Positions 1 to 32,518 of a DNA stretch of 32,518 nucleotides are shown in pieces. Positions within the stretch are counted from its first letter, which is position 1. Every line of letters begins with the position of its first letter. The translations under genes and the position numbers were made by a program. The notes beneath the pieces were generated by a model that was given only the letters and a program-made list of their open reading frames with translations, had not been told where the DNA came from and ran no database searches. Source of the stretch: a virus (lineage: Duplodnaviria > Caudoviricetes); the IMG/VR virus record IMGVR_UViG_3300044769_000077, positions 1-32,518 of that record; one strand, 5' to 3'.

Positions 1-506
1 ATCTATGGCACGCGCATTTGACGCAGGGATTCTTTGCTGCTGCTGCTGCTGCTGCTGCAAACGTTGTGCTGCATCGTCAGATCATTTGGGTGAAGCCGGT
101 TCTGCTTCTCGGCCGAGGCCAGTATCACTGGAAGCATGAACCGTGTTTCATGGGTTGGGTAGAGGGGCATCAGCCCCCAGACTACGGACTCGGTAAAGGG
201 GAGCGCACGCAGACGACGGTCTGGGAGATCGCGTCGGTGACGCAGGCTGAGCGGAAAGAGTTCAACCAGTCGACACCGAAGCCGGTCGGATTATTCAGCA
301 CGCCGATCATCAAACATCTCCTGCCTACAGAGATCGCGTACGACCCGTTCGCAGGGACTGGCCCGCAAGTGATCGCTGCAGAACAACTCGGACGGCGCTG
401 CTACGCGATGGACATTGCGCCAGCGTGTTGCCAGTGCATTATCGATCGCTGGGAAGTCTTCACCGGACAGACGGCCGTCAAGGTCGGCGAGGCCGTCTGT
501 GCGTAG
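1..506 (+). CDS. Phage DNA N6-A/N4-C methyltransferase, C-terminal part (5'-truncated by window)
   Basis: IIWVKP...YHWKHEP, STPKPV, motif I YDPFAGTG, AAEQLGRRCYAMDI, IIDRWE; typical MTase found next to terminase genes. Confidence 0.9.
   Translation, partial: LWHAHLTQGFFAAAAAAAANVVLHRQIIWVKPVLLLGRGQYHWKHEPCFMGWVEGHQPPDYGLGKGERTQTTVWEIASVTQAERKEFNQSTPKPVGLFSTPIIKHLLPTEIAYDPFAGTGPQVIAAEQLGRRCYAMDIAPACCQCIIDRWEVFTGQTAVKVGEAVCA
36..59 (+). repeat. (GCT)7GCA trinucleotide repeat encoding Ala8 within the MTase
   Basis: gctgctgctgctgctgctgctgca read directly. Confidence 0.9.
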
Positions 507-600
507 GCGCCTCTGGACCTGTGGCGGGAATAACGGCTGTCCACACTGGTGGCGCTGGTCTGCTCGATTCTGTCAGGCCAGGCGACGGTGGCGCGTATGA
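499..600 (+). CDS. 33-aa Arg/Trp/Cys-rich micro-ORF linking MTase to terminase
   Basis: GAGG upstream of GTG499, overlaps MTase stop by 8 nt, TGA600 overlaps terminase ATG597 (ATGA). Confidence 0.5.
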   Translation: MRRRLWTCGGNNGCPHWWRWSARFCQARRRWRV

Positions 601-1496
601 AGACCGAAACGCACGCCGCGCGCGCCATCCGCCTGGTGAACCAACTCACCCACACGAAAGGCCCGTTCGCCGGCCAGCCGTTCGATCTGCGTCCGTGGCA
701 AGTCGCCATCCTGAAACGATTGTTCAAGACGCGGAAGGACGGCCGGCGCCAGTACCGGACCTGTCTGCTGATGCTGCCCAGGAAGAACGGCAAGACGGAG
801 ATGGCCGCCGCGCTCGCGGTGTACTTCCTGCTCTTTGACGGCGAGATCGGCGCGGAAGTCTACAGCGCCGCTGCGGACAAGGATCAGGCGTCGCTGGTGT
901 TCAACGTGGCGGCGCAGATGATCCGGAACGATCCGGAACTCTTCGCCCAGGTCGAGATTGTCGATTCCCAGAAGCGCATCATCCATCGCAAGAGCGGCAG
1001 TTTTTACCGCGCCATCAGCGCGGAAGCCTATTCCAAACATGGGTTTAACGCTTCCGTCGTGATCTACGACGAGCTGCACGCGGCCGAGAGTCGCGAACTC
1101 TGGGATGTGCTGACGACGTCGCAAGGCGCCAGATCGCAACCGCTGACGCTCGCGATCAGCACGGCTGGTTTTGATCGGCATTCCATCCTCTGGGAACTCT
1201 ATTCGCACGCGATGAAGGTGCACGAGAATCCGTCTTTGGACCCCACATTTCTGCCGCTCTTGTTTGAAGCGCCCATTGATTCAGACTGGACCGACGAAAA
1301 GGTGTGGAAGAAAGCGAACCCGGCACTCGGTGATTTCCGCAGCCTCGAGGAAATGCGCATTGCTGCTGCGCGGGCCAAGGAAATCCCAGCCCAGGAAAAC
1401 GTCTTTCGGCGGCTGTACCTCAATCAGTGGACGGAGCAGGCGTCGCGCTGGATCCAGATGCCGGCGTGGGATGCGTGCTGCGTGGTCTCCGCATGA
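597..1496 (+). CDS. terL: Terminase large subunit, ATPase part
   Basis: Adenine-binding LRPWQ, Walker A PRKNGKT, Walker B VVIYDELH, coupling motif ISTAG, WKKANPALG, FRRLYLNQW; ATG597 preferred over 549 because of ATGA coupling. Confidence 0.95.
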   Translation: MKTETHAARAIRLVNQLTHTKGPFAGQPFDLRPWQVAILKRLFKTRKDGRRQYRTCLLMLPRKNGKTEMAAALAVYFLLFDGEIGAEVYSAAADKDQASLVFNVAAQMIRNDPELFAQVEIVDSQKRIIHRKSGSFYRAISAEAYSKHGFNASVVIYDELHAAESRELWDVLTTSQGARSQPLTLAISTAGFDRHSILWELYSHAMKVHENPSLDPTFLPLLFEAPIDSDWTDEKVWKKANPALGDFRSLEEMRIAAARAKEIPAQENVFRRLYLNQWTEQASRWIQMPAWDACCVVSA

Positions 1497-2152
1497 CGCG
1501 CGCTGAGTATCGTTCATCGCTTAAAGGCCGTCGCTGTTACGTGGGCCTTGACCTGTCCAGCACGAAGGACTTGTCGGCCAAGGTTGGCGTGTTCCCTGAT
1601 GACGACGGGTTCGATGTCTTGGCGGAATTTTTTGTCCCGAAGGACTCGATTAAGGAACGCGTGACACGGGATCGTGTTCCGTACGACCAATGGTCGCGAG
1701 ACGGTTTTCTGACGGCGACACCAGGCAACGTGGTCGATTACGAGTACATCCGCCAGTCACTGAAAGACTGGAGCGCGGAGTTTGATGTTCGCGAACTCGC
1801 ATATGACCCGTGGAATGCGACCGATCTCGTGACCCGCCTCAGTGAACAGGACGGCTTTACTTGTGTGCCTATGCGGCAGGGCTTCTCGAGCCTCTCAGCG
1901 CCAACGAAGGCACTCGAGAAGGCCATCCTCTCGCGCACGCTCAGACATGACGGTCATCCGGTGTTGCGCTGGTGCGTCAGTAACGTATCAGTGGAAACCG
2001 ATGCCACAGGGAACCTGAAAATTTCCAAGAAGGTCAGCACGGAACGGATCGACGGCGTGGCGGCCCTGGTTATGGCGATCGATGTCATGGAGCGCAACAA
2101 CTCCGTAAAGCTGCCGACGTACGACATGATCATTCTTGGGGGAGCCCAGTAA
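1493..2152 (+). CDS. terL: Terminase large subunit, nuclease part (separate ORF)
   Basis: GRRCYVGLDLSSTKDL, YDPWNA, HDGHPVLRW, ERIDGVAALVMA (RNase H-like terminase nuclease); ATG1493 overlaps TGA1496. Confidence 0.93.
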   Translation: MTRAEYRSSLKGRRCYVGLDLSSTKDLSAKVGVFPDDDGFDVLAEFFVPKDSIKERVTRDRVPYDQWSRDGFLTATPGNVVDYEYIRQSLKDWSAEFDVRELAYDPWNATDLVTRLSEQDGFTCVPMRQGFSSLSAPTKALEKAILSRTLRHDGHPVLRWCVSNVSVETDATGNLKISKKVSTERIDGVAALVMAIDVMERNNSVKLPTYDMIILGGAQ

Positions 2153-2319
2153 TGGCAGGACGTCCCGCCCTGGATCCACACGATCCGTCCTCAAAGGTCA
2201 CCTTGACCCTCCCATCTCGACAGTTGGACGAATACTGCCGGCAAGCCCTCCGTGAAGACGTGAGCGTCCCTGAAGTGATCCGCCGAGAACTGGCAAAAAA
2301 ACCTAAAAATACAGACTAG
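2152..2319 (+). CDS. 55-aa ribbon-helix-helix (CopG-like) DNA-binding protein
   Basis: Not in ORF track; MAGRPALDPHDPSSKVTLTLPSRQLDEYCRQALREDVSVPEVIRRELAKKPKNTD; GGGGAG SD, TAATG overlap; beta-strand KVTLTL plus SVPEVIRR helix pattern. Confidence 0.7.
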   Translation: MAGRPALDPHDPSSKVTLTLPSRQLDEYCRQALREDVSVPEVIRRELAKKPKNTD

Positions 2320-2349
2320 CCGCCTGTTGACCGTAGCCTTACGCTTACG

Positions 2350-4290
2350 GTGAATCAGCGCGCCTATAGCCTCCTGACGCTCAAGTCGGTCGACGAGGAT
2401 CAGCGCCTCATTGAAGGCACCGCGTCCACGCCAGAAGTGGATCGCGTCGGCGACGTGATCGAGTCGGCCGGGGCCGTCTTCAAGCTGCCGATGCCGTTGC
2501 TCTGGCAGCACAAACCTGATCAGCCGATCGGGCATGTCCTCAGCGCCACGGTGACGAAGAGCGGGATCAAGATTCGCGCGCAGATTGCCAAGAACATCGG
2601 CCTCCCTGAAATCGATCGCGCCTGGACACTGATCAAAGCGGGGCTCGTGCGCGGGCTCTCGATCGGATTCAAGGCGCTCGAGATGGAACCGCTCAACCCG
2701 AAAGATCCGTGGGGCGGCCAGCGGTTTCTGAAGTGGGAATGGTTGGAACTCTCGGCGGTGACGATTCCCGCAAATCAAGACGCCTCGATCGCCTTCATTA
2801 AATCTGTGTCGGCATCTGCCCTGTCGGGCGCTGATGCGCGGCGCTCCACTTCCTCGCCTGCCGACGTGGGCCGTTGCACGCAGAAGGATGCGCGCATGAC
2901 TCCGAACATCTCCGAACAGGTCACCGCGGCGATTGCCGAACTCACCACGAAGTCCGCGCGCCTCGACGAACTCGATACACGCGAAGGCGCCGATGGCACG
3001 CTCGAAGCCGACGAACTCCACGAGCGTGATGCGTTGACCGAGACGGTGACAGCGCTCACCGGCAAAGTGACACGGCTCAAGGCGAAGGAAGCCGCACAGG
3101 CCGCGCTCGCGCGTCCCGTCTATGCAAAGGCGGCCGATGTCGACGTCCGAGACACCTCGCGCCAGAACGTCTCTCGCGTGGAAGTGAAGTCGAACCTGGA
3201 GCCAGGAATCGAATTCGCCCGCTACATCATTTGCCGCATGGCGGCGCTCAAGCACGGCGTGTCCGCGCTGGAACTCGCGAAGACCCACTATCCGGACAAT
3301 CCTCGGATTCAGTGGTTGATCAAGGACAACATCGCCGCCGGTAGTACGCAGGACAACCTCTTCGCCAAGCCGCTGGTCAATGTGACGCCCTCGTCGGAAT
3401 TCGTTGACTGGTTGCGCCCGCAGACGCTGCTCGGGCGGATTCCTGGTCTGACGTCGGTGCCGTTCAACACGCGCATCACCGGGCAAAACTCGGGCGCGAC
3501 GGGGTACTGGGTCGGTGAGGGGAAGGCCAAGCCGCTGACCCGCTTCGGCACGTTTTCGACGAATCTGTATTGGGCGAAGGTCGCAGCGATCATCTCGATC
3601 ACGGATGAACTCGCACGCTTCTCCTCGCCGTCTGCGGAGATGATGGTGCGTCGGGAAATCGCCAGGGCGTTGCAGGAGCGGATGGACATCGACTTCGTCG
3701 ATCCGAGCAAAGCGGCGGTCGCCAACGTCTCGCCGGCCTCGATCACGAACGGCGTGACGAATCTGAACGACAGCGGCACGTCACTGGCGAACGTCACGAC
3801 GGACATCGCGCAGTTCTTCAACGCGATGATCGGCAACAACCTCAACGTCGCCGAGTGCGTCTGGATCATGCCGAACACCGTCGCGTTGCAGTTGTCGCTG
3901 ATGCGCGATTCGCTCGGCGCGCTCGCCTTCCCGACCATCAATGTGAGCGGTGGGACGTGGCAGGGGATCCCGGTCATCACCTCGCAGTACCTGTTGTTCA
4001 GCCACACGCCGGCGAACAACAAAGTGCTTCTGGTGCATGCGCCGTCGGTCGCGCTGGCGGACGATGGCGGCTTCACGGTGGACATCTCGCGCGAAGCGTC
4101 GCTCGAGATGGACGATCAGCCGGTGATGGAGACGGGTGCCTTGGGTTCGCCGAGTGGGCCGACCGGATCCGCGCTGGTGTCGATGTTCCAGACCAACAGC
4201 ATGGCGATCCGCTGCGAGCGGTACATCAACTGGGCGAAGCTGCGATCGACGGCCGTCGTCTGGATGGATGACGTGCGGTGGGCCGCTTAA
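2350..4290 (+). CDS. Prohead protease-major capsid protein fusion (HK97 fold)
   Basis: N-terminal protease motifs DRVGD, LLWQH, GLSIGF, ELSAVTIPAN; coiled-coil scaffold; capsid motifs YWVGEGKAKP, WIMPN, FQTNSMAIRCERYINW. Confidence 0.95.
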   Translation: MNQRAYSLLTLKSVDEDQRLIEGTASTPEVDRVGDVIESAGAVFKLPMPLLWQHKPDQPIGHVLSATVTKSGIKIRAQIAKNIGLPEIDRAWTLIKAGLVRGLSIGFKALEMEPLNPKDPWGGQRFLKWEWLELSAVTIPANQDASIAFIKSVSASALSGADARRSTSSPADVGRCTQKDARMTPNISEQVTAAIAELTTKSARLDELDTREGADGTLEADELHERDALTETVTALTGKVTRLKAKEAAQAALARPVYAKAADVDVRDTSRQNVSRVEVKSNLEPGIEFARYIICRMAALKHGVSALELAKTHYPDNPRIQWLIKDNIAAGSTQDNLFAKPLVNVTPSSEFVDWLRPQTLLGRIPGLTSVPFNTRITGQNSGATGYWVGEGKAKPLTRFGTFSTNLYWAKVAAIISITDELARFSSPSAEMMVRREIARALQERMDIDFVDPSKAAVANVSPASITNGVTNLNDSGTSLANVTTDIAQFFNAMIGNNLNVAECVWIMPNTVALQLSLMRDSLGALAFPTINVSGGTWQGIPVITSQYLLFSHTPANNKVLLVHAPSVALADDGGFTVDISREASLEMDDQPVMETGALGSPSGPTGSALVSMFQTNSMAIRCERYINWAKLRSTAVVWMDDVRWAA

Positions 4291-4310
4291 CTCTGGTTAC
4301 GTAATCCAGC

Positions 4311-4353
4311 CACCGGAGGCTCCGGCATAACGGGGCCTCCGGTGTTGTTGCTT
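4311..4353 (+). terminator. Intrinsic terminator-like hairpin after the capsid gene
   Basis: CACCGGAGGCTCCG-gcataa-CGGGGCCTCCGGTG followed by TTGTTGCTT. Confidence 0.7.
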
Positions 4354-4620
4354 ATGGCCAATACCTTCGTACTCATCGTGCAGCAGCCGCTGGAGTTTCA
4401 AGGCCAGTCCTATCAGCCCGGCGATCGGTTAGTCGCGGACTGGACCGAATCGCCAGGGTTGAAACGAAGCGGCCTCGCGATCCTTGCGCCTGAAGAGGAA
4501 CAACGCGCGCACGGCGCCGCCCCACGCTTGGTGAAGCGGTCTCGCGGGCGTCCACGCAAAGCACAAACCGAGACAGCGGCGGCCACGTATCAGCGGCGCG
4601 ATCTGCAGGCGGAAGAGTGA
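4354..4620 (+). CDS. Small basic head-associated protein
   Basis: Follows capsid; AT-hook-like RGRPRK and C-terminal YQRRDLQAEE. Confidence 0.75.
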   Translation: MANTFVLIVQQPLEFQGQSYQPGDRLVADWTESPGLKRSGLAILAPEEEQRAHGAAPRLVKRSRGRPRKAQTETAAATYQRRDLQAEE

Positions 4621-4622
4621 CG

Positions 4623-5303
4623 TCAGGCCGCGATCAGCTTGTTGGATTTCCGGCAGTTCTCGGTTTCGGTGAGAACTTGCAGATTCCAGACGACATGCAG
4701 GCCACACACGGTCTTGCCTCGCAAGGGAACGATGTGATCGACATGGTGCTTAATGCCTGTGTCAGCCGTCAGCCTTTGGGCCTGCTTATAAACCGCGCGC
4801 ATATCTTTTGCGTTTGTCCACGGTGGCATCGCACTCATGCGAGTGGCGCGACGCCTAGCGTGATCGACGCTCACTCGATCTGGATGTCGGCGTTTCCATT
4901 CACGGAGTCTCTTATTGCGAGCGTGAACAGTCTCCTTGTAGCGCTCCTGAAATTTATTGCGGCCATTTTCAGTTGCCAGATATTTGTGCGATCGAGCCAG
5001 TTGCTTGGCCGGGTCTATCGCATATGCCTTTTTACTCCGCGTCCGAGATCGCAACCGAGCCGCTTCAATATCGGCGTGATACCTGGCGTGCTGAATAGCC
5101 AGTTGCTCGGTTTTATGGAGTTCGTAGTACGCCTTCAAATACCGTGTCATGTATTCACGACGGTGTGCGCGCTGTTTGTCTGTGGGCTTGCGTTTGGCTT
5201 GATAAGCCTGTCTGTAGGCGCGGCACTGCTCGCTGTGTGTTTCCCGATAGCGCTTATTCGCCTCTCGGCATCGTCGCTTGCGTTCTTCTGGCGGCATAGC
5301 CAC
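4623..5303 (-). CDS. HNH endonuclease 1 (free-standing, antisense to late operon)
   Basis: HHVDHIVPLRGKTVCGLHVVWNLQVLTETENCRKSNK; Arg/Tyr-rich helical N-terminus. Confidence 0.92.
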   Translation of the reverse strand: MAMPPEERKRRCREANKRYRETHSEQCRAYRQAYQAKRKPTDKQRAHRREYMTRYLKAYYELHKTEQLAIQHARYHADIEAARLRSRTRSKKAYAIDPAKQLARSHKYLATENGRNKFQERYKETVHARNKRLREWKRRHPDRVSVDHARRRATRMSAMPPWTNAKDMRAVYKQAQRLTADTGIKHHVDHIVPLRGKTVCGLHVVWNLQVLTETENCRKSNKLIAA

Positions 5304-5318
5304 GGGCCTATTTTATCA
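5304..5318 (-). promoter_or_regulatory. Extended -10 promoter for leaderless HNH 1 mRNA
   Basis: Minus strand TG-A-TAAAAT-aggccc-GTG. Confidence 0.7.
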
Positions 5319-5323
5319 AAGTC

Positions 5324-6742
5324 ATGAACTTCCTAGGGCTTTCGATCACCAGAACCAAAGCGCCAAATGGCCTGATGACGCCAGACAGCCGCAATGGTTG
5401 GTACCCCATAGTCAGAGAAGGATTCGCAGGAGCCTGGCAGCAAAATATTTCTACGCCGATCGTTGACGTTCTGTCGCACCCCACCGTTTTCGCGTGCATG
5501 ACACTCATCGCTTCAGATGTGGCGAAGATGCGCCTCGAGTTGGTGAGAGAAGAGAACGACGATGTTTGGATCACGACTGAGAATCCTGCATTCTCTCCAG
5601 TTCTCAGGGCGCCCAATGGGTACCAAGTTCCGTTTCAATTCTTGACGCAATGGCTTATTAGCAAGCTGAGCTCGGGCAACACGTTTGTACTAAAACAGCG
5701 TGATCAGCGCGGCGTAGTGGTTGCTCTCTACGTCCTGGATCCGAATCGTGTGCGCCCGTTGATTGCACCTGACGGCAGCGTGTTCTACGAGTTGAAACTG
5801 GATCCACTTGCGGCGCAGGGCGACGACGTCTTGATCGCGCCAGCACGAGAGATCATTCACGACTTAATGAACCCGTTGTTTCATCCATTAGTGGGGATCT
5901 CGCCGCTCTATGCGTCGGGCATTGCGGCGATCCTCGGTCTGCGTATTCAAACCAACAGCACACATTTTTTCAGCAACAATTCGCAACCAGGCGGCATTCT
6001 CACGGCTCCAGGTGCGATCAGCCCGACGACTGCGGATCGGCTCAAGGCTGAATGGGAAACGAAGTTTGGCGGGATCAACGCCGGCAAGGTCGCGGTCGTA
6101 GGCGATGGGCTGACATATGTCCCGCTCGCGCAGCCTGCGGACAAATCCCAACTCAATGAACAGTGGCTCGCCGCCTCGCAAGCGATTGCCGTGGCCTTCC
6201 ATGTGCCCTGGTATCTGGTCGGCGGTCCTCAGCCTCCGTACAACAACATCCAAGCGCTGAACGTTCAGTACTACACACAATGCATTCAGCCGCTCTCGAC
6301 GTCATTAGAACAGGTCATGGACAAAGGTCTCGGATTGAGCCCTGACAAGATCGGCGGTGTGCGGCTCGGCACACAGTTCAACGTCAAGGATCTGTTGTGG
6401 ATGGATTCGGCCACGATGATGGACGTCATCAGCAAGGGCGTCGGCGCGGGCGTGTTAAAGCCAAATGAAGGGCGGTCGGATCTCAATCTCGGGCCGGTGA
6501 AGGGCGGCGACACGCCGTACTTGCAGGTTCAGAACACTAGCCTCGCGGCTTTAGATAAGCGCGATCAGGCCGCCGCAGCGACACCGTCGTCGAATTTGCC
6601 TCCCCAGTTGCCAGCTGACGACGAGCCCGATCCTGACGATGCGCCGCCTGACCAGACACGCGGATTAGGCGCCGCGTTCGCGCCGGTGCTTCATAGGCAA
6701 GTCACGGACGCTGGACTCTATGACGGTTCGGCTTGGAACTGA
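5324..6742 (+). CDS. Portal protein (HK97 family)
   Basis: TVFACMTLIASDVAKM, PNGYQ, GNTFVLK, LYVLDP, EIIHD, GISPL, FFSNNSQPGGIL, LKPNEGR, PVKGGD. Confidence 0.95.
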   Translation: MNFLGLSITRTKAPNGLMTPDSRNGWYPIVREGFAGAWQQNISTPIVDVLSHPTVFACMTLIASDVAKMRLELVREENDDVWITTENPAFSPVLRAPNGYQVPFQFLTQWLISKLSSGNTFVLKQRDQRGVVVALYVLDPNRVRPLIAPDGSVFYELKLDPLAAQGDDVLIAPAREIIHDLMNPLFHPLVGISPLYASGIAAILGLRIQTNSTHFFSNNSQPGGILTAPGAISPTTADRLKAEWETKFGGINAGKVAVVGDGLTYVPLAQPADKSQLNEQWLAASQAIAVAFHVPWYLVGGPQPPYNNIQALNVQYYTQCIQPLSTSLEQVMDKGLGLSPDKIGGVRLGTQFNVKDLLWMDSATMMDVISKGVGAGVLKPNEGRSDLNLGPVKGGDTPYLQVQNTSLAALDKRDQAAAATPSSNLPPQLPADDEPDPDDAPPDQTRGLGAAFAPVLHRQVTDAGLYDGSAWN

Positions 6743-7440
6743 TTTGATTTGCGCTTGTTTTGGTCGCTCGTGAGGATTTGAAGATTGGCCGGAATGTGAA
6801 GTCCACAGATACGCGGATGTCGCAACGGAATGATGTGGTCGACCTCGTGCCGAATGCCGGTCGCGCCGGTCAACCGCGCCGCTTCCTTGTAGACCGTTCG
6901 CATTGCGACGTGGTCCGCCCATGGTGGAGTCGCCTCCAACTTGATCGCATTCCGTTTCGCGACAATCGCATTGATCCGCCCCTTGTTCGCCTTCGCCCAC
7001 GTGCGATACGACTGTCTAGCGTATTCAACATGGGCTTCGCGCCAGCGCTTAAAACACTGGCGCTTCCATTCTCGATTGTTGTCGTACCACTCTGCGAACG
7101 CATGCGGATGGGCCAGTTTCCATTTTGCCGATCGGGCGTTGGCGCACATGCGACACGTCCACGACAACCCATCAGCCGACGCTCTTCGCCTGGGGAAGTC
7201 CGCACGCGGCTTAATAGCTTTGCAGACATTGCAGCTTTTCAAGCCAGCTGCATCAAGATTCGCGCGCTGCTTACGTTCATCTGCCAGAGACGGCTTGCGG
7301 ATGTGCGACATACAGGGCTTGCAGTCCGGTACGCAGCCATACGCGCCACGGGACGGTCTTTCTCCGGTAGTTCGTCCGATTTTAAAGAAGGCATCAAGCG
7401 GCTTGCTGACTCCGCAATATCTACACACCTTCTCAGTCAT
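6718..7440 (-). CDS. HNH endonuclease 2 with N-terminal CxxC zinc motifs
   Basis: CRYC, CKPC, CNVC, CRMC; HEVDHIIPLRHPRICGLHIPANLQILTSDQNKRKSN; 3' end overlaps portal 3' end. Confidence 0.92.
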   Translation of the reverse strand: MTEKVCRYCGVSKPLDAFFKIGRTTGERPSRGAYGCVPDCKPCMSHIRKPSLADERKQRANLDAAGLKSCNVCKAIKPRADFPRRRASADGLSWTCRMCANARSAKWKLAHPHAFAEWYDNNREWKRQCFKRWREAHVEYARQSYRTWAKANKGRINAIVAKRNAIKLEATPPWADHVAMRTVYKEAARLTGATGIRHEVDHIIPLRHPRICGLHIPANLQILTSDQNKRKSNQFQAEPS

Positions 7441-7568
7441 CGTGGCGCTTCAATATGCGCATCGATGATGCGTCTGACCAGTTCGGCGATGGAGATGCCA
7501 AGCCGCTTAGCCTCACGCTTTAGGAAGTGCCGCTGTGGGTCGGTGAACGAAATCATCTGCTTAATCAT
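7437..7568 (-). CDS. 43-aa ribbon-helix-helix protein
   Basis: Not in ORF track; MIKQMISFTDPQRHFLKREAKRLGISIAELVRRIIDAHIEAPR; stop overlaps HNH 2 ATG (ATGA), start overlaps upstream gene end. Confidence 0.8.
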   Translation of the reverse strand: MIKQMISFTDPQRHFLKREAKRLGISIAELVRRIIDAHIEAPR

Positions 7569-7989
7569 GCGGCCACTCCCCAGACGCAATCATGCGCGTG
7601 CGGTGCTCGTTTGCAATTTTGATTGCGTGCGTCTCATCTTTCGCCCAAATATCCGCCTGAAGGATGTCTGGCTTATCTGGCTTACCACGATAGGCAGGCG
7701 CTTGCGTCCGTCTCCACATCCGCACAGAGCCAGCCAGATCGTAACCGCTGATTTCAAATGGCTCGCACCGCTCGGTTGTTCCGTCCTTACGCATGTCTAC
7801 AAGGTAGCGCTTGAAGCCTTGCCGCAGTTCGTTGATCACCGGATCGATCGGCCACTCAGCTACAGTCGCATCGCGCGTATCACCACCGAGCGCGTCTGCA
7901 ATCTGTTTAGCGTTAGCTTCAGACGAAAACACGCCGACCACGCGGTAGTCGGAATAGCTGCCTTGCTCAACAACCCAGACTGTTGGCAT
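7561..7989 (-). CDS. Hypothetical phage protein, 142 aa
   Basis: Protein-like composition, VWVVEQGSYSDYRVVGVFSS N-terminus, own promoter, coupled to RHH gene. Confidence 0.8.
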   Translation of the reverse strand: MPTVWVVEQGSYSDYRVVGVFSSEANAKQIADALGGDTRDATVAEWPIDPVINELRQGFKRYLVDMRKDGTTERCEPFEISGYDLAGSVRMWRRTQAPAYRGKPDKPDILQADIWAKDETHAIKIANEHRTRMIASGEWPHD

Positions 7990-8004
7990 GGGCGCAGTAT
8001 ACCA
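7990..8004 (-). promoter_or_regulatory. Extended -10 promoter for leaderless cassette-2 mRNA
   Basis: Minus strand TG-G-TATACT-gcgccc-ATG. Confidence 0.75.
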
Positions 8005-8029
8005 CAGGGTATCCCTTCACGGCTGTCGT

Positions 8030-9277
8030 ATGCAGGCTAAGGAACTGGAAGCGTTTGCGGCTGAAGTCGTGCAGTCCATGAAGATGGCCATGGCTCCTGT
8101 GGTTGCTCGCGTCGCCACGTTAGAACGCGATCTGAAGGCTGCGACTGAACGAGCCTCCGAACTTGAGGCTAATACCCGTAGAGCCGTGTCCACGAACCGC
8201 GACGACATAGGCACTGCCATTGCTGACGCGATGGCGCCGCTGCTCGAGAAGAACGCATCGCTGGAACTGCGGATCATGGAACTCGAGACGAACCCGGCGC
8301 TTGGTCCAGCCGGACCGATTGGTCAAAAGGGCGAAACAGGCGCTGGGGTTGCGTCGCTGGTTGTGACGGCTGACGGGCGTCTGTTGGCACATTTCACAGA
8401 CGGCCGGAGTGTCGACGTCGGTCCTGTGCCCCACGGGTTGCCAGGGCCGCCAGGTGAGCGCGGCGAGCCTGGGCCGTCGGGTAAGAGCGCTGTTCTCTCC
8501 ATGGAGTCAGTCGTCGCAGCCGTGCTGGAGCGGCTCCCTGCGCCGACACCAGGCGACAAGGGAGACGCAGGACCAGCCGGCAAAGATGCGCCAGCGGTCG
8601 ACGTGGACGCCCTAGTAACGCGTGTCGCGGCGCTCGTGCCTGTGCCCAAGGACGGGCGGGACGGGAAAGATGGGGCCGTAGGGCTCGCCGGCAAAGACGG
8701 CGTACCGGGAGAACGCGGGCTGCAAGGCGAGAAAGGGATCGACGGTTTGCACGGCCGCGACGGCCGCGACGGGGCTCCTGGGCTGCCGGGCATGGCGGGC
8801 GAGAAAGGCTTGGACGGCACACACGGCCGAGACGGCCTGGACGGAAAAGATATCGATCCGCAGGCTGTCAAGGCGTTTGTGGTGGCCGAGCTCGCGACCT
8901 GGCCACGGCCGAAGGATGGCGCGGACGGCCGCGATGCCCGATTGGAAGGGCTGACATTCGCCTTTGACGGCCAGCGCACCGTTACCGCCTGTTTCAAAGA
9001 TGGCACGCCGATCGAGGGCGGAACGTGGGTGTTGCCCACCACCATTTACCGCGGCGTGCATCAGGCCGGCGCGTCGTATCAGACGGGCGATAGCGTCACC
9101 TGGGATGGCCACACGTGGATCGCGATGGCAGATACCTCCGAGGCTCCAGGTGAAGGATCCAAAGCGTGGCAGTTGTCCGTACGTCGCGGCAAGACAGGGA
9201 AAGAAGGCCGCGCTGGGAAAGATGGCAAGGATGCCGTGACTCGGACGACCAACACCCCTCCGCTCTACGGTGGGTGA
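8030..9277 (+). CDS. Collagen-like virion protein (coiled coil, Gly-X-Y blocks, C-terminal carbohydrate-binding-like module)
   Basis: MQAKELEAF start; GPAGPIGQKGETG, GRDGKDG repeats; YRGVHQAGASYQTGDSVTWDGHTWIA...WQLSVRRG. Confidence 0.85.
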   Translation: MQAKELEAFAAEVVQSMKMAMAPVVARVATLERDLKAATERASELEANTRRAVSTNRDDIGTAIADAMAPLLEKNASLELRIMELETNPALGPAGPIGQKGETGAGVASLVVTADGRLLAHFTDGRSVDVGPVPHGLPGPPGERGEPGPSGKSAVLSMESVVAAVLERLPAPTPGDKGDAGPAGKDAPAVDVDALVTRVAALVPVPKDGRDGKDGAVGLAGKDGVPGERGLQGEKGIDGLHGRDGRDGAPGLPGMAGEKGLDGTHGRDGLDGKDIDPQAVKAFVVAELATWPRPKDGADGRDARLEGLTFAFDGQRTVTACFKDGTPIEGGTWVLPTTIYRGVHQAGASYQTGDSVTWDGHTWIAMADTSEAPGEGSKAWQLSVRRGKTGKEGRAGKDGKDAVTRTTNTPPLYGG

Positions 9278-9972
9278 TGCGAAATAAGTTCGAGTACGCC
9301 ACCGTGCCGCGTCTCCTGCCGACTGGCGGGACGGCGGTGATCCTTGGCTCAGGGCCATCGCTGACGCGGGCCGATGTCGACCTCACCCGAGCACACTGCG
9401 ACCTGACGATCGCTATCAACGACAGCTATGTGCTCGCGCCCGATGCGACCGCGCTCTGGGGCGCCGATGACAAGTGGATGGTGAAATGGCATCAGGGGTG
9501 TTCGGCTGCGCACCTCCACAACGGCAGGGCGTATCCGGCATTTACCGGCCAGTTTAAGTTCTGCCTGTCGCGGACCCCATACGCAGACGTGATGGTCCTG
9601 AAGCGTGGCCCGCGAATCGGGCTCTGCCTCGAACCGGACCGTGTCGCGCTAGGGTCAAACGGTGCGCATCAGTCGATCAATCTGGCGGTGCATTTCGGGG
9701 CGACGCGGATCATTCTGCTCGGTGTCGACATGAAGCCGGGGAAGGTGTTTCGCGATGGGGCCTGGCGGCCGTCGGATCACTTCGCGTGGCTCGGCCGCCA
9801 TCAGGATGATTCCAAGCCGCCGTACGAGCAGTGCTTGTCCTACATGGCGACGCTTGCGGAACCGCTGAAGAAAATCGGGGTCGAGGTTGTGAACTGTAGC
9901 CCTGATTCTGCGTTGCGCTGTTTCCCGATGCGGGCGTTGCGTGATGTCTTTCCACAGGCGGTGGCGGTATGA
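9277..9972 (+). CDS. DUF115/Maf-like (nonulosonate transferase-type Rossmann) protein
   Basis: AVILGSGPSL, IAINDSY, SNGAHQSINLAVHFGATRIILLGVDM, VVNCSPDSAL. Confidence 0.75.
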   Translation: MRNKFEYATVPRLLPTGGTAVILGSGPSLTRADVDLTRAHCDLTIAINDSYVLAPDATALWGADDKWMVKWHQGCSAAHLHNGRAYPAFTGQFKFCLSRTPYADVMVLKRGPRIGLCLEPDRVALGSNGAHQSINLAVHFGATRIILLGVDMKPGKVFRDGAWRPSDHFAWLGRHQDDSKPPYEQCLSYMATLAEPLKKIGVEVVNCSPDSALRCFPMRALRDVFPQAVAV

Positions 9973-10070
9973 ACCTGCCAGGCGGAATCGAACCACGGAA
10001 TTGCACCCTTGTCCGCATGTTCTTCGGCCGAATACTGATGCGGCTTCACCTTGTTATCGGTGCTGGCAGG
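9970..10070 (-). ncRNA. tRNA-like cloverleaf RNA (non-canonical)
   Basis: Minus strand: CCTGCCAG/CTGGCAGG 8-bp acceptor-like stem, CACC-GATAACAA-GGTG D-like arm, CCGCAT/ATGCGG arm with 19-nt interior, GGG-TGCAAT-TCC variable arm, GTGG-TTCGATT-CCGC T arm, 3' TTCA. Confidence 0.65.
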
Positions 10071-10085
10071 GGCAGCACTTTACCA
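10071..10085 (-). promoter_or_regulatory. Extended -10 promoter for the tRNA-like RNA
   Basis: Minus strand TG-G-TAAAGT-gctgcc then the first base of the acceptor stem. Confidence 0.65.
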
Positions 10086-10765
10086 TGAAGGCGCTGATCC
10101 CGTTGCCGACCGCTGCGGATCCGGCACAGGTGGAGCGCATCCGCCCCCTGCTCGAGGGTCGCGCCTGCGTGATCGTGGGATCGGCACCGCTGCGCGCGAC
10201 GACGGCCGCCATCAGTGCAGACGAACTCGCGATCGCCGTGAACGGGGGAATCTCCAGCCTTCCAGGTGCAGCGGATCTCTGGGTAGTCGGCAGCAAGAAA
10301 CAGGATCGGCCCGGCGAGTCCTATGTCCAGCCGTTGCATCGCACGATGTTGCAGCAAGCGAAGGGACGGACGGTCGGGCATCTCCTGTTGTTACGCGGGC
10401 CGACCGTGATGAGCGAAGCCTGGACGCTGGCGCGGCTCGACAAACTGGGCTGCCGTTACGGGTCGTGGTCAGTGCTGGACAAGCTGACGAAGCGTTGGAT
10501 GGAAGGTGAGATCTGCGGACGGACCGACGACAAGGCACCGTGCTCGTCAGGCATCCTCACCGCGGCTATCGCGCTCTGGTGTGGCGCAGCCTCGGTGCGG
10601 CTCGTCGGCTTTTCGTTCACGGCTGGCTATCACTATCTGCCTGGACAGTCCGCGCCGCCGTGGTGGCGAAATCATGTGGACGCAGACCGCCGTGCCATCC
10701 AGGCGTTGCGGCAGCGGTACGGCGTTCGGTTGACTGGGGATCTCGTGCAGGCGGTGGCGGCGTGA
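10085..10765 (+). CDS. GT29/sialyltransferase-like protein
   Basis: CVIVGSAP (sialylmotif L-like), CSSGILTAAIALWCGAASVRLVGF (motif S-like), YHY and downstream His. Confidence 0.65.
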   Translation: MKALIPLPTAADPAQVERIRPLLEGRACVIVGSAPLRATTAAISADELAIAVNGGISSLPGAADLWVVGSKKQDRPGESYVQPLHRTMLQQAKGRTVGHLLLLRGPTVMSEAWTLARLDKLGCRYGSWSVLDKLTKRWMEGEICGRTDDKAPCSSGILTAAIALWCGAASVRLVGFSFTAGYHYLPGQSAPPWWRNHVDADRRAIQALRQRYGVRLTGDLVQAVAA

Positions 10766-10833
10766 TGTTAGCCGTGGTGCTAGGCGTCTTAGCGATTGGG
10801 GTCGTGCTGGCCGGCGTGTATCTATCGCGATGA
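10765..10833 (+). CDS. 22-aa hydrophobic micro-ORF
   Basis: MLAVVLGVLAIGVVLAGVYLSR; TGATG and ATGA overlaps with neighbours. Confidence 0.5.
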   Translation: MLAVVLGVLAIGVVLAGVYLSR

Positions 10834-10871
10834 AAACAGTCATCTTCTTAGGTAAACGAAAGACGGCATGA
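10830..10871 (+). pseudogene. 13-codon orphan duplicate of the N-terminus of the gene at 11458
   Basis: MKTVIFLGKRKTA* versus MKTVVFLGKRKTAG. Confidence 0.8.
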
Positions 10872-10876
10872 AGACT

Positions 10877-11362
10877 CTAGTTGCGTGGACGAGGCGTGCG
10901 GTGACTCTTCCGAGTGTCCAACGGTGCCGTCAAGGCCTGTTCAATCGGCCAGTGGCGCTTCAGGCGCATCAGCAGGCACTGATGCTAGATGCCTTTGCGC
11001 CGCGCCCACTCTGTCAAGCACAGAGTGATGCCTTCATGGGTCAGCCAGCGGGTGATCGATCGGTTTTGCTGTTGTTGCTCGGCTGTAGCCCAACGCACAT
11101 TGCTCGGTTCGTAATTGCCGGCGTTGTTGATTCTGTCCAGCGAATATCCGGGCGGACACCGACCCATATCTTGAAGAAATGCGGCGTAATCATTCCAGCG
11201 TTCGCACACGCTAATGCCACGTGCGCCATAACGAGGAAACAGTTGGTGATTGTGGCGCTGGCATCTCGCCCGCATGTTCTGCCAAGTACGCCATTCGACA
11301 GTGCGCGATCCATGAACGGATTCGCCGTGCTTTCCAGGTCTGATAGATTTGTGCTTAGCCAC
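10877..11362 (-). pseudogene. HNH-type endonuclease 3 with internal amber stop at 10985-10987
   Basis: GAGAGGA SD, GTG11362; WQNMRARC, RYGARGISVCERW, SLDRINNAGNYEPSNVRWAT; after EWARRKGI* the frame continues HQCLLMRLKRHWPIEQALTAP, the expected helical tail. Confidence 0.8.
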
Positions 11363-11365
11363 GCG

Positions 11366-11441
11366 ATTTCCTCTCTTCAGGAAATAGTGTTGGTGAGAGG
11401 CCGTCGGGCGGTGAACGCGCTCGTCGGCCTCGCTTATTTTA
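11366..11441 (-). promoter_or_regulatory. HNH 3 promoter (-10 TAAAAT) and structured 5' leader with two hairpins
   Basis: TAAAAT at 11441-11436; long hairpin 11397-11431; ATTTCCT/AGGAAAT hairpin 11366-11385 covering the SD. Confidence 0.6.
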
Positions 11442-11457
11442 CCGCAGTGGTGGCGGT

Positions 11458-12060
11458 ATGAAGACGGTAGTTTTCCTTGGCAAGCGTAAAACGGCTGGCT
11501 CGCCGCTTGTCGATTGGCCCGGTGCTGAGTTATGGGGAACCACACATAGCCAGCAGAAGTACGCGAAACGCTACGGGACCGTCGACGACTGGCATGCGTG
11601 GTGGGACTTGCATCCATTTGATCCGGTGCCTGGCTATCCCGGAATCAAGAAGAAGCGACAGAAGACCTATCGCTGGTATCAGACCCTCCCAGGTCCGGAT
11701 CAGCCTGGGTATCGTCCGCTCTGGCTCGTGGAACTCGATCCGACGATTCCAGCCGGTGTGCTATTTCCGAAGCAACGGATCCTCGACGCCTTCCCACGAG
11801 AGGTACATGGGCGCTGGTTCACCTGTCAAGTGGATCTGATGATGGCTTACGCGATCCTCGAAGGCTATGAGCACATCATCCTGCACGGGCACGGAATCAG
11901 CCGCGAACTCAGTCACATGGTGGATCACTGCGGCGTGTTGGTCTGGATGACGGTCGCGCGCGAGCGCGGGATTCAGGTCACGATCCTGCCGCCGAGTTGG
12001 TATCTGGGGCCGAAGCATCCGTACGGCATTTCGCCTGGTCACTGGGGCCTCCATCCATGA
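11458..12060 (+). CDS. Hypothetical protein, DUF115/GT29-like Rossmann family
   Basis: VVFLG N-terminus, ELWGT, FTCQVDLMMAYAILEGYEHIILHG resembles the C-terminal motif of the two upstream transferase-like genes. Confidence 0.6.
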   Translation: MKTVVFLGKRKTAGSPLVDWPGAELWGTTHSQQKYAKRYGTVDDWHAWWDLHPFDPVPGYPGIKKKRQKTYRWYQTLPGPDQPGYRPLWLVELDPTIPAGVLFPKQRILDAFPREVHGRWFTCQVDLMMAYAILEGYEHIILHGHGISRELSHMVDHCGVLVWMTVARERGIQVTILPPSWYLGPKHPYGISPGHWGLHP

Positions 12061-12683
12061 CCAGCTATTTCATCCAGCGTGCCCAGCACGGCGAGGATGT
12101 GCTGCTCGTACGGCTGTTCCGCAGCATCGGGACGACGAATCGCGTGGCGGTGGACTGCGGCGCAAAGGACGGCATCTTCAAAAGCAACACCGCGCGATTC
12201 AGGCAAAAGGGCTGGCGCGTCGTGGCGTTTGATTGCGAGACGGATTCGCCACTCGTCACGCGGGCACTCATCACGGCCGAGAACATCAATGCGGTCTTGG
12301 CGCGCAAACGCGTCCCGGCGCAGTTCGATCTCTTGTCGATCGACATTGACGGGAACGATTTCTGGATCTGGGACGCGCTCACGTTTCAGCCGCGCGTTGT
12401 CATTGTCGAATACAACCCTGGCTTCGGATCGGACGTCTCGGTGACGGTGCCGTATGACCCGTCTCGGCGCTGGGATGGCACGATCTATTTTGGCGCCAGC
12501 GCGCGGGCGTTGTGGTTGCTCGGACAGCGGAAAGGCTACCGCCTGCACGCCTATACGCGATCCAACCTGATTTTTGTGCGCGCCGATCTCGTCGACGAGG
12601 ATCTCGCACCAGAGGACATGCCGATCCCCGGGCGTGCGAAGCGACCCGATCCACAGGCGCGGCCGTGGCAGGTGTACCCATGA
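12057..12683 (+). CDS. FkbM-like SAM-dependent methyltransferase
   Basis: AQHGED, VDCGAKDG...SNT, FDLLSIDIDGNDFWIW, PRVVIVEYN. Confidence 0.85.
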   Translation: MTSYFIQRAQHGEDVLLVRLFRSIGTTNRVAVDCGAKDGIFKSNTARFRQKGWRVVAFDCETDSPLVTRALITAENINAVLARKRVPAQFDLLSIDIDGNDFWIWDALTFQPRVVIVEYNPGFGSDVSVTVPYDPSRRWDGTIYFGASARALWLLGQRKGYRLHAYTRSNLIFVRADLVDEDLAPEDMPIPGRAKRPDPQARPWQVYP

Positions 12684-13690
12684 AGTCGGTCCAGGAGATC
12701 CGCAACACCGCGATCGATACGGTCCTGACGCATCTGCGATCGCTGGCGAAGAGTGGGCAGCCGATCGTCATCGGGCCATGGCTGGGCGAGATCGGCTTCG
12801 AGTTGCTGTATTGGATTCCGTTTCTGCGGTGGGCGCAGCGGTCTGTCGGGTTGACACCGGACCAGCTCACCGTCGTATCACGCGGCGGTTGTCAGTCGTG
12901 GTACTCGGACATTACGCCGCACTACATCGAACTCTATGACCACTACACGCAGGCCGAGTTACGGCACGGTAACGATCTGCGTATTCTTGAGCAAGGGTAC
13001 GCCGGTCGATTGCTCGGCTGTCGGCGTGGCTTTCGGTCGGCGAAGCAACACGCCGTGTTCACGTTCGATCGGGAGATTCTTGCCCGCGTGGCGCCGGATG
13101 CGCAGGTGTTGCACCCGTCGCTGATGTACACCCTCTTTCGCTGGTACTGGCGATCACGGGTGCCCGATCTCTATGAGCGATGCGCGATCGTGCGGCGGAT
13201 GACGGCACCAGCCGCGGCCGTCTCGCTGCCTGAGTCCTATATCGCCGTGAAGTTCTATTCCTCGCAAGCGTGCGAGGCGACGGGGGCGTACCGACGGCAC
13301 GTCAATCGCATCATGACGCTGTTGGTTGATACGGCGCCGGTTGTGGTCCTTGATAGCGGCGCGGACTATGACGAGCACGGCTCGTTTCCGATCGAGCATG
13401 CACAGGTACTCCGTCCTGTCTTGGAACCACGGACGAATCTGGCCACGCAGACCGCGATCATTGCTGGCGCGACGTCCTTTGTCGGGACGTATGGCGGCTT
13501 TGCGTATCTGGCGCCGTTACTCGGTGTCCCCACGACGGCGTTCTATACCGCGCGCAATTTCCGCGATGACCATTACGCGTTGGCGTCCCGTATCTTTGCG
13601 AAGAAGCGTGTGCGGTTCGTGGTTCGGCATCTTGAAGACGGAGCAACGGCGCTGCGTCGAGACTGGAAAGCGTGGACACATGCCGCGTAA
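12680..13690 (+). CDS. Putative GT-B-fold glycosyltransferase (GT9-like C-terminus)
   Basis: GPWLGEIGFELLYWIP; NLATQTAIIAGATSFVGTYGGFAYLAPLLGVPT. Confidence 0.65.
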   Translation: MKSVQEIRNTAIDTVLTHLRSLAKSGQPIVIGPWLGEIGFELLYWIPFLRWAQRSVGLTPDQLTVVSRGGCQSWYSDITPHYIELYDHYTQAELRHGNDLRILEQGYAGRLLGCRRGFRSAKQHAVFTFDREILARVAPDAQVLHPSLMYTLFRWYWRSRVPDLYERCAIVRRMTAPAAAVSLPESYIAVKFYSSQACEATGAYRRHVNRIMTLLVDTAPVVVLDSGADYDEHGSFPIEHAQVLRPVLEPRTNLATQTAIIAGATSFVGTYGGFAYLAPLLGVPTTAFYTARNFRDDHYALASRIFAKKRVRFVVRHLEDGATALRRDWKAWTHAA

Positions 13691-13799
13691 CTGCCTGATG
13701 CCACCGGATCGCGACTTCTGGCTGTGGCTGTTGCATCACGAGAATAGTGATGCGGTTGAACGTGTCATCGCTCGTATGGTGTTGCTGGTGGCGCGGTGA
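13680..13799 (+). CDS. 39-aa micro-ORF
   Basis: MPRNCLMPPDRDFWLWLLHHENSDAVERVIARMVLLVAR; overlaps both neighbours. Confidence 0.45.
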   Translation: MPRNCLMPPDRDFWLWLLHHENSDAVERVIARMVLLVAR

Positions 13800-14374
13800 T
13801 GCGTCCTGACCTCTACGCGCCAGGTTCGGCGTATCACCAGCAGCGTCGGTGGACGCAGAAGCACGCTGTTCGCTGCTTGGAGTCAGCTATCGAGTTGATG
13901 GGGAAGCCGGGGAGCCTCCTCGATGTGGGCTGCGCGGAAGGCGGCCTCGTGCTCTGGGCGTCAGGGCAAGGGATCGAGGCGATGGGGATCGATCTCGCCA
14001 CGCCATCCGATCTGTCTCTGGTGCGCGCAGATCTGCAGAACCCCGTTGATCTGCAGCGTATGTTTGACTGGGTACTGTGCTGGGAAGTCGCCGAACATCT
14101 GCCGGAGTCAGCCGCAGACACGCTCTGCCAGACGTTGGCTCGGCACGTCGCGCCAGCGGGGCGGCTACTGTTTACGGCGGCGCCACCGGGACAGCGCGGG
14201 CCGGGCCACATTAATCTGCAGCCAGTCGAGTACTGGCTCGAGAAGCTCTACGCCGCTGGCGGGCTGGTCTGTGCGGAGAAGCCATCGATCGCGCTTCGGC
14301 GTGAGTGGTTGAAGGTTGCGCCTAAGTGTCCCTGGTACGGAAAGAACGCGATCGTAGCCTGGAGGGTCGCGTGA
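13796..14374 (+). CDS. Class I SAM-dependent methyltransferase
   Basis: LLDVGCAEG, GIDL, FDWVLCWEVAEHL, GQRGPGHIN. Confidence 0.9.
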   Translation: MMRPDLYAPGSAYHQQRRWTQKHAVRCLESAIELMGKPGSLLDVGCAEGGLVLWASGQGIEAMGIDLATPSDLSLVRADLQNPVDLQRMFDWVLCWEVAEHLPESAADTLCQTLARHVAPAGRLLFTAAPPGQRGPGHINLQPVEYWLEKLYAAGGLVCAEKPSIALRREWLKVAPKCPWYGKNAIVAWRVA

Positions 14375-14604
14375 TCCGAGTCGCTGGCTACACGTCTAAC
14401 AACGACGATGACCCAATCGTGTGGGAAGTCTATGGGCAACGGTTGGAGGAAGGCGAGCTGCGTTTCAGGCATGTCGTGATGCGAGCGTCAGATAGGACGC
14501 GGTTGGTCAATGCCTTCGGAGAGCCATGGTTGGAATGTGAACAGGCTCGGCAATTGCTGAAGATACGTGCCTGGGAACAGCACTGTAGCGGTGGAGTGAA
14601 TTGA
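14371..14604 (+). CDS. Hypothetical protein, 77 aa
   Basis: GGAGG SD, GTGA overlap at start, TTGA overlap at end. Confidence 0.55.
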   Translation: MIRVAGYTSNNDDDPIVWEVYGQRLEEGELRFRHVVMRASDRTRLVNAFGEPWLECEQARQLLKIRAWEQHCSGGVN

Positions 14605-15326
14605 AACTCCTCCTAACGATCCGCACGGCGAACCGCGCACCGAAGACGAACTATCTCGGGGTGACAGTGTTAGGCCTGTTAGGACAAGGCGTGGCGGCTG
14701 ATTCAATTCATATTGTCGCCACCGACCCTGCTGTGGGTTGGGCGCATCAGGAGGTGCGTTACCCCGTGTGGCTTCATCAGCCGGACCTCCACCGCCGACC
14801 TAACGAGAACGGTATTGCTGCCATTGATCTACTCGGTCTCTTTCCAGCCGACTGGATCATCCTCAGCGAAGATGATCTGGAATGGTGCGCGGATCCTATT
14901 GGCAGCATGTCGCGCTGGCTCGAAGCGCACGCGACTCCTGACCGCGTGATGTATCGCTTCTTTGCCTTTGATCGCCTGACACCTGTCAGCGCGCACGCGG
15001 CAACCGCGCCACTGCGTGAACAGAAAGGTTCGCAGGCTGTGGCGTTGCGTGCGGATGACGCGCGGCGGTTTGCCGCCTGGGCGAAGGCCCATCCTCTCGA
15101 CTGGCGGCCGAAAGGCGCGCCCTTTCAGCATCGGCCACATGACGGCTTTGACAAGTTGCTCGGCTACTGGGCGCTACAGGACAACCCGAACATGACGACG
15201 GGACTTGTCTCGCGTCCGTTCTTCGTACGACATCTCGGTACCGACAGCAGCCTTCACTCTCACGGGGTCCGCATGGATCGCGAGTTTGCCGGATCGACTT
15301 GGTCCTATGGTGAGGTGCCCGTATGA
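14601..15326 (+). CDS. Putative GT-A-fold glycosyltransferase
   Basis: DWIILSEDD acidic motif, GSQAVAL, FDKLL, FVRHLG; GGTGGAG SD with TTG start. Confidence 0.7.
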   Translation: MKLLLTIRTANRAPKTNYLGVTVLGLLGQGVAADSIHIVATDPAVGWAHQEVRYPVWLHQPDLHRRPNENGIAAIDLLGLFPADWIILSEDDLEWCADPIGSMSRWLEAHATPDRVMYRFFAFDRLTPVSAHAATAPLREQKGSQAVALRADDARRFAAWAKAHPLDWRPKGAPFQHRPHDGFDKLLGYWALQDNPNMTTGLVSRPFFVRHLGTDSSLHSHGVRMDREFAGSTWSYGEVPV

Positions 15327-15631
15327 GTACCTTCACCACGTTGCAAATGGCGAAGGACCAAGCGGGCATCCCGCAAGCGGATACCTCTGCCGATGAATGG
15401 GTGCAGATGGTCCTGGATCAGGCTGAAGCGATGGTCCTGTCGTATCTGAAAACAGACGCGCCGGATCCGTCGCCGCTCGTGACTGGGGCGATGTATTTGC
15501 AATTTGCGGAACTCTGGCGCTTCCGTGGGGATGACGTCGAAGGGCAACTCCCAAAGGCGAGCATGCCTGGGGCGCTCTCGCCCGCGATCGAGCGGATGTT
15601 GTATCGGCTGCGCGATCCGGAGCTTGCATGA
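15323..15631 (+). CDS. Head-tail connector (gp6-like)
   Basis: TLQMAKDQ, AEAMVLSYL, LWRFRGDD, MLYRLRDP; position. Confidence 0.85.
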   Translation: MSTFTTLQMAKDQAGIPQADTSADEWVQMVLDQAEAMVLSYLKTDAPDPSPLVTGAMYLQFAELWRFRGDDVEGQLPKASMPGALSPAIERMLYRLRDPELA

Positions 15632-15957
15632 TTGCGTCTGGACGTCGGCGGCATCTCGTGACGTTGCAAACCGTGGCCACTGCGGCTGACAACGACGCCA
15701 GCTTCACGGAAACGCCGTCAACGTTTGCGGTCGCGCGCATGGCGATCGAGCCAGCCACGGCGCGGACGCTTGAACGCGCGGGTATGGGGACGCTCATTGC
15801 GCAGGCGTCACTGGTGCTGACGAGTCCGTATATCTCAGGCGTGACGACACACATGCGGGCGCTGTTCGGATCGCGGGTGCTCTATATCCTCGGCGTAGCC
15901 AATCCGAACGAAGCGAACCGCGAATTGATCTTGGCGTGTTCTGAGGTGGTCGCATGA
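15628..15957 (+). CDS. Head closure protein (SPP1 gp16-like)
   Basis: GRRRHLVTLQ, VTTHMR, LILACSE. Confidence 0.85.
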   Translation: MIASGRRRHLVTLQTVATAADNDASFTETPSTFAVARMAIEPATARTLERAGMGTLIAQASLVLTSPYISGVTTHMRALFGSRVLYILGVANPNEANRELILACSEVVA

Positions 15958-16376
15958 GCGCCTCGATTCGATGGAACGGATTGGACGAACTACGTGAGGA
16001 GCTCAGGAACCTTCCGGAGGTGTTGGCCCAAGAGGCGAGCGGCATCGTCCAACGTGCGGCCGGTGATGCCGCCCAAGAGATCCGCGCAGGCTATCAGGAC
16101 CATCGGCGCACAGGAAAACTCGCGGCGGGCGTCAAGGTGGAGTCCAAAGGGATCGGGCCATTCGGGACGGCCTTGGTTGTGAAGTCGACCGCCAAACATG
16201 CGGCGCTGTTCGAGATCGGAACACAGGCTCGGCATACCAACATCGGGGCGAATCGCGGATCCATGCCGCCCGGAAAGATATTTGTTCCGGTCGTTGTGAG
16301 AAAGCGCCGAGCGATGTACGAGCGCCTGAAGGAGTTGCTCGTGCGGCACGGGGCGAAGGTCAACGGCAATGCCTGA
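15954..16376 (+). CDS. HK97 gp10-like tail completion protein
   Basis: GLDELREEL, RTGKLA, HAALFEIGT, MPP..IFVP. Confidence 0.85.
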   Translation: MSASIRWNGLDELREELRNLPEVLAQEASGIVQRAAGDAAQEIRAGYQDHRRTGKLAAGVKVESKGIGPFGTALVVKSTAKHAALFEIGTQARHTNIGANRGSMPPGKIFVPVVVRKRRAMYERLKELLVRHGAKVNGNA

Positions 16377-16788
16377 TTCAACAGCCATCGATCAAGCGTT
16401 GATCGCGAAGCTGGGCGCCGACGTGACGCTGTTGTCATACATGCCTAACGGGCCGCATTGGGAGGAGTCTCCGTCAGGCTCCACAAAGTTCGTGATCGTA
16501 TCGATGGTCGACTCCGTCGACGAGGCGGTCTTCGGCGGGCGCGCGATCGAGTCAGTGCTCTACATGGTGAAGGCGGTAGGGCGGTCTGATAAGAACCCGG
16601 ACATGGTGGCGGCGGCGGCACGCATCGATGCGTTACTCGAAGATCAACCGCTCACGGTCACGGGCTACAGCTGGATGACGGTTCACCGCGAAGGCCGCAT
16701 CCGCACCACGGAAGTGGATGACGTCAACCCGGACATCCGCTGGCAGCATCGCGGCGGGTTCTACCGGGTTGAGATGAGTCTCACGTAA
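16369..16788 (+). CDS. Tail terminator (DUF3168-like)
   Basis: Size and position; AAARIDALL, WQHRGG. Confidence 0.75.
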   Translation: MPDSTAIDQALIAKLGADVTLLSYMPNGPHWEESPSGSTKFVIVSMVDSVDEAVFGGRAIESVLYMVKAVGRSDKNPDMVAAAARIDALLEDQPLTVTGYSWMTVHREGRIRTTEVDDVNPDIRWQHRGGFYRVEMSLT

Positions 16789-16816
16789 CTGGACACGACT
16801 AGAACAGGAGCACAGC

Positions 16817-17245
16817 ATGGCGATTCTCACAGGGCGTTACGGGCGCGTGGCCTTCGATAGTGATGCTGGCTCGCCGACGACGGCGGCCGAGATCGCATCC
16901 ATCAATGCGTGGACGGGCGATTTCAAGACGGAGTACGAAAACGTCGCGTGCTTCGGCGACGAAAACAACGTCTACCTCCCTGGCCTGAAGGATGCGCAAG
17001 GGACGTTCAGCGGCTTCTGGAACAGCGTGGAGCGGACCTTGTTTACGGCCGCCGATGCGACCTCGCCTGGCTTCCTGATGCTCACGCCGAACGAGTTTGA
17101 CGGCAGCGGCACACCGCTCGATGCGCCGTTCTGGTCCGGTCTGGCCTACATGGATGCCAGTATCGCGTGCAGTTTGCAGGCGCCGAAGGTCACCGGCAGT
17201 TGGAAAGCCGCCGGACCGTTCCGTCTGTCGCCTGTCGGCGTGTAA
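16817..17245 (+). CDS. Major tail tube protein
   Basis: AGGAG SD; GRYGRV, FGD..VYLPGLKDAQGTFSGFW; position. Confidence 0.8.
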   Translation: MAILTGRYGRVAFDSDAGSPTTAAEIASINAWTGDFKTEYENVACFGDENNVYLPGLKDAQGTFSGFWNSVERTLFTAADATSPGFLMLTPNEFDGSGTPLDAPFWSGLAYMDASIACSLQAPKVTGSWKAAGPFRLSPVGV

Positions 17246-17251
17246 CACGGC

Positions 17252-17557
17252 GTGTTCCGTGACATCACGCTTCGTGGGGCGACGGCTCCAGGGGATCCGG
17301 TCTCGGCCGCGATCCTCTGGGGCTATCGTCCCGCGGCGCAATTGAAAAGCTGGAGCATCGTCCGGACGAAGAAGAAGGGCGAGTGGGCATTCGCGGCGAC
17401 GAGTGACGCTATCGAAGCGTTTCTCATCCGGCAGGAACCGTTGTATTTCGCGGCCCCTCGGAAGACGGGCGGATTTTGGATGTGGCCGGTTAAGAGCAAA
17501 GTGCAGTGCGTGGGAACGAACCAACTCAGGGCGACTCTTGGGCAACCCGAATATTAG
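17252..17557 (+). CDS. Hypothetical tail-region protein
   Basis: Fills the gap between tail tube and chaperone genes. Confidence 0.65.
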   Translation: MFRDITLRGATAPGDPVSAAILWGYRPAAQLKSWSIVRTKKKGEWAFAATSDAIEAFLIRQEPLYFAAPRKTGGFWMWPVKSKVQCVGTNQLRATLGQPEY

Positions 17558-17567
17558 GAGACGAGTC

Positions 17568-17963
17568 ATGGCTGTAGTCATTCCGGAATCCGTACGGATC
17601 CCGCTCCGAGATGGACAGTGGATTGAGGTGCGCAAGCGCCTCAGTTATGGCGAGGCGACGAAAGCGCGCGCGAAGGCGTTTACTAAGGAACTCGGATCGA
17701 AGGGCCAACTTCAGGTGGACATGGAACAGATCGGCAAGATCCAGATCATGTCCTATCTGCTGAATTGGTCGCAGACCTTCAACGGCGAACCCATCCCGAT
17801 TCACACGCCCGAACTCCTCTCCTCAGCCTTGGATAACCAAGACGAAGAGACGGTAAACGACATCACCGAAGCGATCACGGCGCATATCGAGAAAGCGAAA
17901 GCCGAAAAAAACGGCCAGGCTGGCGAGAAGAAATTGCCACGACGCTCGCCGTCTGCCGCGTGA
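17568..17963 (+). CDS. Tail assembly chaperone (gpG-like)
   Basis: AGGAG SD, ATG17568, upstream of TMP, slippery site near 3' end. Confidence 0.85.
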   Translation: MAVVIPESVRIPLRDGQWIEVRKRLSYGEATKARAKAFTKELGSKGQLQVDMEQIGKIQIMSYLLNWSQTFNGEPIPIHTPELLSSALDNQDEETVNDITEAITAHIEKAKAEKNGQAGEKKLPRRSPSAA

Positions 17964-18067
17964 TGGGCTGGACCTGGGACGAGACGCGGAACACTCCGGA
18001 CGAGGTGATCGACGTGTTGCTGGACGAACTGGAAGCCGCGAAAGTCGCGTCTGAGGCGAGGGACTAG
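17906..18067 (+). CDS. -1 frameshift extension (gpGT-like) from slippery heptamer A-AAA-AAC at 17906-17912
   Basis: -1 frame reads RPGWREEIATTLAVCRVMGWTWDETRNTPDEVIDVLLDELEAAKVASEARD*, with TAG abutting TMP ATG18068. Confidence 0.85.
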   Translation, partial: KKRPGWREEIATTLAVCRVMGWTWDETRNTPDEVIDVLLDELEAAKVASEARD

Positions 18068-21055
18068 ATGGCCATTTCCGCGACCTTCGTCGCAGATTTC
18101 AGCTCGTGGAAATCGGCGGTCGATGCCGCGACGACACAACTGCGCGGTTTTCAAACCGGTGCGGCGCAAGTCGAGAACTCGCTGAAACGCGTGGCGGATA
18201 GCTTCTCGGGTCGCAAGATTCTCTCTGAAGCTACGCTGGCCGTAAAGGCGGTCGGGGATCTCGGCGGCGTGGCAAAGCTGACGGAACGAGAGCAGGCACG
18301 GTTGAACGCGACGCTCACCGAGGCCGTTGCGAAATACAAAGCGTTAGGACAAACCGCACCGAAGGCGCTCACGGACATGGAGCACGCGACGCGGTCGGCC
18401 GATCAGGCCACTAGTGGGTTTGGCGGCACGATCGCGGGCCTCGGGAAAAATATTCTCACGACGGCCGCGGGTTTCTTCACGGCACAAGCCGCGTTCGCAG
18501 CGGTGAAGTCTGCGATCAGCGCGCTCGGCGATGAACTGAAAACGCTCACGCTTCACGGCGCGGCCGTGGCTGACGTGAGCGAGAACTTTGAACATCTCAC
18601 ACAGACATCTGGACGTCTGGGAACGACGCTGCTCGGGTCGTTACGCGAGGGCACGCACGGCACGATCGCGGACTTCGACCTCATGAAACTCGCGACGCAG
18701 GATTTAGCTGCAGGACTCAACCTCACTGATCAGCAATTCGGCACGCTCTCAAAGGGCGCGTTCGCGTTGGCGCAAGCGACAGGCGGGGATGTCGCGACCG
18801 CGTTGGAGACGATGAACGACGCCATGTTAACCGGGCGCACGCGAGCCCTTGCGTTGTTGACAGGCAAGATCGATCTTGAGAAAGCGGAGACCAACTTCGC
18901 GAAGTCGCTTGGGGTCACGCGCGAGCATCTCAGCGAAGAGGGCAAATTAGAAGCGGCCAGAGCGGCGATCCTCGCAGGTGTTGGAACGGCGATCGAACGC
19001 CTCGGCGTCCAGACGGACGGCCTAGATGAAAAGGTCGCGCAAGCGCAAGCGGCCTGGGCGAATTTCCAGAACGAACTTGGGCGCACGGTCGCTACCTCGC
19101 CAGTCATTATGGCGGGGCTTGACGGTATTTCCGATGCGTTGACCGAGGCCTTTGGCACTGACAAGAGCGCACTCGTTAAGTCCATAGCGATGGCGATCGA
19201 CGATGCGGCGATTGCGGTCATTGGCTTTGCGAAGGCCGCGATCTCAACAGCCGGATTTGTGGTCACCGAATGGTACGCCGTTAAAAAAGTCTACGGCGAC
19301 GTGCGGCAGGTGATTGACGGCTTAGCGTTGGCCACATTGTATCTGGGCAAAGCGCAACTCGCCTTGCCGAATGCCGTCGGGATCGGCACGGCGGCATGGA
19401 AGAAAAACGATGAGGCGATTCAAGGTCTGCTCGTCAGTATGAAGGCGCGCGGTGCGCAATTGCAGGCCGATGATGCTGCGCAGAAAAGTGTCACCGGATC
19501 CACCAAGGTTTATATCAGCGCGCTCGAGAAAGTCGAATCGTCCATGAAAGCCGCAAAGGTCAGCACGGCGGCGCATGCCGTCGCCGTGCTAAGCGGGACG
19601 ACGGCATTGGGAACCGCCAGTATTGCGATGGGCGCGCACACGAATTTAGTAAAAGAAGACACCAAGGCTATGACTGCTCGCGCGAAGATCGTAGTGGAAC
19701 GCTTCGCCATCGAAGCGAGAGCTGCGGACGCACTACGGCAGGCGAGAAAGTATTTCGCCGACGAAGAAGAGAAAGCCTTCGCGGCGAGCCATAAAGTGCT
19801 GACCAAAATCACCGAGGACTATTACAAAAACCAGGAAGAGATCGCGTTTGCGACGAGCAAGAACATTTTGCAGAACAGGGTCAAAGACTTTGAGCGGATG
19901 AACGAAGAGATCCAGACCGCGTTGTCGGTCGGGGCGAAGGTCAAGATCGGCCCATCGTTTGCGCAAAATTTGTTTGAGGGTTTCGGCCCCACCATCATTC
20001 GTGCGTTTGAAGGTGGAGGGAATGTGCTGAAGAGTATTGGTGCCACGCTCGGAGGCAACCTCACGCAGCATATCTTCGGCAAGGATTCTGGGATGTCCCA
20101 GAAGATTATGTCCACGTTCGGTCCCGCGCTCGGCGGGGCGTTTAATGCCTTGCTGCCTGGGATCGGGGCGCTCGCGGGTCCGCTCCTCGACAAACTGGCG
20201 GGACTCTTCGCTGGCATCTTCGGTGGCCCGAGCGGAACAGAACGGGAAGGACGGAGCGCAGCGGATGCCTTCCGCGCATCCTTGGCCTCCACGCTGGACT
20301 GGCAGAAACAGATCGAAGTCCATCAACTCGTGGCCGCTGGGAACTCTGAGAAGTGGGCCACGACGGTCGTCGCGTTACGTGAGGCGTATCTCAAAGCTGG
20401 GCATTCGGTCGACGAAGCCTTAGACGCCACAAACCGACTCTGGGAAGCGGAGAAGAAAGGCGGTGGGGCCGTCCAGAAAGTCATCGATGAAATCGTCACC
20501 GCCATGCACGACGAGATGCCCGCCGCGGCGCGCGAAGCCGCACGGAGTATCGACGATGCCGCTGGCGACATCTCGCATGCCTTTGACGACGTGATCGTGA
20601 CCGTGCGCAACATGCGCGATCTGATCAGCGAACCGATTGACGTCCAAGTCAATTACCTCAAACAGAACACCCAGCAATCGGAAGGCGCGAGACAGCAGGC
20701 CGGAGGACGCAGTTACGAACAGCAGCTCGCGGACTTCCTCGAGAAGAACCCCGGCGACATTGGGCGGGCGGCGGAAGCGATCGGGAACGTCCCAGGCTAC
20801 GCGAGCGGCACGGGCGGGCGCTACATGGACTTTGGTGCAGGGACGCTCGCGATGTTGCACGGCCGAGAGAAAGTGGTCCCAGAAGGCTCAGAGAGCGGTG
20901 GCCTGACGATCGGGGCGATCACGGTCAACGTCAGCGGGTCAGGGAAGAACGCCGAAGACATTGCACGGGAGATTGCGCCCGCGTTGATCACGGAGATTCG
21001 CCGGAACTATCAGGGCACCCGGTCGCAACTCGTGGCGTTATTGGGGACGACCTAA
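18068..21055 (+). CDS. Tape measure protein
   Basis: 995 aa, Ala/Gly-rich helical, hydrophobic segments, C-terminal YASGT...LAMLHGREKVVP. Confidence 0.92.
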   Translation: MAISATFVADFSSWKSAVDAATTQLRGFQTGAAQVENSLKRVADSFSGRKILSEATLAVKAVGDLGGVAKLTEREQARLNATLTEAVAKYKALGQTAPKALTDMEHATRSADQATSGFGGTIAGLGKNILTTAAGFFTAQAAFAAVKSAISALGDELKTLTLHGAAVADVSENFEHLTQTSGRLGTTLLGSLREGTHGTIADFDLMKLATQDLAAGLNLTDQQFGTLSKGAFALAQATGGDVATALETMNDAMLTGRTRALALLTGKIDLEKAETNFAKSLGVTREHLSEEGKLEAARAAILAGVGTAIERLGVQTDGLDEKVAQAQAAWANFQNELGRTVATSPVIMAGLDGISDALTEAFGTDKSALVKSIAMAIDDAAIAVIGFAKAAISTAGFVVTEWYAVKKVYGDVRQVIDGLALATLYLGKAQLALPNAVGIGTAAWKKNDEAIQGLLVSMKARGAQLQADDAAQKSVTGSTKVYISALEKVESSMKAAKVSTAAHAVAVLSGTTALGTASIAMGAHTNLVKEDTKAMTARAKIVVERFAIEARAADALRQARKYFADEEEKAFAASHKVLTKITEDYYKNQEEIAFATSKNILQNRVKDFERMNEEIQTALSVGAKVKIGPSFAQNLFEGFGPTIIRAFEGGGNVLKSIGATLGGNLTQHIFGKDSGMSQKIMSTFGPALGGAFNALLPGIGALAGPLLDKLAGLFAGIFGGPSGTEREGRSAADAFRASLASTLDWQKQIEVHQLVAAGNSEKWATTVVALREAYLKAGHSVDEALDATNRLWEAEKKGGGAVQKVIDEIVTAMHDEMPAAAREAARSIDDAAGDISHAFDDVIVTVRNMRDLISEPIDVQVNYLKQNTQQSEGARQQAGGRSYEQQLADFLEKNPGDIGRAAEAIGNVPGYASGTGGRYMDFGAGTLAMLHGREKVVPEGSESGGLTIGAITVNVSGSGKNAEDIAREIAPALITEIRRNYQGTRSQLVALLGTT

Positions 21056-21813
21056 TGGCGAGCTCCCTGTTCTGCTATTACACCGACATCAAATCATTCG
21101 CGGCGACGTGGTCTCTGACGGCAGGGGCGGCGGATAGCGCCTTCCCCTTGGTGAACCTGAACAGCCCTCGTGCGGACGTGGTCTCCAAGATCACGAGCGG
21201 GACCGCGACGTACCGCGGAACGATCGCCTCCACGGCGATTCAAGCCGTGGCCTTCATCAATACCAACCTGTCTGGCGCGACCGTGACGGTGACGAACAAC
21301 AACAGCATGGCGTCGCAGAGCTTGCTCATTCCGGCCGCGCAGCCTGATGGCCTGAGCCTGAATGGCTTTCTCGATCTGCGGCTGGTGACAACAGCCGCCA
21401 CGCAGTGGAACTTCGCGATCTCGGGATTTGGGTCGAACGTCGCCGTCGGCAAGATTCTCCTCATCGCCAGCGTCCGCGAGATGTGCCATCGCTGGGGCGT
21501 GCAGATTAAGGAACGAAAGCCGTTCATCCTGCACCGCACGGAATACGGGATTCCGCTCGGATTCCCCTTGCGTGTCCGGTACCGAGAATTGCGGCCGAAC
21601 CTTGCGCGAGAGTCTGAGCGAGCGGCCTATACGGCGCTGCGCCGCAGCGGCAGCGGACCCCATGAGCCGTTCTGGTTTGTACTCGATCCCGCCGTGAATG
21701 ATCCGATGTATCTCTGGCATCAACCTGACGAGTGGGAGCACACGCGCGACGCGCCACTTATCACGAAGTGGTCGGATGTCTTTGAAGAGGTTAATCCTGG
21801 CCTCGGGCTCTGA
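21055..21813 (+). CDS. Tail-tip protein (distal-tail position)
   Basis: TAATG-coupled to TMP; beta-rich. Confidence 0.65.
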   Translation: MASSLFCYYTDIKSFAATWSLTAGAADSAFPLVNLNSPRADVVSKITSGTATYRGTIASTAIQAVAFINTNLSGATVTVTNNNSMASQSLLIPAAQPDGLSLNGFLDLRLVTTAATQWNFAISGFGSNVAVGKILLIASVREMCHRWGVQIKERKPFILHRTEYGIPLGFPLRVRYRELRPNLARESERAAYTALRRSGSGPHEPFWFVLDPAVNDPMYLWHQPDEWEHTRDAPLITKWSDVFEEVNPGLGL

Positions 21814-22610
21814 TGCCGATTGAATTTTGTTCCACGCCGATCGTGGTTGCGCCGGCCGCCGGGTCGGCGTCGATCGTGCTCACGCCTGGGTCTCCGATTT
21901 ATACCAACTCCGCCTGGGGAGAACTGATCGCGTCGACGGGCTCGGCGATCACGCTGGTCGGGATCATGATCGGCGGCGGTCCGTCGTTCTGCGATGTCGA
22001 TATTGGGGTCGGTGGGGCCGGATCGGAAGTCGTCGTCGGGACACTGACGCGTGCTGGTGCACAACGCGATTTCTATTTCCCGATTCCGATTGACAACGTC
22101 GCGTCAGGGGTACGTGTCTCCGCTCGGATCCGTGGGACGGCCACGACGGCGGCGCGCGTCCGCGTGCTGTATTACGAGGGCACGGGCCTCGCGGGATTCA
22201 CGGCGACGGCCAAGCCGTGCATTACGCTGCCGATCATCGCACCCGCCGGTACACTCGTGGATGTCAATTCGTCCGCGAGTGCTTGGGCGAACGGGGCCTG
22301 GGCGCAATTGGTCGCCTCGGTCAGCAACAATTCCATTCTCGGTGCGGTGATGGCCAGCAGCGGGACGTCTGGCGCGAATGTGGAATTCGAGGTGGATCTC
22401 GGCATTGGGGCCGCGGCCTCCGAAGTCGTCTTCAGCACATTCCGAGGCACACGATTCGCGACGGGCGTGGGCGGACTCGGCCAGTACGTCATGAAACCGC
22501 CCTACGATTTCATCCCCTCTGGCTCTCGACTCTCGGCGCGTGTGCGCTGTGAAGGCACTACGATCGCCGTCTTCCGGGTATTCGTCTCCGTCTACGAGAA
22601 ACCCGTGTGA
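21813..22610 (+). CDS. Minor tail protein made of two ~130-aa beta repeats
   Basis: NSAWGEL/NGAWAQL, DIGVGGAGSEVV/DLGIGAAASEVV, SGVRVSAR/SGSRLSAR. Confidence 0.7.
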   Translation: MPIEFCSTPIVVAPAAGSASIVLTPGSPIYTNSAWGELIASTGSAITLVGIMIGGGPSFCDVDIGVGGAGSEVVVGTLTRAGAQRDFYFPIPIDNVASGVRVSARIRGTATTAARVRVLYYEGTGLAGFTATAKPCITLPIIAPAGTLVDVNSSASAWANGAWAQLVASVSNNSILGAVMASSGTSGANVEFEVDLGIGAAASEVVFSTFRGTRFATGVGGLGQYVMKPPYDFIPSGSRLSARVRCEGTTIAVFRVFVSVYEKPV

Positions 22611-25600
22611 GTATCGCCAGCATCGTCACGACGAAACCCCTGCACTGGATTCCGCCGGCGGCCGACGGCGTGTCAGTCACCCCGAACGCCAGCGCGTGGG
22701 TAAACTCCGCCTGGGTGCAAATCTCCGCGAGCACGCCTGGTATTTGGACGCTACAAACCGTCACCGCCTTTTCCGACAGCGGGCCGTCACCCGTTCATTT
22801 CGAGATTGACATCGGGACAGGTGCGTCCGGTTCGGAGGTCGTGGTTGGCACGTTGCCAGGCTGCAAGGAAAGTACGACCTGGAATCTGGAGTCGTACTTT
22901 CTCTCGTTCGGAATCCCGATCTCGATCGAAGCCGGCCTCCGCGTGGCGGTGCGTCTCCGTAAGCAAGGCACGGATACCACGGCGTGGACAATTGCGCTCG
23001 GGTATTACGAAGACGACGTCGGCACGTCCAATATCACCACACTGCCACAGTTGTGCGTGCCGAGCGCGGCGGATCCGATCAATGTCGCGTCTGGTGGCGC
23101 CAGTTGGTCGGTGGGGTCATGGGTCGAACTCAGCCCGAGCCTTGACGCCGGATCGATGATCGTCGGCGTGTCGATGCAGCGCCCTGACATGGTGTCCAAC
23201 GACGATCTGATCCTAGAGATCGGCGTCGGCGCGGTCAGCTCGGAGACCGTGCTGACGCGGATCGCGACCACGGAGTTTTCCAACGCTTTTCATGGCGTGA
23301 CGCGGTTCGTCGTGCCGCATCGGTTGGCGACGACGACGCGCGTCTCTGCGCGACTGTCGCAAAGCTACAGCTCTGGTGCGCGCACGTGCGAAGTGAAACT
23401 GATCTACTACGGGCCGCAGACAGCCGCCAGTGGGGATCTGAAGCATCAGGTCATCGAATACATCGGCAACGGCATCACCGGCCGCTTGATTCTCACTGCC
23501 TTTCCGCTGAACGTCGGGAACGTCGCGGTGTGGATCTATCCCGTGCTTCCGGCGGGTGCTGGAACGGCGACACCGCCTGTTGTTCGGACGTCCGCCGACG
23601 CGACGAATAGTTGGCTCGATGGAACGGCAGGCACATCCGCGAATTTCATCACAAGCCTGACGGCCGACGGCTTCACTCTTGGTGCCGGGGATGCGTTCGG
23701 GAAGGTGAACACCTCAGGTACCAAATACATCGCCATCGTCGTCTCGGACGTCTCGACGGACGGGGATTTTATCAAGACGGGTATCTACACCGGGAACGGC
23801 GTCGATGGTCGACTCATTGAGGTCAATGGCGGCGATCCCTGGCAGCCGACCCACGTCTGGGTGCATGGCATCTCTCACGTGTATCGGTCGACGGAGTTTG
23901 TCGGCGATTCCTCGGTGACCCTCCGGGCCTCAGTGGCTGGCGTCAACATGATCCAGTCGTTTGAGACGACGGGCTTCACTGTCGGCACGTCAGTCAACAC
24001 AAACACCAATACGAACGCCTACGGCTATGTCGCGTTCCGGGCTGGTCCGGAGTTTCTCGCGACGGGCTTCGCGAGCTTTACGCTGCAAGGCACGGCGGTC
24101 GATGACGTCGTCTCAGGCTTAGGTTTCACACCGGGCTTTCTTCTGGCCAAGGAATACAACGCCGCAGGCGTCAGCTATTACAAAAGCACGACGTTTCCGA
24201 ACAACGCCGCCGATCTCGGAGACGACTCGCAAGGCTGGAACAGCACGAACGATACCGGCGCAGCCGTCAAGTCGCTGGTCTTCGGCGGGGCCGTATTAGG
24301 GTCCGTCGTCGCGCCTGCTGGTGCCACGATCTACGGCTGGGCCTGGGACGACGTAGACACGGATGCGCCGCCGAGCACGTCGCCATGCACTGGGGGTGGC
24401 ACGGTCGCCTCAGGGACCAACCCGTCCGCCGGCACGTCCCTCGCCACGGCGACGACCATTCATAAGTGGATGGAGGTCACGATCGGCGCGACGACATATC
24501 GCTGGTCGGATGTGGCGATCAATTTCACGACAGCGAAAGAACCGCGCGTCCTCTCGTGGGGCCGCGCGGCGCGCGGGTTGACGGATGGTCGTGGCGGGAT
24601 CGAAACCGCAGCCATGACGATTCGCCTGGCGGATGTGGATCGTGTGCTCCGAGGTTTGCATTCCACGAGTGTGCTGTTGAACAAGGTGGCGACGATCTAC
24701 GCGGCAGATGAAGCTACGATCCGGGCAGCCGGGACACCGTGGACCGTCTTCACGGGCGTGGTACGAGACTTCAGGCCGGAGTCCGACCTGAGCTATCGAC
24801 TCGTGCTCGAAGACGCGCTGACATTGTCGATCTCGGCGTTTGCCCAGGAACGGCTGGTGCCGTCCTATCTGATCGGCCCACTGATCAGTGACGGCAACCC
24901 GGTGGAAAAGGTCTGGGACTCCCCGGCGCAAATCTGTTATGGCGCCCTCAGCGATGAAGACGACGAAGAACCAGAAGGCACCGTGCTCTGTCCGTTCATT
25001 GCGGCCGAGACGCTCCCCGGACATGAGGAGCTCGGCAACCTCTACAAGTATCTGGTCTGCCGCGGCGCGAGCCATGACGTGCAGGCGGTGTTCGTTGGCG
25101 ATCCCTTCAGCGGCACGCCGCCCACGACGCGCGCGAAAGCTGGTGCCGGTGAATACGGGACTCGGTTATGGGTGCCGCATCGGGCGGGATGGCTCGAAGC
25201 TGTCGACTACGCGATCCAGGATAGTCGACGCTGGACCTACATCTACCTCGATCAGAATCACCCCGGCGCGGATCCATCGCGGCAAAACAAGATCCCTTTG
25301 CTCGCGAATATCTGCGGTCGTGAGACAACCGGGGATGCGACGGGCAACACGATCGATTCCCTCCCATTGCAATTGCTGCACTTCATCAATAACGAAGTCG
25401 TGCAAGACGCCACGGGGGACTGGCTGTCTATCAAAGCACTCGGCGCCTACAGCCTTCTCGACACAGCCAGCTTCACGACGGTGAAGACGCGGAGCGAAGC
25501 GCGGATCGCGGGCGGCTACATCGGCGCGTCAGTCATCGGCTACGGTTTCCGACAGATCACCTTGCGTGATGCGATTGCGCAGTTCTGTCAAAGCGGCGAT

Positions 25601-26209
25601 TTCGACCTGGGCGTCAACGGGTACGGGCAAATCATGGTGACCATGTTGGACCGCACGAACACCGCAGCCAGCGTCCCGATCTTTACCGCCGAACATGACA
25701 TTCTGAAAGACAGTTTTAGCATCGATCCGAAGACCGATGAAGTCGAAAACAAGATCCGGTACGTCTACAAGCGGAAGTACGCGCCGGAGTTGCAGCAGCT
25801 CAATCCGAAACAAGGCACCAGGCTCCCGCGCGAACCGTTCGATGCGAATTGGTTGAGCGGATTGCAGACCGTTGAAGATGCTACGTCGATCGGCGACATC
25901 GGCGAGACACGCGAGTCTCAGTTACTCGAACTGGAGATGGTCCGCGATGCCGCCACGGCAGACGATGTCGCGGCGCAACGGCTCGCGCTCCGCTGTCCGT
26001 CGAAAGGTCGGGCCGTGGCGACGTTTGATGTGACGGTCTCGCGCGGGGCAAGCGTGGAGCTCGGCGACATTGTGAAGGTCACACACTTTCAAGGACTCGG
26101 CGCCAGTGGGTGGACGGCGCAACGTCTACAGGTGCGACGGATTGAGTTGGATTTGGATCGGCTCACGATTTCCCTGACGTGTCGGGATGTCCATGACTTA
26201 TTGGCGTGA
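22607..26209 (+). CDS. Large multidomain tail/host-recognition protein, 1200 aa
   Basis: Two further ~130-aa repeats, Y(I/T)GNG...DGFTLG-type repeats, Pro/Ser/Thr linker, C-terminal hub-like region ending VELGDIVKVTH. Confidence 0.8.
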   Translation: MSIASIVTTKPLHWIPPAADGVSVTPNASAWVNSAWVQISASTPGIWTLQTVTAFSDSGPSPVHFEIDIGTGASGSEVVVGTLPGCKESTTWNLESYFLSFGIPISIEAGLRVAVRLRKQGTDTTAWTIALGYYEDDVGTSNITTLPQLCVPSAADPINVASGGASWSVGSWVELSPSLDAGSMIVGVSMQRPDMVSNDDLILEIGVGAVSSETVLTRIATTEFSNAFHGVTRFVVPHRLATTTRVSARLSQSYSSGARTCEVKLIYYGPQTAASGDLKHQVIEYIGNGITGRLILTAFPLNVGNVAVWIYPVLPAGAGTATPPVVRTSADATNSWLDGTAGTSANFITSLTADGFTLGAGDAFGKVNTSGTKYIAIVVSDVSTDGDFIKTGIYTGNGVDGRLIEVNGGDPWQPTHVWVHGISHVYRSTEFVGDSSVTLRASVAGVNMIQSFETTGFTVGTSVNTNTNTNAYGYVAFRAGPEFLATGFASFTLQGTAVDDVVSGLGFTPGFLLAKEYNAAGVSYYKSTTFPNNAADLGDDSQGWNSTNDTGAAVKSLVFGGAVLGSVVAPAGATIYGWAWDDVDTDAPPSTSPCTGGGTVASGTNPSAGTSLATATTIHKWMEVTIGATTYRWSDVAINFTTAKEPRVLSWGRAARGLTDGRGGIETAAMTIRLADVDRVLRGLHSTSVLLNKVATIYAADEATIRAAGTPWTVFTGVVRDFRPESDLSYRLVLEDALTLSISAFAQERLVPSYLIGPLISDGNPVEKVWDSPAQICYGALSDEDDEEPEGTVLCPFIAAETLPGHEELGNLYKYLVCRGASHDVQAVFVGDPFSGTPPTTRAKAGAGEYGTRLWVPHRAGWLEAVDYAIQDSRRWTYIYLDQNHPGADPSRQNKIPLLANICGRETTGDATGNTIDSLPLQLLHFINNEVVQDATGDWLSIKALGAYSLLDTASFTTVKTRSEARIAGGYIGASVIGYGFRQITLRDAIAQFCQSGDFDLGVNGYGQIMVTMLDRTNTAASVPIFTAEHDILKDSFSIDPKTDEVENKIRYVYKRKYAPELQQLNPKQGTRLPREPFDANWLSGLQTVEDATSIGDIGETRESQLLELEMVRDAATADDVAAQRLALRCPSKGRAVATFDVTVSRGASVELGDIVKVTHFQGLGASGWTAQRLQVRRIELDLDRLTISLTCRDVHDLLA

Positions 26210-26724
26210 CACCCAAGCAAGACGGCCCACCGCTGGAGCAGTATTTGGAGACACGGTTTAACCTGCTCACGACCTCGCTGCAGGACAAGCTCGACGCGGC
26301 CGACCTGCGGTATCAACAGCGTTTTGAGGCGCAATCGAAAGCCTTAGAAGCCGCCTTTCAGTCGCAGCAACAGGCGATGCAGACGGCTCTGGCGGCGGCG
26401 AAAGAAGCCGTCGTCGCGGCGATGGAAGCCGCCAATCGGGCCGTGCAGAAAGCGGAGATGGCCGCAGACAAACGCTTCGAGGGTGTGAACGAATTTCGCG
26501 CCACGTTGGCTGATCAACAGCGCACGCTGATGCCGCGGTCGGAAGTCGATGTGCTGTTCAGGGCGATGAACGACAGACTGACCGCATTGAAAGAGATCGT
26601 CGATGCGCGCGCGAGCGAGCGTCGAGGCGTGTCAGGTGGCTATGGTAATGCCGTGGCGATCATTGGGCTGATCGCCACAGTGCTGGCTATTCTCGCGTGG
26701 ATCGCGTCACGGTTCGGAGGCTGA
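26206..26724 (+). CDS. Coiled-coil protein with C-terminal transmembrane helix (lysis-region)
   Basis: KRFEGVNEFRATL; AVAIIGLIATVLAILAWIA. Confidence 0.75.
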   Translation: MTPKQDGPPLEQYLETRFNLLTTSLQDKLDAADLRYQQRFEAQSKALEAAFQSQQQAMQTALAAAKEAVVAAMEAANRAVQKAEMAADKRFEGVNEFRATLADQQRTLMPRSEVDVLFRAMNDRLTALKEIVDARASERRGVSGGYGNAVAIIGLIATVLAILAWIASRFGG

Positions 26725-26725
26725 C

Positions 26726-26869
26726 ATGAATGTACTCGTCGTGCTCCTGATTCTCCTGTTGCTGTTAGGCGGCGGTGGCTTCTATGCCGGCGGGCCCGTG
26801 GTCGGCGGTAGTGGGGTGGGCCTCGTGATCCTGATCCTGATCATTCTGCTGGTGCTTGGGAAGCTGTAG
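26726..26869 (+). CDS. 47-aa two-TM membrane protein (DUF3309-like; holin candidate)
   Basis: Not in ORF track; GGAGG SD; MNVLVVLLILLLLLGGGGFYAGGPVVGGSGVGLVILILIILLVLGKL. Confidence 0.75.
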   Translation: MNVLVVLLILLLLLGGGGFYAGGPVVGGSGVGLVILILIILLVLGKL

Positions 26870-28033
26870 GTGCCGATTCAGAAGACGCCAGACGGCCGGT
26901 ACACCTTCGCGATTGAAACTCCAGGCGAGGGCGACGGGAACTCGGCCGTCCTAGACGGTGACGTCGTGGTGTGGGATCGCTTTTCGCATGAAGCCAAACA
27001 CGGCCCGTATGGCCATGATGTCCCGCCGGTGGATCACCCGCCAGTCGGATCAGGTCCGATCGTGACGGTGCCACAGGGGCCGACTGGCCTGTCTGGCAAA
27101 ACGATCAAGGTCACCGATGCCAGTGACGGCGAGTTCGTCAACCGGATGTATCCGTACTATTCGAGCGCTGTCATCATCGGGCAGGCGGTGTATGCGTTCG
27201 CGGGCACGAAGGATGGACACCCGAAATTCTTCCGTGTCGATCTGGAGAACGGCTCCGTCTACCAATTGGGCGCGATGCTCCGTTTCACCGGCGAGGCGGA
27301 AGGCTGGTACTGGGACGCTGAAGGCTGGATCTATCTCTGCAACGGTTCGCAGCTCCTCCGGGTCAATCCGTTTACGCAAGAGGAGCAGATCGTCTTCGAC
27401 ATTGCCGAGACGCATCCGGGGTGCGATCTGTGGCAGGCGCACTCCTCGCTCGACGGACGGACGCACTCCGCAACAGTGCGGCGCATCGTCTCAGACGGTG
27501 CGTATCCGAAGATCGGCACGGTCGTAGTCCACCACGGGCAGCAGCAGTGGTATCCGGCGATCGGGGATCTGGACGAATCCGCGATCACGTCTGACGGGGC
27601 GTTTCTGATCATCAAGGAAGGCGATCTCAATCGCATCATCACGGTCGCGACCGGGGATCCGCGGATCATCAGCGATGCGGACGGGGCGGTCGGCCATTCC
27701 GACTGCGGGCCGTCCTGTGTGGTGGGCGAGGACGATCAACTCGGGGCGTGCGTCCTGTGGGATCTGCGCACGTTCACCAAGCGCGTCCTCTTTTCCACGT
27801 GGAATATGGGGCACGTCTCGGTGCGTGCGGAGCGGTGCCTGTTAAGTGACGCGATGAACCTGAGCCTCGTAGCCCTTGATGGGTCTGGCGTGACCACGCT
27901 GGCGCAGCATGGGATGACGGGCAACGACTACGACCATCAGTGCATGGCGAACCTCTCGCCGTGCGGACGGGTCGCGGCGTTTATGTCGAACACAGACGGA
28001 CGGATGAATCTCTATCTGCTGGTGTTGCCATGA
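26870..28033 (+). CDS. Putative beta-propeller protein
   Basis: Repeated short beta strands with xSxDG/SPCG turns, C-terminal AFMSN..GRMNLYLL as in TolB-like propellers. Confidence 0.65.
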   Translation: MPIQKTPDGRYTFAIETPGEGDGNSAVLDGDVVVWDRFSHEAKHGPYGHDVPPVDHPPVGSGPIVTVPQGPTGLSGKTIKVTDASDGEFVNRMYPYYSSAVIIGQAVYAFAGTKDGHPKFFRVDLENGSVYQLGAMLRFTGEAEGWYWDAEGWIYLCNGSQLLRVNPFTQEEQIVFDIAETHPGCDLWQAHSSLDGRTHSATVRRIVSDGAYPKIGTVVVHHGQQQWYPAIGDLDESAITSDGAFLIIKEGDLNRIITVATGDPRIISDADGAVGHSDCGPSCVVGEDDQLGACVLWDLRTFTKRVLFSTWNMGHVSVRAERCLLSDAMNLSLVALDGSGVTTLAQHGMTGNDYDHQCMANLSPCGRVAAFMSNTDGRMNLYLLVLP

Positions 28034-28734
28034 CACAACTCGATAAGACCGGGACGGTGCGCCTTGAAGAGGACGTGCTTGTCTTCCGTAACAGCACAGG
28101 ACAGCGCGTGCTGCAAATGTACGTGACGCACTTCGGACCGGTGTTTGAGATGGATCAGGGCGGTGAGCCGACGTTGTTTTCAGTCGGCGACGATCCTGGG
28201 AAGCTACGATTCCTGATCAAACTGAAACCGGGGGCCAACACGGACAGCGGCGGGATCTCTTGGAACGTGCTGCGCGCCGGCGATGACCGAGTGCAGGAAG
28301 AAGTGGCGTACGAGATGGGCGGAATCGCAGAGGACGCCTTGGCTCCAGGAGACTACCGTGGGCAAATCGTGAGGCACATTCGCACCGACTATACGCGCGA
28401 GCCTACGCCCGTCCAAGTCTGGAGCACGGCGTATTCAGAGGAGCGCGCCTGGGCCGATGTGCCGATCGGCGTGCGCACGGCGTACACGGCGGTGAAGTAT
28501 CTGCTCACCAACCTCTGGAAATTCAACGTCGTGGAGGATCCGTCCGCGCCACCGCCGACCACTCAACCGCCGCTTCCTCAGCCGCCGCCAATATCAGGAC
28601 CGCACGGGATCCCGATCGGCGACTTCGCGGCCCTCGAAGCGTTCTATGGGTTTCCGTCGGACGATCGGCCGCCGTATCTCTCTGGTTCCATGACGTGGGA
28701 TCAGGTCATTGCGCGCATGGATCGGCGGACGTAA
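28030..28734 (+). CDS. Hypothetical protein with Pro-rich linker
   Basis: ATGA-coupled; PSAPPPTTQPPLPQPPP linker before a short C-terminal domain. Confidence 0.7.
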   Translation: MTQLDKTGTVRLEEDVLVFRNSTGQRVLQMYVTHFGPVFEMDQGGEPTLFSVGDDPGKLRFLIKLKPGANTDSGGISWNVLRAGDDRVQEEVAYEMGGIAEDALAPGDYRGQIVRHIRTDYTREPTPVQVWSTAYSEERAWADVPIGVRTAYTAVKYLLTNLWKFNVVEDPSAPPPTTQPPLPQPPPISGPHGIPIGDFAALEAFYGFPSDDRPPYLSGSMTWDQVIARMDRRT

Positions 28735-28904
28735 TGGATCCCATCACCGCCGCGATTCAACTCGTCACCGCGATCGTAAAGATGCACCAGACCACGCTCG
28801 AAGGGATGACCGTCGATCAGCGGATCGAATACGGGAAGATGGTCTTGGCGGATCTGAAGCGGTGGCAGGACTTTTTAGAAGTCTTCAGGCCGAAGGCGAC
28901 TTAA
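28734..28904 (+). CDS. Hypothetical protein, 56 aa
   Basis: TAATG-coupled; MDPITAAIQLVTAIV. Confidence 0.7.
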   Translation: MDPITAAIQLVTAIVKMHQTTLEGMTVDQRIEYGKMVLADLKRWQDFLEVFRPKAT

Positions 28905-29088
28905 TTGTGATGATTGGCCGACCAGATAAATCTGTTGGAAGCGATCCGAGCGATCGAGCGGTCAGTATGTTCGGCTCTAGCGGTACGTCGCCCCATTCGT
29001 CGAATGGCAGATTCAGGAAATGTTCGATGACTCTCCGCTTGAAGTCCGCGTCGGTGTTCATCGCAGCAATGAAGTCGTCAAAGTTCAT
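28885..29088 (-). CDS. Hypothetical protein, 67 aa, probably leaderless
   Basis: MNFDDFIAAMNTDADF...; minus strand TG-C-GATACT-cacgccc-ATG. Confidence 0.6.
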   Translation of the reverse strand: MNFDDFIAAMNTDADFKRRVIEHFLNLPFDEWGDVPLEPNILTARSLGSLPTDLSGRPIITIKSPSA

Positions 29089-29233
29089 GGGCGTGAGTAT
29101 CGCACAAGATGGCTCGGTCGTTTGATCGTTGCTGGGGCTCGCTGTCCGACACCCCGGCTGGCGAGTTGCGCGGTTAGATGGCCGAGCCTGCGTAATCCTG
29201 TGAGAGGAAACCGGTGCGCGGTGCGCGGGCCTG

Positions 29234-29425
29234 CTACGCGGTCGCGTCGGTGTTGAGAAACGGCCGCGCACTTTCCGGCAACCGTCGCGCCCCACACTGA
29301 CAGGGATCCCCCACGTCGGCATCATCCGCCCAGACATGCACGCGGATCCCAAGTGTGGAATGCTGCCCACACAACGGCGGCAGCTTCACTGGATCCGGCG
29401 ACGGGAACGGCACGACATCAGCCAC
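29234..29425 (-). CDS. Small Cys/His-containing hypothetical protein
   Basis: VADVVPFP...CGQH...CQCG; start uncertain. Confidence 0.5.
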   Translation of the reverse strand: MADVVPFPSPDPVKLPPLCGQHSTLGIRVHVWADDADVGDPCQCGARRLPESARPFLNTDATA

Positions 29426-29478
29426 AGCGCCGGATATTGTGCAACAACTCCGGTGCATTTGTCTGTCTAGTTCCTACC

Positions 29479-29949
29479 CTACTTCTTCCCGTCCTTCTTG
29501 ATCCAGTCTTCAAACTTGCGTCCCAAGTTCTCTCCATAGGATCGGTTGAACGGGCCTAGGCTGGCGTCAATGGCGGTGCGGTACGTGCCTTTGGTGATCG
29601 TCGCGCGCGCGCGATAGTCCAACACCTTGCCGCCTTGGTTCGTCACGATGACGCCAGCGATCGGCGCTGAGGTAGCAACGGAGCGTTGGCCGTTGTCCTC
29701 TGTGCCGACCGCTGTGACGTCGACCACGATGTCTGCGCCTTCGGCAGCATCCACGAGTGTCACGCGCGGCAGCTTCTTCACGACGTACGTTTTGAGATCG
29801 ACAACAACCTCTGCGCGTGCGCGCTGCGCGTCGTCAATGATCCCGCTCGGATCGATCTCTGTGGAGACGAAGAGACGTTGCGCCTGCACGGGAGCTGCGG
29901 ACACCAGCGCGATCAGCGTCAGTGTTAGGACTACACAAAGTCTGAGCAT
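29479..29949 (-). CDS. Secreted/periplasmic accessory protein
   Basis: Signal peptide MLRLCVVLTLTLIALVSAAPVQA-Q; same strand as and downstream of the repressor. Confidence 0.8.
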   Translation of the reverse strand: MLRLCVVLTLTLIALVSAAPVQAQRLFVSTEIDPSGIIDDAQRARAEVVVDLKTYVVKKLPRVTLVDAAEGADIVVDVTAVGTEDNGQRSVATSAPIAGVIVTNQGGKVLDYRARATITKGTYRTAIDASLGPFNRSYGENLGRKFEDWIKKDGKK

Positions 29950-29990
29950 GGGATCTCTTTTCTCGTGGTGCGCGATTACGAAAGTCGCTC

Positions 29991-30024
29991 TTGTAATGGG
30001 CTAGGGTTTACTTAGAATGGGCTA
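29991..30024 (+). promoter_or_regulatory. Putative promoter with AATGGGCTA direct repeats
   Basis: TTGTAA-16 nt-TAGAAT; AATGGGCTA at 29995 and 30016. Confidence 0.5.
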
Positions 30025-30059
30025 CCGTTCACACACTCGATTGGAGGTCAGCTCCCCCC

Positions 30060-30257
30060 ATGCTTCGGCCTCGCGTCGTTCCGTTTAGATCTCGCACTAC
30101 CGTATCCGTCGATCCGGCCGCGTACGAATGGCTGACTCTGTGGCATCGAATGACCCTTTCCCAGCGGGCGGCGCATCTCCGCCTCGCTCAATGCGCTGTG
30201 CGCGTAACACGTCGTCAATCGCCTGCTCGATATAGCGACGATCGGACGGCTTCCTGA
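30060..30257 (+). CDS. Possible 65-aa protein antisense to the repressor 3' end
   Basis: GGAGGT SD and upstream promoter; overlaps the repressor on the other strand. Confidence 0.4.
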   Translation: MLRPRVVPFRSRTTVSVDPAAYEWLTLWHRMTLSQRAAHLRLAQCAVRVTRRQSPARYSDDRTAS

Positions 30258-30708
30258 TCCGTGAGACTTTGACCCACCAGCGGCGCTGCTCCTTTTCTTC
30301 CGGGAGCAGCCCCGCAAAATAGTCGAACATGGACATGACCCGCTCTTGAATGTCCAGCGGGAAGTCGCGCCAGTGGGTTAGGAGGCGCGATTCTTCCGGT
30401 GTCAATTCGTGCAGGCTGTTCCCTGGCTGTGTCACCAGCAAGGCCGGTGGTACACCAAAGTACTCGGCGATCACGTCGACATGCTTTAGGCGGATGGCGT
30501 GCGAATCCCGGCCGTTTAGGGCGTTGCTGAGGGTGCCTGGCTTGATCCCGAGGCTTTTGGCGAGGCCGGCTTGGGTGCGGCACTGGTAGGCCCGCGGTTT
30601 GTGCCGTTCCCGGTCGAAGAGTTCCTTCGTGCGGAGCCGGACACGTTCCGGTAAATCCTTATTGCGCGCCACGTTGGCGAGAGTAGTTACCACGTCTGCA
30701 CAGAACAT
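30097..30708 (-). CDS. CI-like XRE-family HTH repressor
   Basis: TQAGLAKSLGIKPGTLSNALNG...IAEYFGVPPALL, ELTPEESRLL; divergent from Cro-like gene; no S24 peptidase domain seen. Confidence 0.85.
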   Translation of the reverse strand: MFCADVVTTLANVARNKDLPERVRLRTKELFDRERHKPRAYQCRTQAGLAKSLGIKPGTLSNALNGRDSHAIRLKHVDVIAEYFGVPPALLVTQPGNSLHELTPEESRLLTHWRDFPLDIQERVMSMFDYFAGLLPEEKEQRRWWVKVSRIRKPSDRRYIEQAIDDVLRAQRIERGGDAPPAGKGSFDATESAIRTRPDRRIR

Positions 30709-30742
30709 GCGCGGAGTGTTTGCATTACGCTAACAAAGACTA

Positions 30743-30778
30743 TTGACAACTCCTAGAATGCCGATATAGAGTTTGCAC
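30743..30778 (+). promoter_or_regulatory. Rightward early promoter (PR-like), leaderless
   Basis: TTGACA-18 nt-TAGAGT-ttgcac-ATG30779. Confidence 0.7.
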
Positions 30779-31102
30779 ATGGTTAGGAAAACGCTAACGC
30801 TGGACCCGCCCGCCAAGAGCGTGGCCGATTGGATGGAGCGCACCGGGCGCAACCAGACCGACATGGTTAATCTGATCAAGGCCAAGGGGTTCCCAATGAC
30901 CCGGGGCCAGATGTCGAACATCCTGAAGCGCTCGAGACCGTGTCGGCTGGCGATCGCGATCGCGTTGTCAGACATCACCGGAGTCCCTGTGCAGAAGCTC
31001 GTGGCGTGGGGCAAGTCCACACGCCATATCGGCAAGGTTGCCAAGACTCGCAAAGCGCCGAAGCAGTCCACGGGAAACGAAACTTCTGGGGCGGCTGCCT
31101 AA
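30779..31102 (+). CDS. Cro-like HTH protein
   Basis: NQTDMVNLI...MTRGQMSNILKR...AIALSDITGVPVQKL. Confidence 0.8.
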   Translation: MVRKTLTLDPPAKSVADWMERTGRNQTDMVNLIKAKGFPMTRGQMSNILKRSRPCRLAIAIALSDITGVPVQKLVAWGKSTRHIGKVAKTRKAPKQSTGNETSGAAA

Positions 31103-31103
31103 C

Positions 31104-31241
31104 ATGTCGCCCGATATGGTTCTGCGGTTAGCGCAGGGACGCATAATAGATGCTCTGATTAGTAAGCGTACAGCTAATCACCGTATCTACCTTTCCTCGT
31201 TCCAGGCTCCCGTCCCCCCTCCCTTCCAGTTTGGAGACTGA
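31104..31241 (+). CDS. Small early protein, 45 aa
   Basis: Fills the gap directly after the Cro-like stop. Confidence 0.4.
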   Translation: MSPDMVLRLAQGRIIDALISKRTANHRIYLSSFQAPVPPPFQFGD

Positions 31242-31242
31242 C

Positions 31243-31326
31243 GTGACACCAGCCTTGATCGGCTTTTGCCTGCTCGCGCTCGGCTTCATCGTGATCGGCC
31301 TCACCGGCGGATGGGAGCCACGGTAA
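31243..31326 (+). CDS. 27-aa membrane peptide
   Basis: GGAG SD; VTPALIGFCLLALGFIVIGLTGGWEPR; TAATG overlap. Confidence 0.5.
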   Translation: MTPALIGFCLLALGFIVIGLTGGWEPR

Positions 31327-31586
31327 TGGTCTGCGACTGCGGCTGCACACACCTGACGATCGATCAGTTCCTCGATCACCTCGAAGCGGAGATCGGGGAA
31401 GTCGACGACGACGGGCGGAACGTGGCGCCGACACAAACGACCGCGAAGGCCTCGCAGCATTTCCGGATCGAGTGCTGTGCGCGCGGGCACGTCGGCGATC
31501 GCGTGATGGAAGCCGGATCCCCAGGAGCGCCGACGAGTCACGGCTACTGCGCACGGTGCCTCGCGGTGGAGATGGCGGCGGTATGA
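31326..31586 (+). CDS. Small Cys-rich (zinc-binding) early protein
   Basis: CDCGC, CCARGH, SHGYCARC. Confidence 0.65.
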   Translation: MVCDCGCTHLTIDQFLDHLEAEIGEVDDDGRNVAPTQTTAKASQHFRIECCARGHVGDRVMEAGSPGAPTSHGYCARCLAVEMAAV

Positions 31587-31798
31587 ACCGCGATCCTGCG
31601 CTGGTGGACTTGGCTGCCTTGGAGCGGTCGGTCGACGGCGCGTGCGCTGAGATCGCACGGTTGCGCGCCCAGCGTGAAGAACTGCTCGCTGCTCTGAGGG
31701 CCTTCGTGCATGCCGTTGGCCAATGCACGACGCCAGCGGCTTGGATGCACGAGCTGGAGCAAGCGATTGACGCTATTGCGAAAGCTGAAGGCCGTTAA
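31583..31798 (+). CDS. Hypothetical early protein
   Basis: ATGA-coupled; ELLAALR...AIAKAEGR ending common in small phage proteins. Confidence 0.7.
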   Translation: MNRDPALVDLAALERSVDGACAEIARLRAQREELLAALRAFVHAVGQCTTPAAWMHELEQAIDAIAKAEGR

Positions 31799-31998
31799 TG
31801 TCACCGCAGCCTCTTCGCCTTCAGGAACCGGCGCCACGTGAGCCGGAGCCGCAACCCTTTCATGGCGAGCTTCAGACGGATCTGCTCCAAGCGCTCGCGG
31901 AGTTTGTCGAAGCGTACGAAGACTCGGGCTATCACTCCGTGATCCTGGGTGCGGCGTATCTCCATGCGAAACGTGTGTTGCGCCGCGTAAATGCTTGA
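31798..31998 (+). CDS. Hypothetical early protein
   Basis: TAATG-coupled. Confidence 0.6.
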   Translation: MSPQPLRLQEPAPREPEPQPFHGELQTDLLQALAEFVEAYEDSGYHSVILGAAYLHAKRVLRRVNA

Positions 31999-32359
31999 CA
32001 TGACGCCGAAGTCTGCTCCAGTCGTCGCCGCCGCGCATCCCCAAAGACTTGAGGGTGTGCGGATCGACATGGCGAAAGCGGACCTCAAGAAAGTTGAGGA
32101 CTGCGGAAAGCAGGCGCACGGCAAGGTGCTCGCGCGGTCGATTCAGATCGTCGGCTGGTCGCACAAGGAAGCCGCTGGACATTTAGGGACGGATGAATCG
32201 ACCTTGTGCCGGTGGATTGCCGCGAAGGAATCCCAGCAGACGTGGCGGTTTGAACAGCATCCGGTGTTAGGCGTCGCCTACTTACAAGCGCAAGCGGAAG
32301 CGCGACACGGCCTGTCGGTGCAGGTGGAAATGAACATCAGGATTCGGAGAACCGCATGA
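31991..32359 (+). CDS. HTH regulator (CII-like position)
   Basis: WSHKEAAGHLGTDESTLCRWI helix-turn-helix. Confidence 0.7.
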   Translation: MLDMTPKSAPVVAAAHPQRLEGVRIDMAKADLKKVEDCGKQAHGKVLARSIQIVGWSHKEAAGHLGTDESTLCRWIAAKESQQTWRFEQHPVLGVAYLQAQAEARHGLSVQVEMNIRIRRTA

Positions 32360-32518
32360 GCGAGTACGTCGGCTACGGCGTGTTTCTCCTGCTCGTTGGC
32401 CTCTGGCTGCGCGCGGCGTGGCGCGAAGATGACCTCTTTGGAAAGGATGACGATGGCTATGCGGATCCAGCGATGCCTCGCCTGGTGGAGACGCCGACGA
32501 GCGCGGAAGTTAGCGACG
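32356..32518 (+). CDS. Membrane-anchored hypothetical protein (3'-truncated by window)
   Basis: GGAG SD, ATGA overlap, MSEYVGYGVFLLLVGLWL. Confidence 0.55.
   Translation, partial: MSEYVGYGVFLLLVGLWLRAAWREDDLFGKDDDGYADPAMPRLVETPTSAEVSD

Follow-up and report, generated by a model that had tools for sequence, protein, structure and literature searches.

The window (the whole 32,518-nt stretch of phage DNA analysed here) contains a late operon of virion genes that is interrupted by four antisense inserts, each lying under a stop-free late-strand frame, here called a bridge, that ends at the start of the next gene (Table 1). The cargo of insert 1 is the HNH1 gene, that of insert 2 a cassette of HNH, ribbon-helix-helix (RHH) and DUF7336 genes, that of insert 3 a tRNA-like RNA and that of insert 4 the HNH3 gene. 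The original prediction had described four antisense inserts, each spanned by a late-strand ORF, and its coordinates and frames were correct on re-checking, as was the change of register within insert 2, where bridge 2 shares its register with HNH2 and the 142-aa gene but not with the 43-aa RHH gene.

Table 1. Features of the four inserts and their flanks, with positions in the window.
Feature	Position	Strand	Evidence or remark
92-aa late gene upstream of insert 1	4342..4620	+	TGA overlaps GTG of bridge 1
Bridge 1, 236 codons, in-register antisense of HNH1	4617..5327	+	GTGA/ATGA junctions
HNH1, free-standing HNH-motif endonuclease gene	4623..5303	-	phrog_1035 E=2.7e-9, phrog_26577 E=4.9e-26
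Predicted promoter hexamer TAAAAT with TG extension	5310..5315	-	6 nt before HNH1 GTG; portal SD position
Portal	5324..6742	+	PF04860; upstream SD-like pairing absent (-2.1 kcal/mol)
HNH2, HNH-motif endonuclease gene	6718..7440	-	phrog_1035 E=6.5e-27
Candidate mini-ORF relay into bridge 2	6720..6781	+	ATG6720 or TTG6744 to GTGA6770, three codons, TTGA6778
Bridge 2, ~430 stop-free codons over three antisense genes	6748..8040	+	Sequence
43-aa ribbon-helix-helix-like gene, out of bridge 2 register	7437..7568	-	Weak PF01402 E=0.009
142-aa gene with DUF7336	7561..7989	-	TATACT hexamer 7996-8001, 6 nt before its ATG
Collagen-repeat late gene	8030..9277	+	PF01391; upstream SD-like pairing absent (-1.8 kcal/mol)
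Bridge 3, 39 codons	9969..10088	+	ATGA/ATGA; launched from resident start site of gene 10085
tRNA-like RNA, no known family	9974..10070	-	TAAAGT hexamer at 10077-10082
13-codon stub, resident 5' end of gene 11458, upstream of insert 4	10830..10871	+	
Bridge 4, 197 codons, in-register antisense of HNH3	10868..11461	+	ATGA/ATGA
HNH3, HNH endonuclease gene	10877..11362	-	phrog_3377 E=2.2e-39
HNH3 leader	11363..11441	-	TAAAAT at 11436-11441; two hairpins (z=-3.3, -2.5), one over SD; conserved in L123
Divergent, incoming 5' end of gene 11458; tract resembling co-conversion	11458..11619	+	

Bridge 1 is stop-free, whereas the other two frames contain 13 and 5 stops, and its C-terminal stretch is hydrophobic. 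In two relatives (L003 and L005), the homologue of the 92-aa gene directly overlaps portal and insert 1 is absent. Bridge 2 is equally free of stops, against 14 and 18 in the other frames; it runs into the collagen-like gene, with the TAA 8 nt in and an overlap of 11 nt, and its start is looser, as had been noted, with a first start (TTG6760) 18 nt past the portal stop and no clean 5' overlap. A mini-ORF relay into bridge 2 is possible from the sequence, and chains of that kind easily arise by chance. A search for relatives of the 142-aa gene returned twins only. Near HNH2, portal has a second allele (about 6440-6570), which is in keeping with homing and also with ordinary recombination.

The RNA of insert 3 folds into an 8-bp acceptor, a D arm, a long irregular arm and two T-loop-like hairpins. 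It forms a cloverleaf, in line with the description as tRNA-like, but the fold has a z of only -1.9, neither ARAGORN nor Rfam gave a match for 9974-10070, and the cloverleaf with a 7-nt anticodon loop of a canonical tRNA was not found; an exact pattern search recovered the twin only, and a looser pattern three other loci in a different context. Insert 4 sits 13 codons inside gene 11458, not at its start codon. Bridge 4 does have ATGA at both ends, as proposed, but its upstream ORF is a leftover of the 5' end of that same gene, matching the 5' end in twin L081 with one mismatch. The following tract of gene 11458, beside HNH3, shows 38 mismatches to L081 in its first 162 nt and none in the remaining 438 nt, which fits homing and also ordinary recombination. 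HNH3 has an in-frame TAG at 10985-10987, which recurs in contigs from other runs, and L123 carries an intact homologue; amber recoding as an explanation of this TAG was not supported, as TAG terminates 5 of 32 late ORFs.

The inserts had also been called self-promoted. A sigma-70 two-box (-35/-10) scan found no sites, and so this description depends on TANNNT hexamers: three of the four antisense starts have one 6 nt upstream, and for HNH3 the distance is 73 nt. Hexamers resembling a -10 box were found at 8/9 short-leader starts versus a background of 1.3%, a count that is partly circular because some start codons were chosen by eye. The -10-like hexamer of the cargo often occupies the SD region of the displaced gene. 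For portal, the claim that its SD space holds the antisense promoter agrees with the predicted hexamer of HNH1, and portal and the collagen-like gene, reported to lack an obvious SD, have the weakest pairing of the 13 filled junctions.

As to the class of the inserts, HNH1-3 gave PHROG endonuclease/HNH matches (E=3e-9 to 2e-39), which identify an HNH nuclease domain, and no HNH match in a Pfam search. Their presence is patchy, with empty cognate sites: HNH3 is absent in twin L081, and HNH1 and HNH2 are absent in relatives whose portals are 65-70% identical. No self-splicing intron or intein was recognised, as Rfam gave no match in the window and the inserts are intergenic and end in stops.

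Comparison with twins and relatives changed what counts as evidence. One twin (L002, 99.7% identical) lacks insert 3 and the other (L081, 99.4% identical) lacks inserts 3 and 4, with direct ATGA overlaps at the empty sites; the site of insert 3 is empty in the same way in run X10. Since NTGA is present at the empty sites too, both junction words come with any insert that leaves the two flanking genes intact, and 4-nt overlaps are present at 13/27 native operon junctions. The exact junctions, which the original prediction had offered as its evidence, thus lose that role, and the signal rests on phase and openness. The junction between genes 10085 and 11458 is filled in 11 of the 18 loci examined, by unrelated sequences of 32-197 codons, and all 11 have a coupled open frame; short membrane ORFs occur at the same junctions. 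Nine further inserts in relatives, none of them a sense gene and each placed at a coupled junction, all have an open, in-phase frame. The 12 tabulated inserts of this kind (three in the window and nine in relatives) are without exception stop-free, and their start-to-start distance is always 2 mod 3. Two bridges are out of register with their antisense gene (L007, L126) and one spans a tRNA-Arg (L118), hence codon bias cannot be their source, and L091 retains only the 3' remnant of an HNH gene, still in phase.

Among more distant phages the pattern is less complete. Of 14 open reverse ORFs, nine have their end between -10 and +11 nt relative to the next start; a 5' coupling could be detected for only 5/14, and at distant portal-bearing loci only 9/22 antisense runs have an open frame. 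Stops in the forward frame of homologous cassettes, named in advance as counting against the idea, are absent from the 12 family inserts, but in 6/18 antisense-placed HNH genes no reverse frame of the core is free of stops (L128, L165 and L178, next to terminase genes, are examples), so some phages carry unbridged inserts. The Gordonia phage CherryTomatoes (PP978796.1; host Gordonia terrae) has the same layout as the window: a 220-codon reverse ORF that is missing from its annotation spans gp177 and runs to the start of gp179, and SCentae and Pupper are its empty twins. Its openness was dropped as statistical support, P(open) being 0.63 there, and the layout alone was used. The cultured-phage matches examined were H54, H55, H2 and H122, of which H55 and H2 are not antisense to both flanks. 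The GTDB genomes held no close prophage (best portal matches 45-51% identical), and RNA runs X23 and X24 gave few short, unstranded contigs.

We favour, with a probability of roughly 0.68, a model in which antisense cargo in a coupled late operon is tolerated only if ribosomes can read across it to the displaced gene. Comparison with the empty sites shows that the inserts lie at a start codon or slightly inside it and that the bridge begins from the resident start site; the cargo there keeps an unbroken in-phase forward frame to the start of the late gene. The bridge would be translated, termination-reinitiation at its 3' overlap would feed the downstream gene, and ribosome cover on the bridge might also guard the mRNA against Rho polarity. 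Translational coupling at gene overlaps is itself established (PMC6728339). The filter would likely act at the level of the phage and on any cargo, with homing endonucleases as frequent passengers that profit from it. The cargo had been regarded as selfish, and HNH genes are indeed frequent, but bridges also cross a tRNA-Arg, small genes without known function and an HNH remnant, suggesting that it is the operon that imposes the filter. In sum, the original interpretation is partly supported: its core idea passed its own comparative tests, with open, in-phase frames recurring over unrelated inserts, bridge amino acids unconserved and open reverse frames enriched among antisense-placed HNH homologues, and three of its parts need change: the weight given to the junction words, the purely selfish cargo and the choice between coupling and Rho shielding.

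The frame could also be selected and translated mainly to cover the late mRNA against Rho termination, decay or pairing with antisense RNA, while the downstream gene starts alone. Strong SD pairing at 5/13 downstream starts is in keeping with this, as those starts may not need a hand-off, and several reverse ORFs stop short of the next gene (L085 by 50 nt; L183, L187 and L192 by 28-54 nt), and that of L187 follows an intergenic gap and has an SD and ATG of its own. Polarity on untranslated RNA is established (PMC12548453), and translation as a shield has been proposed for narnavirus reverse ORFs (10.1101/2020.12.18.423567). For cover alone, the position of the stop relative to the next start would be immaterial, yet 12/12 family inserts are in phase, and the portal and collagen-like starts have no SD. 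The inserts are also just slightly more C-rich than the late genes (p=0.03; 9/14 still G-rich), a C-over-G skew too weak for a strong Rho-loading signature. We consider cover as the main function unlikely, though worth keeping in mind.

Chance shadow ORFs with inherited junction words are far less probable. GC-rich genes seldom use TTA, CTA and TCA, and in-register antisense frames are therefore often open; the genome rate of these codons is 113/8681, and 4/31 genes have an open reverse frame. Given phase, the probability of being open is 0.16 for bridge 1, 0.027 for bridge 2 and 0.18 for bridge 4 under genome codon usage, and 0.008, 0/4000 and 0.015, respectively, under HNH-control usage; for bridge 3 it is 0.39, and this bridge, like CherryTomatoes, is unremarkable by itself. 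The lenient joint chance is 3e-4 for the window bridges, or 1e-5 with three 1-in-3 phase factors, and 1.2e-6 for six independent inserts in relatives, or 2e-9 with phase. Moreover, matched-GC co-directional HNH homologues do use the three codons (137/5946 versus 13/2114). In other phages, with flank orientation assigned by a simple purpose-made gene caller, the whole-ORF reverse frame of HNH homologues is open in 7/18 antisense-placed versus 1/45 co-directional genes (p=3.8e-4), the core in 12/18 versus 8/45 (p=5.6e-4), and at GC<0.5 the counts are 4/8 versus 0/13. Only in the in-register frame are antisense HNH genes short of stops (p=1.7e-5), with p=0.99 for the other frames and p=0.46 for GC. 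With the out-of-register and tRNA bridges added, chance is largely refuted for the family as a set, and single short cases may have arisen that way.

Some bridges are long and bridge 1 ends in a hydrophobic stretch, as functional overlapping genes might, but this reading is very improbable given that pN/pS is 0.90-1.55 for bridges (antisense genes 0.41-0.54; control shadows 1.15-1.16), that bridge proteins share 25-42% identity where antisense proteins share 41-67%, that bridges gave no Pfam or PHROG matches and a protein search with bridge 1 returned bridge 1 alone, and that unrelated sequences occupy the same junction. Judged from these values, the amino acids of the stop-free, in-phase bridges are unconstrained, whereas purifying selection acts on the antisense gene.

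Reading across cargo may offer an answer to how backward endonuclease genes and other cargo settle in essential operons without splicing or extra promoters, and it would be a case, with a matched control, of selection in DNA phages on a frame for its translatability and not its product. Whether it extends to a general splicing-free tolerance of inserts in phage operons, with the reverse strand of any antisense gene or RNA serving as an in-phase bridge, we regard as an even bet. If so, a predictable ban on reverse-stop codons should hold in bridged genes across many phage groups, and any phage genome could be screened for this constraint; one class of hypothetical proteins would be explained as mis-annotation, and translated junk ORFs would form a pool for new small genes. 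It would also be a warning for annotation, as ribosomes may translate a long ORF that lies over an antisense gene without its product having any meaning. CherryTomatoes, a cultured phage with filled and empty twins, could serve as a bench model, making the idea testable now.

Our open-access literature search found no paper on reverse bridge ORFs in phage operons, and four known systems share parts of the arrangement. Mycobacterial MIRUs, as described in PMC12548453, are start-codon inserts with an internal ORF that overlaps the displaced gene by 4 nt and is thereby coupled to it, an arrangement proposed to render the insertion harmless. The same insertion mode is seen in inserts 1 and 3, in nine inserts in relatives and in CherryTomatoes versus SCentae. 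Unlike MIRUs, which are short repeats of one family, the present inserts are unrelated and 98-1310 nt (0.1-1.3 kb) long, and the ORF that does the coupling reads the opposite strand of a working gene or RNA for which a separate promoter is predicted; by this analogy they seem to work like MIRUs without being MIRUs. In the integron ORF-11 and attC short ORFs, as outlined in PMC8876359, amino acids likewise hardly matter, and termination-reinitiation delivers ribosomes across non-coding or structured RNA; those ORFs, unlike the phage bridges, have few codons, lie in recombination sites and, in that account, overlap no antisense gene, and the window has no integrase or attC. T4 segD lies antisense between genes 23 and 24, and segD and mobE resemble our inserts as HNH/GIY-YIG genes between essential genes, with SD-sequestering hairpins and co-conversion tracts like those of HNH3; the coupling of mobE serves the endonuclease's own same-strand translation, and the passages concerned mention no reverse bridge (PMC2988022). 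The reverse ORF of ambigrammatic narnaviruses, as described in 10.1101/2020.12.18.423567, lies over a real gene and is long, stop-free and homologue-free, with translation itself seeming to matter. That is a eukaryotic RNA virus with whole-segment overlap and no operon or flank coupling, unlike the phage bridges, and what the two have in common is a reverse frame kept open by selection, to which in our case the HNH control, the codon use and the stop-deficit tests all point.

Four stop-free frames on the late strand, here called bridges, cross antisense inserts in the late operon of this phage, and a frame check confirmed all four where they had originally been predicted. Each of bridges 1, 3 and 4 opens on the stop of the preceding gene and closes on the ATG of the following one, with start-to-start distances of 707, 116 and 590 nt, each 2 mod 3. 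Bridge 2 is looser at its start, as anticipated: open from 6748, it has TTG6760 18 nt past the portal stop and ends 8 nt within the collagen-like gene, and two mini-ORFs could possibly relay ribosomes to TTG6778. A TANNNT hexamer lies 6 nt upstream of three of the four antisense starts; that of HNH3, a gene with an internal TAG also present in contigs from other runs, is 73 nt upstream, ahead of a two-hairpin leader common to the related locus L123. For HNH1 and the tRNA-like RNA, the hexamer occupies the next gene's expected Shine-Dalgarno (SD) position.

The window is the source record's entire extent and encodes terminase, a protease-capsid fusion, portal, tail genes and a cI/cro-like pair; the HK97-like, probably temperate phage is present in metagenomes from sediment and groundwater. 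Its late operon is dense, with 4-nt NTGA overlaps at 13 of 27 native junctions and 1-nt overlaps at another three.

Bridges, inserts in related loci and neighbouring features (J, junction before gene 11458)
Sequence	Position	Feature
Window	4617-5327	Bridge 1; HNH1
Window	6748-8040	Bridge 2; HNH2, RHH-like and DUF7336 genes
Window	9969-10088	Bridge 3; tRNA-like RNA
Window	10868-11461	Bridge 4; HNH3
L123		J: intact HNH3 homologue
L091		J: only a 3' remnant of an HNH3 homologue
L007, L126		J: antisense genes of 68 aa, homologous to each other; bridge not in their register
L004		J: 169-aa antisense gene
L113		J: predicted zinc-ribbon gene
L118		J: antisense tRNA-Arg
L086		J: stretch without assigned content
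Window	11363-11441 (-)	Conserved 73-nt HNH3 leader; hairpin 2 of 2 covers the SD
L123	809-890 (-)	Same leader
Window	9974-10070 (-)	tRNA-like RNA outside known families, with a pair of neighbouring T-loop-like hairpins
L220		Smaller element carrying this hairpin pair
Window	6440-6570	Near HNH2: second portal allele, ~16 substitutions, in 5/6 DNA runs examined in detail; possibly homing target or conversion tract
Window	10765-10833	Short hydrophobic same-strand ORF, NTGA overlap, same or neighbouring junction; may be a real small membrane protein or worn-down bridge
L110	917-1045	As preceding
L098	11989-12099	As preceding
L088	4804-5058	As preceding
L088	7521-8465	Gene 9274 homologue, ~40 codons longer, reaching ATGA overlap with next gene; may be read-through form of a bridge
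Window	549-2152	Large terminase as two ORFs, ATGA overlap at 1493-1496; split likewise in L084, L088; single ORF in L005, L007
Window	9274-15326	Between the collagen-like and head-completion genes: predicted sialyltransferase-like, methyltransferase and unknown genes, family-conserved; possibly virion glycosylation
Window	5-61	Short GCT/TGC repeat tract near contig start, within 162-aa ORF 18-506

Among near-identical twins, L002 lacks insert 3 and its two flanking genes meet by ATGA, and L081 lacks inserts 3 and 4. Relative to L081, insert 4 entered 13 codons into gene 11458, leaving a 13-codon stub upstream, and carries a divergent 5' end of that gene (38 mismatches in 162 nt, 0 thereafter). 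The protein of 10085-10765 is only 68% identical to the allele in these 99% twins and so was swapped together with insert 3. In relatives, the 92-aa gene upstream of insert 1 is joined straight to portal, and portal straight to the collagen-like gene. The original prediction took the exact junctions as its evidence; because twins and relatives join these genes directly, the junction words are inherited and carry no such weight. It is the phase and the lack of stops that need explanation.

Both recur in relatives. Seven of 18 loci are direct at the junction before gene 11458, and all 11 filled ones (L113 and L121 sharing one insert) keep a coupled open frame; the fillings of L081 and L110, short same-strand membrane ORFs, were excluded from later counts. 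L086 has a second insert at a different junction, also bridged at both ends, and the L085 insert shows coupling at the 5' end alone. The comparison proposed originally found all 12 tallied inserts, three in the window and nine in relatives, at the same or other junctions, in phase with 0 stops, a tally that leaves out the two looser cases, bridge 2 and L085. For six independent inserts in relatives the joint chance is 1.2e-6, or 2e-9 including phase, with loci retrieved via flanking genes rather than the bridge and gaps chosen by eye from maps.

Sequence comparison shows that the inserts sit at start sites, that the frame across them is open and in phase, that its product is unconstrained and that -10-like hexamers lie within SD regions. 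Termination-reinitiation is supported at gene overlaps, where the need for an SD varies (passages of PMC6728339), and mRNA without translation invites Rho polarity (passages of PMC12548453). We consider it probable (about 0.68), judging from sequence, that bridges provide hand-off with cover: ribosomes would begin at the resident start site, traverse the insert on the bridge frame, shielding the late mRNA, and at its end be handed by termination-reinitiation to the displaced downstream gene. Strong SD pairing at 5 of 13 downstream starts and four bridges ending 28-54 nt before the next gene count against pure hand-off and favour cover alone, in which the frame serves to keep the late mRNA ribosome-covered; strict phase and a weak C-over-G skew speak against a pure Rho model, and we regard cover alone as possible but unlikely.

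That the open frames are accidental is very improbable. By synonymous resampling of the antisense genes, the probability of openness given phase is 0.16, 0.027, 0.39 and 0.18 for bridges 1-4 under genome codon usage; with the usage of co-directional HNH genes instead, bridges 1, 2 and 4 give 0.008, 0 of 4000 and 0.015. The window's joint chance is 3e-4 as a lenient product, 1e-5 including phase. The earlier caution that long antisense ORFs are common here was fair, with an open reverse frame in 4 of 31 window genes. As matched control we took 90 loci with HNH homologues, 10 in addition to the best 80 of 574, and kept 84 after removal of six duplicates or own twins; of these our own gene caller placed 18 antisense to their neighbours on both sides and 45 co-directional, called 7 mixed and left 14 unclassified. 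Across the entire ORF, a reverse frame is free of stops in 7/18 antisense-placed versus 1/45 co-directional genes (p=3.8e-4); for the core alone the figures are 12/18 versus 8/45 (p=5.6e-4). The stop deficit is restricted to the in-register frame, with no GC difference between the groups. Nine of 14 open cases, partly non-independent (L140, L146 and L187 are one site, L147 and L169 another), end -10 to +11 nt from the next start, five by exact 4-nt overlap; 5' coupling was detected in five of the 14. Six of the 18 are closed, some adjoining terminase, and of 22 antisense runs in distant portal loci only nine have an open frame. The bridge rule is strong in this phage's family and elsewhere common, not universal.

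It is just as improbable that bridges are real proteins: in five pairwise comparisons pN/pS is 0.41-0.54 for the antisense genes and 0.90-1.55 for bridges, matching the shadow frames of ordinary genes (1.15-1.16), as expected had bridge amino acids not been conserved; bridges matched nothing in a protein-family search, nor did a protein search find a homologue of bridge 1. What is kept is the frame, not its protein. The bridge is a real, selected feature. Bridges also cross a tRNA, small genes and a dead remnant, which puts the filter more plausibly at the phage level than in selfish elements.

In cultured Gordonia phage CherryTomatoes, antisense HNH gp177 lies beneath an unannotated 220-codon ORF that meets gp179 by ATGA, and in its twin SCentae the gp179 homologue begins exactly at that ORF's start position; the openness is insignificant in this GC-rich genome (P=0.63), and the pair offers a ready test system. 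Among known systems, judged from portions of each source, MIRUs share the bridge geometry but use short repeats (PMC12548453), the ORF-11 and attC ORFs of integrons bring ribosomes in by way of junk peptides (PMC8876359), narnaviruses maintain a reverse ORF that is translated (bioRxiv 2020.12.18.423567), and T4 segD lies antisense within a late region, where the portion available mentions no bridge (PMC2988022). Our open-access literature searches found no paper combining these features for phage operons.

Follow-up and report, generated by a model that had tools for sequence, protein, structure and literature searches.

A stranded gene start beside an HNH nuclease cassette in a coupled phage operon, and its possible origin in homing

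A cassette carrying an HNH-family nuclease gene on the opposite strand stands exactly at the start of a conserved gene (gene C) in the operon of a tailed phage; to its left lies a stranded copy of the first 13 codons of that gene, and to its right the complete gene begins anew with a 5' end that differs mostly at silent sites. We propose, with a probability of roughly 55%, that the arrangement arose by homing started by the nuclease, with one-sided homology and co-conversion of the neighbouring gene end, and that its product survived via a hand-over of ribosomes along overlapping frames.

The window, by which we mean the whole 32.5-kb stretch of DNA that was analysed, leads from terminase, capsid and portal genes through a glycosyl-/methyltransferase-like block to connector and tail genes, and the metagenome runs in which it is contained come from sediment and groundwater. 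Ten ORFs, from 7988 to 13690, are linked by 4-nt start/stop overlaps into one chain, in which we name the conserved genes A (9274), B (10085), C (11458), D and E. Gene C, with 81 homologues, has a fold weakly similar to CstII-type sialyltransferases and thiamine pyrophosphokinases, and no match to it was found among 50,697 cultured phage records. Between 7988 and 14374 a collagen-like gene and the transferase-like block lie inside the head-tail operon, where they possibly play a role in virion glycosylation. The large terminase (549-2152) consists of two ORFs with an ATGA overlap at 1493-1496, a junction falling within the region that PHROG 2699 covers as a single piece, and further small inserts, absent in most relatives and each ending in a -4 overlap, are seen at 14371-14604 and 13680-13799. 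The features on which the argument depends are given below, with L001 as the insert-free sister phage.

9970 to 10070, minus strand: tRNA-like RNA with a predicted 8-bp acceptor, a 4-bp T stem and an enlarged anticodon loop
10085 to 10765, plus strand: gene B, its protein just 68% identical to the L001 allele
10753 to 10867, no strand: island common to L001 (1 mismatch in 115 nt), comprising the end of gene B, a small ORF and the orphan start
10762 to 10833, plus strand: hydrophobic ORF of 23 codons, present in L001 too and -4 coupled on both sides
10830 to 10871, plus strand: orphan 13-codon start of gene C in the L001-type spelling, with a 4-nt overlap with both the previous and the next ORF
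10868 to 11457, no strand: cassette of 590 nt, missing in L001, with GC of about 0.56 vs 0.60-0.69 in most flanking windows
10868 to 10882, plus strand: older start relic MKTLV, identical to the 11458 start in 13/15 nt and to the orphan in 9/15
10868 to 11461, plus strand: bridge ORF of 197 codons, in the register that matches the HNH antisense; predicted ribosome relay
10877 to 11362, minus strand: HNH-family nuclease gene (PHROG 3377/374), 161 codons with an in-frame TAG at codon 126 (10985-10987)
11363 to 11441, minus strand: HNH leader with a TAAAAT box (11441-11436) and predicted hairpins
11440 to 11458, plus strand: predicted hairpin on the operon mRNA, covering a GGTGG motif and the A of the gene C ATG
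11458 to 11619, plus strand: divergent 5' patch of gene C, codons 1-54, differing from L001 in 38/162 nt
11458 to 12060, plus strand: gene C, intact, 200 aa

The left copy (10830-10871) reads MKTVIFLGKRKTA and a stop, and the start at 11458 reads MKTVVFLGKRKTAG. The two share 12 of 13 residues and 27 of 39 nt, and 10 of the 13 codons differ, 9 of them synonymously. A preliminary description, made from this DNA alone, had reported the duplication, and also the likeness of the bridge ORF start to the 11458 start, and both stand letter for letter. It is not due to chance, because the next-best ungapped match to the 13-residue start in the six frames of the whole window reaches merely 6/13. The right edge of the cassette resembles the end of an upstream gene, and the bridge ORF that spans the cassette has zero family matches and an ESM Atlas model with pLDDT of 0.33, which means no confident fold. 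Both alleles occur in the same samples, so that one may think of a chimeric assembly of two co-occurring phages; two further contigs (L010 and L028), however, are 100% identical to the window over the region and have the same layout, and unitigs span every junction in several runs, which leaves this explanation hardly any credit. In a haplotype check of raw-run contigs, which covered 4 runs (X13, X15, X17 and X20) out of the 24 listed, contigs from X13 and X20 cross the left junction and the HNH stop, and contigs from X15, X17 and X20 the right junction, without any letter changed.

Over 11458-16057 the sister L001 and the window agree at 99.2% identity. L001 lacks the duplication, and its gene C start has the spelling of the orphan (38/39 nt, vs 28/39 nt for the 11458 start), which answers the check proposed in the preliminary description. 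Downstream of 11458, 38 of the 39 mismatches fall within codons 2-54 and are followed by 1 in 4,438 nt; 31 codons of the patch differ, 25 of them silently, with 6 residue changes, and the differences peak at codons 14-32 (16/19). Thus the foreign piece is the HNH together with 54 codons of gene C. Upstream of the island the two phages diverge in gene B as listed, and a 113-nt insert at 9973 is absent in L001. In run X17 a contig joins 10868 to 11554 with L001 letters between, and window-form contigs are found there as well, so that both alleles are present in it; the insert-free junction at 9973 was found in 3 of the 4 runs examined. L001 was also considered as a simple deletion product and this was ruled out, as its codons 14-54 differ from those of the window.

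The silent divergence between window and L001 (25/42 degenerate codons) is close to that of L001 with L024 (24/41) and with L004 (24/40) among the 14 alleles compared, pairs that involve no HNH. Since it lies within the range of natural allele pairs, we read the window patch, the one with the lowest GC3 (0.60) and thus the most AT3-rich of the 14, as most likely a natural allele long linked to the HNH and not as a fresh recoding. The earlier proposal that the element restored the gene with its own recoded 5' end therefore keeps its first half, the 5' end being foreign, but has to be amended in length (54 codons, not 13) and in origin (a linked allele with 25/42). It may be argued instead that the start was duplicated within this genome and the downstream copy recoded in place, as an escape from the nuclease or a guard against deletion between the repeats; silent changes do make up 25 of the 31, and the restart of the terminase carrier L124, described below, has 7 silent changes and all 10/10 residues preserved, which fits local silent-site selection. 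We consider it very unlikely, however: with the orphan 98-99% identical to L001 and the patch close to saturated, the divergence predates the duplication event; moreover, six residues differ, three of them in common with P0003, the closest other homologue. Recoding driven by a promoter, with the -35 of the HNH within codons 2-11, was rejected as well and remains a weak lead: a sigma-70 scan gave 0 sites, and the GTA-ATT spelling occurs too in the insert-free L021 and L027. The donor of the patch was not found in viral contigs (exact patterns), metagenome contigs or GTDB genomes (0/48 candidates). At 11708-11799, at a distance from the HNH, one contig of run X15 diverges in a second patch, which has two residue changes also present in P0003.

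A profile search assigns the nuclease to PHROG 3377 with E of 8e-39, a Pfam search gave no match, and tblastn of the window detected just this one HNH-like gene. Its core (D76-R77, Y84, N88, N100) is intact. D-R, the loop Tyr and the two Asn are conserved among 119 homologues, 44 of which are short forms like that of the window, with Arg at the site of the usual catalytic His in 119/119 and Tyr84 likewise in 119/119, so that the family is not of the canonical His type (I-HmuI, HNH_3). The structure model (pLDDT 92) has its best match in PacI (PDB 3m7k/3ldy), at a modest Z of 6.1 over 92 residues with rmsd of 4.4; Foldseek gave zero matches with E < 0.001, and a sequence search of solved structures no match. 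On this modelling the nuclease would be PacI-like, with the loop Tyr as a candidate general base. With the TAG at codon 126 the protein loses a conserved motif at its C-terminal end; this stop is common to the window, L010, L028 and contigs of X13 and X20, none of which thus has an intact frame, while internal stops within the matched part occur in 2/80 viral relatives; the truncated protein is probably inactive. A reassigned genetic code was considered for this TAG and rejected: 0/18 window genes end in TAG, all are open in code 11, and the tRNA-like RNA of the window shows no CUA loop. A predicted hairpin in the leader (z -3.7, minus strand) covers the purine-rich stretch before the GTG.

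With a homing endonuclease the gene shares a nuclease domain of the His-Me finger type, absence at the same locus in L001 and in run X17, and a converted tract adjoining the cassette, of which nuclease action would be the presumed cause; with a broken frame and a putative cleavage activity, we do not class it as an active one. A self-splicing intron finds no place here, as gene C is complete downstream without splicing, and the 5 weak Rfam matches in 9000-13000 include no intron family, those at 11355-11453 being under the gathering threshold.

The layout is repeated elsewhere in the same nuclease family, which comprises an estimated 7,300 viral stretches or so and 1,120 cultured records. At 3 of 80 viral loci, belonging to two phages, an intact HNH is fused to the first 9-11 codons of the large terminase, and the terminase begins again further down; the identity of these HNHs to that of the window is 42-45%. 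The comparison was made on 80 terL loci, 60 of them non-redundant, namely 3 carriers and 57 free. Carrier L137 (HNH at 720-1211) has the free partner L174, which agrees with its left copy in 30/33 nt, with its restart in 21/33, and with the left copy together with upstream DNA in 84/90 nt; for carrier L124 (HNH at 728-1204) and its free partner L127 the figures are 28/30 nt for the left copy and 23/30 for the restart. Codons 2-20 differ in 12/19 vs 36/220 later in the first pair (P 2e-5) and in 13/19 vs 86/220 in the second (P 0.016). The restarts are AT3-rich (0.56-0.61 vs a free median of 0.79); at L082 the two terminase start copies agree in 10/10 residues although 7 codons are changed silently, and in the third carrier, L159, no left copy was detectable. 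Duplicated starts are rare in the family: just 3/80 loci have them, one further hit looked spurious, and of the 1,120 cultured records 0/5 hits examined did. In Gordonia phage CherryTomatoes (PP978796; L206), near gene 177, an antisense HNH of the same family lies near the terminase and is spanned by a 229-codon open frame ending in ATGA, which may be due to chance.

The repeated layout favours the earlier view that the element entered after codon 13 of the gene, but the older relic at the left cassette edge suggests a longer history, in which the HNH would first have landed near codon 5 beside an 11458-type allele with duplication of the junction, and a later event would have given rise to the orphan of 13 codons.

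How such an insert may be tolerated is suggested by other junctions, which we walked in the window and in 23 of 35 gene C loci, the remainder being copies or overlaps. All 14 of the gaps longer than 60 nt at junctions that are elsewhere -4 overlapped are filled by unbroken -4 chains, 7 of them running over opposite-strand cargo, and some of the fillers are genuine plus-strand genes. The E-F gap of 105 nt in the window and L001, where relatives have a -14 junction, lacks -4 coupling on the left side, and the D-E junction of L026 was ambiguous. The seven opposite-strand cargos are the window HNH, a tRNA-Arg of L024, the tRNA-like RNA of the window and four ORFs; in 5 of the 6 non-HNH ones a TAnnnT box ends 6-7 nt before the first base (background 1.1%), the sixth having CATAAT, and a comparable box stands near the insert-free junction in 1/24. 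All seven frames would be open by chance with 1e-8, as given by a crude post hoc shuffle and driven by L024 and L003; for the window bridge P is about 0.05, and 21/80 family HNHs have an open antisense frame. Codon log-odds failed to separate the strands, the true HNH scoring negative.

Among these cargos, the tRNA-Arg(ACG) of L024 (2405-2480, minus strand) lies antisense to the operon beneath a plus-strand frame of 132 codons with coupling on either end. The minus-strand ORFs of L003 (3972), L005 (3983), L008 (2415) and L020 (488) have their ATG 6-7 nt after the TAnnnT box and are predicted to be read from leaderless transcripts; no homologues were found for those of L005 and L003, nor for any of them in PHROGs, and because homologues are missing four of the seven cargos are recognised by a -10 box and an ORF alone.

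A further opposite-strand cargo of the window, the tRNA-like RNA, sits in the 113-nt insert under a bridge ORF of 39 codons (9969-10088), has a folding z of -1.9 and an extended -10 box 6 nt upstream. Neither ARAGORN nor Rfam matches at 9970-10070, and its anticodon loop of 21 nt with an inner hairpin is not the 7-nt loop of an 8/4 allo-tRNA, the 8/4 tRNAs having been described in PMC5389517. Its exact 20-nt pattern was found in the identical contig alone.

Inserts without any nuclease bring in an explanation that dispenses with cleavage, in which the HNH is a passenger moved in the same direction by ordinary recombination that dragged in the first codons of the downstream gene. Three such inserts (L008, 2221-2436, with 6/7 residues; L005, 4845-4955; L020, 363-703) also start with a copy of the start of the next gene, and that of L020 repeats the entire junction between the end of gene B and the start of gene C. 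When 4 hand-picked pairs of close relatives whose non-nuclease inserts differ are compared, the gene that follows shows differences in 8/8 codons at codons 2-3 vs 43/228 later, and gene C has other divergent patches, as in X15. We find it rather unlikely all the same: the tracts there are of a few codons and here of 54, and the layout recurs with the same nuclease family at another, unrelated gene that is essential, where the surplus of differences is limited to codons 2-20.

The direction of transfer can also be reversed, the 11458 gene, the HNH, gene B and the tRNA-like insert being native, the 115-nt patch imported from an L001-type phage, and L001 a second recombinant that lost the HNH. 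This asks for no more events than our own reading; it accounts for the cassette relic of the 11458 type and for the GC3 of window gene B (0.76), which fits its neighbours A and D (0.75 and 0.78) better than that of the L001 gene B (0.69) does, and P0003 is nearer to the window patch (50/54 vs 48/54 for L001), agreeing with it at 3/6 of the changed residues and with L001 at 1. Most relatives, on the other hand, are closer to the L001 patch (10 of 12 non-redundant ones, with 2 ties), and at the terminase the left copy and the DNA upstream follow the free sister, as transfer towards an L001-type recipient predicts, so we hold the reversed course to be quite improbable.

We therefore return to homing started by the nuclease, whose steps may be imagined as follows. 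The HNH would once have cut a sister-type allele near the start of gene C, and repair of the break would have brought in a copy of the cassette along with the 5' allele linked to it. On the right the exchange would have ended in a crossover by homology after codon 54; the left end would have been joined at codons 12-13, where a handful of bases (CGGC) match, and the start of the recipient would thereby have been left stranded; a microhomology join is suggested because the junction in this family is hypervariable and without long homology. Such a join creates the ATGA overlap and, with the antisense frame of the HNH free of stops, the product may have survived because ribosomes would pass over the orphan, the bridge and the restarted gene without a gap. 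The linked allele, different mostly at silent sites, would be immune to the nuclease, which would later have acquired its stop codon. Several points weigh against this reading: the motif is lost to the TAG, the silent divergence only equals that of HNH-free pairs, P0003 sides more with the window patch, gene B and the 113-nt insert differ too and the orphan island could have arrived last, the X15 patch is away from the HNH, the bridge taken alone is weak, and duplicated starts are rare.

More broadly, and tentatively, as we would rather bet against it, one could suggest that some members of this widespread PacI-like family target coupled genes by homing within their first 10-20 codons, where the host start is taken over or left stranded and an immune, silently recoded copy lets the gene begin again; in operons that are -4 coupled throughout, every cargo, down to an antisense tRNA, would need a junk frame serving solely to pass ribosomes on. 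The locus is a natural snapshot of how a free-standing nuclease can come to lie inside a gene without intron, intein or gene splitting. The target site would lie in this region, as the preliminary description had supposed, and since both alleles are known, the place of cutting can be narrowed down to about 40 codons in gene C and about 10 in the terminase pair; L137 with L174 and L124 with L127 are the best pairs for an assay, their nuclease being intact. Relay frames hint at a simple rule that would decide which inserts can be borne by a phage operon with tight coupling. They are also a trap for annotation: the 197-codon bridge is recorded as a protein, though the real gene occupies the opposite strand.

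No phage precedent was found for a stranded start with a silently divergent restart, or for antisense relay frames, in the mostly open-access literature searched. Co-conversion by free-standing phage endonucleases is established (PMC2988022), and the window resembles the seg/mob genes of T4 in having the nuclease outside an intron, a sister phage without it and a converted tract in the neighbouring gene; a predicted hairpin over the ribosome-binding region and the antisense placement, as in segD, are further features shared with T4 homing genes (PMC2988022). The seg/mob genes, however, lie between genes and cleave at distances of hundreds to thousands of bases, the accessible parts of that account describing no stranded start or antisense relay (PMC2988022), and the active site of the window nuclease, whose activity is putative, is not of the His type. 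In Tremella mitochondria (PMC7315562) an endonuclease-linked divergent copy likewise replaces a piece of a gene and strands the original, and partial duplicates of atp6 and cob adjoin endonuclease genes (PMC6279837); these cases differ in being fungal, mitochondrial and intron-derived, with long fragments and, as far as the sources go, no translational coupling. PacI, which has no catalytic His, its base being a loop Tyr (PMC5714182, PMC3384342, PMC4081073), is a bacterial restriction enzyme that appears to share this Tyr with the phage family, on a comparison by fold match alone. Mycobacterial MIRUs (PMC12548453) are similar in that they insert at a start codon with a -4 coupled ORF and leave the downstream gene translated, which is also seen in the position and overlap of our cassette, but they are short repeated units, whereas the phage cargos are unrelated, single-copy, 64-692 nt long and often on the opposite strand, the cassette occurring once in the window and the inserts of relatives differing mutually. 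The phages of Barth et al. 2023 (PMC10448857), HEG-rich ones in which atypical HNH domains escape Pfam, differ in the AP2 domain that the window HNH lacks, and they come close to our case in their patchy and often broken nuclease genes, situated at recombination boundaries near terminase and structural genes.
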